DNA from: an archaeon GW2011_AR10
GTDB lineage: Archaea; Iainarchaeota; Iainarchaeia; Iainarchaeales; GW2011-AR10
NCBI GenBank assembly: GCA_000830275.1
Contig: CP010424.1
Coordinates: 60,001-92,000, forward strand
Direction: 5' to 3'
DNA length: 32,000 nucleotides
The notes beneath the pieces were generated by a model, which ran no database searches, was not told where the DNA came from, and saw nothing but the letters and a program-made list of their open reading frames with translations. Both the position numbers and the translations under genes were made by a program. Shown here in pieces: positions 1 to 32,000 of the stretch. Every line of letters begins with the position of its first letter. Within the stretch, counting starts at the first letter, position 1.

Positions 1-534
1 AATGAGGGAAATGTTCTCGAGCCAGGCAACAAAATGGATGCAGCGTGCTTTGTTCTGTATGGCCCACTTACTACTCTGACTTATGCTTACAAGGGCTGGG
101 GCTGCCACGAGTTCGTGTTGGATGAGCAAGGAAACTTTGTTTTACGCAATGAGAGCATGAAAATTCCTGAAGGAAAAATTTATGGTTCAGGCGCATTGAG
201 GAAGGACTGGATTCCGCAGCACAAAAAGTACATTGAGGAACTAGAAAAACAGGGCTACAAGCTCCGCTTTTCGGGAAGCTTCACAGCTGACTTCAACCAA
301 GTGCTGCATTATGGGGGTTTATTCACTTATCCTGCTTCAACCGGCAGCCCGAGCGGAAAACTGAGGCTGCTGTTTGAAGGCAACCCAATGGCGTTCATTG
401 CAAAAGAAGCAGGTGGCAACAGCTTTAACGGAAAAAAATCAATTCTGGATGTCAAGCCTGAAATATTGAGCCAGCGCGTGCCCATCTACATCGGCGACAA
501 AAAAACAATTGACCTTGCGAAAAAGTTCTTCTGA
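1..534 (+). CDS. fbp: Fructose-1,6-bisphosphatase class 1, C-terminal part (N-terminus lies off the window)
   Basis: The frame is open from base 1 (NEGNVLEPGNK precedes the first Met at 34). The C-terminal hallmark GKLRLLFEGNPMAFIAKEAGG...ILDVKPEILSQRVPIYIG resembles E. coli Fbp [21 protein letters not shown] as recalled from memory. Confidence 0.85.
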   Translation, partial: NEGNVLEPGNKMDAACFVLYGPLTTLTYAYKGWGCHEFVLDEQGNFVLRNESMKIPEGKIYGSGALRKDWIPQHKKYIEELEKQGYKLRFSGSFTADFNQVLHYGGLFTYPASTGSPSGKLRLLFEGNPMAFIAKEAGGNSFNGKKSILDVKPEILSQRVPIYIGDKKTIDLAKKFF

Positions 535-572
535 AGCAGTTTTAAATACTTTAAATTCCTCTTTTTAATGAA

Positions 573-1286
573 ATGCCTGTAAGACCTTCTCCAAAAAGAG
601 CCAGTTCCTTAAAAGAACTAAAAGCAAGTATTCCTGATAAGTTCAAGCGCCAATTTCCCCATGTCTCAACAAGAATCGAGTTGTGGCTAAATCACCAGCC
701 AAGAGAATTTTTAGGCACGAGAGATAGGCGAAGAATTTTCTGGGAAGTTGTCAATTTCGGAACGCCTTTCTTAAGGGAATTCGGAGAAAGGCAAACTAAA
801 GACTTACGAAGGTATTCTTATACTTTGGGAAATTATGAGAGTCCTGTAACAATTTCAAGCTCTACCAACTCAGTCAAGGTAAGCCTTTCTTTCTCGAGGT
901 ATAAAAAAAATAAAATATTAAAGATTGAAGGGCTCCAAGGGGTTAGAACTGCTTCAGTTACACGTCAAGATTTCTATGCAGTCATGAGAGAAATGATTAG
1001 CATAGCCAAATCATCAGGCTATAATGTAATTTATTTTATTAAGCCGGAAAAACACCCTTATTATGATGAAGATGTTTTGGATTTGAGGACTTTTTATCGT
1101 CAAAAAATGAGAAGAAAAGGAGAAGACCTTGACAAATTATCGGCAGAAGGAAGGCCAACCCTCTTTGAGTTAAGGGAATTGCAGGAAGAGCACCAGGAAA
1201 GAATGAGAAAACTATATTATGGAATTGCAACAGCATTCAAGTTCAACAGGAAAACAAAGGGAAAGTACATGGAATTAAAAATCTGA
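573..1286 (+). CDS. Hypothetical protein (237 aa, basic, no recognised domain)
   Basis: Long ORF with K/E/R-rich, protein-like composition and an AT-rich promoter-like region just upstream. I recognise no motif. Confidence 0.5.
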   Translation: MPVRPSPKRASSLKELKASIPDKFKRQFPHVSTRIELWLNHQPREFLGTRDRRRIFWEVVNFGTPFLREFGERQTKDLRRYSYTLGNYESPVTISSSTNSVKVSLSFSRYKKNKILKIEGLQGVRTASVTRQDFYAVMREMISIAKSSGYNVIYFIKPEKHPYYDEDVLDLRTFYRQKMRRKGEDLDKLSAEGRPTLFELRELQEEHQERMRKLYYGIATAFKFNRKTKGKYMELKI

Positions 1287-1324
1287 TTTATTTGCTTTCG
1301 AATGTTCTTGTAATAAAGAATTAG

Positions 1325-2236
1325 CTACGTTCTTTCCCTGTTCCACAAGTCAACCAATGTTTTGTAGTTGCCTGCAACCCTTGCTGCTGCCTCTTCTCTT
1401 GAAATGGTTCCGTCATTCAGTGCTTTCATTGGCTCCCAGAAAACCGTTCTTCCAACAGCAAAACCAATTATGCCTTTTACTTTTGCCCCAACTTTTAACC
1501 ATTCCTTTACTTTTTCTGCGTCTTCGCCCCTCCCAAGAGTAATGATTCCAGCGGTTCTTCCTTCTGCTTTCACTTGCTTTACAACAGCTTTGCAGTATTC
1601 AACTTTGTCAACTCCCTCCAGCTTCCAGACATCTGGCTCAACACCAGCATCCTGTATTTGCTTGATGGCTTTAACCATCAGTTTTGGCCTCAACTCTGCC
1701 TCATACCTGTTTTTGTCTCCTCCAACAGATTGGAGCTGTTTTTCTTCTGCCGGAACAAGCAATTCAAAAATAAATTTTTTTCCTATTTTTTTGGCATAAT
1801 TGCTTGCCTGCACCAGCCTATCAAGCTGTCTCTTGTTCAGCTTTCCGTCTCCCTCCGGGTTGTATCTCACAAGAACTTTTACAAAGAAGGGGTCAACTCT
1901 TTTGATGTGTGCCCTGAAGTCTGCTTCATCAAAATCGAATTCGTCTTGGCCTGATCTCTCTATTGGCATCGCGGTTTTAATGCCTTTGCTTTTCGCGTCC
2001 CTCAGAATTGCCGAACCAAACTGTTCATCAACCAGTATTGCTGCCTTGTCTTTTGGCACGCCCATTTTAAGGCTTTTAAGGAAGCCCTCGTAAACCATTT
2101 GCTTTAGTGAAGAGTATTTCCTTTTTTCCTCTTCTGTTGGCTGTCTTCCCTCAATTCCAAAAAGTTTTTTGAGCAAAGAGCCCCTATGGTCAAAAGGAAG
2201 AATCAGCAAGTCTTCTTCATAGCCCATTAGAACCAA
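1325..2236 (-). CDS. Class I aldolase of the DUF2090 / LacD (tagatose-bisphosphate aldolase)-like family
   Basis: 303-aa ORF with LILPFDHRGS near the N-terminus, FELLVP, DVWKLEG (candidate Schiff-base Lys region) and GFAVGRTVFW. This pattern is typical of DUF2090/IolC-C-terminal and LacD-type TIM-barrel aldolases as I recall them. Several antisense ORFs over it look like shadows. Confidence 0.6.
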   Translation of the reverse strand: MVLMGYEEDLLILPFDHRGSLLKKLFGIEGRQPTEEEKRKYSSLKQMVYEGFLKSLKMGVPKDKAAILVDEQFGSAILRDAKSKGIKTAMPIERSGQDEFDFDEADFRAHIKRVDPFFVKVLVRYNPEGDGKLNKRQLDRLVQASNYAKKIGKKFIFELLVPAEEKQLQSVGGDKNRYEAELRPKLMVKAIKQIQDAGVEPDVWKLEGVDKVEYCKAVVKQVKAEGRTAGIITLGRGEDAEKVKEWLKVGAKVKGIIGFAVGRTVFWEPMKALNDGTISREEAAARVAGNYKTLVDLWNRERT

Positions 2237-2246
2237 TTCAATAAAT

Positions 2247-2319
2247 CCAAAAAAATCTATTTAAGTTTATGCTTGGCACGGCAAATTATGCCGGAAAAAA
2301 ACCTATTTAAAGTTATGCC
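2247..2319 (+). promoter_or_regulatory. Two tandem BRE/TATA-like boxes (CCAAAAAAATCTATTTAAGTTTATGC at 2247-2272; CCGGAAAAAAACCTATTTAAAGTTATGCC at 2291-2319)
   Basis: Direct repeat of an A-rich tract plus CTATTTAA. The same AAACCTATTTAAA box sits upstream of the tRNA at 6990. Confidence 0.45.
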
Positions 2320-3031
2320 AAGAGGATTTAAGTATATGAATGTGGCAATCCTTTTCTCCGGCGGCAAGGACTCAACCCTTGCAGTTGAAACAGCTCTTGC
2401 CAAAGGCTGGAATATTTCTTACCTTCTATCGGTTAAACCGACAAGAAAGGACTGCTATTTGTTCCATTACGCAACAGTTGAGCATACCCCCAAAATTGCC
2501 GAAATGCTTGGCTTAAAGCACAAGCTTGTGAGCTGCTCGGTTGCTAATGCCAAAAAAGAAGCCGAAATCGTAAAAAGGGTTGTTGAAAAAAACCCTGTTG
2601 ATGCGGTTGTGCTTGGCGGCACAGGGTTACAGGAAACCCAAATTAGAAGCATTAAGGAAGCGCTTGCCCCGATTGGAATTAAAGTTTTTGCCTCGCATGA
2701 GGGCTTAAACCACGGAAAAGTGCTGAAGGGAATGCTTGAAAAAGGCTACGAAATCTGCATTACGCAGTTTGCTTCAGCAGGCTTTGATGAAAGCATGTTG
2801 GGCCTTAAGTTAACAAAGGACAACTTCAAGGAATTCGAGGAAAAAAGCAGAAGGTTCGGGTTCCACATTGGAGGAGAAGGCGGCTACTATGACACGTTCG
2901 TTTTAAGCGCTCCTTTCTACAAGAAAGCCTTTGAATTCGCTGGAGTGCAAAAAATTGTTGACGGCGCAAACACCGGCCACATTGAAGCGAAATCTATTGC
3001 AGAAAAAGCATTTGTAGTGGCAAAAAACTAG
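2273..3031 (+). CDS. N-type ATP pyrophosphatase, diphthine-ammonia ligase (Dph6 / MJ0570)-like
   Basis: PP-loop motif NVAILFSGGKDST. The length and GGEGGYYDTFV motif fit the MJ0570/Dph6 family. The true start is probably ATG 2336 (MNVAILFSGGKDS) or ATG 2288, each about 25-30 nt downstream of a CTATTTAA TATA-like box (leaderless). Confidence 0.75.
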   Translation: MARQIMPEKNLFKVMPRGFKYMNVAILFSGGKDSTLAVETALAKGWNISYLLSVKPTRKDCYLFHYATVEHTPKIAEMLGLKHKLVSCSVANAKKEAEIVKRVVEKNPVDAVVLGGTGLQETQIRSIKEALAPIGIKVFASHEGLNHGKVLKGMLEKGYEICITQFASAGFDESMLGLKLTKDNFKEFEEKSRRFGFHIGGEGGYYDTFVLSAPFYKKAFEFAGVQKIVDGANTGHIEAKSIAEKAFVVAKN

Positions 3032-3073
3032 TTCATCTGAGGCCACTCTTCATCTGCTTTCATTTGGCGGTTT

Positions 3074-4021
3074 TTAACTGCATGTTCCCTCTTCATTCGG
3101 TTCTGAAACAACCAATGCATAGTTTTTTGTTCCCAGCTCAAATTGAATTCCTGGAGATTTTTCCTGCCACTTCAAAACACAGGATGTAGCGTTCTCGCAG
3201 TTGGCGCACAAAAACCTTGCCCTGCAATTTCCGCCTGTAAGAAATGTTTCCCCTTCGCTTGTTGCCTCGCACAAATCACTTTGCGTTACCTCGCTCACCT
3301 TGAACTCAAACCTGTTCAAGTCAAAGCCTGCATCCTCTGCACTTGAAACCACTTCAACGACATAGTTGCCGTTTCTTTCAGCGTTAAAGGAAAAAGCCAC
3401 TTGCTGTTCTTGGTTTGGCTCAAGAACCTCAATTAACTCTGTTGCCGGTTGTGCCGCCAGAATTTCCTGTTCTCTTCCGTCAACAATTTCTTTCCTGTAA
3501 AGCTTTGCATCAGCCAAAACCTCTGCTGCATTAAGGCTGCCGGAGTTTTTTACAAGAAAACTGAACCCAATTGCTTCCCTGCTTAAATCATACTCGTCTT
3601 TGAATTCAACGCCGTGGATTTCAAGCTGTGCAGGCAGTTCCCCAAAGTAAACCCTGCAATTGAACAGGTCAAGCTCGTAAGAGCAGCGAGTGCTCACCTG
3701 CATTTCAACTGCATCTAACGCCCTTAACTTTCTTGCATCGAACTCAACTCTGCTGCAGCGCGCAGCAGAATTGCATTTGAAAACAACTGCTCTTTCAATA
3801 TTGTCAAACGCTTCTGCATCTAGGAATAAGCCTTTTTCAATGAAAATCGTTTCGGTGTTTGCTTTCCCGAGGTTTGCCTGCGAGTAATCCAGAGATTCTT
3901 CGATTGCTTCCATGACATTTTTTTTTGGGGTAATAAAAAGGCTTGCAATCAGCAGCAGCAAAGCCACTGCAACTATTGCAATTACTGCCAGCCTGAAAAC
4001 CCCGAGTGCTTGCCCCTTCAT
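3074..4021 (-). CDS. Secreted or membrane-anchored Cys-rich protein (hypothetical)
   Basis: N-terminus MKGQALGVFRLAVIAIVAVALLLLIASLF has a single hydrophobic anchor and a KG|Q that could be a class III (prepilin-like) cleavage site. The C-terminal region has many Cys. The start overlaps the upstream ORF stop by 4 nt. Confidence 0.55.
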   Translation of the reverse strand: MKGQALGVFRLAVIAIVAVALLLLIASLFITPKKNVMEAIEESLDYSQANLGKANTETIFIEKGLFLDAEAFDNIERAVVFKCNSAARCSRVEFDARKLRALDAVEMQVSTRCSYELDLFNCRVYFGELPAQLEIHGVEFKDEYDLSREAIGFSFLVKNSGSLNAAEVLADAKLYRKEIVDGREQEILAAQPATELIEVLEPNQEQQVAFSFNAERNGNYVVEVVSSAEDAGFDLNRFEFKVSEVTQSDLCEATSEGETFLTGGNCRARFLCANCENATSCVLKWQEKSPGIQFELGTKNYALVVSEPNEEGTCS

Positions 4022-4266
4022 CGTCCCCCTCTTCTTTTCGGGAAAAGAGCTGCATGGATTTCCCAGTGCAGGAATCCTTTTAGTATTAAACCAAAAACAA
4101 TTACTCCGATGCTGATTATGATTACGGTTTGGTAGTCGCCTACACGAAAAAACCAGAGCTGTTGGTCGAATGCCCAGAACTTTGAGGCAATCAGTGCATA
4201 TACTACTATGCCTATGGTGAGCACCACCAAGCCTATCCTGATAATTGCGTCAAGCCACCGGTTCAT
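4018..4266 (-). CDS. Small integral membrane protein (82 aa, two predicted TM helices)
   Basis: Hydrophobic segments are evident. An ATGA overlap couples it to the downstream gene. The TATA-like AAAGCTATTTATA on the minus strand lies about 27 nt upstream of the ATG. Confidence 0.5.
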   Translation of the reverse strand: MNRWLDAIIRIGLVVLTIGIVVYALIASKFWAFDQQLWFFRVGDYQTVIIISIGVIVFGLILKGFLHWEIHAALFPKRRGGR

Positions 4267-4412
4267 GCTTCTAAAATAAGGTAAAAGTAGTATAAATAGC
4301 TTTTAGTGCCGTTCTCCTGGTTTATGCACTAAACCCCGTATTTTTCTTCTGCTCCCTAATTGAATGCTTTTTTTCAAGCAATTCCCAGAAACCCATAACC
4401 AAAATTTCCTCT

Positions 4413-6263
4413 TCAGGTTTTTTCTTCAACCTGTACGTGCTTCTGTTTTTTGAACATTTCCTTTATTTCCTTTACCGTTGTTGCGTCCTCTGGTTTCCTG
4501 TCAAAGCGAAAAGAAACCATTCTCGGAAACCTCAGAGCCAGCCCGCCTGTTCTGTCTTTTCCGGCAGTGTGGTTTGGGCTCCTAGTTATTTCATCCGCCC
4601 TCACTTCAATAACGTACTTTGGCTCAACCCAAAAGTCTGGCTCCAGCTGTGAGTCAACTCTCGCAGGCTTTTTTCCTGTTTTGGTTTTGCTGAGCATTTC
4701 CTCCAGCTCAGTCATCTGCTGTTCGCTCATTCCTGTTCCAATTTTTGCAATGCTCTTAAACTCATCCGCATCCTTGTCGTAAACGCATGAAAGCAAGCCC
4801 CCTAATCCGAACTGCGCGCGCTTTCCCTTGCCCTTGTAGTAGCCAGCAATGACAACTTCAATTGAGTCAGAGAGCTCTCCCTTGTAAGAGCGCTTAAGCT
4901 TAATCCAGGCAAACTTTCTTGCGCCAGCAATGTATTTTGCGTTCAGGTCCTTTGCAATTATTCCTTCAAGGCCTTTCTCAATGCTGTCCTCGAAGAACTT
5001 GTCAATTTCTTTTGCCCTGCCAGTAACAATGCTTTTGGTCAGCTCAATAACCCCGCCGGGTTTCACAAGCTTTTCAAGTGCCTTTCTCCTCTCAACAAAT
5101 TTTTTTGTCATCATGTTTTCGTTCTCTATCAGCATAACATCAAACAGAAAAAGTTTCAGCGGCATCTCCTCAGCCATTTTTTCAATGTCGTACTTTCTTT
5201 TGCGCTGAATCGTTACTTGGAAAGGAAAGTACTCGCCCGTGGCTTCATTAAACGCTAATGCTTCTCCCTCCACAATTGCTTTCTTTGCTTTCAGCTGTTC
5301 CTGCACTCCCTTGATTATTTCCGGGAACATGTGCGTAACGTTTTCTGACTGCCTAGAAAAAACCGTTGCTTCTTTCCCGTTTTTGTGCACCTGCAGCCTA
5401 AAGCCATCATATTTTTGTTCAACAAAGCATTTCCCTATTTTTTTCACTATTTCTTCCGAGCTGCTGAGCCGTTCCGCCAGCGTTGGCCTGATTGGAATTC
5501 CTGGGGTTATTTCAACTTTCTCCAGCCCTTTCAGGCCTTTTTCTTTCAGCATTTCAGCGATTTCCCCCAAGTCAGAGTAAATGTTGTATTTTTCTTCAAT
5601 GAGTTCTCTAAGGCGCTGCTTTAAGCGCAGTTCAAACTCTTTCCTGCGCTTTTCCTCTTTTTTTTCTTTCAATGCACTTTTAATTTCCTTAACTTGTTTT
5701 GGAAACAGTTTTTCAAATTCCTTGGAATAATTGGTTGCAAGTGCATCCATTATGGTGGGTTCGCCTACGCCCAAGCGCATTTTTCCCACAGGAATTCTTG
5801 CAATGAATTTTCCTTCAAGCGGGGAAGCTGAATTGAAGAGCTCAGCCATTAACCTTATTTTCAGCTCCTGGCTTCCGGGGCCCTCTGCCTTGGCAATTTT
5901 CACAAAATTGCTGAACGTTTTTTCGAGGCTTAGCTCCTCCGAGAAAAGGCTCCGCTGTTTCTTTTTTGAAGCAATTTCTTGAACCGCGAGGCCTAAGTCG
6001 CCTTTCTCCTTGTAGAGTTCCTCCACTTCTTTCTTGCTGTAGCCAGTTGCCTTCGCAATAGCGTTAATCATCAGGCTTTCTCCTAAACCAATTTCCAGGC
6101 CCTCATGTGCTGCTGCAATTGTTCCCTGGCTCAAATAAATTGCTTTACCTATTTCGGATTTTCCGGCAGAAGAAAGCATTTCAGCGAGAATGCTTGTCAT
6201 TTCAAGGCGAGAGGAAGCCTTTTCCAGCCTCTCAAAAAACTCTGCCAGCTCCCTGAATTTCAT
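4413..6263 (-). CDS. lig: ATP-dependent DNA ligase (archaeal Lig1-type)
   Basis: Adenylation motif I EQKYDGFRLQVH, motif EGIIAKD, motif FAWIKLKRSY, and an OB-fold C-terminal region. At 616 aa it is typical for archaeal ligases. Confidence 0.95.
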   Translation of the reverse strand: MKFRELAEFFERLEKASSRLEMTSILAEMLSSAGKSEIGKAIYLSQGTIAAAHEGLEIGLGESLMINAIAKATGYSKKEVEELYKEKGDLGLAVQEIASKKKQRSLFSEELSLEKTFSNFVKIAKAEGPGSQELKIRLMAELFNSASPLEGKFIARIPVGKMRLGVGEPTIMDALATNYSKEFEKLFPKQVKEIKSALKEKKEEKRRKEFELRLKQRLRELIEEKYNIYSDLGEIAEMLKEKGLKGLEKVEITPGIPIRPTLAERLSSSEEIVKKIGKCFVEQKYDGFRLQVHKNGKEATVFSRQSENVTHMFPEIIKGVQEQLKAKKAIVEGEALAFNEATGEYFPFQVTIQRKRKYDIEKMAEEMPLKLFLFDVMLIENENMMTKKFVERRKALEKLVKPGGVIELTKSIVTGRAKEIDKFFEDSIEKGLEGIIAKDLNAKYIAGARKFAWIKLKRSYKGELSDSIEVVIAGYYKGKGKRAQFGLGGLLSCVYDKDADEFKSIAKIGTGMSEQQMTELEEMLSKTKTGKKPARVDSQLEPDFWVEPKYVIEVRADEITRSPNHTAGKDRTGGLALRFPRMVSFRFDRKPEDATTVKEIKEMFKKQKHVQVEEKT

Positions 6264-6318
6264 AGTATAATTTAACTGCCCCCCAAAATAAAAGTTTGTT
6301 GTTTCAGGGGCCCCCTTT

Positions 6319-6930
6319 TCAGGGCTTCACTTTAACTACTCCGCCAAAATCAGTAATAAACCAGCGTGGTTTTCCAGTTTCAGGGTCCTTTATGAGGCTA
6401 AAACAATCCCCTCCCAAAGAATAGCCGTTTTCTTTCAGAACTTTCCGGTCTCTTTTATGAATCTCTTCAGCCTCAATCATTTCGCTTACAGATTTTGTTC
6501 CAAACTTGTATTCCTTGAACCTTGTTAGTATCAGCCTGTAGCTGCTGTCATCCATTTCTCTCAGCCTGATAGTTGGAAGAATGTGCAGTCCAAGCCCCTT
6601 TTTTCTGTTGAGCTCTAAAAGCCCCCGCATTGTTTCAAACTGCGCCAATGGATCCCTAAGATGATGAAGGCCGGGCCACTGCTTTTTTTTCCTGAACTTT
6701 TTCTCAGCCAAAACAATTTTTTTTCTTTTTTTGCCCTTTCTGACCGTCACATAAGCATTGTGAACAACTCCCTCCTTGTTCCCACCTAACCGCCTTCCCT
6801 GCCTGATTTTTTCAACAACTACGTCTCCTCTGCCGCCCTTTAAAACAATTGGCTTTGAAGGCTTTTTCCGTCTAAAAAGCATAATAAAAGCATACTTAAA
6901 CTGGTTAATAAATCGCACTCGTTTTTCCAA
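6319..6930 (-). CDS. Hypothetical basic protein (203 aa)
   Basis: Long ORF with a Lys/Arg-rich N-terminal half and no recognised motif. A GGGGCCCC palindrome (6305-6312) lies immediately downstream of the stop. Confidence 0.45.
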   Translation of the reverse strand: MEKRVRFINQFKYAFIMLFRRKKPSKPIVLKGGRGDVVVEKIRQGRRLGGNKEGVVHNAYVTVRKGKKRKKIVLAEKKFRKKKQWPGLHHLRDPLAQFETMRGLLELNRKKGLGLHILPTIRLREMDDSSYRLILTRFKEYKFGTKSVSEMIEAEEIHKRDRKVLKENGYSLGGDCFSLIKDPETGKPRWFITDFGGVVKVKP

Positions 6931-6953
6931 TAAAACCGTGTTTTTTCAGAAAC

Positions 6954-6962
6954 CTATTTAAA
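6954..6962 (+). promoter_or_regulatory. TATA box (CTATTTAAA, preceded by A-rich BRE-like GAAAC) for tRNA-Pro(UGG)
   Basis: It lies about 28-32 nt upstream of tRNA position 1 (6990). The same box type is seen at other starts in the window. Confidence 0.55.
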
Positions 6963-6989
6963 TGATTTCAAAGCAGTTTTTTACTGCAA

Positions 6990-7234
6990 GGGGTCGTAGT
7001 CTAGTCTGGTCTAGGATGCGAGCTTTGGGACAGCTGAAAGGTCAGCTGGCAACCTATATGTCAAGAGATTTCGCTGCGCTCAATCCCTTATTAATTTGGA
7101 CTGCATTATGGGCTCAAATTGTAAGGGTTTTCAGCGTTCGAACCTTGATTAATTTGTAGGCAATAGCTGGGTTACTTTATGGCTATTCAGTTGCGAAATA
7201 GCTTGTGACGGGGGTTCAAATCCTCCCGGCCCCA
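6990..7234 (+). tRNA. tRNA-Pro(UGG) with a 170-nt intron at the canonical 37/38 position (exons 6990-7029 and 7200-7234)
   Basis: Hand fold. Acceptor GGGGTCG/CGGCCCC with discriminator A. D arm GTCT-AGTCTGGTCTA-GGAT. Anticodon stem CGAGC/GCTTG. Loop TT-TGG-GA. Variable TGAC. T arm GGGGG-TTCAAAT-CCTCC. BHB: TTTG(32-35) pairs with CGAA(7194-7197), the 3-nt bulges are GG|A and AT|A, and the outer helix is CAGCTG(7031-7036)/CAGTTG(7188-7193). Confidence 0.8.
7030..7199 (+). other. tRNA-Pro(UGG) intron, 170 nt
   Basis: It is delimited by the BHB described for the tRNA. It contains hairpins CAGCTG-AAAGGT-CAGCTG (7031-7048) and AATAGC...GCTATT (about 7162-7187), plus an internal repeat of about 32 nt. 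Confidence 0.75.
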
Positions 7235-7309
7235 TTAGCCGGTTGCGTCCGGCTGTGACGCGGAGTGGAGGGTTTTCGCTTCGCTCAAACCATGGGTATG
7301 CCTTCAAAA
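7215..7309 (+). repeat. 95-nt direct repeat, copy 1 (last 20 nt of tRNA-Pro(UGG) plus 75 nt of trailer)
   Basis: By hand alignment, 90 of 95 positions are identical to 7973-8067. It contains hairpin GCCGG-TTGCGT-CCGGC and the motif TTTCGCTTCGCTCAAACC. Confidence 0.9.
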
Positions 7310-7318
7310 CTAATTCAA

Positions 7319-7326
7319 TTTTTTTT
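7319..7326 (+). terminator. Oligo-T tract (T8), candidate archaeal terminator for the tRNA and trailer transcript
   Basis: A run of 8 T lies downstream of the tRNA and repeat. Archaeal RNA polymerase terminates at oligo-T. Confidence 0.4.
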
Positions 7327-7395
7327 GTTTCCGTCTGGTTTTTATTCGTATTTGCTCAATTAAGTATTGCTCTTTTTGAGCAGTGAGGTGGTTAA

Positions 7396-7806
7396 TTGGT
7401 TTCGTTTGATGTCAGCCCTGTTGCAGTTGTGGTTGCAGGCATTCTGGCAATGGTTTTGGGCTTCATTTGGTATGGGCCTTTGTTCGGCAAAAAATGGATG
7501 AAGCTGTCAGGAAAAACAATGAAGGACATGGAGGCAGCGAAAGGAAAAATGCCGGCGCTATACTTTTTTGGCTTCATTGCAGCGCTGATAACAGCATTCA
7601 TTTTAGGAGTTCTGATTAGCTCTCTTGGAGTCACACAGTTGGGAGACGCGCTTGTTGTTGGAGTGCTTGTCTGGCTGGGCTTTGACGTGACGCTTCTTTT
7701 AGGAGGCATTCTTTGGGAGGGAATGTCAAAAGAACTTTTTGTGCTGAATGCAGCGCACCAACTGGTTAATCTGCTGGTGATGAGCGCAGTGTTTGTTTAC
7801 TTGTAA
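7396..7806 (+). CDS. DUF1761-family membrane protein
   Basis: VAVVVAGILAMVLGFIWYGPLFGKKWMKL and four hydrophobic segments match my recollection of DUF1761. The TTG start is preceded by the Shine-Dalgarno-like GTGAGGTGG 7-8 nt upstream. Confidence 0.65.
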   Translation: MVSFDVSPVAVVVAGILAMVLGFIWYGPLFGKKWMKLSGKTMKDMEAAKGKMPALYFFGFIAALITAFILGVLISSLGVTQLGDALVVGVLVWLGFDVTLLLGGILWEGMSKELFVLNAAHQLVNLLVMSAVFVYL

Positions 7807-7807
7807 G

Positions 7808-7839
7808 GGAAGCTTTTGCTTCCTTTCCTTTTTCTTTTT
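7808..7839 (+). terminator. Hairpin GGAAGC-TTTT-GCTTCC followed by a T-rich tract
   Basis: A perfect 6-bp stem sits immediately after the stop of the DUF1761 gene, then TTTCCTTTTTCTTTTT. Confidence 0.45.
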
Positions 7840-7871
7840 AATTTCTTTCCACCAAAACATTATTTTGTTCA

Positions 7872-7970
7872 GGGGACGTAGTATAGTTTGGTCTAGTACC
7901 CAAGCTCGGGGGCTGTAAGACCTTTACAGCCGATTAGCTTGTAACCCCAGTTCAAATCTGGGCGTTCCCA
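7872..7970 (+). tRNA. tRNA-Pro(GGG) with a 24-nt canonical intron (7912-7935)
   Basis: Hand fold. Acceptor GGGGACG/CGTTCCC (one G.U) with discriminator A. D arm GTAT-AGTTTGGTCTA-GTAC. Anticodon stem CAAGC/GCTTG. Loop TC-GGG-GA. T arm CCCAG-TTCAAAT-CTGGG. BHB: TCGG(32-35) pairs with CCGA(7930-7933), bulges are GG|G and TT|A, and the intron hairpin is CTGTAA/TTACAG. Position 33 reads C rather than U. Confidence 0.72.
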
Positions 7971-7972
7971 CT

Positions 7973-8067
7973 TTCAAATCGTCGCGGCCCCATTAGCCGG
8001 TTGCGTCCGGTTGTGACGCGTAGTGGATGGTTTTCGCTTCGCTCAAACCATGGGTATGCCTTCAAAA
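7973..8067 (+). repeat. 95-nt direct repeat, copy 2 (orphan T-loop and acceptor remnant TTCAAATCGTCGCGGCCCCA plus trailer)
   Basis: It starts 3 nt after the tRNA-Pro(GGG) discriminator base and has 5 mismatches to copy 1. Confidence 0.9.
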
Positions 8068-8229
8068 ACGGAGAGCTCCGTTTACGAGCTGTAAGTGTCC
8101 CTTCTTCGAAGGGACAGTAATACTCCTCCGTTTACACTGTGTGGCATGTGAAGTGAAATGGAGCATGGCACTTGCTAGCTTCTTCCGCAAAATTGGAAGC
8201 TTTAAATATTTCAAAGTTGTTTCTTTTGT

Positions 8230-8526
8230 ATGCTGCCCAGAAAAAGGTTGCGGGAAAGGCAACCGCCAAAAGAGCGGCGTGAAAGGAACTTGGACAAAGT
8301 TTATGCAGTTAGACTACCAAGGGGAAAAGTTGTGCAAAGGCCGTTGTCTGTTGAGCTTGCTGATCCCGAAGCCAAAATAAGGAGGGAGCGTCGGTTTCTT
8401 ACTAGCGCGGCACTGGAAAAAGTGATGAAGCGCGGTTCAGGAGGAGAAGTATCTGGAACAGCAAGAGAGCTCTACAGGAACCTTGGAGTTGAGCACAGAA
8501 AGAAAAAAACAAGGCAAAAAAAGTAA
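8230..8526 (+). CDS. Hypothetical very basic small protein (98 aa); coding status uncertain
   Basis: ORF only. It is Arg/Lys-rich with no recognised motif. The upstream 8066-8230 region is hairpin-rich and could instead be RNA. Confidence 0.3.
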   Translation: MLPRKRLRERQPPKERRERNLDKVYAVRLPRGKVVQRPLSVELADPEAKIRRERRFLTSAALEKVMKRGSGGEVSGTARELYRNLGVEHRKKKTRQKK

Positions 8527-8553
8527 ACACTGAGTTTTGTTACAATTTGTTGA

Positions 8554-9054
8554 GTGCATTCAATGTTAAGTGAAAGTGTTTCTAAACCAAATAAAAAAGA
8601 TTTTAAGGAATCCACTGATTGGATTTCCTGCTGGGTGCTTCCAAAAAAAATCGGCTGGCCAGTTCTTATATTACTGGTTTTTTTTGATGCATTCATTACA
8701 ATTCAGGCTGGCAGCGAGTCAAACCCTCTTTGGAGGCCGCTGGCGGAAAAATTTGGGCTGAATTTTTTGTGGGCTGCCGCCTTAATTGTTTTGGCAATTT
8801 TCTTTGCAGCTACAAAAATTTTTGGGCGAATAGTTGAAAAAACAGAGCATTTTTCCCGCGGAGAAGAATTCATCCTAACCAATTTAGTAATTGTTTTTGC
8901 AACATACGACCTTTACATTGCTTTTTTGGTTCCAAGAATCGGTTATCTGGGAACAAGCACCCATTACGCAATTATTCCTGTATTGTTTATTCCGATACTG
9001 GCATACAATGTATTTGTTGAGCTTCAAAAGCGAAAGAGCTTAAAACAAATTTGA
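8554..9054 (+). CDS. Integral membrane protein (possibly DUF5658-like)
   Basis: It has four hydrophobic segments and FFDAFITIQAGSESNPLW, resembling the D..T...G..E.NP signature I recall for DUF5658. The likely start is ATG 8563. Confidence 0.5.
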   Translation: MHSMLSESVSKPNKKDFKESTDWISCWVLPKKIGWPVLILLVFFDAFITIQAGSESNPLWRPLAEKFGLNFLWAAALIVLAIFFAATKIFGRIVEKTEHFSRGEEFILTNLVIVFATYDLYIAFLVPRIGYLGTSTHYAIIPVLFIPILAYNVFVELQKRKSLKQI

Positions 9055-9077
9055 TTGCAATAAGTGCATAATGTGCC

Positions 9078-9098
9078 TTTGAAACAAATCCTTTTAAT
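9078..9098 (+). repeat. 21-nt exact direct repeat TTTGAAACAAATCCTTTTAAT, copy 1
   Basis: Identical to 9531-9551. It overlaps the stop codon (9094-9096) of the minus-strand wHTH gene. Confidence 0.9.
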
Positions 9099-9336
9099 CG
9101 GCGAGTTTAACAAGTTTTACTGCTCTTCCGTTTTTGATTATGGTTCTGGTTTTAACTGCTTTGGAGGCAATTAATGATTTTGCTGTTGAGTGGGCTTTTC
9201 CTGTTGACCAGTTCAATTCCTTTGCAATTTCGTAAACCGATAATTCGCCTTTTTCTTGTAAGTAAAGCATCAGCGTCCACTTGGGTTGCTTTGCAAGCTC
9301 CTTTTCAGCAGCCAAACTAAGCTGAATCGTTTTCAT
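9094..9336 (-). CDS. Small winged-helix (wHTH) DNA-binding protein
   Basis: 80 aa. LSVYEIAKELNWSTGKAHSTAKSLIASKAV followed by a beta-hairpin-like IIKNGRAVKLVKL fits a MarR/ArsR-like wHTH layout. The SD-like CAGGAGGT lies about 9 nt upstream of the ATG. Confidence 0.6.
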   Translation of the reverse strand: MKTIQLSLAAEKELAKQPKWTLMLYLQEKGELSVYEIAKELNWSTGKAHSTAKSLIASKAVKTRTIIKNGRAVKLVKLAD

Positions 9337-9357
9337 AACCTTAAACCTCCTGAAAAA

Positions 9358-9387
9358 AATAATATTATTGTTTTCATAATATTACTG
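9358..9387. promoter_or_regulatory. Palindrome AATAATATTATT (9358-9369) and direct repeat ATAATATTA(T/C)TG (9359-9370, 9376-9387) in the wHTH promoter region
   Basis: Seen directly. It lies 22-50 nt upstream of the minus-strand ATG at 9336. It could be a TATA box, an operator, or both. Confidence 0.3.
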
Positions 9388-9509
9388 TCATATTTAGGAA
9401 GGGAAGTAGTAAAAGCATTCATAAAAGTCGGCTACTTGAGAAAGCACAGGACTGACACTTTTTGTTGGACTGCTCAAGGTTTAGAATATGTAAAGTTGTT
9501 GCTTAAAAA

Positions 9510-11021
9510 ATGATTTTTTTGTTTTTGGTTTTTGAAACAAATCCTTTTAATTTCTCTCTTAAATTATGTTTACGTGGTTTAGTGGCAGAAAAAGAAGCCA
9601 GTGTTGAGGGAATCACTGTTAAGAAGGAAGTGGATTTCAGTGAGTGGTACAATCAGGTTGTGCTGAAAGCAGAGCTGGCTGATTATGCGCCTGTGCGCGG
9701 CTTCATGACAATCAGGCCAAGAGGCTATGCCATTTGGCAGGCAATCCAGGACTATTTTAACCAAGTTATAAAATCCAAGGGGGTTAGGAATGTTTACTTT
9801 CCCTTGCTTATCCCTGAAAGCTTTTTCAAGAAGGAATCAGAGCACGCTGAGGGCTTTGCACCTGAGCTCGCGTGGATTGAACGAAAGGAGGGGGATGAAG
9901 AGCGGGTTGCAATCAGGCCAACCAGTGAAACAATAATGTATGATGCTTTCGCCAAGTGGATTAGGAGCTGGAGGGATTTGCCGTTCCGCATCAACCAGTG
10001 GTGCAACATTCTTCGCTGGGAAGTAAAGCAAACCAAACTGTTTTTGCGCACCCGCGAGTTTTTGTGGCAGGAAGGCCATTGCGTTTACGAAACAGAGGGT
10101 GAATGCGTTAAGGAAGCATTAATGTTTTTAGGAGAGTACAAGAGGCTGGCAGAGGAACTGCTTGCAATTCCTGTTTTTGATGGAGAAAAAACCGAGCTTG
10201 AAAGGTTTGCAGGGGGAAAGGCCACTTTCACGCTTGAAGCCTTGATGCCTGACGGGAAAGCATTGCAGATGGGGACAAGCCATAATCTGGGCCAGAACTT
10301 TGCAAAAAGCTTTGGTTTAAAGTTTTTGAGCAGGAACGAAAAAGAACAGTTTGCGTGGCAGAACTCTTGGGGTTTTTCAACCAGGCTGATTGGTGCAGTG
10401 GTGATGGTGCACTCTGACAACAAAGGCCTAGTGCTGCCTCCAAGAATTGCAGAGCACAAGGCAGTGGTTGTGCCGATTATTTTTGAGAAAAACAGGGAAA
10501 AAGTTTTGAGGAAAGCCAAAGAGCTTGCAACACAATTAAAGGAAGTAAACGCATTCGTGGATGACCGGGATGCCTATTCTGCCGGCTGGAAATTCAATGA
10601 GTGGGAACTCAAAGGAATTCCCCTGAGAGTGGAGTTTGGGCCAAAGGATTTGGAGAAAAAACAGGCAGTGCTGGTGAGAAGGGACACTGGCAAGAAAACC
10701 ATTGTGAAGTGGTCTTCACTGAAAAAAGAGGTAAAAAAACAACTGGAAGAAATGCAGGAAAATTTGTTCAAAAAGGCTGAAAAGTTCTTGAAGGAAAGCA
10801 CGGTTGAAGTAAGCAGGTGGAATGAATTCAAGAGAGCTGTTTCAGAGAAGAAATTGGTTTTTGCTCCGTTTTGTGAGAAAACTGGGTGCGAGGAAGAAAT
10901 AAAGCGTGAAACAACTGCTACAAGCAGGTGCATTCCGTTCAACCAGAAAGAAGCAAAGCTTGAATGCGTTAAATGCGGTTCCGCTGCTTCAAGGAAAAGT
11001 TATTTTGCCAAATCCTACTAA
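9510..11021 (+). CDS. proS: Prolyl-tRNA synthetase, archaeal/eukaryotic type
   Basis: FSEWYNQVVLKAELADYAPVRGFMTIRPRGYAIW, class II motif region FLRTREFLWQEGH, an anticodon-binding domain, and a Cys-containing C-terminal domain ending ...FAKSY (the terminal Tyr is typical of this type). The first ~24 codons of the maximal ORF look non-native; the start is likely GTG 9582. Confidence 0.95.
   Translation: MIFLFLVFETNPFNFSLKLCLRGLVAEKEASVEGITVKKEVDFSEWYNQVVLKAELADYAPVRGFMTIRPRGYAIWQAIQDYFNQVIKSKGVRNVYFPLLIPESFFKKESEHAEGFAPELAWIERKEGDEERVAIRPTSETIMYDAFAKWIRSWRDLPFRINQWCNILRWEVKQTKLFLRTREFLWQEGHCVYETEGECVKEALMFLGEYKRLAEELLAIPVFDGEKTELERFAGGKATFTLEALMPDGKALQMGTSHNLGQNFAKSFGLKFLSRNEKEQFAWQNSWGFSTRLIGAVVMVHSDNKGLVLPPRIAEHKAVVVPIIFEKNREKVLRKAKELATQLKEVNAFVDDRDAYSAGWKFNEWELKGIPLRVEFGPKDLEKKQAVLVRRDTGKKTIVKWSSLKKEVKKQLEEMQENLFKKAEKFLKESTVEVSRWNEFKRAVSEKKLVFAPFCEKTGCEEEIKRETTATSRCIPFNQKEAKLECVKCGSAASRKSYFAKSY
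9531..9551 (+). promoter_or_regulatory. 21-nt repeat copy 2; likely the proS BRE/TATA (..CCTTTTAAT)
   Basis: The TATA-like TTTTAAT ends 31 nt upstream of the in-frame GTG at 9582, the plausible true proS start. Confidence 0.5.
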
Positions 11022-11024
11022 ATT

Positions 11025-11489
11025 TTATGAAAGATCCCTGGGCCTTGAAAAAATGCTTTTAAGTGGCAAAGACATTTCCTCAACTGTTGAGTTCTCGATT
11101 TTTTGGGATAGAATCCCTGTTGAATGGAAACCAAATTTGCCGTAAAGGCTTTTTGCAACACGATTTTCGGCTTTAACGATGAGCTTTATTTCTGAAACGT
11201 TTTTCTCTTTCAGGAAGTTTATGCCGAAATCAAGCAGGTGCTCACCTAAACGTTTGCCTCTCCTGTGTTTTACAACGCTTATTGCATTTACTCTCCCAAT
11301 GCTGTCAAGGAGCTCCAAGTCAACGAAACCAATAATACCGTTTCGTTCAACAAGCTTGAACAAAAAAATGTTAGGGTTTTCAAGCCTCTCCCTTAAATTT
11401 TCTACCGAGGAATTAAAATAGGAGAACTCCAATTCAATAAGCCTTTTTACTATTTCGAGGTCTTCTTTCTCTACTTCCGTTATGTTCAT
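11025..11489 (-). CDS. GNAT-family N-acetyltransferase (RimI/Ard1-like)
   Basis: Acetyl-CoA motif A VVKHRRGKRLGEHLL (R-x-x-G-x-G/A type) and YGKFGF near the C-terminus, in 154 aa. Confidence 0.8.
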   Translation of the reverse strand: MNITEVEKEDLEIVKRLIELEFSYFNSSVENLRERLENPNIFLFKLVERNGIIGFVDLELLDSIGRVNAISVVKHRRGKRLGEHLLDFGINFLKEKNVSEIKLIVKAENRVAKSLYGKFGFHSTGILSQKIENSTVEEMSLPLKSIFSRPRDLS

Positions 11490-12199
11490 CGCAGTGCACC
11501 TTTAAGGTATTGCTCTATTTCGTGGTCTGATACGGCGCAGCCGGCAAACTTCATTGCGTAAAGCGCGGCTTCAAGCGCATCCCTTGTGCGGCTGAACTCT
11601 TTCTGGAAATAGTTTTTTTCAAAAGCCAGGGCCATTAACTCAACGGAGCGAATGATTCTGGTTTTTCCGACAAAGTTTTTGAATAACTGAAGCGAATGCT
11701 TGTTAAGGCGCACTTTTTCAAAAAGCCTTTTTTCAAGAATTTTTTTCAGCTGCTGGGGTTCTTCAACAAGCATTCTGGTGGTTCTTTCGTCAATGACTAA
11801 TGCATCAGCGTGGGTTCTTTTAACCAGCGCAAGCGATTCAAGCTCGCCTTTATCCACGAGAATTATTTTTCCCCTGCTGGAGTAAGCGGTTTCGTTGGCT
11901 ATTTCGCTGAGCTCACTGATGAGTTTTCCCAGCTTTCTATCCTCTCTTGCAACCCTCAGCCAGCCCCTGTCCACTGCTTCCTTTATTCTTATGGCATTGA
12001 GCTCAAACTTTTTGATTTTCAGTGGCCTTGAAACGCTCTCAAAGTAAACCGATTCAGGGATGAGAAACTCCACATTCTCGTTTTCAGCCAGTTCCCCTAG
12101 AATGTTCATAAAGCATTTCTCTGAAATTGATATCAGGCTGCTGGAATCAAACACCAGTTTTTTCATTAAACCAACCTCAACTGAAAATTTCTCTTGCAA
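11486..12199 (-). CDS. PIN-like domain protein with a helical C-terminal extension
   Basis: KKLVFDSSSLISI (first acidic residue), FLIPESV, ILVDKGELESL and ALVIDERT give PIN-like spacing of acidic residues. The likely start is Met-12 (MKKLVFD). A 4-nt overlap couples it to the GNAT gene. Confidence 0.45.
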   Translation of the reverse strand: MQEKFSVEVGLMKKLVFDSSSLISISEKCFMNILGELAENENVEFLIPESVYFESVSRPLKIKKFELNAIRIKEAVDRGWLRVAREDRKLGKLISELSEIANETAYSSRGKIILVDKGELESLALVKRTHADALVIDERTTRMLVEEPQQLKKILEKRLFEKVRLNKHSLQLFKNFVGKTRIIRSVELMALAFEKNYFQKEFSRTRDALEAALYAMKFAGCAVSDHEIEQYLKGALR

Positions 12200-12728
12200 T
12201 CCCCATGCGGTCCTTCATTGAAAGCTTCACTGTTTCCTCATCGTGTATTTTTGTTATGCCGATATAGTTTTGCAGTTCCTTTTTGTCTGCTCCAGTAATT
12301 CTGGCGGCTTGGCTTAAGCTGAGGCCGCGAGCGTAAGCGGTTGAAGCAACCTTTATCCTGCCCTTGTCAGAAATGTTTCTAACGTAGTTGCCTAGGCTCC
12401 GGTCAACGGCTCTAACCCTGTTCACGATTGATGAAAGGTTCCGCTTGAAAAGGCCCTCATTCTTCTGCTGGATGATTTTTGTTGATGAATTAAGTGAAGC
12501 GGTTATCTCTTTTTTTGCTTTAACCCAGTTCGGGCTTTTAACCACATGCTCTTTTGAAACGAGCTTGCTGAGAGAATAGGCTGCAACCGCTACCTCTGCA
12601 AGCATTGGATCATTGTCTAAAACTGCTTCGCCTATTGCAGCATTGCTCAGCTTTTTAAGCCTGAAGGAATCAGCTGCCTGGAATGCTATCCTAAATTCGG
12701 TTAGGAGCCTGAGCAGAGGCGAAGGCAT
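12177..12728 (-). CDS. Hypothetical protein with a C-terminal HTH-like segment
   Basis: GLSLSQAARITGADKKELQNYIG resembles a helix-turn-helix. It overlaps the downstream PIN-like ORF by 23 nt (less if that gene starts at Met-12). Confidence 0.4.
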   Translation of the reverse strand: MPSPLLRLLTEFRIAFQAADSFRLKKLSNAAIGEAVLDNDPMLAEVAVAAYSLSKLVSKEHVVKSPNWVKAKKEITASLNSSTKIIQQKNEGLFKRNLSSIVNRVRAVDRSLGNYVRNISDKGRIKVASTAYARGLSLSQAARITGADKKELQNYIGITKIHDEETVKLSMKDRMGIAREIFS

Positions 12729-12817
12729 AGTATTCTTTTAGGGGCAAGGGCTATTTAATTGTTTTCAGCCTCTGTCAATCAGTCGGTTTTTTATTTAATA
12801 AACGCTTTATTAATTAG

Positions 12818-14155
12818 ATGAATTTAACCAAGAAAACCCTTTTTTTGGCTGTTTTACTGCTGTTTTTCCCGATTTATGCTAACTCGATTTCAGCCAACAA
12901 TGCGGTTTCCTTTGTAACCCAAGAAAACCATTTTTTGTTTGAGGATGAAGACTACCAGCTTCCAGTGGTTGAGATAACCCATGAAGGGAAAAAGTACTGG
13001 GTTATTCCAATTCTTTCAGGCAACACGCTTGTAACTTTTTTCCCGGTTAAATCTGAGGCAAAAGAGCTTTCCCTTTCAAAGCCTCTTAACAGGCAGCTGT
13101 TCAAAACCGCTGACACTCTTAGAAGCCTTTCAGTTGAAAAGGAGCGCATCTCCAAAAACCAGCAGGTTGACTGGCTTTTTGCCTCCAACTATGTTTTAAT
13201 TTTTGAGGAGCTTTCCCGCGGCCTTGAAAACGAGATATTTGAAATGAACATAATCGAGTCAACCCTAAACAATGCAGATGTTTCAAGCCAAGTGAACAGA
13301 ATGAACAGCTCCCTTTCCGCGATGAGCCTTAAATCCGGCGGCTTAACCCAAAGCATAACTGAAGCAATTGCAGCTGAAGCAGCTTTTGCTTCTGCTCCGG
13401 ATGCTCTCAGCGCTGCTAAACTGAAAGACGAATTTGATGACGCATTTGAAGAGCTTTTCTCTTTGAATGCTGACGCGTTAAGTTACCGCGACGAAATCCA
13501 AAAATTGAAGCAGCTTATTTCTGTGTCGGATGCGGATGCTGCAACAAAGGATTATCTGGTTTCCCTTGCAGACCCGCCTGCAGAATTCAACAATATTGGC
13601 AGGTATGTTACCAATGCCTTGAGCCTGCAGCAGGCAATTAATGGAATGTATGCAAACGTTGACTCAAGGGCTGATTCGCTGCTGGCTGAGTTCGAGTCAA
13701 GGGTTGAAAGAGACAAAGCCTTTAGGCTATTGTATTCCGAGAACACTTCTATTTCTCGGAGAACTGAAGGAGAGTTCTCTTCACTGCAGCAGATAGTAAA
13801 TTTTATTCTGGATGAAAACAACAGGCCTTACTGGAAAAACAAGGAACTTATCAGCGCAATGGAAAGCAAGTGGAGCCAGGCAGTAAGAAACTTTAACGAG
13901 AGAAACTATGCTTTGGCTGAAACCTTTGCAGAAAAAGCAGCCGATGATGCAGTGGCAATTTTTAATCAGGGCTTCATTGAAGCAGCTCAACCGCCATTGC
14001 TGCCCCAAGAGCTTATATTCCAGCTAGTAATTGCTTTGCTTGCTTTGCTTGCAATCCTTTATTTGTACAATAACAGGGGAAAAATAATTAAGTTTGTGAA
14101 GCAAGGCAGCGAAGAAGAAGAGGTGGAACTTAGTGCCTGGAAAGACAAGCCTTAA
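12818..14155 (+). CDS. Secreted surface protein with N-terminal signal peptide and C-terminal TM anchor (hypothetical)
   Basis: MNLTKKTLFLAVLLLFFPIYANS signal-like N-terminus. The C-terminal segment LIFQLVIALLALLAILYLY is followed by basic and acidic residues. Confidence 0.6.
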   Translation: MNLTKKTLFLAVLLLFFPIYANSISANNAVSFVTQENHFLFEDEDYQLPVVEITHEGKKYWVIPILSGNTLVTFFPVKSEAKELSLSKPLNRQLFKTADTLRSLSVEKERISKNQQVDWLFASNYVLIFEELSRGLENEIFEMNIIESTLNNADVSSQVNRMNSSLSAMSLKSGGLTQSITEAIAAEAAFASAPDALSAAKLKDEFDDAFEELFSLNADALSYRDEIQKLKQLISVSDADAATKDYLVSLADPPAEFNNIGRYVTNALSLQQAINGMYANVDSRADSLLAEFESRVERDKAFRLLYSENTSISRRTEGEFSSLQQIVNFILDENNRPYWKNKELISAMESKWSQAVRNFNERNYALAETFAEKAADDAVAIFNQGFIEAAQPPLLPQELIFQLVIALLALLAILYLYNNRGKIIKFVKQGSEEEEVELSAWKDKP

Positions 14156-14206
14156 GCACCAGCAGCAGAAAACCGCAGAGCATTGGCAGTGTTTTGAGTC
14201 AATTGC

Positions 14207-15274
14207 CTAACTGTAAATTTCAATTATGTCCTTGTTTTTTAGCCCGTATTCTCTTGCAACTCTTTGCCCGGGAAACTTGGATGAACCCCATACTCTAACA
14301 TACCTTAGGTTTTCTAGGAAGTCCTTGTGAACTGTTTTGGCAACTTCCTCCACTGTCGAGCCTTTCTTCAATACAAGGGGCTCTTTCAGGTCTGCTTCAT
14401 GCCCCGGCTTCTTTGTGAAAACAATTATTTTTTCAAGCAAAAGAAAAATTTTTTCCTTAAGCTCTTCAATGCCATAATGTTTTCCCCTTTCAACTGTTAA
14501 GGAGTTCTTGTAAACGATTTTTTCGTTGAGCACTTGGGCTATTTTTTCAATTGTTGTTGGCTCCATTAACAGGACACTCACGTTAAATACCCCGAACTGC
14601 TTCAACATGTCCCTCACGTCCTGTTCTTTTACCTTCAAGTATTTTTTTCCAGTAATGGTAATGCCCCTGAATTTTGATGCTTTGATTTCAATCAGTGGTT
14701 TTTTTTGCCCGGCAATTATGTCAGCTTTCCTCAGCTCGTTTAGCAGAATTTTTTCCTCTTCTTTGCCGTTCACAACCAAAACAATTGCGTCAGCATTCCT
14801 TATCAGTGAAAGCAATTGGGTGCCCTGTGCTTTTCCTTCGCTGGAACCCTCAATCAGGGCGGGAATCTCTACCAGCTGCACTAGTGCGCCGTTATAGTTC
14901 ATTGTTCCAACTTCCGGCTTTTTTGTGGTGAAAGGATATGAGGCAATCTCCACTTTAATGCCTGTGAGCTTTTTAAGCAAAGTGCTCTTGCCGGAATTGG
15001 GCATTCCAACCAAAACAATTTGGCCTGCACCGCTTTTTTTAACGTTGATGCTCGGCCCTCTTCCTGCCTTTGAAGCCTGTGCTTTTTCCTTTTCAACGTC
15101 CTTCCTTAGTTTTGCTATTTTTCTGGTTATTTCCCTGCGGAGGTTCTCAGTGCCCTTGTGTTTTGGCACAGTTTTCATCATTTCGCTCAGTGCCAGAAGC
15201 TTTTCCTGTGTAGTGCTGGCATTCCTGTATTTTTCCTCCGCTTTAACGTATTCCACTCCAGGATTAACAGGCAT
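14207..15274 (-). CDS. DRG/OBG-family GTPase with C-terminal TGS domain
   Basis: G1 motif LVGMPNSGKSTLL, YPFTT (G2 region), and a C-terminal TGS-like segment VFTKKPG...PLVLKKGSTVEEVAKTVHKDF...VRVWG. Confidence 0.9.
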   Translation of the reverse strand: MPVNPGVEYVKAEEKYRNASTTQEKLLALSEMMKTVPKHKGTENLRREITRKIAKLRKDVEKEKAQASKAGRGPSINVKKSGAGQIVLVGMPNSGKSTLLKKLTGIKVEIASYPFTTKKPEVGTMNYNGALVQLVEIPALIEGSSEGKAQGTQLLSLIRNADAIVLVVNGKEEEKILLNELRKADIIAGQKKPLIEIKASKFRGITITGKKYLKVKEQDVRDMLKQFGVFNVSVLLMEPTTIEKIAQVLNEKIVYKNSLTVERGKHYGIEELKEKIFLLLEKIIVFTKKPGHEADLKEPLVLKKGSTVEEVAKTVHKDFLENLRYVRVWGSSKFPGQRVAREYGLKNKDIIEIYS

Positions 15275-15359
15275 ACTTAATTCACTCCTAAAAAGTGTTT
15301 TAAAAGTAGGCTAACGCGGCGTGAACCTTCTGGCTTCAGCCTGTGAGTAGTTCAAATAA

Positions 15360-15905
15360 TTATTCGCGCCATGCCTTGAAAACAAGCAGTTCCTCAAAGA
15401 AAAGCTTTTTTCTTCCCACAATTCTGAAGCGCATTTTTTGCTTCTCAAGCTTTGCTTCGGTTTCCTTGACTCCATTCAAAGAGCTCTGCAGAAAAAAACA
15501 CTTTCCTTTGCCCTGCAAATGTTTTTTGAATTCCGCAAGAAACCTGTCAAGGACTTCTCTCCCGTTTTTTCCTCCATCAATGTCAGTAAGCTTAATGCCC
15601 TCGGATGGAACATAAGGCGGGTTAAATATTATTGCATCAAATTTTTCCTTCACTTTCTTGAACAAGTCGCTTTCCCTGAACTCAATTTTTTCCAGCACCC
15701 CTGCTCTGGCAGCGTTTTCCGCTGCTTTTTCAAGTGCCTTGCTGCTAATGTCAACAGCTATTACTTTTGCACCCATTGAAGCAGCTTTAATTGCCTGAAT
15801 GCCTGAGCCGGTGCCAATGTCCAGGACAAGTTGCTTCGGTTTTACTTCAACGCATTCAAGAAGCAGGAAAGAGTCTTCTCTGGGAGAATAAACGGTTTCT
15901 TGCAT
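15360..15905 (-). CDS. HemK/PrmC-family N5-glutamine methyltransferase (archaeal Mtq2-like)
   Basis: SAM motif I VLDIGTGSGI and catalytic IFNPPYVP, in 181 aa. Confidence 0.85.
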   Translation of the reverse strand: MQETVYSPREDSFLLLECVEVKPKQLVLDIGTGSGIQAIKAASMGAKVIAVDISSKALEKAAENAARAGVLEKIEFRESDLFKKVKEKFDAIIFNPPYVPSEGIKLTDIDGGKNGREVLDRFLAEFKKHLQGKGKCFFLQSSLNGVKETEAKLEKQKMRFRIVGRKKLFFEELLVFKAWRE

Positions 15906-17087
15906 TTAAGCGCCTTGCGTTTCCCCAATTTTCTGGCATGGCTCTATTTCTGGCAATTCAAGGCAGATAGCATCATCAATTGTTTGAATCGGCACATTGT
16001 ACTTGCATTCAACCAGTGCAGTGCCAATAACCCTGATGCCGTATTCTGATGCTCTTTGAAGGCTTGTTTTTTTGATATCTTCAACGAAATTAAAGCAAGT
16101 TGCAATAGTTCCTTCACTTAAGCCGGCCCTGCTTGCAGCCCTTTCAACTTCTTCTTTTGCCAATGGTTTCCCGAAGTGCGGTGAGCTATTGCATGATACA
16201 ATCTCCAAGTTGCTGAAGTTTTGCTCCGAACCATCAGTGTCACAGTAAATTGAGAGCAGTTCATTGTGGAATTCACTGTATTTTCCTTCCGCGTTAGAGC
16301 AAACAAAGTAATCAATCAAGTAGTCTCTTGCCTCGGTGTTTGCGTCAGGAAAAAGGGTGCTGGTTGATGATGGAAGGTACTCAAAGCTTAAGGAAATAAA
16401 ATCGTTGAAGTCTCTTTCAATGCCCCTCTCAATCGGGCTCTGCTTTATGCTCAACTCGTTGAAGGGATCGTCAAACAAAATTATTTCAGCTATGCCGTTT
16501 AATGAATTGCAGTCGGTTTCAGATTGGGGGGCCAAAAACATGCGGGAATAAATTTTTGAGTTGTCAAGGTTTACTTCTGGAACAACAAAGTAACCGTTAA
16601 CCACTGCGAATGCTTTCTTTAGTGAGCTGGACGTTTCATTGTATGCTTCCATGTCTTCAACCGGCACCAGCGCAGTGGGGGAAACCTGTACAAAAAAGTT
16701 TGCCACCAGCTCTTTGCCTTTCGGGGAACTCATTTCGATTCTCTCAACCTCGAAAGGAATCCCTTTTGCGTCAAAAACATCCAGTATTGTGTTGTGGTTC
16801 CTGCAGAAAACGCACTCGTTGGAGTAAAGAAGCTTTACTCTTACAATCCCTTCCTTCCCTCCGTTTCCATTTGAGCCGTTTGGGGGGCTGTCAGAGTCAA
16901 GCAATAGAAAAACAGCGTAGCTTCCTACAACCGCGAGAACGACAAGCAAAACCACAAGGTAAGCCGGAATGCCTTTCCCTGTTTTCTCTGCCTTTTTTTC
17001 CTCTTTTCCTGTGCCAATAGTTTCTCTCACGGCTTCTTTTTTTGGTTCAGTTTTTTTTATGGGTTTTCTTTCAGCCACTTCCCGCAC
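15906..17087 (-). CDS. Membrane-anchored extracytoplasmic protein with a thioredoxin/glutaredoxin-like CxxC (hypothetical)
   Basis: A Lys/Glu-rich N-terminus is followed by one TM (IPAYLVVLLVVLAVVGSYAVFLLL), then ECVFCRNH and further Cys. The start is GTG. Its stop abuts the start of the methyltransferase gene. Confidence 0.5.
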   Translation of the reverse strand: MREVAERKPIKKTEPKKEAVRETIGTGKEEKKAEKTGKGIPAYLVVLLVVLAVVGSYAVFLLLDSDSPPNGSNGNGGKEGIVRVKLLYSNECVFCRNHNTILDVFDAKGIPFEVERIEMSSPKGKELVANFFVQVSPTALVPVEDMEAYNETSSSLKKAFAVVNGYFVVPEVNLDNSKIYSRMFLAPQSETDCNSLNGIAEIILFDDPFNELSIKQSPIERGIERDFNDFISLSFEYLPSSTSTLFPDANTEARDYLIDYFVCSNAEGKYSEFHNELLSIYCDTDGSEQNFSNLEIVSCNSSPHFGKPLAKEEVERAASRAGLSEGTIATCFNFVEDIKKTSLQRASEYGIRVIGTALVECKYNVPIQTIDDAICLELPEIEPCQKIGETQGA

Positions 17088-17213
17088 CTTTCCACTGCCT
17101 GTTTTCCGGATTATTATCTGCTTTTGCTCGGAAGCCTTTAAAAACCCTGCCTTAAGAACTGGTTTTTACCTAAAAAATTAAAAAATGCTCCCAAGAAATA
17201 TGTGTAGGTCGCA

Positions 17214-17735
17214 ATGGCATTGGAAACTGTTTTTTTGCTTGTTCTAGTGGTTGCATTAGCCCTTGGAAATGCCCTGCTTTCATTTGTGGGGAGGAACGAG
17301 AACAAGGGGGTTTCCACTCAACAGGGGTTTATCACGGCTGCAATTCCTTTGGAGGCAGTGAGGCTTCAGCAGCTCGACACAGCAGTAAAGGTTTTATCCA
17401 ACAAGGTTGACATGGCGCATTCAAGAATTTCGTCCCTTGAAGGCGCGGTTAAAAAAAGCAGGCCAGTCGACTTCCATAAAAGCGTTGCGGAAAAACTCCA
17501 CAGGTTTGACAATTTCAGGGCAAACACCGAGGTTGAACTGAAGGGTTTAAGGGAAGCCCTGGTTGGGCTCAAGGAAAAACATTTAACCTTTAAATCCAAA
17601 AAGTTGCGGCGCGAATCCAAAGCGCTTTCATCAGAGCAGATGCACAAAATCATTTACCGCTCCTCCAAGAAAACCAAAGGCAAGCAATTAAGCAGCGCCA
17701 GGATTTCAAAGAAAAAAACCAAATATAGCAAATGA
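17214..17735 (+). CDS. Membrane-anchored coiled-coil protein (hypothetical)
   Basis: It has an N-terminal TM and a heptad-like central region with a Lys-rich tail. Its stop codon (17733-17735) lies inside the first arm of the twin-hairpin element. Confidence 0.5.
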   Translation: MALETVFLLVLVVALALGNALLSFVGRNENKGVSTQQGFITAAIPLEAVRLQQLDTAVKVLSNKVDMAHSRISSLEGAVKKSRPVDFHKSVAEKLHRFDNFRANTEVELKGLREALVGLKEKHLTFKSKKLRRESKALSSEQMHKIIYRSSKKTKGKQLSSARISKKKTKYSK

Positions 17736-17814
17736 CAAAATATTTGAACAAATAATGTCATTTGCTATCTATCAGGCGACAATAAATGTTCAAAAATTAA
17801 TGTCGCCTGCTATA
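17724..17814 (+). repeat. Twin-hairpin element, copy A
   Basis: Hairpin 1 is TAGCAAATGACA (17726-17737) / TGTCATTTGCTA (17756-17767) with an 18-nt loop. Hairpin 2 is CAGGCGACA (17773-17781) / TGTCGCCTG (17801-17809) with a 19-nt loop. The termini are TATAGCA...TGCTATA. Confidence 0.9.
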
Positions 17815-17849
17815 GTAAAAGAAGAAATGATTGTTTTTTCAGTGATCTA

Positions 17850-18401
17850 ATGCGTTCAGAAATGAAAATTGAGTGCCCTGTTTGCAGGGAAAACTCCGGG
17901 CTGTTCCAAGTTACTGAAAACATTCCGCACTTCGGGCAAACGCTTCTTTCAAGCTTTTACTGCAAGCACTGCGGTTACCGCTTCTCTGATGTCATCACCA
18001 CTGAAATCAAGCAGGGAGCAGAGTTCAAGGCAGAGGTTAGAAGCGCAGCCGACCTTAACACCCGCGTTGTAAAGAGCTCCACCGCGTTTGTGGAAATTTC
18101 CAGGCCAGAAATAAGCGTTCAGCCTGGCCCTGCTTCAATTGGGGTAATAACAAACATTGAAGGCTTGCTTGAAGCCATGATCGGGCCAACAAAAAGCGTT
18201 GCGTTTGAAGGTGGAGAAAAAATAAAAAAACTCGCTGAAATAAAACTCAAGCAGTTAATGGAAGCCAAAGAGGGAAAAATTCCTTTCAGGGTTAAATTGT
18301 CTGACCCATTTGGCAACAGTGCACTGATTGGAAAAAACGTCAAGAAAAGGTTTCTCAGCAAAAAAGAGATAAGGAAACTTGAAGAAAAGCTCGGCTTCTA
18401 G
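17850..18401 (+). CDS. ZPR1-type zinc-finger protein (archaeal ZPR1 homologue)
   Basis: CPVC...(24 aa)...CKHCGYRF zinc ribbon followed by the ZPR1 A-domain-like region, in 183 aa. The start is ATG 17850 or 17862. Confidence 0.8.
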   Translation: MRSEMKIECPVCRENSGLFQVTENIPHFGQTLLSSFYCKHCGYRFSDVITTEIKQGAEFKAEVRSAADLNTRVVKSSTAFVEISRPEISVQPGPASIGVITNIEGLLEAMIGPTKSVAFEGGEKIKKLAEIKLKQLMEAKEGKIPFRVKLSDPFGNSALIGKNVKKRFLSKKEIRKLEEKLGF

Positions 18402-19075
18402 TGCTTTTTCCAGCTTTTTCTCTGTTCTTTGTCCCCTGAAATGTTCCTCAGGTTTTTTGAAACAATGCTTGCAGCAGAAATAGCTGGCTCCAAGTCATCA
18501 CCTTTAACAATAAACTCGATTCCCTTCTCTTTTGTTTTCAACCCGCTGCCGTCAACTCTGACCGGTGCCTTCACGCCAAGCTCCTTAAACAGCGAGGCAA
18601 AGCTGTCCACTGCCTTTGCCTGGATTTGGTCAAGAGTCATTGTTCGCCTTAACTCGTCCAAAAAAAGCGCATTAAAAGAAATGCTGGCCTGCGCTAAAGA
18701 GTTTTTTGTAGCCAAACCGTATTTCTGGGAAATGTCTTTTGTTTTCTTGCTGTCGCGGAGGCCCCTCAACGAATTAGTTTCCCCTAATACCCCTGATACA
18801 ACCAAAGGCCCTGAGAATTCCCCTCTTCCTGTTTCATCTATGCCCAAAACAAGTTCTTTTCCCAGTTCAAGCTTTTCCATGATTTGGCCTCGGACTTTTT
18901 CAGCGTTGTTTCCCTGCACTACAAGCTTTCCTGTCCTGTAAAGCGTGACAGTGCATTTTTCTGTCTTCCACCTTGCTTCCTCGGAAGGGCTCGTAGTCTG
19001 GGCCTTCTCCATGCTTTCAAGAGCCTTTAACACTTTTGCTTTCTCGCTTTCCCTTAAGGAAATTATTTCCTGCAC
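18398..19075 (-). CDS. RNase HII-fold ribonuclease with an RNase HIII-type N-terminal domain
   Basis: Catalytic pattern GIDETGRGE ... RDSKK ... VRVDGSG ... AISAASIVSK. The N-terminal ~70 aa with TVTLYRTGKLVVQGNNAE resembles the RNase HIII N-domain (YxSGKxxxQG). Confidence 0.65.
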   Translation of the reverse strand: MQEIISLRESEKAKVLKALESMEKAQTTSPSEEARWKTEKCTVTLYRTGKLVVQGNNAEKVRGQIMEKLELGKELVLGIDETGRGEFSGPLVVSGVLGETNSLRGLRDSKKTKDISQKYGLATKNSLAQASISFNALFLDELRRTMTLDQIQAKAVDSFASLFKELGVKAPVRVDGSGLKTKEKGIEFIVKGDDLEPAISAASIVSKNLRNISGDKEQRKSWKKH

Positions 19076-19156
19076 TAAAAAATTAGTGAAAACTACAATA
19101 AAATAGTTCTCTTTTGGCTTAAGGTTGACTTAAGGAAAAGAGGGGCTTAAAAAGGC

Positions 19157-19390
19157 TTGCTTTTTAAGTTGTTTTGGGGTGAGCCAGTGGTTAACTCGGA
19201 CAAGGTAAGGGATGATGTTTTGAAGACAATAAAGGCAAGTGGCGTTGAGCCAAAATACGTTTTCTTGGTTTTCAAGGACCAAAACAACTTAACCTATGTT
19301 TCTTCTACGCAAAACGTGGAAGTGCACACAGTGCTCGGAATGATTGAAAGAGCAAAATATAACTTGCTGACTGAGGTTGGCAAAAAATAG
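19157..19390 (+). CDS. Hypothetical small protein (77 aa)
   Basis: ORF only, with a TTG start. Confidence 0.3.
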   Translation: MLFKLFWGEPVVNSDKVRDDVLKTIKASGVEPKYVFLVFKDQNNLTYVSSTQNVEVHTVLGMIERAKYNLLTEVGKK

Positions 19391-19425
19391 TTTGCATTAC
19401 AAATAAAAACACTTTTGCGTGTTCA

Positions 19426-20199
19426 TTGAAGGGGAACGACTTGAAAGCACACAGCATCCTGTTGGCCTGCCTGCTTGTTTTGTTTGCGTCATTTGCTTTT
19501 GCTCAAAGCGCGTACGATGAGCCTGACGAGCCAGTAAACCAGCCTAGTGGCAATACTCCGCCAGCTACTTCAAACCCCCGCCCTGCCAACTCCCAACCTG
19601 TTGCAGAAATAGTTGATGATAATGTGGATATAAGCAGGGAAACAGTTGCTCCAGCAGAGGAAACCGATGAAAACATTGAAGGCAATGAACTAAATTCTGG
19701 AACCGTATTGGAGGAGCTTAAAACGGAAACCGAACCCCAAAGCGATGAGAACCTGTTTTTTCCATTAGCGATTCTAAGCGGCTTCAGGTTTGAAGACTTT
19801 TCGTGGGACAAAATCAGGGTTAACCCCCAGATAATCGTTTTGATGCTCGGCGTTTTTTTAACCGCCATATTTGTTGTAATCGTTGCAGTGCTGGTTTTTT
19901 TTGCAAAAATCGGTGTTCTTCCAAAGATGAAAGCCGGCTTAAGCAATTTTTCTTTTCCAACAAAAGATTCTTCAAGCTTTTCTTCTCCAATATTGGGGAA
20001 AGATGCTGTAATTGAAGCCAAAGAAGTGAAGCCAGCTCTGAAGGCAAAGCAAGCAGAGGAAAAAGCGCTTCAACCATCGTTGCCTGAACAGCAGCCAAAA
20101 AAAATTGATTCAATGCCAGAGGAAAAAACCGGAGCAAAACCCTCAGAAAAACAGGAAAGAAAAAATTGGTTGGATGGCCTGATTGGTTTAAGGGAGTGA
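19426..20199 (+). CDS. Secreted or membrane protein with signal peptide, acidic Pro-rich region and central TM (hypothetical)
   Basis: The signal-like N-terminus is HSILLACLLVLFASFAFAQS. The TM is IIVLMLGVFLTAIFVVIVAVLVFF. The tails are low-complexity. Confidence 0.5.
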   Translation: MKGNDLKAHSILLACLLVLFASFAFAQSAYDEPDEPVNQPSGNTPPATSNPRPANSQPVAEIVDDNVDISRETVAPAEETDENIEGNELNSGTVLEELKTETEPQSDENLFFPLAILSGFRFEDFSWDKIRVNPQIIVLMLGVFLTAIFVVIVAVLVFFAKIGVLPKMKAGLSNFSFPTKDSSSFSSPILGKDAVIEAKEVKPALKAKQAEEKALQPSLPEQQPKKIDSMPEEKTGAKPSEKQERKNWLDGLIGLRE

Positions 20200-20205
20200 T
20201 GACTT

Positions 20206-20478
20206 GTGCCTTTACTAGAAATAATTGCTGCAATCGGTTTGTTTGTAATTGCACTTGTAATAGTCGGGTTTTTGTTCCGTTACTCTAACAATATTCTGAT
20301 AAAAAAAATCAATGCTCTCAAAGAAAGGCAGTTCGAGTTGGAGAAAATGGACAAAATGCTTTCCGATAGGATAAAGCGCTTGGAGAACAGGTTCGAGCCA
20401 AAAAAAGGTGTTGCTGCCCAGCCAGCCAAAGAAGAAAAGCAGAAGCCTGCCATTGAACTGCATGCGAAAGCAAAATAG
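20206..20478 (+). CDS. Small N-terminally anchored coiled-coil protein (hypothetical)
   Basis: The TM is IIAAIGLFVIALVIVGFLF. The SD-like GGGAGTGATGA lies upstream of the GTG start. Confidence 0.45.
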   Translation: MPLLEIIAAIGLFVIALVIVGFLFRYSNNILIKKINALKERQFELEKMDKMLSDRIKRLENRFEPKKGVAAQPAKEEKQKPAIELHAKAK

Positions 20479-20484
20479 TCTGTT

Positions 20485-21033
20485 TTACTTTCTTCTAAAT
20501 CTTGGCATCCGGCTCTTTAATGAATCTTTTCCAATTTTTTTTCTTAATGAACTCATTCCTTTTTCGTAATCTTCTCTTACCTCATGCCATGCCCAAAAGC
20601 TTTCCCCAACTTTCCTGATTTTTGCTCCGCGTTTCCTCAGCTGCTCAATTCTTGCTTCCCTGCTTCCAATACTGGAAGTGTACTTTACTGTTGGAAAAAC
20701 ATTTTTGAGTTCTTTTTTTACAAAGTATTCTAGGTGTTCTGCAATTCCCCGCCCTGAAAAAGCTGCCTCCGCTTTTGGTGATTTAGAGAAAGGGCAGTAG
20801 TCACTCCACAATGCCTCTTTCCCATTGTCATAAATGCTGAGCTTCATCCAACCAAGCTTTTTGCCAATCATTTTGGATGCATTAATTCTTTCCCTTATTT
20901 CCCTGTTGGAAATGAATGTTTTGGACCTTGTTCCCTCTCTTATGAAAAATTCTGCGAGCAGATACGGCCTGCCAGTTCCCTTTGCCTTTCCTGTTCTGTA
21001 CTTAATCATTATTCCCGGAACTTTTTGAACCAT
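20485..21033 (-). CDS. Hypothetical basic protein (182 aa)
   Basis: ORF with protein-like composition and no recognised motif. Confidence 0.45.
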   Translation of the reverse strand: MVQKVPGIMIKYRTGKAKGTGRPYLLAEFFIREGTRSKTFISNREIRERINASKMIGKKLGWMKLSIYDNGKEALWSDYCPFSKSPKAEAAFSGRGIAEHLEYFVKKELKNVFPTVKYTSSIGSREARIEQLRKRGAKIRKVGESFWAWHEVREDYEKGMSSLRKKIGKDSLKSRMPRFRRK

Positions 21034-21071
21034 AAAAAACCAAGTAATCCAATTATTTTAATTGTTTTGGT

Positions 21072-21794
21072 TTAAGAAAAGAACGCAATATAAGCAAAAA
21101 GAATGTATAGAACTATCAAAATTACTCCAACAATCGTGCCTTTTCCAGAGAACCTGTTTTTTGAGGAGATTTTAATGAACCAGTAAAGCTCCCCTGCGAG
21201 CACGAGGGCTGTAAGCGCAAGAAGAAGGTAACCAGCAAGATTCATTAGGGTTGGCGGGTTTATTAGGATGAAGTGGAAGACCGAGAAGAGGAAAGCAAAG
21301 TAAACCAATCTGTGAATTGCCTTCCATTTGGCAAAGCCGAGCTTTTGAACCGCCCAGTCAGTTGATGTTAGTGCCATGAGAAAAAAAATCGGATACGCAA
21401 GGGCGCTGAAAACAAGCGGATTCTGGAATGGGTCAAGAACCGAGTACATTAGTGCAAGGTTGAAATTGTAAATCAGGTTGGTTGCGGCACTAATGTGAAC
21501 TACTATGAATGCAAAGCCTGCCACGCCTAAACTCCTGCGCACATGCCAGTATTTGGCTAGTGCTGGCCGGAACTTGAAAACAATGCTGGTTAAAAGGGAG
21601 GCAGAGATGAATGTTGCAGCAGAAAAACCGAGGCTTCGCACAATTGAAAGCTCGAATTTCCCTGGAGAAGCAAAATAAAACTGGTAAGCGAACTCTGCAA
21701 GCCAAAAAAGCAGTGAAAAAACAAGAAAAGCAAAAACAAACTTCCAGTTCTTCCTTGCGCCCTCAAAAAGCTTTGGCATTAAAAAATTAGTCAA
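21072..21794 (-). CDS. Ferric-reductase-like transmembrane domain protein (MsrQ/YedZ-like)
   Basis: It has six hydrophobic segments and conserved-looking His residues in TM helices (RRSLGVAGFAFIVVHI; AIHRLVYFAFLFSVFHF), as in di-haem YedZ-type proteins. Confidence 0.5.
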   Translation of the reverse strand: MTNFLMPKLFEGARKNWKFVFAFLVFSLLFWLAEFAYQFYFASPGKFELSIVRSLGFSAATFISASLLTSIVFKFRPALAKYWHVRRSLGVAGFAFIVVHISAATNLIYNFNLALMYSVLDPFQNPLVFSALAYPIFFLMALTSTDWAVQKLGFAKWKAIHRLVYFAFLFSVFHFILINPPTLMNLAGYLLLALTALVLAGELYWFIKISSKNRFSGKGTIVGVILIVLYILFAYIAFFS

Positions 21795-21817
21795 TAATAC
21801 TTTAAAATTCTTGTGTG

Positions 21818-23107
21818 TCAGATTTCTCGCAGGTAACCCCAGTTGTGCAGCTTGTCGCTGTCTTCATACCATCTGTCTCCAATATCGGTTCTATAGTACA
21901 TGTTTGGGATGGTTATGTTCTTTATCCTGCTATATACTTGTTTTTGTGCTTGCTTCATTGTCTGGCCTGTTCCGCATACAATTAGTACAACTCCTGAGGT
22001 GCCAGTAACCACCCATTCTTCGTTTACAAGCTTAACGTCCTCAATGTGCACGCCTTCAGTGGGTTTCTTAAAGAAAATCACTGAGTCCTTTGACTTAACC
22101 CTGAATGTTTCCTTGTCGTTGAACGGGAAAGGCGGCACAACAATTCTTAATCCAATTTGGAAACCGCTTTTCACTCTGAGCTTTGGTTTTCCGCCGCGGG
22201 CAAGCTCAAACAAGAATTCCCCGATTGGTATTAGCATTCCTTCTTGCTGAATGCTAATTGTGGGATACCCAAAGCGGGCAGTGAACTCCAGCGGGGCAAT
22301 GCCGTTGCCGTTCACAATGCAGTTCAAGTCAATGTATCCAACGTAGCCTTCTTCTTTTAGTTTTGGCTCCATTTTTTTTAGTGTCTGGTTAAACAATTTG
22401 TTCTCGTTGCTCCAGAACATTGCTGTTCCCATCTCGCCTGTGGATGGCCCCAGGTTTCCTGGAAAAAGCTTTTTGTGCTCGAAGTTCACGTTGATTGGGT
22501 AAATGAATTCGGTTCCGTTGAAGAATGCCCCTACTGCCACTTCAACTCCTACGACTCTTTTCTGGAGAGTGAATATTGGGATTTTTTTTGCCCACGCTTT
22601 CTGGTAGTCTCCCAGCACTTGGATTACATCCCTTCCATCTTCTTCTTCCCCAATAAAAAGTAGGCCCTTTATGTTTTGTGCCAAACCGCTTGGCTTTATC
22701 ACGTACCTGTCCGGGTGTTCTTTCACAAACTTAATGGCTTCGTCAAACGAGCTAAAATTCCAGTAAGGAATGATTGGGATGCCGTGCTTTTTCATTTCCT
22801 CTTGGCCGAATGCCCTGTCATCTTCAAGCATGTCACTGTAAGGGGTTCCGCCGATGACTGCTTTCCCTTTTTCGCGGAGCTTTTTTGCTTTCGCTCCCTG
22901 CCCTAAGACATCATCAAATATGATTACGTCGGCCCAGTTAACCTCGTTTTCCCAGCTATCAACCATCTGCACGAAGCCTTCTCCAACGTCTTTTTCTTCT
23001 GGTTCCTTGATATAGTATTTGACGTTGTGGCCTTCCTTTACTACTTGCCAGCAAATGTCCCCTATCAGGCCGTCAATTGAAATAAATAGGAAATTTTTTG
23101 GTTCCAT
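21818..23107 (-). CDS. ATP-grasp enzyme, phosphoribosylamine-glycine ligase (PurD)-like
   Basis: PurD-like order of elements: N-domain, B-domain RYVIKPSGLAQNIKG, FEHKKLFPGNLGPSTGEMG (compare DHKR..GD.GPNTGGMG), IDLNCIV...PLEFTARFGYP (compare LEFN.RFGDPE), and a C-domain with VTGTSGVVL.V.G.G.T...A. It is divergent (GYPT replaces GDPE). Confidence 0.6.
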   Translation of the reverse strand: MEPKNFLFISIDGLIGDICWQVVKEGHNVKYYIKEPEEKDVGEGFVQMVDSWENEVNWADVIIFDDVLGQGAKAKKLREKGKAVIGGTPYSDMLEDDRAFGQEEMKKHGIPIIPYWNFSSFDEAIKFVKEHPDRYVIKPSGLAQNIKGLLFIGEEEDGRDVIQVLGDYQKAWAKKIPIFTLQKRVVGVEVAVGAFFNGTEFIYPINVNFEHKKLFPGNLGPSTGEMGTAMFWSNENKLFNQTLKKMEPKLKEEGYVGYIDLNCIVNGNGIAPLEFTARFGYPTISIQQEGMLIPIGEFLFELARGGKPKLRVKSGFQIGLRIVVPPFPFNDKETFRVKSKDSVIFFKKPTEGVHIEDVKLVNEEWVVTGTSGVVLIVCGTGQTMKQAQKQVYSRIKNITIPNMYYRTDIGDRWYEDSDKLHNWGYLREI

Positions 23108-23296
23108 CTAAGAAAATAATATGTTCTCATTTTTTATTTTTTTTGTTAAGGCCTAGCAGGGATGTTTTGCTGGGCTGTCACCGAAAAAAGCATGAAAAGC
23201 TATTGGTTAACTCCTGATTATAACTTTTTCCTTGCATATCCTAAAACTTATAATACTATATCCATCACAATAATCTTGGTGTTGGTTGTGCACAAG

Positions 23297-23485
23297 ATGT
23301 GTCCAAGGTGCGGAGTAGTTTTTGAGGTTAAATCTGACCCTGTTTTCTGCTCTGAAAAATGCAAGAGGCTGTTCAGCGAATCAAGCCTGGGTTATCTTAA
23401 GGGCAGGCCTTCCAGCGGCTTCTCTGGCTCAAGGCCAGCAAGAGATGGTAATACAGAAGTAACTAGGCCAAAGAGAACTAATTAA
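23297..23485 (+). CDS. Small zinc-ribbon protein (62 aa; the maximal ORF starts at 23162)
   Basis: MCPRCGVVFEVKSDPVFCSEKCKRLF has a CxxC...CxxxC pattern. The TATA-like AAAACTTATAATAC lies about 45 nt upstream. The longer N-terminal extension looks non-coding. Confidence 0.4.
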   Translation: MCPRCGVVFEVKSDPVFCSEKCKRLFSESSLGYLKGRPSSGFSGSRPARDGNTEVTRPKRTN

Positions 23486-23494
23486 TGTACTGGC

Positions 23495-23673
23495 CCGATT
23501 GCGTACTGGCACTCCGCAACACATCAAGCCATTTTATTTTACTCAATGGCTTATAAACATTAATTGGCTCAGAGTTGAGTTGACCCGATTGCGTACGGGT
23601 ACTCCGCATACCTCGAGGTATTTCACTTCGTTCAACACCTCATAAATATATTCTGGCTCAGAGTTGAGTTGAC
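23495..23673 (+). repeat. Two tandem ~90-nt units (23495-23584, 23585-23673), plus a degenerate third start up to about 23697
   Basis: Each unit has a conserved 5' module CCGATTGCGTAC(T/G)GG(C/T)ACTCCGCA and a conserved 3' module TGGCTCAGAGTTGAGTTGAC. The core is a variable hairpin: AAGCCATT/AATGGCTT in unit 1, GAGGT/ACCTC in unit 2. Confidence 0.9.
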
Positions 23674-23722
23674 AAATCATCCTTGCGTCATCAGGTGTTA
23701 ACCTCATCATCGCCTATTAGAT

Positions 23723-23735
23723 AATATAGAAGATA
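23723..23735. repeat. 13-bp perfect inverted repeat, left arm AATATAGAAGATA (partner at 24541-24553)
   Basis: The reverse complement TATCTTCTATATT is found at 24541-24553. The arms lie 22 nt beyond the stop and 18 nt upstream of the start of the methyltransferase gene. Confidence 0.9.
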
Positions 23736-23757
23736 AATGATTTAAGTGGATGGGTTT

Positions 23758-24522
23758 CTATTTAACGCAAACATACTGGTGGAAATCTGCGAGTGGGTCA
23801 GCTGTCTTGTAATCTGAAAACTTTTCAACTTTTTTGAAGCCAGATTCCTTTATTAGCTGTAAAAGCTCGTTTTTTTTGAAGGGATATAAAATAAGATATC
23901 CTTTTTTTCCTGTTCTTTCGTCGGTGTACTGCATTTTGACTTTGTCGTCGCTTATCTCAACAGGTTCTCCATGCACTTTGTCGCCGCAATAGACATATTT
24001 CCTGCTGTATGAAAATTTGCCTTCTTCCAGAATTTCCTTTCTTTTGTCAAGAAGTTGCTGATAGTTCCTTTCATCAATGATTAAAATGCCCCCTTTTCTT
24101 AAAATGTGATAAAAGTTTTTGAGTGCTTTAAGTTGTTCTTTTCTTTCAAACAGGTAGGTTAATGAATTGCCCAGGCACAAGACTGCATCAAAGCTTTCTT
24201 TTTCAAGGTGTTTGTCGAGTTCAAGCCAATCAAATTCAGTTATATTTAAGTTGACTCCAGCATCTTTTGCATGACTCTTCGCTTTTTCTATGAACAATTT
24301 GTCTATGTCATTGCTCGTGACCTCCAAGCCTTCTTTGATCAAATAGAGTGAATCGGCTCCATCTCCCAGACAAGCGTCGAATACTCTTTTGCAATTAAAT
24401 CGCTTCAATTGCCGAATGAGAAATCCGTTTTCTCCTTTCCGGCGTTTTCCCCAGTCAATGAAATCGCTCCACATTTCAACAAGAATCTTTGAATTGTAGT
24501 TTCCTGGGTAAATCGGTGCCAT
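23758..24522 (-). CDS. Class I SAM-dependent methyltransferase, glycine/sarcosine N-methyltransferase (GNMT/GSMT)-like
   Basis: RVFDACLGDGADSLYLIKEGLEVTSNDID, FDWLELDKHL, FDAVLCLGNSLTYL and LKALKNFYHILRKGGILIIDERNYQQLL parallel the GNMT blocks VLDVACGTGVDSIML.EEGFSVTSVD, ANWLTLDKD, FDAVICLGNSFAHL and GGLLVIDHRNYD as recalled from memory. Confidence 0.75.
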   Translation of the reverse strand: MAPIYPGNYNSKILVEMWSDFIDWGKRRKGENGFLIRQLKRFNCKRVFDACLGDGADSLYLIKEGLEVTSNDIDKLFIEKAKSHAKDAGVNLNITEFDWLELDKHLEKESFDAVLCLGNSLTYLFERKEQLKALKNFYHILRKGGILIIDERNYQQLLDKRKEILEEGKFSYSRKYVYCGDKVHGEPVEISDDKVKMQYTDERTGKKGYLILYPFKKNELLQLIKESGFKKVEKFSDYKTADPLADFHQYVCVK

Positions 24523-24540
24523 AATAATCTTACCAGTAAA

Positions 24541-24553
24541 TATCTTCTATATT
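24541..24553. repeat. 13-bp perfect inverted repeat, right arm TATCTTCTATATT
   Basis: Exact reverse complement of 23723-23735. Confidence 0.9.
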
Positions 24554-24639
24554 TTGCTTTTGTTGCTTACCTCATCATTGCCCATAAAATTTTCCGGCAA
24601 TGCTTGTAAAAACTTTAACGTTTTGACAACTATTGTACC

Positions 24640-24733
24640 TATAGCAAGGGACATAAATAATTAAACAAATAACTGTCCCTTGCTAGTCGCAAAAGACAAA
24701 AATAAAGTTCAAAAATTAATGTCTTTTGCTATA
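24640..24733 (+). repeat. Twin-hairpin element, copy B
   Basis: Hairpin 1 is TAGCAAGGGACA (24642-24653) / TGTCCCTTGCTA (24674-24685) with a 20-nt loop. Hairpin 2 is GCAAAAGACA (24689-24698) / TGTCTTTTGC (24720-24729) with a 21-nt loop. The termini are TATAGCA...TGCTATA. Confidence 0.9.
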
Positions 24734-24786
24734 AAAGCCGAATCGGATTTTTAAGCCTTTTCCATAATGGTTTTTGGAGTGGTTGC

Positions 24787-25392
24787 TTGATAACAGAATT
24801 CCTGATTGGATTTGTTTTGCAGGCAATTTCAATGCTAGGCTATGCCGGCGTATTCCTGCTCATGCTGATGGAAAGCACAGTGCTGCCTGTTCCTTCAGAG
24901 CTGGTCATGCCTTTTGCAGGCTACCTTGTTTCAAATGGCACTTTTGGTCTTATGGAAGTGATAATTGCGTCGCTTGCAGGCAGCATTGTTGGCTCTCTAA
25001 TTTCATATTATGTTGGCAAAAGTTTCGGCAGGGCAACAATAGTGAAATTTGGCAGATTTTTTTTCCTTAACGAGCATCACCTGGGCATTGCGCACAAGTG
25101 GTTTGAAAAATATGGGGACAAAACAATCCTTGCTTGCAGGTTTGTGCCAGCGGTAAGGCACGTTATTTCACTGGTTGCCGGCACCGCTGAAATGAACCTC
25201 AAAAAATTTGTATTATACACTGCAATAGGTGCGTTCTTCTGGAATTCTGTCCTTCTTGTGGCTGGAATAATGCTGCAAAAGAACTGGGTCGAAATAACGA
25301 AGTATGCTGAATGGCTTGACATTGCAATAATTATTGGCGCAGTGGTCTTCACTGCATTCCTGGTTATAAGGCACTTGAAAAGCAGAAGATAG
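24787..25392 (+). CDS. DedA-family (SNARE-associated / VTT domain) membrane protein
   Basis: GYAGVFLLMLMESTVLPVPSELVMPFAGYL and later FVPAVRHVISLVAGTAEM are typical DedA signatures. The TTG start is preceded by the SD-like GGAGTGG. Confidence 0.85.
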   Translation: MITEFLIGFVLQAISMLGYAGVFLLMLMESTVLPVPSELVMPFAGYLVSNGTFGLMEVIIASLAGSIVGSLISYYVGKSFGRATIVKFGRFFFLNEHHLGIAHKWFEKYGDKTILACRFVPAVRHVISLVAGTAEMNLKKFVLYTAIGAFFWNSVLLVAGIMLQKNWVEITKYAEWLDIAIIIGAVVFTAFLVIRHLKSRR

Positions 25393-25404
25393 CGCTTCTT
25401 TATC

Positions 25405-25516
25405 AGCCTTTTAAGAAAATGCTGGCGAAAATGTGGCTGCGCCGAAGCCTTTTAAGAAAATGCTGGCGAAAAACTGCCTTCGGCAACAGTCTTTTAAGAA
25501 ATGCTAGGCTTTTAAA
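25405..25516 (+). repeat. Three phased repeats of AGCCTTTTAAGAAAATGCTGGCGAAAA (25405-25431, 25446-25472, degenerate 25488-25509) plus a partial GCTTTTAAA
   Basis: Copies 1 and 2 are 27/27 identical and the period is 41-42 nt. Each contains a TATA-like CTTTTAAG. Confidence 0.9.
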
Positions 25517-25551
25517 CCATAACATTTTTTTGGCACAGTTAATGATTAAAA

Positions 25552-25968
25552 ATGTGTGGTGCTTTCTACTATTGGTGCCTTATGCCGTATCTTGACGCAG
25601 CCTTATTCAACAAGAAAGCCAAGAAACACATCCTAAAGCTCATTCTTGACGATAATGACAGCATTCTTGAATCAATAAGGCGTGGAATGCTAGAAAACAA
25701 GCTCAAGGAGTGCAAGGTTGAGGATGCAAGCGGAAAAGTCAAGCACGCGGTCATTAGTTTCATGGAGGGCAGCAACTTCAAGAAAATGGACTTGCGTGAT
25801 GCAGCGATTTTGAGGGCTTCAGGCAACTTCAAGTTAAACTTCGATGAATTGTGGGGAATAATGCACATCAGCACTGCCTCCAAAAAACCAATAACTGGAA
25901 CTTTTGTGAGGGGAACAGCGGCAGAAGGATTCGAGTTAAAGCTGTCCTTCATAAAAGATGTCATTTAA
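25552..25968 (+). CDS. PPC (DUF296)-like domain protein (tentative)
   Basis: The sequence runs ILKLILDDNDSILESIRRGMLENKL...SGKVKHAVISF...ILRASGNF...GIMHIS...ITGTFVRG...GFELKL. This loosely follows the DUF296 alternation (lrl..g.dl.e.i..f....gi; Eil.l.G.i; H.H.s...; GG.l). The likely start is the Met at 25582. The mirror ORF on the minus strand looks like a shadow. Confidence 0.4.
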   Translation: MCGAFYYWCLMPYLDAALFNKKAKKHILKLILDDNDSILESIRRGMLENKLKECKVEDASGKVKHAVISFMEGSNFKKMDLRDAAILRASGNFKLNFDELWGIMHISTASKKPITGTFVRGTAAEGFELKLSFIKDVI

Positions 25969-25978
25969 ACTTTAGAAC

Positions 25979-27205
25979 CTAAGCTAAAAGCATTTTAAGC
26001 AGGCTGATCGGTGAAACTAAGTCCTTCAGCGGGGTTTCTTCGGTGAGCGTGTGTGCAATAACATTTCTAACTTCCTCTTTTTTCGCTGCCTTTCCAATGA
26101 TTGTGTTTAACAGGAACCTGTTTGTACCAAGCCTCTGCAGTTTGTAGGATGTTTGCAGCTCCTTGTCAAGGGTATCCCTCAGTCTGTCTTCGTAGCGCTG
26201 CAGGAATGCTTCCGAGAAATCGTTTGCTGCAATTGCTTCAAGAATTGTTTCGGCTGCAATCTTTCCTGATGTGAGGGCATTGCCTACTCCTTCACCGCTG
26301 AATGGGTCAATTAGGGAAGCTGCATCCCCTATCAGAACTGCGCCAGCAAAAGCACTTTTCCTGTGCTTTGACCCTAAAGGCAGAGTCCAAGCCCTGATAT
26401 CCTCTGCTATTTGCGCATCCTTGAATCTTTCCTTGAATCTCTGGTTATTTTTTATTATGTCAAAGGTTGCATCCTTTAACGAAATGCTTCTTTTTTTTAT
26501 TTGACTGAATAGCATTCCGACTCCAACGTTTGCATAACCGTTTTCCAGCGGAAAAATCCAGAAATAGCCCGGCATTATGTCTTCAACAAAGTGGATTTCT
26601 ATTTTGTCTGAAACTCCTTTGACGTTTTTGTAGTAAACCCTTGTCGCGCTGACGTAATGATTTGGGTCCACTTCATCTACACCAAGTTTTTTTGCAACTA
26701 TTGAGAGAGCACCATCAGCTCCAACAACTACCTTTGCATGGAACTCTTTCTTTTTGTTGTTTGCCAAATCGGTTCCTTTCACTCCAACTACTTTGTTTTC
26801 TTCCATTATAAGTTCGGTAACCTGAAATTGCTGCACAACAGAAGCGCTTTTTTTTGCAGCTTCAAACATGAGGTTGTCAAACACCATTCTCCTGCAGCAG
26901 TAACCGTATCCTTGTTGGCCTTTTCTTTTTGCAATCGGTATTTCTACTATGGAACCGTTGGGGGAACTCAAAGTAACTCCAAAAATTTTTGCGTGGGGCC
27001 TGCTTTCAATCTCCTTTTCTAGGTCCAGTTCCCTTAAAATGCTTGAGCTTTTGCCTGAAATTGCATCTCCGCAGGTTTTGTCTCGGGGAAACTTTGCCTT
27101 GTCAATCATCAGCACTTTTGCCCCGCCACGCGCGAGGAACTGAGCGCAACTGCTTCCTGCAGGGCCGCAGCCAACAATTATTACATCAAATTGTTCTTGA
27201 GGCAT
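25979..27205 (-). CDS. Geranylgeranyl reductase family FAD-dependent oxidoreductase (archaeal lipid saturation type)
   Basis: FDVIIVGCGPAGSS...LMIDKAKFPRDKTCGDAIS (FAD dinucleotide fold plus a conserved Cys), and later LIGDAASLIDPFSGEG. Confidence 0.85.
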   Translation of the reverse strand: MPQEQFDVIIVGCGPAGSSCAQFLARGGAKVLMIDKAKFPRDKTCGDAISGKSSSILRELDLEKEIESRPHAKIFGVTLSSPNGSIVEIPIAKRKGQQGYGYCCRRMVFDNLMFEAAKKSASVVQQFQVTELIMEENKVVGVKGTDLANNKKKEFHAKVVVGADGALSIVAKKLGVDEVDPNHYVSATRVYYKNVKGVSDKIEIHFVEDIMPGYFWIFPLENGYANVGVGMLFSQIKKRSISLKDATFDIIKNNQRFKERFKDAQIAEDIRAWTLPLGSKHRKSAFAGAVLIGDAASLIDPFSGEGVGNALTSGKIAAETILEAIAANDFSEAFLQRYEDRLRDTLDKELQTSYKLQRLGTNRFLLNTIIGKAAKKEEVRNVIAHTLTEETPLKDLVSPISLLKMLLA

Positions 27206-27274
27206 TTAATCATCCTTTAAATTTTAAGATAAAGTTAAGTATAAAAAACGTTTCTGGTGTCAAATCGTTTTGAG

Positions 27275-27826
27275 TCAGTATTCAATTCCGATTCTTGCAC
27301 CTATGCCCCTGTCAAAGGGGTGCTTTACTTTCTTCACTTCCGAGACAAGGTCGGATTCTTCAATTATTTTTTCCAGCGGCCTGTGGGAACCTGTAAGTAT
27401 AAGTTCTGTTTCAGGCCTCTTTGACTTAATCAATTCAAGCACCTCGCTTTCAGTTAATAGCCCTAACTGAACTGCGTACAGGCACTCATCCAATACAACT
27501 AAGTCAAATTTTTTAGAGGAAAGGGCCTTTTTTGCTGCTTCAATGCCTCTCTGGCACTCTTCAATGTGTGCTTTGCTGGGTTTTCCTACAACCCATTCCT
27601 TCAGCCCAAACCGTTCAAGCGAGAATCCCTTGAGCTTCCGCAGAACCATTAGTTCGCCGTATTCCTCGAAATCCTTGTTCCCTGCAATCCCGCACTTCAT
27701 GAACTGAATTAAGTGCACTTTGAAGCCCCTTCCAAGAGCCCTTACTGTTTCTCCAAGCGCAGCGGTTGTCTTGCCTTTGCCGTTTCCATAAAAAACCTGA
27801 ACCAAGCCAAAATTTTTTTCAGCCAT
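27275..27826 (-). CDS. cobA: Cob(I)yrinic acid a,c-diamide / corrinoid adenosyltransferase (CobA/CobO/BtuR type)
   Basis: P-loop YGNGKGKTTAALG, IQFMK, DLVVLDE, LILTG, and C-terminal KHPFDRGIGARIGIEY. Confidence 0.9.
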   Translation of the reverse strand: MAEKNFGLVQVFYGNGKGKTTAALGETVRALGRGFKVHLIQFMKCGIAGNKDFEEYGELMVLRKLKGFSLERFGLKEWVVGKPSKAHIEECQRGIEAAKKALSSKKFDLVVLDECLYAVQLGLLTESEVLELIKSKRPETELILTGSHRPLEKIIEESDLVSEVKKVKHPFDRGIGARIGIEY

Positions 27827-27861
27827 AAAAATTATTTGGGTGAAGCTTCTTTAAAAAGAAA

Positions 27862-30800
27862 TTAACTGCAACCGGAAGTGGTGCCGCAGTCCTCGCATAC
27901 AGTGCAGGAACCATTTCTTTTAACCCTCATTGAACCGCATTCAGTGCACTGTTCGCCGGTATAGCCCTGGCTTTTAGCTCCTTTAAGCAGGCTTTCCTTT
28001 TCACTGCCCACAGTTTCAGTTTTGTCAAAAGAAACGCCTGCATCTAGGAGGGGATTCTTCTGAACAGTTTTAGGTTCAGCTCCATGGTCCATTGTTTTAA
28101 CGTGCACAAAATCTTCCCTGCCCAAATACTCGTGCCCTAATGCCCTAAAAATGTAGTCAAGGATTGAGGTGGAGTTCTTTATTTTTTCGTGGCCTGTAAC
28201 CATTCCAGCTGGCTCAAACCTTGTGAAAGTGAATGAATCCACAAACTCCTCCAAAGGAACACCGTACTGCAGTGACTTCGAAATTGCTACGGCAAAGCAG
28301 TTCAGCAGCGCGCGGTAAGCTGCTCCCTCCTTGTACATGTCAATAAAGATTTCTCCAAGGCTGCCGTCCTCGTATTCGCCTGTTTTAAGGAAAACCTTGT
28401 GGCCGCCAACTGTTGCCTCCTGCACGAAGCCGTGCCTCTTGAATGGCAGCTTTCTCCGCTGCACTCTCTGCACTATTTTCTGCTGTATTTCCTTCGGCCC
28501 AATAAGCTCGTTAATGTCATCGCCTTCTCCAAGTGCAAGCAATTCATCATTTGCTTCATCAGAAATACTGTTAAGAGGCTGGCTCAGCTTGCTTCCATCG
28601 CGGTAAAGCGAAATGCATTTCAGCATCAGCTCCCAGCTCTTAACATAAGCCTCTTTTATTTCCTCAATCGAGGAAGTGGCTGGCATATTAATTGTTTTGC
28701 TGATTGAGCCTGAAATGAACGGCTGCACTGAAGCAATCATTTTGATGTGGCCCATGTGGTGAATGAACCTTTTGCCTTTCTTTCCGCACTTGTTGGCGCA
28801 GTCAAATAATGGGTAATGCTCTTCCTTCAGGTGAGGTGCTCCCTCAATCGTCATTGTGCCGCATACATACTCATTTGCTTTCTCGATCTCCTGCCTTGAA
28901 AAGCCGAGGGCCTTAAGCATGTCAAAGGCCGGAGAGTTAAGCTGTTCCTCCGTGAAGCCCAGTTGTTTGCAGAAATCTTCTCCCAGGTTCCACTTGTTTA
29001 ATGCAAACTTCAATTCGAACGCATTTTCTAGCTGCATTTCCACCATGTCAACCCTTTCATCAGTGAAACCTTTCCTTTTCAGTGCCTCGCGGTTAATTGC
29101 AGGGCACCCTTTGAGCGTGCCGTGGCCTTTAACGTATTTTTCAATCTCCTTTATTTGCTGTTCAGTGTAGCCAAGCCTCTTCAGTGCTTTCTGCAGTGAC
29201 TGGTTTACTATCTTAAAGTAGCCCCCGCCTGCAAGCTTCTTGAACTTCACCAAAGCAAAGTCTGGTTCGATGCCTGTTGTGTCGCAATCCATTACTAGGC
29301 CAATTGTTCCTGTTGGAGCAATAACCGTTACCTGAGCGTTCCTTAAACCAAACCGCTCTCCTTCATTCAATGCCCTATCCCATGATTCCTGTGCTGCTTC
29401 AAGCAAGTAGTTTGGGCACTCCTCTTGATTAATCGTGTAAGGCTTAACTGTCAAGCCCTCGTACTCGTTTTTTGGAGCATCGTAGGCTGCTCTGCGATGG
29501 TTTCTGATGACTCGAAGCATGTGCTCTCGGTTTGCATCAAATCGCTGGAAAGGGCCAAGGCAGCGCGACATCTCCGCAGAAGTAGCGTAACTCTCTCCGC
29601 AGAGAATTGAGGTAATGGCTCCAGCAATTGCCCTTGCTCTCTCTGAATCGTATGGAATGCCTAAAACCATCAGCACTGTTCCGAGGTTTGCATAACCTAA
29701 GCCAAGAGTCCTGAAGTCATGGCTTTTCTGCGCCATTTCTTTGCCCGGAAACTGCGCCATTAGAACGCTTATTTCAAGCACTACTGTCCAGAGCTTCACC
29801 GCGTGCTTGAATCCTTCAACATTGAAAATTCCGGCTTTTTCGTCCAAAAACTTTCCGAGGTTAATGCTTGCCAAGTTGCAAGCTGTTTCATCCAGAAAAA
29901 TGTACTCGGCGCAGTTGTGAACTGAAATACCGTTTGCAATAAAAGAGTTTGTCAGGGGCTCGTTTAAGTCAAAGACTCTTTGCACGCCAACATATTCCAA
30001 TAATTTTATCGTGTCATACGGCATGTCCTCATATGTTGTTACTTGTTCATTCAGTTCCTTGAGCTGTTGGAATTTTTTTGATTCAGGCATAAAGCCTATT
30101 AGCGTCTCAAACTTAATTCTGCTCGAGCGGGAAATTCTTAGGCTATGTAGTTCCCTTACTTGGTATTCTTTCAGCCCGCCTTTTCCATCAGGTAGCAGTG
30201 AAATGCTTTTTCCTGCCCTTCTGTTCTTGTACAGCTTGCTTTTTATTCCAAAGCCAATCAAAAGAACCTGGGTTCCTTTAAGCAATTCAAGGCTTGTGGA
30301 ATCAAGGGCAACATACTGTGATTTTTCGCCGTAGTTTGCCACTGTTCCGTCGCATGTAAACAGCCCCTGCAAAACATATTTTTGTTCACCGAGACTTAAT
30401 CCAAAAATGCTTTCAGAAATTGTTTTTTCATGTGATTTTTGTGACAGGTCAATAAACTTTGAAATTTTTTCAACAGCATCTTTTGCCATTATATGGAGTT
30501 TTGCACTCGTTTTTGTTTTCTGCATTGTTGCAGGATAATTTTGATTGGTTTTCCTTTCAAAATTTTTTGCATAATAATCAGAAAACTTTTTGACAATGTT
30601 TTCTTCCAAGTCTTTGTCCATCGTCAGCTGAATTTGCCCGCGTGAACCACATCCATCCCCCAAATATGCTCCAACAAGCTGGAAAAAGATTTTGTCAAGT
30701 GGCTCTTTTATTTCTGAAACATTATGTGAAGGAAGACAGACAAAATCATCTTTTGTTAATTCTGCAGCCTGCACAAAGCCCCTGTTTGCGGTAAATACTT

Positions 30801-32000
30801 TGTGGTCTGCAGTCAGATTTACTTCATAGCCTGCCTGTGTTTCAAGCCTGTAAACAGGTTTTTCTCCTGTTTCAAATGAACCCTTGGTTATTCCAATTGA
30901 AAGACCGTCAAGGTTTGTTACAAGCTCTGTTTCTTTGTTTACCAAGCTGTCAATTCTTTTCCAGCCGGATGAAGTTAAAACAAGTGTATCGCCTGTAACG
31001 CATGGATTTGTTGCATTGATTTTTCCGTCTGCAGGGCAGGTGTGCCATTCATTAATTGTTGTATCATATTGGATGCCGGGGTCAGCAGAGCTCCATGCAG
31101 CGAAAGCAATCTGTTCCCATAGGGCTTGTGCCTTAAGAGTTTTCACTGCCTTTTTGTCTGTCCTGTTGGTTAGTTTCCATTCCCCCCCATTGAAAACTGC
31201 TTCCATGAAACTGTTAGGGATTCTCACCGAATTGTTTGAGTTCTGTCCTGAAACAGTCAAGTAAGCATCTGATTCATAATGGGTGTCAAATTCCTTGAAG
31301 TAAAGTTTGGCGTGGCCCTGTTCCGCCAACTGCAGTGCGCGGAAAATGTAGTTCTGCGGCACGCCAAAAGAGAGCGCCTGCTTTACCGTTTCACTTAGTT
31401 CCTTGTTTTCGCTGAGGTTGGTTCCGCCATTGTTAGCGAGCCCAATGATTCTGTTAAGGAAAGCGCTTGCAATCCTGCTTCCAGCCACAAGCGCCACAAC
31501 CTTTTTTTCTTCTTCAACTTTCCAGTTAACGAAATCCTCGATGTCCGGGTGGTCAATGTCCAGTATGACCATTTTTGCGGCTCTCCTTGTTGTTCCGCCG
31601 GACTTTACGGAGCCGGCTGCGCGGTCATAAATTTTCAGGAAAGACATTAGTCCGGAGCTTATACCGCCGCCTGAAAGAAGTTCCCCTTTTCCCCGCAAAC
31701 TTGAAAAGTTTGTGCCTGTGCCTGAACCGTACTTGAATATGCGCGCCTCTTTTGTCACTAAATCAAAAATTCCGCCTTCATTAACCAAGTCATCATTTAC
31801 TGACTGGATGAAGCACGCGTGGGGTGCTGGGTGCGTGTAAGCATCAGCTGATCTTGTTAGTTCTTTCGTGTCAGGGTCAACGTAGTAGTGGCCTTGGGGG
31901 TTTCCGGTTATGTTGTACTTTAATGCAAGCCCAGTGTTGAACCACTGAGGAGAATTTGGCGCAGCTATTTGGTGCAGAAGCATGTAAGCTATTTCGTCCT
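27862..32000 (-). CDS. nrdJ: Class II (adenosylcobalamin-dependent) ribonucleotide reductase, intein-containing; N-terminus lies off the window
   Basis: The frame stays open upstream of the listed Met to base 32000 (...[23 protein letters not shown]). Motifs are [14 protein letters not shown], active site TNP-C(intein)...[19 protein letters not shown], and a C-terminal Cys cluster CTECG...CTVCEDCG. Confidence 0.95.
29914..31002 (-). mobile_element. Intein (363 aa) with LAGLIDADG homing-endonuclease domain, inserted at the NrdJ active-site Cys
   Basis: Block A is CVTGDTLV (Cys codon 31000-31002) and block B is LTADHKV. The LAGLIDADG motifs are LVGAYLGDG and LQGLFTCDG. Blocks F/G are [21 protein letters not shown] (Asn codon 29914-29916), followed by the +1 Cys of CAEY. 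Confidence 0.9.

Follow-up and report, generated by a model that had tools for sequence, protein, structure and literature searches.

A long BHB intron in the only tRNA-Pro(UGG) gene of a DPANN archaeon, probably enlarged by a dispersed structured repeat

The stretch of DNA analysed here (the window, 32,000 nt) comes from a tiny groundwater DPANN archaeon. A sequence-only reading had proposed a tRNA-Pro(UGG) gene interrupted by a 170-nt intron and, with introns allowed, ARAGORN returned a tRNA-Pro(tgg) gene at exactly 6990-7234, its intron covering 7030-7199 from gene position 41 on. All window features described below lie on the plus strand. The 5' exon (6990-7029; called by ARAGORN with introns and supported by the spliced cloverleaf) corresponds to tRNA positions 1-37 and ends in CTTTGGG (U33, UGG, G37), and the 3' exon (7200-7234; ARAGORN) begins with A38, corresponds to positions 38-73 and does not encode CCA, so that the intron sits at the canonical 37/38 position. 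The exons do form the clean cloverleaf expected of them: the spliced 75-mer, itself called tRNA-Pro(tgg) by ARAGORN, is standard in its acceptor (7 bp), D (4 bp), anticodon (5 bp; CGAGC/GCTTG) and T (5 bp) stems and carries the anticodon UGG, G37 and A73. A base-by-base check recovered every pair of the BHB motif named beforehand, namely a central 4-bp helix of TTTG (7024-7027) and CGAA (7194-7197), including one U-G pair, and an outer helix of CAGCTG (7031-7036) and CAGTTG (7188-7193), including one G-U pair, with the splice sites inside the 3-nt bulges GG/A and AT/A. Folded without constraints, the precursor already formed the acceptor and anticodon stems as well as the BHB outer helix. The genome encodes both EndA (PF01974 match of 90.7 bits in a 172-aa frame; genome 137330-137590) and RtcB (PF01139, 477 bits).

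This is the sole tRNA-Pro(UGG) gene of the 1.24-Mb genome, whose completeness score is 99.9%. Within the window, both ARAGORN without introns and Rfam at its gathering score missed the gene because of the long intron, which is not evidence against it. Contigs from several independent groundwater and soil DNA runs carried a locus identical but for one SNP (7175), and no strain with a shorter or empty intron appeared in the contigs from four DNA runs. Two candidate variants were rejected: a joint of 7017 to 7207 derives from another organism's tRNA-Pro, and an 'opposite strands' joint is the genome's own tRNA-Pro(CGG) locus. Judged from its sequence, the interval 6990-7234 is thus a functional, single-copy tRNA-Pro(UGG) gene with a canonical BHB intron at 37/38.

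The extra length of the intron had been suspected to be cargo, and full and partial copies of a repeat are indeed found inside it: the intron reaches 170 nt because a ~70-nt repeat is present in it twice in tandem, once in full and once in part, and a 3' hairpin follows. The full copy, a structured-repeat module described by the covariance model R1, starts at the first intron base and covers intron nt 1-71 (7030-7100; R1 match of 81.5 bits, E 1e-17, model positions 1-71; nhmmer E 1.5e-19). In order, the module comprises hairpin H1, whose loop pairs with the spacer that follows, the conserved linker ATAYGTC, hairpin H2, which has a conserved loop, and an AT-rich tail. In the present copy, H1 is CAGCTG-AAAGGT-CAGCTG (7031-7048), its 5' arm doubling as the 5' strand of the BHB outer helix; the pseudoknot-type loop-spacer pairing (7039-7055) joins AGGT (7039-7042) to ACCT (7052-7055), 3 nt past H1; H2 is AAGAGATT-TCGCTGCGCTC-AATCCCTT (7063-7089), with one A.C mismatch; and the tail ATTAAT (7090-7095) follows directly 3' of H2. 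A second copy, partial and degenerate, occupies 7112-7156 and comprises the linker, H2' (AAGGGTT...AACCTT) and a GATTAAT tail without H1; it was recognised by local alignment, as direct repeat D5 and by a weak nhmmer match. The internal repeats noticed earlier are real but degenerate, 7045-7098 aligning to 7112-7156 with a score of 34, where shuffled sequences averaged 17 and reached 33 at most. The intron ends in a 3' hairpin and the BHB closing strand (7160-7199), composed of CAGTTG (7188-7193), CGAA (7194-7197) and the bulged AT; in tRNA-Pro(CGG), the intron has a homologous 3' end.

Other proposals about the interior fared unevenly. The TATA-like CCTATATG does lie at 7053-7060 but is not a free-standing promoter box: it comprises the 3' strand of the loop-spacer pairing (ACCT) and the start of the conserved ATAYGTC linker. 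A C/D guide RNA as cargo is not supported: the intron has no C box (RTGATGA), CTGA occurs in it just once, and no K-turn signature was found there. Rfam returned no match for the intron even at E up to 10, whether sRNA or intron family, and a self-splicing group I/II or endonuclease-bearing intron was rejected on the lack of an Rfam intron family and a longest stop-to-stop frame of 42 codons. Among the three kinds of cargo envisaged, a mobile insert comes nearest to what we found, although not the 'decayed' one imagined, the full copy being structurally intact. The description 'unusually long' holds against the published statement that protein-spliced archaeal tRNA introns are 'less than 100 nt' (PMC4033280), but within the order other genomes have tRNA-Pro(UGG) introns of 83-155 nt.

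Upstream of the gene, CCTATTTAAATG (6953-6964), centred ~31 nt from the mature tRNA 5' end, is by its sequence the probable TATA box of tRNA-Pro(UGG); the same YTTTAAAW motif precedes several other tRNA genes of this genome by 24-38 nt. A short leader hairpin, GCAGT-TTTTT-ACTGC (6973-6987), stands 2 nt 5' of the tRNA and is not a full module. The 3' trailer carries a variant module (7237-7293; partial R1 match) with H1 AGCCGG-TTGCGT-CCGGCT, the pairing GCGT/ACGC and H2 GGTTT-TCGCTTCGCTC-AAACC, without the AT-rich tail. Archaea use oligo-T terminators, and a run of eight T residues (7319-7326) is the likely stop of the tRNA transcription unit. The neighbouring tRNA-Pro(GGG) gene (7872-7971) has a 24-nt intron at 37/38 that is free of any module; next to it, 7973-8058 is a 94% duplicate of 7215-7300, that is, of the tRNA-Pro(UGG) 3' fragment and its trailer module. 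For the region separating the two tRNA-Pro genes, a cassette with a homing endonuclease or an integrase was considered and dropped, as the ORF there encodes a DUF1761 protein.

The fold of the module is supported by covariation. Across 45 copies, H1 was 96% paired with compensatory changes at all six of its pairs, and H2 was 98% paired with nine of ten pairs covarying; the two helices together showed 252 double-sided changes, where shuffles gave 73.5, and their pairing collapsed when partners were slid. Loop-spacer pairing of at least 4 Watson-Crick pairs was seen in 25 of the 45 copies, compared to 6.2 with permuted partners, in a constant register; at fixed alignment columns this element was just 62% paired, and a flexible-register test was required. 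An independent sample, the hairpins at tRNA flanks, showed the same pairing in 13 of 39 cases, against 1.3 expected. The stems are 95% Watson-Crick, with 15 G.U and 10 A.C pairs, counts that are not decisive as to which strand is under selection. A loose structure scan allowing one mismatch gave ~7000 hits per strand and was discarded. In the forward orientation, that of the intron, the loop-spacer pairing is sterically tight for a true pseudoknot, because just 3 nt are available to cross a 6-bp helix, and it may instead form an alternative hairpin.

BLAST, nhmmer and model R1 together identified ~12 strong module copies in the 1.24-Mb genome, five of which lie at tRNA genes, regions that make up 1.45% of the genome (P ~5e-7). 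Modules occur in the introns of tRNA-Pro(UGG), Pro(CGG), Ser(GCU) and Ser(UGA), the Ser(GCU) intron beginning with a module and the Ser(UGA) intron holding part of one. The 151-nt tRNA-Pro(CGG) intron is homologous to the Pro(UGG) intron at both ends and consists of two inverted modules, a forward copy and an inverted copy with its H1 end toward exon 2; in the tRNA-Pro(UGG) intron, only a remnant of an inverted copy remains. All intron copies seen are at site 37/38. At tRNA genes, orientation follows position, with 13 forward modules in trailers, seven inverted in leaders and four forward in introns (three exceptions), and in all three settings H1 starts 1-4 nt from the tRNA processing site. 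Only ~40% of this genome's tRNA genes bear a module.

Further copies lie between co-directional genes inside operons, where they adjoin no processing site; in the window, two tandem intergenic modules occupy 23495-23563 and 23582-23652 (23495-23652 in all; R1 26.7 and 51.2 bits). At all five intergenic loci of this genome, 3-29 nt separate the AT-rich end from the end of the gene upstream, and past H1 a gene in the same direction begins after 12-79 nt. Besides tRNA leaders, inverted copies occupy the 5' regions of metabolic genes (purQ-like, porA-like, E2). A distal copy of the H1 3' arm accompanies 10 of 43 modules, against 5 expected; it was dropped as a general feature of the mobile unit and holds true for the intron copies, where the BHB needs it.

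Beyond this genome, a sample of 120 others from the order yielded the module in 24, representing at least 12 families, with up to 11 copies per genome; the remaining 96 were without a match. In five relatives, it starts the long introns (79-126 nt) of five tRNAs, and a sixth tRNA has it inside a 181-nt intron; the tRNAs with module-bearing introns in relatives are Gly, Glu, Ser, Arg and Pro. It also adjoins tRNA 5' and 3' ends there, placed as in this genome. One relative, G053, has single-module introns of 83-84 nt in both tRNA-Pro(UGG) and tRNA-Pro(CGG). Among the sampled genomes, tRNA-Pro(UGG) itself lacks an intron in 21 (two of them of the same family) and has introns of 16-155 nt in 17 others, a sign of turnover at this site.

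How did the modules come to occupy these sites? The Pro(UGG) module is 82% identical to the inverted copy in Pro(CGG) and 72% to an intergenic copy, compared to 61% to its counterpart in G053 tRNA-Pro(UGG). Modules hence group by genome rather than by tRNA, which argues that they are still being copied. Vertical inheritance by isoacceptor, suggested by CAGC and CAAC arms shared with G053, was rejected, as whole-module identities group by genome. Gene conversion without transposition could produce the same genome-wise grouping. The modules at genome positions 260591 and 287323 share an identical consensus within different flanks. Direct repeats of 13, 15, 17, 18 or 34 nt border some of the copies, about half of the intergenic copies have none, and some copies are in tandem; a target duplication of fixed length was not found at module copies. 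With flank duplications this variable or missing, a classical transposase is a poor fit. In the 99.9% complete genome, there was no match to a Y1 transposase (PF01797), TnpB (PF07282) or a reverse transcriptase (PF00078), while the control genomes scored, and the absence of these three proteins speaks against REP/RAYT, IS200/IS605-TnpB and retro-element routes.

The explanation that we consider probable is that of a single-copy gene with a BHB intron that was enlarged by a dispersed, non-autonomous structured repeat. The genome's EndA would cut the pre-tRNA in both 3-nt bulges and RtcB would join the exons, with the 5' arm of H1 exchanging its local partner for the distal CAGTTG box and so completing the outer helix of the BHB. 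After excision, the 170-nt RNA would contain the module in folded form and is probably circular, as in other archaea. As for the module, we take it most likely to be a non-autonomous repeat that multiplies by duplication and is retained at sites where it does no harm, which would be in the discarded parts of tRNA transcripts (introns, leaders, trailers) and in intercistronic spacers. We envisage an older single-module intron of ~83 nt, the form present in G053, that was enlarged in this genome by partial tandem duplication. The strong covariation, the conserved unpaired motifs and the strict abutment of H1 on the tRNA or exon end nevertheless exceed what a purely neutral passenger needs, and the module could have a function.

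Such a function is central to the alternative that the module is a small structured RNA that owes its ends to tRNA processing and that the long intron is maintained for this cargo, a reading we regard as unlikely. Its release would fall to EndA in introns, to tRNase Z in trailers and to RNase P in leaders, and tRNA genes would serve as a platform for expression and processing, following a logic like that of the tRNA-Trp intron C/D RNA or of tRNA-linked hairpin RNAs. Strong covariation of both hairpins and of the loop-spacer pairing, conservation of the unpaired motifs, the start of H1 within 1-4 nt of processing sites and retention in the very small genomes of at least 12 families all speak for it; G.U pairs (15) that are about as rare as A.C (10) would be expected if both orientations must fold. 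Yet modules accompany only ~40% of the tRNA genes here and the search came back empty in 96 of 120 other genomes, leader copies would yield the reverse complement and so an RNA of different sequence, no Rfam family matches, and intercistronic copies are beside no processing site. That the module represents a new class of DPANN small structured RNA, with a pseudoknot-type H1 domain and H2 and with biogenesis through EndA, RNase P and tRNase Z, we likewise rate as rather doubtful. Were the small-RNA reading true, the order's long tRNA introns would be kept as expression sites. Forward copies in introns and trailers are complementary to the inverted copies, so they could couple tRNA expression to the genes bearing the latter.

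Far less plausible is a DNA-level role of the module, as a promoter or other regulatory cassette in which the AT-rich tail (AAATATTTAT in reverse complement) would be a BRE/TATA element that fires toward H1. The introns would then be a 5'-half trailer fused to a 3'-half leader, relics of split tRNA genes or steps on the way to them, and the 3' half might be transcribed independently. Orientation agrees with this at all five intergenic loci, where the AT-rich end is upstream and H1 points to the co-directional gene, and likewise at the inverted modules facing tRNA 5' ends; the tRNA-Pro(CGG) intron is exactly a forward plus an inverted copy with the H1 end toward exon 2, and a canonical ATTTAAAT box marks the distal end of the tRNA-Ile leader module. 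However, trailer and intron copies are wrongly oriented for a promoter, ATATTTAT differs from the YTTTAAAW box usual in this genome, hairpin covariation and loop-spacer pairing are left unexplained, the tRNA-Pro(UGG) intron retains just a remnant of an inverted copy, and its contiguous exons and complete BHB make cis-splicing sufficient. If fused half-gene flanks were nonetheless real, they would be direct sequence evidence linking split tRNA genes and introns. Finally, that the locus is a disabled tRNA pseudogene with a long, unspliced insert is scarcely credible: default tRNA finders and Rfam miss it and the insert far exceeds the typical length of archaeal tRNA introns (PMC4033280), but it is the only tRNA-Pro(UGG) gene of a 99.9% complete genome, its exons, identity positions and BHB are intact, its sequence is constant but for one SNP in several samples, and comparable module-bearing introns interrupt other essential tRNAs of relatives.

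For tRNA introns of Asgard archaea, a 2026 census identified no general route by which they arrive (bioRxiv 10.64898/2026.10.13.758758). In the present case, what fills a canonical intron is traceable to a defined repeat with covarying stems that is also present in leaders, trailers and operon spacers. On the dispersed-repeat reading that we favour, the module offers a concrete, testable source of intron sequence and growth, and a rare clue to how archaeal tRNA introns spread. Minimal introns (module plus closing strand, 83-84 nt) can be set against enlarged forms of 151 and 170 nt, and the module loci permit intron gain, loss and enlargement to be followed by comparative genomics. In practical terms, default tRNA annotation overlooks essential tRNA genes in these genomes.

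Compared to known systems, the locus conforms to the canonical archaeal BHB intron at 37/38 in position, in its two 3-nt bulges and 4-bp helix, and in the presence of genes for EndA and RtcB; it departs from it in a length of 170 nt, well above 'less than 100 nt' (PMC4033280), and in an interior that is a conserved dispersed structured repeat rather than idiosyncratic filler. The C/D-box-bearing tRNA-Trp intron of Euryarchaeota is likewise long, located at 37/38 and extended by structured RNA cargo, but that cargo is a single conserved guide, unlike the multi-copy repeat described here, which has neither C box nor K-turn. Nanoarchaeum equitans, whose genome is also a small DPANN one, builds the BHB of its split tRNAs from complementary sequences at exon ends, and the tRNA-Pro(CGG) intron resembles a 5'-half trailer joined to a 3'-half leader; in contrast, the tRNA-Pro(UGG) exons are contiguous, on one strand and 170 nt apart, with a complete cis BHB.

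With bacterial intergenic REP/BIME/REPIN and MITE hairpin repeats, the modules share their nature as short, non-coding, multi-copy hairpins with covarying stems and their occasional arrangement as inverted pairs (as in the tRNA-Pro(CGG) intron) or tandems, often between co-directional genes. They differ in that no RAYT/Y1 transposase or TnpB was found, in flank duplications that are variable or missing, and in a strong, oriented association with tRNA ends and introns. The transposed tRNA introns of Thermoproteales (Fujishima et al. 2010, summarised in PMC4090602 and PMC4033280) are similar introns in different tRNAs of one genome and its relatives, implying that intron sequence spreads between tRNA genes; their transposition is without a known mechanism (PMC4090602). 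Unlike these introns, the module belongs to a DPANN order, is found in leaders, trailers and intercistronic spacers as well, has a defined covarying fold and, in all intron copies seen, sits at the canonical site. Like them, one and the same module recurs in tRNA genes of different identity, both in this genome and in its relatives.

A by-eye reading of window positions 6990-7234 had recognized a tRNA gene there, and neither default ARAGORN nor Rfam at its gathering score returned a match anywhere in the window. With introns allowed, the ARAGORN call tRNA-Pro(tgg) matched 6990-7234 exactly and placed the start of a 170-nt intron at gene position 41, and joining the exons of 40 and 35 nt gave a standard cloverleaf with U33, anticodon UGG, G37 and A73. 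The bulge-helix-bulge (BHB) motif proposed by the sequence-only reading was likewise borne out, each pair being verified individually: the anticodon stem (CGAGC/GCTTG), the central helix (TTTG 7024-7027 with CGAA 7194-7197) and the outer helix (CAGCTG 7031-7036 with CAGTTG 7188-7193), with the splice sites inside the bulges GGA (after GG) and ATA (after AT). Acceptor stem, anticodon stem and outer intron helix are already formed in the unconstrained minimum-energy fold of the precursor. When very long introns are allowed, ARAGORN also invents Pro(agg) i246, Pyl(cta) and Stop(tta) calls in this genome. The intron recurs, with one SNP and no length variant, in contigs of several DNA runs on groundwater and soil.

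Querying the genome with the intron alone revealed that its first ~67 nt recur at five other places; a profile search and, later, a covariance model (R1) raised this to ~12 strong and several partial copies. The recurring module begins with H1, a 6-bp hairpin (7031-7048; here CAGCTG-AAAGGT-CAGCTG), followed by three nucleotides (RCR) and 4-6 nt able to base-pair with the 3′ portion of the H1 loop, a loop-spacer pairing that here joins AGGT 7039-7042 to ACCT 7052-7055. A linker with the conserved ATAYGTC leads to H2, an 8-bp hairpin (7063-7089) whose conserved loop TCRCTKCGYTC holds a covarying 2-bp inner stem, and to an AT-rich tail (ATTAAT or ATAAATAT). What had been read as a TATA-like element, CCTATATG, is actually the pairing strand and linker start of this module. 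The intron contains the module in full at 7030-7100 (81.5 bits), then a second copy that is degenerate, partial and devoid of H1 (7112-7156, aligned to 7045-7098) and lastly a 3′ hairpin ending in the BHB closing strand (7160-7199), while a variant module with other stems and the same loop and layout occupies the 3′ trailer (7237-7293). The intron has no C box and no Rfam match at E up to 10, which speaks against the suggested C/D guide RNA, and no reading frame above 42 codons.

To assess the structure, we fitted 46 copies from this genome and 24 relatives to R1. H1 was 96% paired, with compensatory changes at 6/6 pairs, and H2 98% paired, with covariation at 9/10 pairs, both percentages being biased upward because the alignment was fitted to these helices. 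Double-sided changes numbered 252 versus 73.5 in column shuffles, sliding the partners by 1-3 columns lowered pairing to 24-46%, and the alignment rows display varied stem sequences beneath constant loops. The loop-spacer pairing, which lies outside the fitted model, was 62% paired at fixed columns; with the register left free, 25 of 45 copies had at least four consecutive Watson-Crick pairs, nearly always in one register (expectation with permuted partners 6.2 ± 2.2, maximum 14 in 3000). In an independent sample, chosen only as 6-bp hairpins no more than 7 nt from the end of a tRNA or exon, it recurred in 13 of 39 cases against 1.3 expected. Module stems are 95% Watson-Crick, with G.U (15) about as rare as A.C (10), and the module should therefore fold equally well from either strand. 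In forward orientation, the 3 nt from H1 to the pairing strand leave little room for a true pseudoknot spanning a 6-bp helix; judged by general pseudoknot stereochemistry rather than computation, the reverse complement would have the more comfortable geometry. A second, more numerous subfamily (AAACGG-AAAGGTC-CCGTTT, ACGACCTATATGT, GTGCCAT-CTTCG-ATGGCAC) has the same H1 loop and spacer as the tRNA-Pro(UGG) copy on differing stems, so that both belong to one superfamily. Arrays of two to three tandem modules of this subfamily lie far from tRNAs (genome 1159073-1159290 and 698931-699100). A third motif, GGCTCGCTTCGCTC, or the hairpin CTCGGCTC-TTAA-GAGCCTCG, often stands 3′ of H2; it is similar to the loop that H2 has in the other subfamily.

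With respect to placement in this genome, 5 of 12 strong matches fall within the 1.45% of sequence at tRNA genes (P about 5e-7), and a structure-based genome scan counted ~105 H1-plus-complement patterns per strand versus ~40 in shuffled sequence. Near tRNAs, orientation hardly varies, with 13 forward cases in trailers, 7 inverted cases in leaders, 4 forward cases in introns and three exceptions, and H1 keeps a distance of 1-4 nt from the end of the tRNA or exon. A copy opens the tRNA-Ser(GCU) intron, and a partial one lies in that of tRNA-Ser(UGA); the 151-nt tRNA-Pro(CGG) intron consists of a forward plus an inverted copy and looks, from its sequence, like a 5′-half trailer fused to a 3′-half leader; this gene lies at genome 218659-218886 (fetched locus L054:1385-1612), and its intron is a nearly perfect long palindrome. 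The five independent intergenic loci share one layout, with 3-29 nt between the end of one gene and the AT-rich end of the module and 12-79 nt between H1 and the start of a co-directional gene. Genes 3′ of intergenic modules are operon-internal and encode a purQ-type amidotransferase, a porA-type subunit and an E2 acyltransferase (genome 259789-260559, 287427-288587 and 747377-748684, each with the module directly upstream); in two of these intercistronic cases, a duplication repeats the ribosome-binding site and start codon of the downstream gene.

Within the window, two tandem family copies sit between genes in a ~97-nt tandem unit (23495-23652), with a differing H1 (CCCG...CGGG) and the loop-spacer complement retained. 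The 86 nt at 7215-7300, comprising the last 20 nt of tRNA-Pro(UGG) and the trailer module, are repeated at 94% identity at 7973-8058, directly 3′ of tRNA-Pro(GGG), and a DUF1761 gene (7396-7806, plus strand) separates the two. Relatives have the Pro(UGG) and Pro(GGG) genes in tandem, separated by 100-300 nt that lack the DUF1761 frame. The arrangement resembles the outcome of a local insertion or duplication, with a tRNA 3′ fragment left behind.

Across the order, R1 matched in 24 of 120 other sampled genomes representing 12 or more families, and individual genomes had as many as 11 copies. In fetched loci of relatives, after correction for 1-3 nt overlaps with ARAGORN gene ends, at least seven inverted copies lie against tRNA 5′ ends and three forward copies in trailers. 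Long introns (79-126 nt) of five tRNAs in five genomes begin with the module, and a sixth tRNA in a sixth genome harbors it inside a 181-nt intron. tRNA-Pro(UGG) is intronless in 21 sampled genomes, two of them of the same family, and has introns at the canonical position 37/38 in 17 others (16, 44, 48, 50, 51, 57, 69, 78, 83, 83, 88, 93, 97, 101, 102, 126 and 155 nt), counts that do not represent frequencies, as split hits were fetched deliberately. The intron had been called unusually long: at 170 nt it is the longest seen for this tRNA, but no isolated outlier within the order. In G053, a relative of another family, minimal introns in tRNA-Pro(UGG) (83 nt) and tRNA-Pro(CGG) (84 nt) comprise a single module, a second, distal H1 3′ arm, four nucleotides pairing with the anticodon loop and two bulge nucleotides. 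Through a one-base shift of the intron, ARAGORN assigns the anticodon label 'ggg' to several relatives' tRNA-Pro(UGG) genes (loci L118, L119, L123, L125, L129, L130 and L132).

Within this genome, the introns of tRNA-Pro(UGG) and tRNA-Pro(CGG) have two homologous ends, with the module 5′ and ...TGGGTT...TCAGTTGCGAA 3′. Since a same-family relative has a 50-nt tRNA-Pro(CGG) intron with that 3′ end and without the module, comparison suggests that the module entered an older intron or replaced its interior. Whole-module identities cluster by genome: the tRNA-Pro(UGG) copy shares 82% identity with the inverted Pro(CGG) copy, 72% with an intergenic copy at 921455 and only 61% with that in G053 tRNA-Pro(UGG), and the G053 copies are one another's nearest neighbors. 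Copies at 260591 and 287323 have identical modules in different flanks, and direct duplications of 13, 15, 17, 18 or 34 nt abut some intergenic copies, others having none and some being tandem units. Taken together, genome-wise grouping, identical modules in different flanks and flanking duplications point to continuing copying or homogenization among intron, flank and intergenic sites. Of the suggested cargoes, a mobile insert comes closest, insofar as the intron owes its length to a dispersed, copied repeat, although a genome search found no encoded Y1 transposase, TnpB or reverse transcriptase.

Of the readings considered, the evidence best supports an essential tRNA gene whose canonical BHB intron is spliced in cis and has been inflated by a structured repeat. 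The repeat would be resident and still copying, its partial tandem duplication adding further length, and may persist in stretches that tRNA maturation discards or in spacers between cistrons. The genome encodes an RtcB ligase, RNase P RNA and, as the single EndA catalytic-domain gene detected, a 172-aa protein (genome 137330-137590; L084:1474-1992, minus strand). Following the established archaeal pathway, EndA would cut the precursor, RtcB would ligate the exons and the intron would be circularized; by similar reasoning, the H1 5′ arm may switch between its local partner and the distal box. RtcB is one 1003-aa open frame outside the window (genome 778633-781446) with a ~490-residue insert, probably an intein, between Pfam positions 50 and 49.

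As the main rival, the module could be a functional RNA that uses tRNA processing to set its ends, which would account for covariation, conserved loops and strict abutment to processing sites but agrees poorly with its patchy distribution and with modules being used in both orientations. A reading as a promoter or split gene would match the way copies face upstream of genes and tRNAs, as well as the palindromic form of the tRNA-Pro(CGG) intron, yet neither the trailer and intron copies nor the covariation. A pseudogene is very unlikely: the genome, a single 1.24-Mb contig of which the window takes up bases 60001-92000 and which has a completeness score of 99.9%, has no second tRNA-Pro(UGG) gene, and the sole one at 6990-7234 must therefore work.

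Among the open-access papers searched, none was found to describe a comparable tRNA-linked structured repeat from DPANN archaea. Intron families in Thermoproteales and a model of mobile-element-driven tRNA disruption have been described (PMC4090602, PMC4033280, PMC3293823), and the 170 nt of the inflated tRNA-Pro(UGG) intron are above the limit of 'less than 100 nt' stated for protein-spliced tRNA introns (PMC4033280).

Follow-up and report, generated by a model that had tools for sequence, protein, structure and literature searches.

Paired palindromic hairpins in the archaeon AR10 belong to a family, probably of mobile DNA, that occurs in groundwater DPANN archaea

Miniature and palindromic elements resembling the twin hairpins

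The Correia elements of Neisseria are TA-targeting bacterial MITEs: non-coding sequences of about 100–150 bp, mainly intergenic and located just upstream of genes. Their target is TA, their ends read TATAG, and each forms one long hairpin from its 26-bp terminal inverted repeats. Correia elements and other MITEs are reported to carry outward sigma-70-like promoters, and Correia elements to undergo inversion (PMC10969869).

REP, BIME and REPIN sequences are short extragenic palindromes, often arranged as inverted pairs, in which the complementarity of the stems is kept and whose abundance is patchy and lineage-specific (PMC2817692, PMC3116915, PMC3733652). The REP superfamilies bear GTAG or CGTC tags (PMC3733652). 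The REP/RAYT literature that we found deals with bacterial systems, and no archaeal REP/RAYT system is described there.

The PATEs derived from IS200/IS605 (e.g., those of Haloquadratum) are miniature archaeal elements with hairpin ends, which are recognized as folded DNA. Their hairpins are subterminal, have the same orientation and small loops, and they insert on the 3' side of a specific target of four or five nucleotides, which is not duplicated. The catalogued archaeal MITEs (SM1-4 in Sulfolobus, and those of Halobacterium) are small, non-autonomous and intergenic. Archaeal MITEs are included in a review list (PMC10969869). A bulk MITE census shows that DPANN genomes can be MITE-rich (105 MITEs per Mb in one from Woesearchaea), but it is an automated list of TIR-flanked sequences, which may or may not include the family described below (PMC11602168).

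The genomes of DPANN archaea are tiny, and descriptions of their mobile DNA are scarce. The window analyzed here, a stretch of 32,000 nt of Iainarchaeum AR10 (archaeon GW2011_AR10, Diapherotrites), contains two copies of an element made of two hairpins. Both loci are probably fixed insertions of a non-autonomous, MITE- or REP/BIME-like mobile DNA, whose family is dispersed in groundwater DPANN. No description of this double-palindrome family was found in the literature on these motifs and on DPANN MITEs; the twin hairpins are a new family of an already known kind of element.

Structure and conservation of the two AR10 copies

The features of the two loci are as follows.

17214–17735, plus strand: open reading frame upstream of copy A; its TGA stop (17733–17735) lies inside the 5' arm of unit A1.
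17724–17814, no strand assigned: copy A, twin-hairpin element, TA-TAGCAAATG...GCCTGCTA-TA, flanking TA dinucleotides included.
17725–17768, minus strand: unit A1 (hairpin 1), arms 17725–17737 and 17756–17768 (13 bp), loop 17738–17755 (18 nt), directional motif GTTCAAATATTT on the minus strand; model R1, 55 bits on the minus strand.
17773–17809, plus strand: unit A2 (hairpin 2), arms 17773–17781 and 17801–17809 (9 bp, CAGGCGACA/TGTCGCCTG), loop 17782–17800 (19 nt) with the TATA-box-like GTTCAAAAATT at 17788–17798; model R1, 56.6 bits on the plus strand.
17810–17816, plus strand: terminal CTATAGT of copy A, 39 nt upstream of the ZPR1 ATG; its TATA follows GTTCAA at exactly 17 nt.
17850–18401, plus strand: ZPR1 zinc-finger gene (PF03367, PF22794), downstream neighbour of copy A, outside the element.
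24640–24733, no strand assigned: copy B, twin-hairpin element, TA-TAGCAAGGG...CTTTTGCTA-TA.
24642–24685, minus strand: unit B1 (hairpin 1), arms 24642–24653 and 24674–24685 (12 bp), loop 24654–24673 (20 nt), directional motif GTTTAATTATTTA on the minus strand; model R1, 58.7 bits on the minus strand.
24689–24729, plus strand: unit B2 (hairpin 2), arms 24689–24698 and 24720–24729 (10 bp, GCAAAAGACA/TGTCTTTTGC, perfect stem), loop 24699–24719 (21 nt), followed by TATAAAAG at 24730–24737; model R1, 54.1 bits.
24787–25392, plus strand: DedA/VTT-domain gene (PF09335), downstream neighbour of copy B, outside the element.

A preliminary description of this DNA had reported these two copies and their common architecture, and direct reading and alignment recover both. 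As it stated, wherever the stems of A and B differ, both arms have changed and complementarity is complete, while GTTCAAAAATTAATGTC shows no difference between the copies. No perfect stem in the window is longer than those of 12 and 13 bp (all others have at most 10 bp), and stems of at least 8 bp give 60 entries in the real window, nested stems being counted separately, compared to 10–27 in shuffled sequence. The fold z-scores of the two copies are −7.9 and −7.5, and none of 200 shuffles is equally stable. The bare pattern GACA-N16-24-TGTC is not rare (five occurrences vs 2.0 expected); the signal is carried by the stems and the loops, not by this pattern alone.

The preliminary description was silent on the fact that TTTGAAC in loop 1 is the reverse complement of GTTCAAA in loop 2. 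Hence the same directional unit is present twice, back to back. Model R1 indeed detects the paired units of each twin on opposite strands, so that the palindromic units form inverted pairs, as in a REP/BIME.

Copy A is 77% identical to copy B, and copy B is 78% identical to the element of another DPANN contig (L038): the copies within the AR10 genome are not closer to each other than to the copy of another genome. Copy A is invariant in 14 strain-level sequences, except for one SNP common to two of them (L001/L011), a T>A change at the stop codon 17733–17735 which breaks a base pair and lengthens the reading frame by four codons. Copy B is unchanged across 15 strain-level sequences. There is no sign of recent movement within AR10, every strain-level contig that covers either locus having its copy. 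The two copies were found in about 55 kb of AR10 sequence (the genome is 1.24 Mb), and the 9.4 kb or so of sequence added at the left end contains no additional copy. The closest ZPR1 homologue in the collection is only 39% identical, which indicates that AR10 has no close relative there.

Genes around the elements

According to the preliminary description, copy A begins on the stop codon of the upstream gene. This is incorrect: with the TGA inside the 5' arm of A1, 12 nt of the element are coding. When copy A and one TA are removed, the junction gives an in-frame TAG and a product of 170 amino acids. The plus-strand reading frame left of copy A (173 amino acids) resembles a real membrane/coiled-coil protein. 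A minus-strand reading frame of 95 amino acids on the same side was considered as a gene with a Shine-Dalgarno sequence of its own and rejected, as its translation resembles antisense noise. A 31-amino-acid reading frame is called within copy A; direct reading finds no counterpart in copy B. The genes around the elements are syntenic housekeeping genes.

The family in other DPANN genomes

Related elements exist outside the window, in other groundwater DPANN contigs which are mostly Woesearchaeota-like. The hosts of the family are thus Iainarchaeum AR10 and Woesearchaeota-like genomes, so that the family could serve to trace gene flow between archaea that live together in groundwater. The relatives contain single hairpin units, twins of about 90 nt, and twins of 140–165 nt with small linker hairpins. 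The mobile entity is the pair of units, usually back to back, of about 90 nt or, with linker hairpins, 140–165 nt.

Each unit is a DNA palindrome of 35–50 nt, with variable outer arms and an almost invariant stem top, (G)GACA/TGTC(C). The loop (18–23 nt, AT-rich) carries a TATA-box-like TTYAAAWA, a terminal TATA lies exactly 6 nt after TGTC, and the spacing between the loop motif and this TATA is 17 nt in 19 of 22 units. The arms of unit B2 are the commonest arm type among the relatives, and are also found in L026, L027, L028, L036, L038, L039 and L044. The units thus differ from REPs, which are GC-rich with small loops: the loops are long, AT-rich and conserved, the invariant GACA/TGTC is at the loop-proximal end of the stem, and the unit alignments show no GTAG/CGTC tag.

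Six twins (A, B and four from other DPANN contigs) align end to end, from TATAG to GCTATA, while their flanks are unrelated; in the alignment of copy A, homology ends at TATA on either side. Similarly, L027 and L043 contain the same element of about 165 nt, 89% identical, in different flanks. Three to five units are present within 2.6–3.5 kb in each of the multi-unit loci L036, L039 and L043. On the contrary, about 113 kb of related Woesearchaeota loci contain no unit, except a decayed one in L047. The intergenic contexts are varied: one element lies in a 5' UTR, and others between convergent genes (L038) or over stop codons (copy A, L039, L038). Short (90–165 nt), non-coding, dispersed and sharply bounded, they have the features of MITEs. 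The double-hairpin family provides a practical annotation rule: such sequences should not be annotated as small RNAs, operators or 31-amino-acid genes.

A scan of the collection contigs with a twin-level pattern (AACAAATAA..TGTC..GTTYAAWWATT) gave only three chance matches in unrelated bacteria, and is uninformative because the pattern is too tied to the AR10 loops. Pattern scans of viral contigs gave nothing convincing, the top match (24.5 bits) having no stem.

Filled and empty orthologous sites

The comparison of orthologous sites provides the deciding evidence for a mobile element. Upstream of rpS6e in L028, a 93-nt twin separates the conserved native promoter from the Shine-Dalgarno sequence. 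The same site is empty in L050, whose S6e is 96% identical and where TTCTAAATACATTCGGAGG is unbroken, and also in L045, L051 and L052; the duplicated bases are ATA/TA. L047 has its decayed unit at this same S6e site, in reversed orientation. Upstream of rpL3, L036 has a 148-nt twin, in the context GGTGATTAAAGC-TA-[...]-TA-AAAAC, whereas L053, L054 and L055, whose L3 proteins are 90–94% identical, have the empty site GGTGATTAAAGCTAAAAAC.

Insertion occurs at a TA dinucleotide and involves the whole pair of units at once; TA is then found on both sides. The preliminary description had proposed to tabulate flanking duplications: two independent insertions have TA (ATA at one site) on either side, although an insertion between T and A without duplication would look alike, and the third junction (insertion 1 of L036) is not clean. 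TA occurs at both junctions in both insertion orientations, and the left flanks of the twins have nothing in common beyond it. Such insertions account for new stop codons or long structured leaders in some genes.

The four readings listed in the preliminary description fare differently in the light of these results. The closest is that of a miniature mobile element with hairpin ends, which is favored by the insertion polymorphism at two orthologous sites, the TA duplication, the sharp boundaries and the patchy distribution; the IS200/IS605-PATE features which were part of that reading were not found. Like Correia elements, the family has TATAG ends and TA flanks, but each of its ends is a perfect stem-loop of its own, with a conserved loop of 20 nt, and the end-to-end inverted repeats are weak. 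The AR10 ends, TAGCA.../...TGCTA, match perfectly over 5–6 nt and at 9–10 of 12 positions, and the Woesearchaeota-type 12-nt ends match at only 7 of 12.

Covariation of the stems

Changes of both partners are seen at seven of the 14 stem pairs (37 cells), a level that none of 500 shuffles reaches. Among 323 stem cells, 276 are Watson–Crick pairs and only three are G-U pairs. Even GACA/TGTC has a compensated variant (GCAA/TTGC), and one loop is flipped between two copies. The near-exclusive Watson–Crick pairing and the flipped loop point to a DNA palindrome rather than to an RNA fold. The preliminary description saw in the compensatory stems the signature of a selected fold. The covariation is real, but the deduction of selection is only partly safe, since template-switch correction of DNA palindromes yields the same features without an RNA fold. 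Perfect compensatory changes in stems are thus not sufficient proof of an RNA fold, as DNA palindromes can remain perfect via their own mutational mechanisms.

The proposal that the element acts as an RNA (small ncRNA, signal in a 5' UTR or for processing, terminator or stabilizer hairpin) whose fold would be selected at the RNA level draws on this covariation and on the very stable predicted folds (z of about −7.5 to −7.9); moreover, copy A and the L028 element lie between co-directional genes, where read-through would transcribe them. We nevertheless regard it as very improbable. G-U pairs are almost absent, the elements occur in both orientations relative to the flanking genes and even between convergent genes, the mutually inverted units of a twin have non-equivalent loops on one strand, and one loop has opposite directions in two copies. 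Rfam gave no match, either in the window (gathering score) or in eight related loci (E ≤ 0.1), and no tRNA match was found. A terminator scan found nothing, and no T-run follows the stems.

Another of the four readings, an attC-like site at which an integron-type system would recombine, is also based on structure: like attC, the element is a folded site (55–140 nt) of conserved structure and variable sequence, and the GTTCAAA/TTTGAAC pair bears a superficial resemblance to the R'/R'' core sites of attC. It can be given almost no credence. The element consists of two perfect hairpins that fold independently, whereas attC is a single long stem, imperfect and with extrahelical bases; GTTCAAA deviates from GTTRRRY, and no cassette array or integrase is found nearby, the neighbours being the syntenic housekeeping genes mentioned above.

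In a mobile DNA palindrome, the arms could be kept complementary because only hairpin-competent copies propagate, and/or because intrastrand template switching corrects the palindrome. Template switching would also account for the flipped loop.

Which enzyme could move the element

The movement of the pair would be catalyzed in trans. Our best guess would be a DDE transposase that targets TA, of the IS630/Tc1-mariner type, and the main alternative an enzyme that recognizes hairpins. The sequence examined (about 55 kb for AR10) yielded neither a parent IS nor any transposase or autonomous element sharing the ends of the twins. The preliminary description had suggested a search for Y1 transposases and integrases: the window has no transposase or integrase gene, and one Y1_Tnp gene (PF01797) is present in L055, from a close relative of the L036 organism.

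This gene is one of the arguments for the alternative, in which the element moved as a REP/BIME (REPIN) or as an IS200/IS605 derivative and a single-strand-specific HUH/Y1 transposase cuts beside the folded hairpins; the flanking TA would then be a cleavage-site preference and not a true target duplication. Free variation of the arms with maintained pairing suits an enzyme that reads the shape, GACA/TGTC and the loop, and the units form inverted pairs as in BIMEs and REPINs. IS200/IS605 is reported to be more widespread in archaea than any other IS family (PMC13343696), which also counts in its favor. However, the Y1 gene of L055 is flanked by small-loop hairpins of its own (ACGGACT-AA-AGTCCG and ACAGGCT-AA-AGCCTGT), and the L055 locus contains no unit at all. 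To our knowledge, the loops of known Y1 substrates are far smaller than 18–23 nt. Neither a GTAG/CGTC tag in the unit alignments nor a conserved 4–5-nt target 5' of the element is found, and TA is present at both junctions whatever the orientation of the insertion. The hairpins also differ from those of PATEs, being mutually inverted, with no target in the left flank beyond TA and TA on both sides, and from REPs in that no RAYT was found beside the units. A HUH/Y1 enzyme therefore seems rather unlikely.

In a related and somewhat more doubtful proposal, the family would be an archaeal counterpart of REPINs/BIMEs: a structure-specific enzyme of single-strand DNA would read the hairpin shape together with its GACA/TGTC top and loop, and each hairpin would be a portable promoter, with the BRE/TATA in the loop, whose direction could be flipped by loop inversion. 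If so, these elements would spread ready-made, invertible promoters among co-occurring DPANN phyla.

Promoter-like features of the units

Whichever enzyme moves them, the inserted elements probably affect neighbouring genes, perhaps through outward BRE/TATA-like promoters or through hairpins in read-through transcripts; this would be a side effect of the insertion and not the cause of the element's presence. Judging from their sequence, the loop motif and the terminal TATA may act as an outward-facing promoter. Promoter-like boxes at the ends recall the outward promoters of Correia elements and other MITEs, but since the host is an archaeon any promoter in this family would need to be of the BRE/TATA type, unlike in Correia. 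If the TATA-like loop motif is active, the family would consist of portable archaeal promoters, analogous to the Correia-borne promoters in Neisseria, a role which is compatible with mobility.

The units could also be host cis-regulatory modules, i.e., promoters with the BRE/TATA in the loop. The inverted repeat on either side would be the binding site of a dimeric regulator or would extrude as a cruciform, a twin would be a pair of divergent promoters, and the dispersion of the family would reflect a regulon and not transposition. TTYAAAWA does resemble the usual TTTAAATA box of the AR10 genome, the internal geometry is very constant (the 17-nt spacing between motif and TATA is fixed), several units aim at start codons 14–58 nt away (L3, S6e, ZPR1, DedA and others), and the predicted transcription start, about 8–10 nt past the terminal TATA, is never inside a gene. 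But the orthologous S6e and L3 promoters of close relatives have no unit and have retained their own conserved TATTTAAATA promoter upstream, the distribution among related genomes is patchy, and A1, L028R, L039L and both L038 units face the 3' ends of convergent genes. We thus consider a host regulatory module improbable. The differing arm sequences and the variable arm spacing (18–23 nt) leave no single regulator site evident. For the GACA...TGTC operator proposed in the preliminary description, the outcome is the same: only GACA/TGTC is conserved, its two halves are 18 to 23 nt apart, and close relatives lack the units at the orthologous promoters.

Two more specific assignments were rejected. 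The twin is not an obligate divergent promoter, since several units face gene 3' ends. The terminal TATA is not generally a −26 TATA box: the TATA-like end that the preliminary description saw ahead of the downstream genes is real, but in relatives the same TATA is only 14 nt (L3) or 19 nt (S6e) from the start codon, a spacing at which it cannot be a −26 box.

As to the end of copy A itself, CTATAGT (17810–17816) can be read as the element end plus the putative duplicated TA, or as a −10/proximal-promoter-like box; the region was flagged as TTCAAA-16-TATAGT with an upstream TG.

Structure of the two copies

The window contains two twin-hairpin elements of about 90 nt, and a reading of the sequence together with a stem search bears out that each carries two stem-loops:

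17724-17814, copy A: 13-bp stem with an 18-nt loop, then 9-bp stem with a 19-nt loop
24640-24733, copy B: 12-bp stem with a 20-nt loop, then 10-bp stem with a 21-nt loop

All four stems are perfect, and those of 12 and 13 bp are the longest perfect stems of the 32-kb window (all others have 10 bp or less). The fold energies of the copies lie 7.5–7.9 SD under those of shuffled controls. Column by column, the copies share 82% identity; in a comparison that includes the element of metagenome contig L038, copy B is equidistant from that element (78%) and from copy A (77%). GTTCAAAAATTAATGTC is exactly common to both copies, and their alignment confirms that the stem differences are fully complementary. 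TTTGAAC in loop 1 is the reverse complement of GTTCAAA in loop 2: the twin thus consists of one directional unit (a single hairpin) used twice, back to back.

The preliminary description also called GACA/TGTC invariant and had copy A start on the upstream stop codon. The bare GACA-N-TGTC pattern is not in itself unusual; it is invariant in copies A and B, but a compensated GCAA/TTGC variant occurs among the wider units. The stop codon (TGA, 17733-17735) in fact sits further in, within the first arm.

Gene callers report a 31-aa ORF (17755-17850) nearly all within copy A, whose TAA overlaps the ATG of ZPR1 (TAATG); it is probably spurious, and copy B has no equivalent. A small perfect hairpin at 8096-8116, TGTCCCTTC-TTC-GAAGGGACA, has arms like those of unit B1 of copy B (AAGGGACA/TGTCCCTT) in reversed order, a likeness which may be a coincidence.

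A family with a common plan

A scan of a genome collection with an over-specific pattern gave chance matches only. A metagenome scan using one hairpin type as the pattern yielded clear family members in eight contigs (L026, L027, L028, L036, L038, L039, L043 and L044), and the contigs that could be assigned are archaeal, of a Woesearchaeota-like type, and bear rpS6e and archaeal rpL3/L4. The alignment of 22 units gives a common plan: a 5' arm ending in (G)GACA, 4–10 AT-rich nt, GTTYAA, exactly 7 nt, then TGTC(C) and the 3' arm. In 19 of the 22, TATA comes at a fixed distance, exactly 6 nt past TGTC and 17 nt past GTTYAA. Certain arm types recur (AGCAAAAGACA, (C)ACGGACA, TAATAGCGGACA and others), and units occur singly, as twins of ~90 nt or as twins of 140–165 nt whose linker holds additional small hairpins. 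Six twins can be aligned over their full length, TATAG to GCTATA; their flanks are unrelated.

Scanning with R1, a covariance model of the single unit, reveals 3–5 units per 2.6–3.5 kb in each of L036, L039 and L043, no further copy in ~55 kb of sequence from archaeon GW2011_AR10 (AR10), the source of the window, and no unit in ~113 kb of related Woesearchaeota loci save a decayed one in L047. Pattern scans and R1 found nothing convincing in viral contigs. The settings of the elements vary: L028 has its element in a 5' UTR, L036, L039 and L027 immediately ahead of start codons, and L038 between convergent genes; in copy A, L039 and L038 a stop codon is overlapped.

Woesearchaeota-like intergenic regions (L036 590-645 and 760-815; the L027/L043 spacers; L047 9640-10000; L048 5180-5260) also contain several short perfect hairpins of other kinds, which have no relation to the GACA/TGTC units. 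Examples are GAAAATCC-N4-6-GGATTTTC, CGAAAATGC-ATA-GCATTTTCG and GTCAAAAACC-AAA-GGTTTTTGAC, and the 5' region of the ribosomal protein gene S6e is a hot spot for them.

Insertion at orthologous sites

The decisive evidence comes from orthologous sites. Homologues of S6e led to a set of syntenic Woesearchaeota loci, and in all of them the same native promoter, TATTTAAATAAACC...TTAATTCTAA, precedes this gene. In L050, whose S6e is 96% identical to that of L028, the empty site reads TTCTAAATACATTCGGAGGTCAATATG; in L028 a 93-nt twin lies within this same sequence, with ATA/TA on both sides. The site is also empty in L045, L051 and L052, and the decayed unit of L047 occupies the same point in the opposite orientation, along with other hairpins. 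At the L3 gene, the empty site of L053, L054 and L055 (L3 90–94% identical) reads GGTGATTAAAGCTAAAAAC, and in L036 a long twin of 148 nt interrupts this site at its TA, with TA on both sides. A second insertion in L036 (140 nt), 14 nt upstream of the first, has a less clean junction. Both comparisons are classic filled-site/empty-site pairs and show that the twin inserts as a whole, at a TA and in either orientation.

In AR10, the closest ZPR1 homologue found among 5.8 billion proteins is only 39% identical, so this archaeon has no close relative available for such a comparison. When copy A is taken out together with one TA, the upstream ORF regains an in-frame TAG, which fits an insertion into the TA of its original stop codon. 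The neighbouring genes of the window (ZPR1, ATP-dependent DNA ligase, diphthamide synthase, geranylgeranyl reductase) are archaeal, and exact protein matches assign the window to AR10 (Diapherotrites / Candidatus Iainarchaeum). In about 20 AR10 strain-level contigs retrieved from groundwater metagenomes, both copies are essentially unaltered wherever the respective locus is covered. The sole population variant within the element, T>A at 17733 in L001 and L011, breaks a stem pair and removes the TGA stop, extending the upstream ORF to 177 aa, with no compensating change.

Mobilisation would occur in trans. The TA junctions best match a DDE transposase of the TA-duplicating IS630/Tc1-mariner type, which may be the moving enzyme. 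The freely varying outer arms are instead best matched by an HUH/Y1 enzyme that would recognise the hairpins, and a relative does carry a Y1 gene:

L055 9002-9430, minus strand: 142-aa Y1 transposase gene (PF01797), directly after rpL3, in the place of rpL4 in relatives

Its flanking small-loop hairpins (ACGGACT-AA-AGTCCG and ACAGGCT-AA-AGCCTGT) differ from those of the family, however, and no units lie nearby; this is an IS200-type element that breaks up the ribosomal protein operon.

Covariation and its meaning

In the unit alignment, 7 of the 14 stem pairs are altered on both sides, in 37 cells. None of 500 shuffles reaches the covariation score, and slid registers collapse. The 25 forward-oriented units comprise 276 Watson-Crick, 3 G-U and 44 other cells, the latter chiefly outermost. 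Pairing is thus conserved, but in the strictly Watson-Crick manner to be expected of DNA, not RNA.

The compensatory stems had been taken as a sign of selection on a fold. The covariation is real, but intrastrand template switching in palindromes (quasipalindrome mutation) can yield perfect arms, and both the perfect arms and a flipped loop could have this origin here. Compensatory change is therefore no proof of selection on a fold. A flipped loop is seen in L027 and L043, which share one ~165-nt element set in different flanks: between L027 1956-2000 and L043 420-464, the spacer is identical and the left hairpin's 23-nt loop lies inverted with respect to it, and the arms differ by a compensated A-T/G-C change. 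The loop change is a small inversion inside a DNA hairpin.

Internal motifs and a putative promoter role

The TATA-like end noted upstream of genes is present, but it cannot in general be a -26 TATA box, since its distance to the start codon varies (14, 19, 27, 32, 39 and 58 nt in six cases). TTYAAAWA (the GTTYAA motif and the next two bases) resembles the usual TTTAAATA box of AR10 promoters. If this loop motif were the TATA box, initiation would fall ~8–10 nt past the terminal TATA, and no case contradicts this. Bacterial MITEs, Correia elements among them, are well known to carry outward promoters (PMC10969869). A portable-promoter role is plausible here; it would be secondary, since many units point towards gene 3' ends. 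The unit geometry also scores as a bacterial-type promoter (TTCAAA-16-TATAGT with an upstream TG), which is a curiosity, the host being archaeal.

Classification

The family behaves as a MITE or REP/BIME element, and it displays the generic MITE features that could be tested. Among the readings first proposed, the miniature mobile element comes closest to the evidence; the features specific to REP/RAYT tags, IS200/IS605 PATE, attC sites, Rfam RNAs and operators are absent. The retrieved literature contains no description of the family, and an automated census reports MITE-rich DPANN genomes (PMC11602168). We class the element as a new family within an already known type. Its interest would rise with a mobilising enzyme, with the copy number in AR10, or if the loops proved to be functional, invertible archaeal promoters.

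Other repeats and genes of the window

6981-7237: apparent tRNA gene whose anticodon loop is followed by an insertion of ~170 nt, GGGGTCGTAGTCTAG...//...GGGGGTTCAAATCCTCCCGGCCCCA
7872-7970: second apparent tRNA gene
7215-7309 and 7973-8067: 95-nt direct repeat, 95% identical, beginning with the tRNA 3' end TTCAAATCCTCCCGGCCCCA
23491-23673: two tandem ~90-nt repeats, intergenic, after ORF 23162-23485
25405-25486: 41-nt tandem repeat in two copies (85% identical), 3' of the DedA gene
11361-11387 and 25506-25532: 27-nt inverted repeat
27862-31983: ribonucleotide reductase gene with inteins (Intein_splicing, LAGLIDADG)

Both apparent tRNA genes were read by eye and are not reported by ARAGORN; Rfam gives only a weak tmRNA-like match at 6990-7237. 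The 95-nt repeat encloses a 758-nt segment (a DUF1761 gene and the second tRNA) and looks like an att-type duplication after integration into a tRNA gene.

The strain-level contigs L002 and L006 diverge from the window between ORF 23162-23485 and the methyltransferase gene (beyond locus position 15636), which makes the tandem-repeat region at 23491-23673 a strain-level rearrangement breakpoint. The length of ribonucleotide reductase also differs between strains (1373, 1461, 1516, 1346 and 1498 aa in the window, L011, L012, L015 and L018), which suggests that its intein content is variable; the window's own product has no exact match on record.

Follow-up and report, generated by a model that had tools for sequence, protein, structure and literature searches.

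What is a perfectly paired twin hairpin doing between two divergent genes, right beside a gene cassette that looks mobile? The element in question, copy B, lies in a 32-kb window (the whole stretch of 32,000 nucleotides analysed here, from the archaeon GW2011_AR10) between a methyltransferase gene on the minus strand and a DedA gene on the plus strand, and a sequence-only reading had proposed for it either a role as recombination site or one as promoter or insulator. Among the genes of the window are ZPR1, an ATP-dependent DNA ligase, a DRG-type GTPase, an archaeal ProRS, a geranylgeranyl reductase and an intein-bearing RNR, and near-identical contigs are found in aquifer (Rifle-type) metagenomes and in two NCBI MAGs. 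The evidence assembled here points to selfish or REP/MITE-like DNA as the most likely nature of the element, rather than a promoter or a recombination site for its neighbours.

The anatomy given in the sequence-only reading proved accurate. The gene coordinates place copy B between the two divergent genes, 57 nt past the right direct repeat of the cassette (the repeat ends at 24582 and the element begins at 24640), and both stems are perfect (Table 1). On the plus strand (window positions 24640-24737) the unit runs TATAGCAAGGGACA-[20 nt]-TGTCCCTTGCTA-GTC-GCAAAAGACA-[21 nt]-TGTCTTTTGC-TATAAAAG, the TAG of the initial TATAG doubling as the base of hairpin 1, and the element end is CTATA(A/G). 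A pattern scan of the window for GCAA-NN-GACA...TGTC-NN-TTGC, to which both hairpins of copy B were said to conform, gave three matches against 0.01 expected, namely the two copy B hairpins and hairpin 1 of a second copy of the element (copy A). A 105-nt stretch containing copy B folds with z-scores of -8.0 as DNA, -7.6 as plus-strand RNA and -7.2 as minus-strand RNA, and none of 200 shuffles did as well. On the minus strand the outer arms are able to form one long hairpin instead, so that the unit is a nested pseudo-palindrome. Within loop 2, GTTCAAAAATTAA is common to copy A, JBBSVU01 and aquifer copies, and the two loops carry an inverted core, TTnnACAA / TTGTnnAA. Kissing of the loops, or a long hairpin, was considered and rejected: complementarity averages 7.4 within an element and 6.4 +/- 2.3 between elements, and is poor in copy B.

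Table 1. Positions of the twin-hairpin element, its parts and the adjoining features in the 32-kb window.
Feature	Position	Strand	Evidence or remark
Copy A, same element	about 17723-17817	+	R1 match, 105 bits
17-nt direct repeat, left copy TTAACCTCATCATCGCC	23698-23714		strain breakpoint
Class-I SAM methyltransferase	23758-24522	-	left neighbour of copy B
TATA-like AATATAGAAGATA / AAATATAGAAG, outside the element	24541-24553	-	19-31 nt upstream of methyltransferase ATG
17-nt direct repeat, right copy CTTACCTCATCATTGCC	24566-24582	+	methyltransferase cassette; distinct from the element
Copy B, whole twin-hairpin unit	about 24639-24737	+	covariance model R1, fold z-score
Copy B, 5' boundary motif TATAG	24640-24644	+	similarity of near-identical copies at unrelated loci begins at (a)TATAG
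Copy B, hairpin 1, left arm TAGCAAGGGACA	24642-24653	+	inverted repeat, 12 nt, 100% complementary
Copy B, loop 1 TAAATAATTAAACAAATAAC	24654-24673	+	20 nt, A/T-rich; family core TTnnACAA
Copy B, hairpin 1, right arm TGTCCCTTGCTA	24674-24685	+	12 bp stem, perfect
Copy B, linker GTC	24686-24688	+	family range 1-6 nt
Copy B, hairpin 2, left arm GCAAAAGACA	24689-24698	+	10 bp stem, perfect
Copy B, loop 2 AAAATAAAGTTCAAAAATTAA	24699-24719	+	21 nt
Copy B, hairpin 2, right arm TGTCTTTTGC	24720-24729	+	pairs with GCAAAAGACA
Copy B, 3' boundary CTATAAAAG (the TATA-like box of the sequence-only reading)	24729-24737	+	copies diverge directly past CTATA(G)
Alternative TATA-like site GATTTTTAAG, outside the element	24746-24755	+	32-41 nt upstream of DedA TTG
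DedA/VTT protein, TTG start	24787-25392	+	right neighbour of copy B

A covariance model (R1) built from 10 members of the family recovers exactly copies A and B when run over the 32-kb window, scoring copy B at 86.7 bits on the plus strand (E = 3e-13) and 72.6 bits on the minus strand, and copy A at 105 and 75.9 bits, respectively. The arms of copy A are TAGCAAATGACA/TGTCATTTGCTA in hairpin 1 and CAGGCGACA/TGTCGCCTG in hairpin 2. The two copies align with 76% identity and conserved loops, and all five changes in the stems (two in hairpin 1, three in hairpin 2) are compensated. The proposal that a single hairpin module was duplicated and then diverged stands in part: the hairpins are related modules, but the duplication was not local, since twin hairpins are the ancestral state of a family found across several DPANN phyla. 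Copy A reaches into a neighbouring reading frame (17214-17735), the last codons and TGA stop of which come from its first bases; in strain L001 a T>A change abolishes both this stop codon and one base pair. For annotation, the element explains spurious small ORFs, altered gene ends such as this one and TATA-like boxes beside genes.

To establish the extent of the family, one genome per prokaryotic species was scanned for TAGCAA-NN-GACA-N15-25-TGTC-NN-TTGCTA with NN unconstrained, which yielded 54 loci against about 6 expected by chance. Of these loci, 23 are in DPANN MAGs, assigned to Woese-, Pace-, Nano- and Aenigmatarchaeota or, in some cases, labelled Methanosarcinales or just 'archaeon'. 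In every one of these 23 copies the free NN positions are complementary (AA/TT, AG/CT, AT/AT or GG/CC), and the paired-change pattern that had been predicted for other genomic copies is thereby confirmed. Nearly all 23 loci have a second hairpin 1-7 nt past the first, followed by a TATA-like end (CTATAG, GTATAG, TTATAC and TATATT are among those seen), and several genomes yielded more than one copy, with five in JBBSVU01 and three in JACPBV01. A metagenome scan with the loop-2/3'-end motif common to copies A and B added 15 further loci from aquifer metagenomes. R1 recovers about 40 distinct copies in the retrieved loci, from Woese-, Pace-, Nano- and Aenigmatarchaeota MAGs and from aquifer metagenomes, all on a shared plan of (a)TATAG, hairpin 1, short linker, hairpin 2 and CTATA(G), with a length of about 95-100 bp. 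Part of the apparent conservation of the hairpin-1 arms comes from the search pattern itself: twins whose first stem is unrelated (TATAGATAACTGCGTA and TATAGTAAATCACC are examples) also came up when hairpins were searched for generically, so the conservation of the TAGCAA arm is in part an ascertainment effect.

The pairing of the arms is better conserved than their sequence. The hairpin-2 stems CAGGCGACA, GCAAAAGACA, CAGGGACGCTAA, GTACCTGACA, CGGAAGACGCAA and ACGGACAA have almost no sequence in common between subfamilies, yet each is paired. In the family alignment (A3) 90.3% of the stem cells are paired, compared to 83.5% in shuffles and 28-51% when the partners are slid, and its covariation score of 0.263 (0.120 in shuffles) was reached by none of 500 shuffles. 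The stem cells comprise 859 Watson-Crick pairs, 28 G.T and 10 A.C, the other 63 being mostly misaligned linkers.

No Rfam family matches the element at its gathering threshold or at E <= 10 (the best hits score 18-24 bits, the cut-offs being 50-117), no relatives were found among plasmids or annotated IS, and the literature on DPANN repeats, hairpins, MITEs and palindromes yielded no description of it. This twin-hairpin palindromic repeat of DPANN archaea, of about 95 bp, is previously undescribed. A viral origin was rejected, the only two matches in IMG/VR viral contigs having non-complementary NN and no second hairpin, as expected of chance. The genomes of DPANN archaea are very small and streamlined, and their repeats, mobile DNA and non-coding elements are poorly known. 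A conserved multi-copy element whose two hairpins are kept by paired changes in Woese-, Pace-, Nano- and Aenigmatarchaeota suggests that proliferating non-coding DNA persists even there.

The behaviour of individual copies provides a glimpse of how the element would spread. Similarity between near-identical copies ends directly before (a)TATAG and directly after CTATA(G), and identical copies occur at unrelated loci. Members of the copy-A type, with CAGGCGACA in hairpin 2, are present in the window and at L082/L088, L091 and L090, and a second subtype occupies three different loci (L077=L086, L080=L081=L089 and L083=L084); JBBSVU01 has five loci, and six more are distributed across JACPBV, JACPBU and JACPII. 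None of the fetched loci has flanking genes in common with another or with the window, and the element does not occupy orthologous positions in different genomes. For ZPR1 the protein database contains just two homologues, at 99% and 39%, leaving no intermediate relatives for a comparison of orthologous sites. Debris is also seen, in the form of copies with decayed arms (L087, L090), solo hairpins (L078, L029 and L054), tandem pairs (L062, L035) and one copy in which each loop has grown to about 60 nt (L085). The element sits between convergent genes (L033, L050, L064), divergent genes (copy B, L044, L022) and tandem genes in either sense, its orientation being random; about half of the copies face a gene 3' end or lie between convergent genes, some filling a 150-nt gap between these and some lying only about 30 nt from a converging gene. 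It is flanked by housekeeping genes of no shared function, for example PGK, GlnA, Orc1 and TrxR. There is no conserved ORF in its 95-100 bp, and no transposase or integrase ranks in the top 25 Pfam families by recurrence when 132 archaeal and 118 bacterial flanking ORFs are screened. We are thus dealing with a multi-copy family of fixed boundaries and covarying stems, independent of gene context and linked to no gene. A TA may be present at each side, inseparable from the TATAG/CTATA of the element itself, and no longer duplication flanks it.

The strain variation around the methyltransferase cassette locates its junction. Contigs L002 and L006 part from the window at 23707 and 23717, and the points at which L017 and L018 join it are 23697 and 23701. 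These breakpoints (23697-23717) map to the 17-nt direct repeat, in its left copy, which is 0.9 kb away from copy B. Other variable DNA is bounded by further copies of this repeat, which L002 and L006 carry without an additional twin hairpin, and no such repeat is found near copy A. The cassette junction is the 17-nt direct repeat and not the hairpins of copy B, so that the recombination-site role proposed for the latter is not supported. Copy B is probably a passenger and not part of the cassette machinery, and its presence in this window is less special than had been suggested.

As for a role in transcription, the upstream regions of the window contain a BRE/TATA motif of the type AA(A/G)C-(A/T)2-TT(A/T)AA, which begins about 33-37 nt ahead of start codons. 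In copy B the TATA-like end (CTATAAAAG) is 50-58 nt before the TTG of DedA, a distance atypical for this genome. Both CTATAAAAG and the alternative GATTTTTAAG score below 4 bits with a promoter matrix built from this window, and the idea of copy B as the DedA promoter is unproven, because this second TATA-like site is nearer to the start. Upstream of ZPR1, CTATAGTAAAAG of copy A (at -41..-30) is the only TATA-like site, which makes it plausible that copy A donates a TATA box to this gene. Donation of a TATA box is thus possible at some insertions of the element, as is known for Correia elements. A promoter within the loops was rejected: with the window promoter models (Gibbs, matrix) they reach 7-8.7 bits, and matrix matches of 7-9 bits turn up about once per 600 nt in the window, so these are not significant.

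Several roles other than that of a repeat multiplying for itself have to be weighed against these data. An attC-like site for site-specific recombination of the cassette is very improbable and largely refuted. Integron attC sites are folded hairpins whose sequence is free and whose structure is kept, and the element resembles them in just this respect, as it would in being recognised by its folded structure, and in the closeness of copy B to a strain-variable cassette. It differs in having two hairpins instead of a single bulged one, in not forming arrays and in the absence of R''/R' core sites, its ends (TATAGCAA/TTGCTATA) containing neither RYYYAAC nor GTTRRRY; furthermore, the strain junctions fall in the 17-nt repeat, copy A and the copies of other genomes have neither such a repeat nor a cassette array, and no integrase recurs among the flanking ORFs. 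Improbable too, if less so, is a site read on duplex DNA by a dimeric protein, or a set of (bidirectional) promoter parts formed by the TATA-like ends. Both window copies do lie 35-55 nt upstream of a plus-strand gene, ZPR1 has no other TATA-like candidate, TATAGCAA..GACA is conserved in the arms, the loops resemble the A/T-rich BRE/TATA consensus of the window, and of 33 archaeal loci that were screened (132 ORFs), 3 have a wHTH (TrmB/HTH_24) gene nearby. Binding to duplex DNA, however, needs no complementarity at the free positions, which are nevertheless always complementary, and the hairpin-2 arms share no sequence between subfamilies. The resemblance of the loops is at a background level, the TATA-like end of copy B is farther from the DedA start than is usual (roughly 25-37 nt) and a closer TATA-like site exists, and the neighbouring genes are functionally incoherent. 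With about half of the copies facing gene 3' ends or convergent genes, promoter or insulator activity cannot be the defining function of the family.

A structured RNA, that is, a small RNA or a UTR element with stem-loops used in stabilisation, processing or protein binding, is unlikely as well, although we rate it above the duplex site. Paired changes together with conserved loops are the classic signature of structural RNA, and the RNA fold of copy B is as good as mentioned above. R1 scores the plus orientation 14-30 bits above the reverse, and the few wobbles of the main stems are T.G on the plus strand in three subfamilies (L033, L079, L080); both observations would also suit a strand-specific transcript and keep the RNA reading alive. 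Against it, both strands fold about equally well, the minus strand slightly better in 12 of 16 copies, and the stems are nearly free of G.U, with counts per strand (21 vs 23) and MFE differences that show no consistent bias, so that strand-specific folding was rejected. Near-identical copies have no upstream promoter in common, some of them almost abut a converging gene, orientation relative to the neighbouring genes is random, decayed and solo copies exist, kissing complementarity is no better within than between elements, and Rfam has no counterpart. By inspection, H/ACA, C/D, tRNA-like, origin (ORB) and attC readings were also discarded, the ACA/K-turn features, box motifs, ORB dyad and core sites being missing. 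Given the Watson-Crick stems, the lack of strand bias and of a shared promoter, the tight convergent gaps and the absence of an Rfam match, we favour a palindrome acting at the level of DNA over RNA.

Among known palindromic DNA, the REP/REPIN (BIME) sequences of bacteria are similar in being short intergenic palindromes that occur as singlets and paired units, with high identity within a genome, compensatory pairing and a fixed motif at the foot of the hairpin, and in lacking coding capacity and appearing in either orientation and in all intergenic contexts. REP elements are mobilised by RAYT (TnpA_REP, HUH-Y1), the gene for which resides in the same genome and often has REPs on its flanks. 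The foot motif of REP is GTAG, whereas that of the element is TATAG, and no GTAG precedes its palindrome. The arms of the element are split by an A/T-rich loop of about 20 nt, unlike the imperfect palindrome of REP, its hairpins fold separately where a REPIN forms one long hairpin, and its hosts are DPANN archaea, with apparently low copy number (few copies seen per genome). No RAYT/Y1_Tnp was present among the recurrent Pfam families of the flanking ORFs. The archaeal PATEs, derived from IS200/IS605, share with it a sub-terminal hairpin at each end, the non-autonomous nature, the lack of convincing terminal inverted repeats or target duplication, and a constant penta-nucleotide at the left end and closing the right end (TATAG...TATAG in the element), reminiscent of cleavage sites. 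The TATAG of the element overlaps the hairpin stem, while the PATE motif is 10-19 nt away, a difference in spacing that sets it apart from the characterised IS200/IS605 members, and the element is only about 95 bp long; in about 0.45 Mb of loci, a limited sample, no full-length tnpA/tnpB element with the same ends was found. Correia elements (CREE/NEMIS, Neisseria) and TA-targeting MITEs are comparable in size (about 100-150 bp), in their ends (TATAG...CTATA) with a possible flanking TA, in the promoter-like boxes created by these ends and in being dispersed without an identified transposase. The 26-bp terminal inverted repeats of Correia pair end to end, in contrast to the element, in which each end forms its own hairpin and the outer arms need not match (TAGCAAAAGACA vs TTGTCCGT in the JACPBV type). 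The outer ends TATAGCA.../...TGCTATA do match in the window, JBBSVU01 and CAZKXU01 copies, and only poorly in the JACPBV type. Like a MITE (below about 600 bp), the element is small, non-coding and dispersed in many copies, and no autonomous IS with matching ends was found in the screened flanking ORFs. The Rep-Arvir origin, a bipartite palindrome-plus-hairpin, adjoins a rep gene (PMC13107129), which the twin-hairpin element does not. By strict criteria the element does not clearly qualify as a MITE (there is no clear TSD, and the TIRs are weak in some subfamilies), and it belongs neither to REP (there is no GTAG, and no RAYT was seen) nor to attC or any Rfam family.

We lean, with some caution, towards a non-autonomous palindromic repeat in the manner of REP/REPIN, PATE or Correia, which multiplies as a unit and needs both of its hairpins. 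Its mobility, the recognition of the hairpins on DNA and the nature of the enzyme are what we infer; every strain contig carries both copy A and copy B, and no empty site was seen. The unit would multiply as a discrete piece of DNA, as those bacterial and IS200/IS605-derived palindromes do, by means of a putative enzyme acting in trans that recognises the two terminal hairpins by their shape, probably on single-stranded or extruded DNA, along with a small number of invariant bases (TATAG and, where the stem meets the loop, GACA/TGTC). If only copies with pairing arms get copied, changes in the stems would come in pairs, an outcome to which intrastrand template-switch repair of quasi-palindromes may contribute. 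Copy B would most likely have come to lie in its A/T-rich intergenic region as a passenger, and if DedA or the methyltransferase is affected at all, this would be a side effect of a donated TATA-like end, a cruciform or a UTR hairpin. Some observations sit uneasily with this reading: neither an autonomous element nor a transposase was found, there is no clear target-site duplication beyond the possible TA, and the terminal inverted repeats are weak in some subfamilies, e.g., JACPBV. The element offers a handle for finding the enzyme that mobilises it.

A possible relative of the element appears in a bacterial genome. CAZKXU01, a MAG labelled Bdellovibrionales with bacterial flanking genes, gave about 20 matches in a high-copy repeat of 100-215 bp that begins with TATACTAAATGACA plus a hairpin and ends with cTATAGCAAGTGACA-GAATAACGCTACGGTATTC-TGTCACTTGCTATAG, similarity ceasing right past CTATA(G). 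A Pfam screen of 118 ORFs flanking this repeat found no recurring transposase. Beyond what the search pattern itself imposed, the bacterial and DPANN copies agree in the TA that precedes the arm and the TA(G) that follows it, in the place of the boundary and in having a second hairpin at the other end. This suggests terminal structures of one kind, on which related enzymes may act. As DPANN archaea and this bacterium share the TATAGCAA-NN-GACA terminal hairpin and the CTATAG boundary, one may speculate, as a rather unlikely possibility, that the hairpins are the cis-acting end structure of an undescribed hairpin-guided ssDNA mobilisation system found across several DPANN phyla and in at least one bacterium, or else a portable two-hairpin module, domesticated in these tiny genomes, for setting transcript ends or promoters. 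In a mobilisation system of this kind the enzyme would not be encoded beside the elements. The same terminal hairpin in a bacterial MAG hints at exchange between the two domains.

Strain contigs matching the window change to other DNA exactly at a 17-nt direct repeat, identity stopping or beginning at 23697-23717. This repeat, of which further copies are present in the strain contigs (see table), has the appearance of a junction belonging to a site-specific system of cassettes or islands. Immediately interior to the window copies there is a 13-nt perfect inverted repeat, and two tandem repeats of ~90 nt, 72-89% identical, separate the left direct repeat from a 107-aa zinc-ribbon-like gene.

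Repeats and other features, with their positions
Feature	Sequence	Position	Setting
17-nt direct repeat	T(T/W)ACCTCATCAT(C/T)GCC	window 23698-23714, 24566-24582	either side of methyltransferase gene
Further copies		L002 ~17089; L006 15853; L017 417, 1285	
13-nt inverted repeat	AATATAGAAGATA	window 23723-23735 / 24541-24553	
Tandem ~90-nt repeats		window 23491-23673	
Apparent tRNA with intron	GGGACGTAGTATAGTTTGG...CCCAGTTCAAATCTGGGCGTTCCCA	window 7873-7970	
95-nt repeat		window 7973-8067	directly behind apparent tRNA
95-nt repeat		window 7215-7309	758 nt upstream
Twin-hairpin element variant		L044 2714-2803; L048 7015-7105	DAOVFN01
31-aa ORF		window 17755-17850	begins within copy A
Ribonucleotide reductase gene		window 27862-31983	

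The bacterial MAG CAZKXU01 ("uncultured Bdellovibrionales") contains a multi-hairpin repeat of 100-215 bp in high copy (about 20 loci, within L021-L074), whose ends, TATACTAAATGACA... and ...TGTCACTTGCTATAG, match the terminal arm and boundary of the DPANN twin-hairpin element. Its short forms seem to have arisen by deletion between two GACCATCC(G/A)TGGCCA repeats in the interior. A variant of the element is found in the Aenigmatarchaeota MAG DAOVFN01, with a normal hairpin 1 and the second half swapped for a different conserved sequence (…AAAAAGTCTTGCATGCCAATGCGAGAGAT) that forms a small hairpin of its own. The 31-aa ORF called by metagenome gene callers from copy A of the element (gene calls of L001-L010) is in all likelihood an artefact caused by the element.

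Elsewhere in the window, the apparent intron-containing tRNA was reported by neither ARAGORN nor Rfam. The two copies of the 95-nt repeat near it are 95% identical, and their start resembles a tRNA 3' half (TTCAAATC-TC-CGGCCCCA). The pair could be an att duplication from an integrated element or, alternatively, a split-tRNA half. The ribonucleotide reductase gene contains an intein that includes a homing-endonuclease domain of the LAGLIDADG type, and the length of its product varies among strain contigs (1346-1516 aa).
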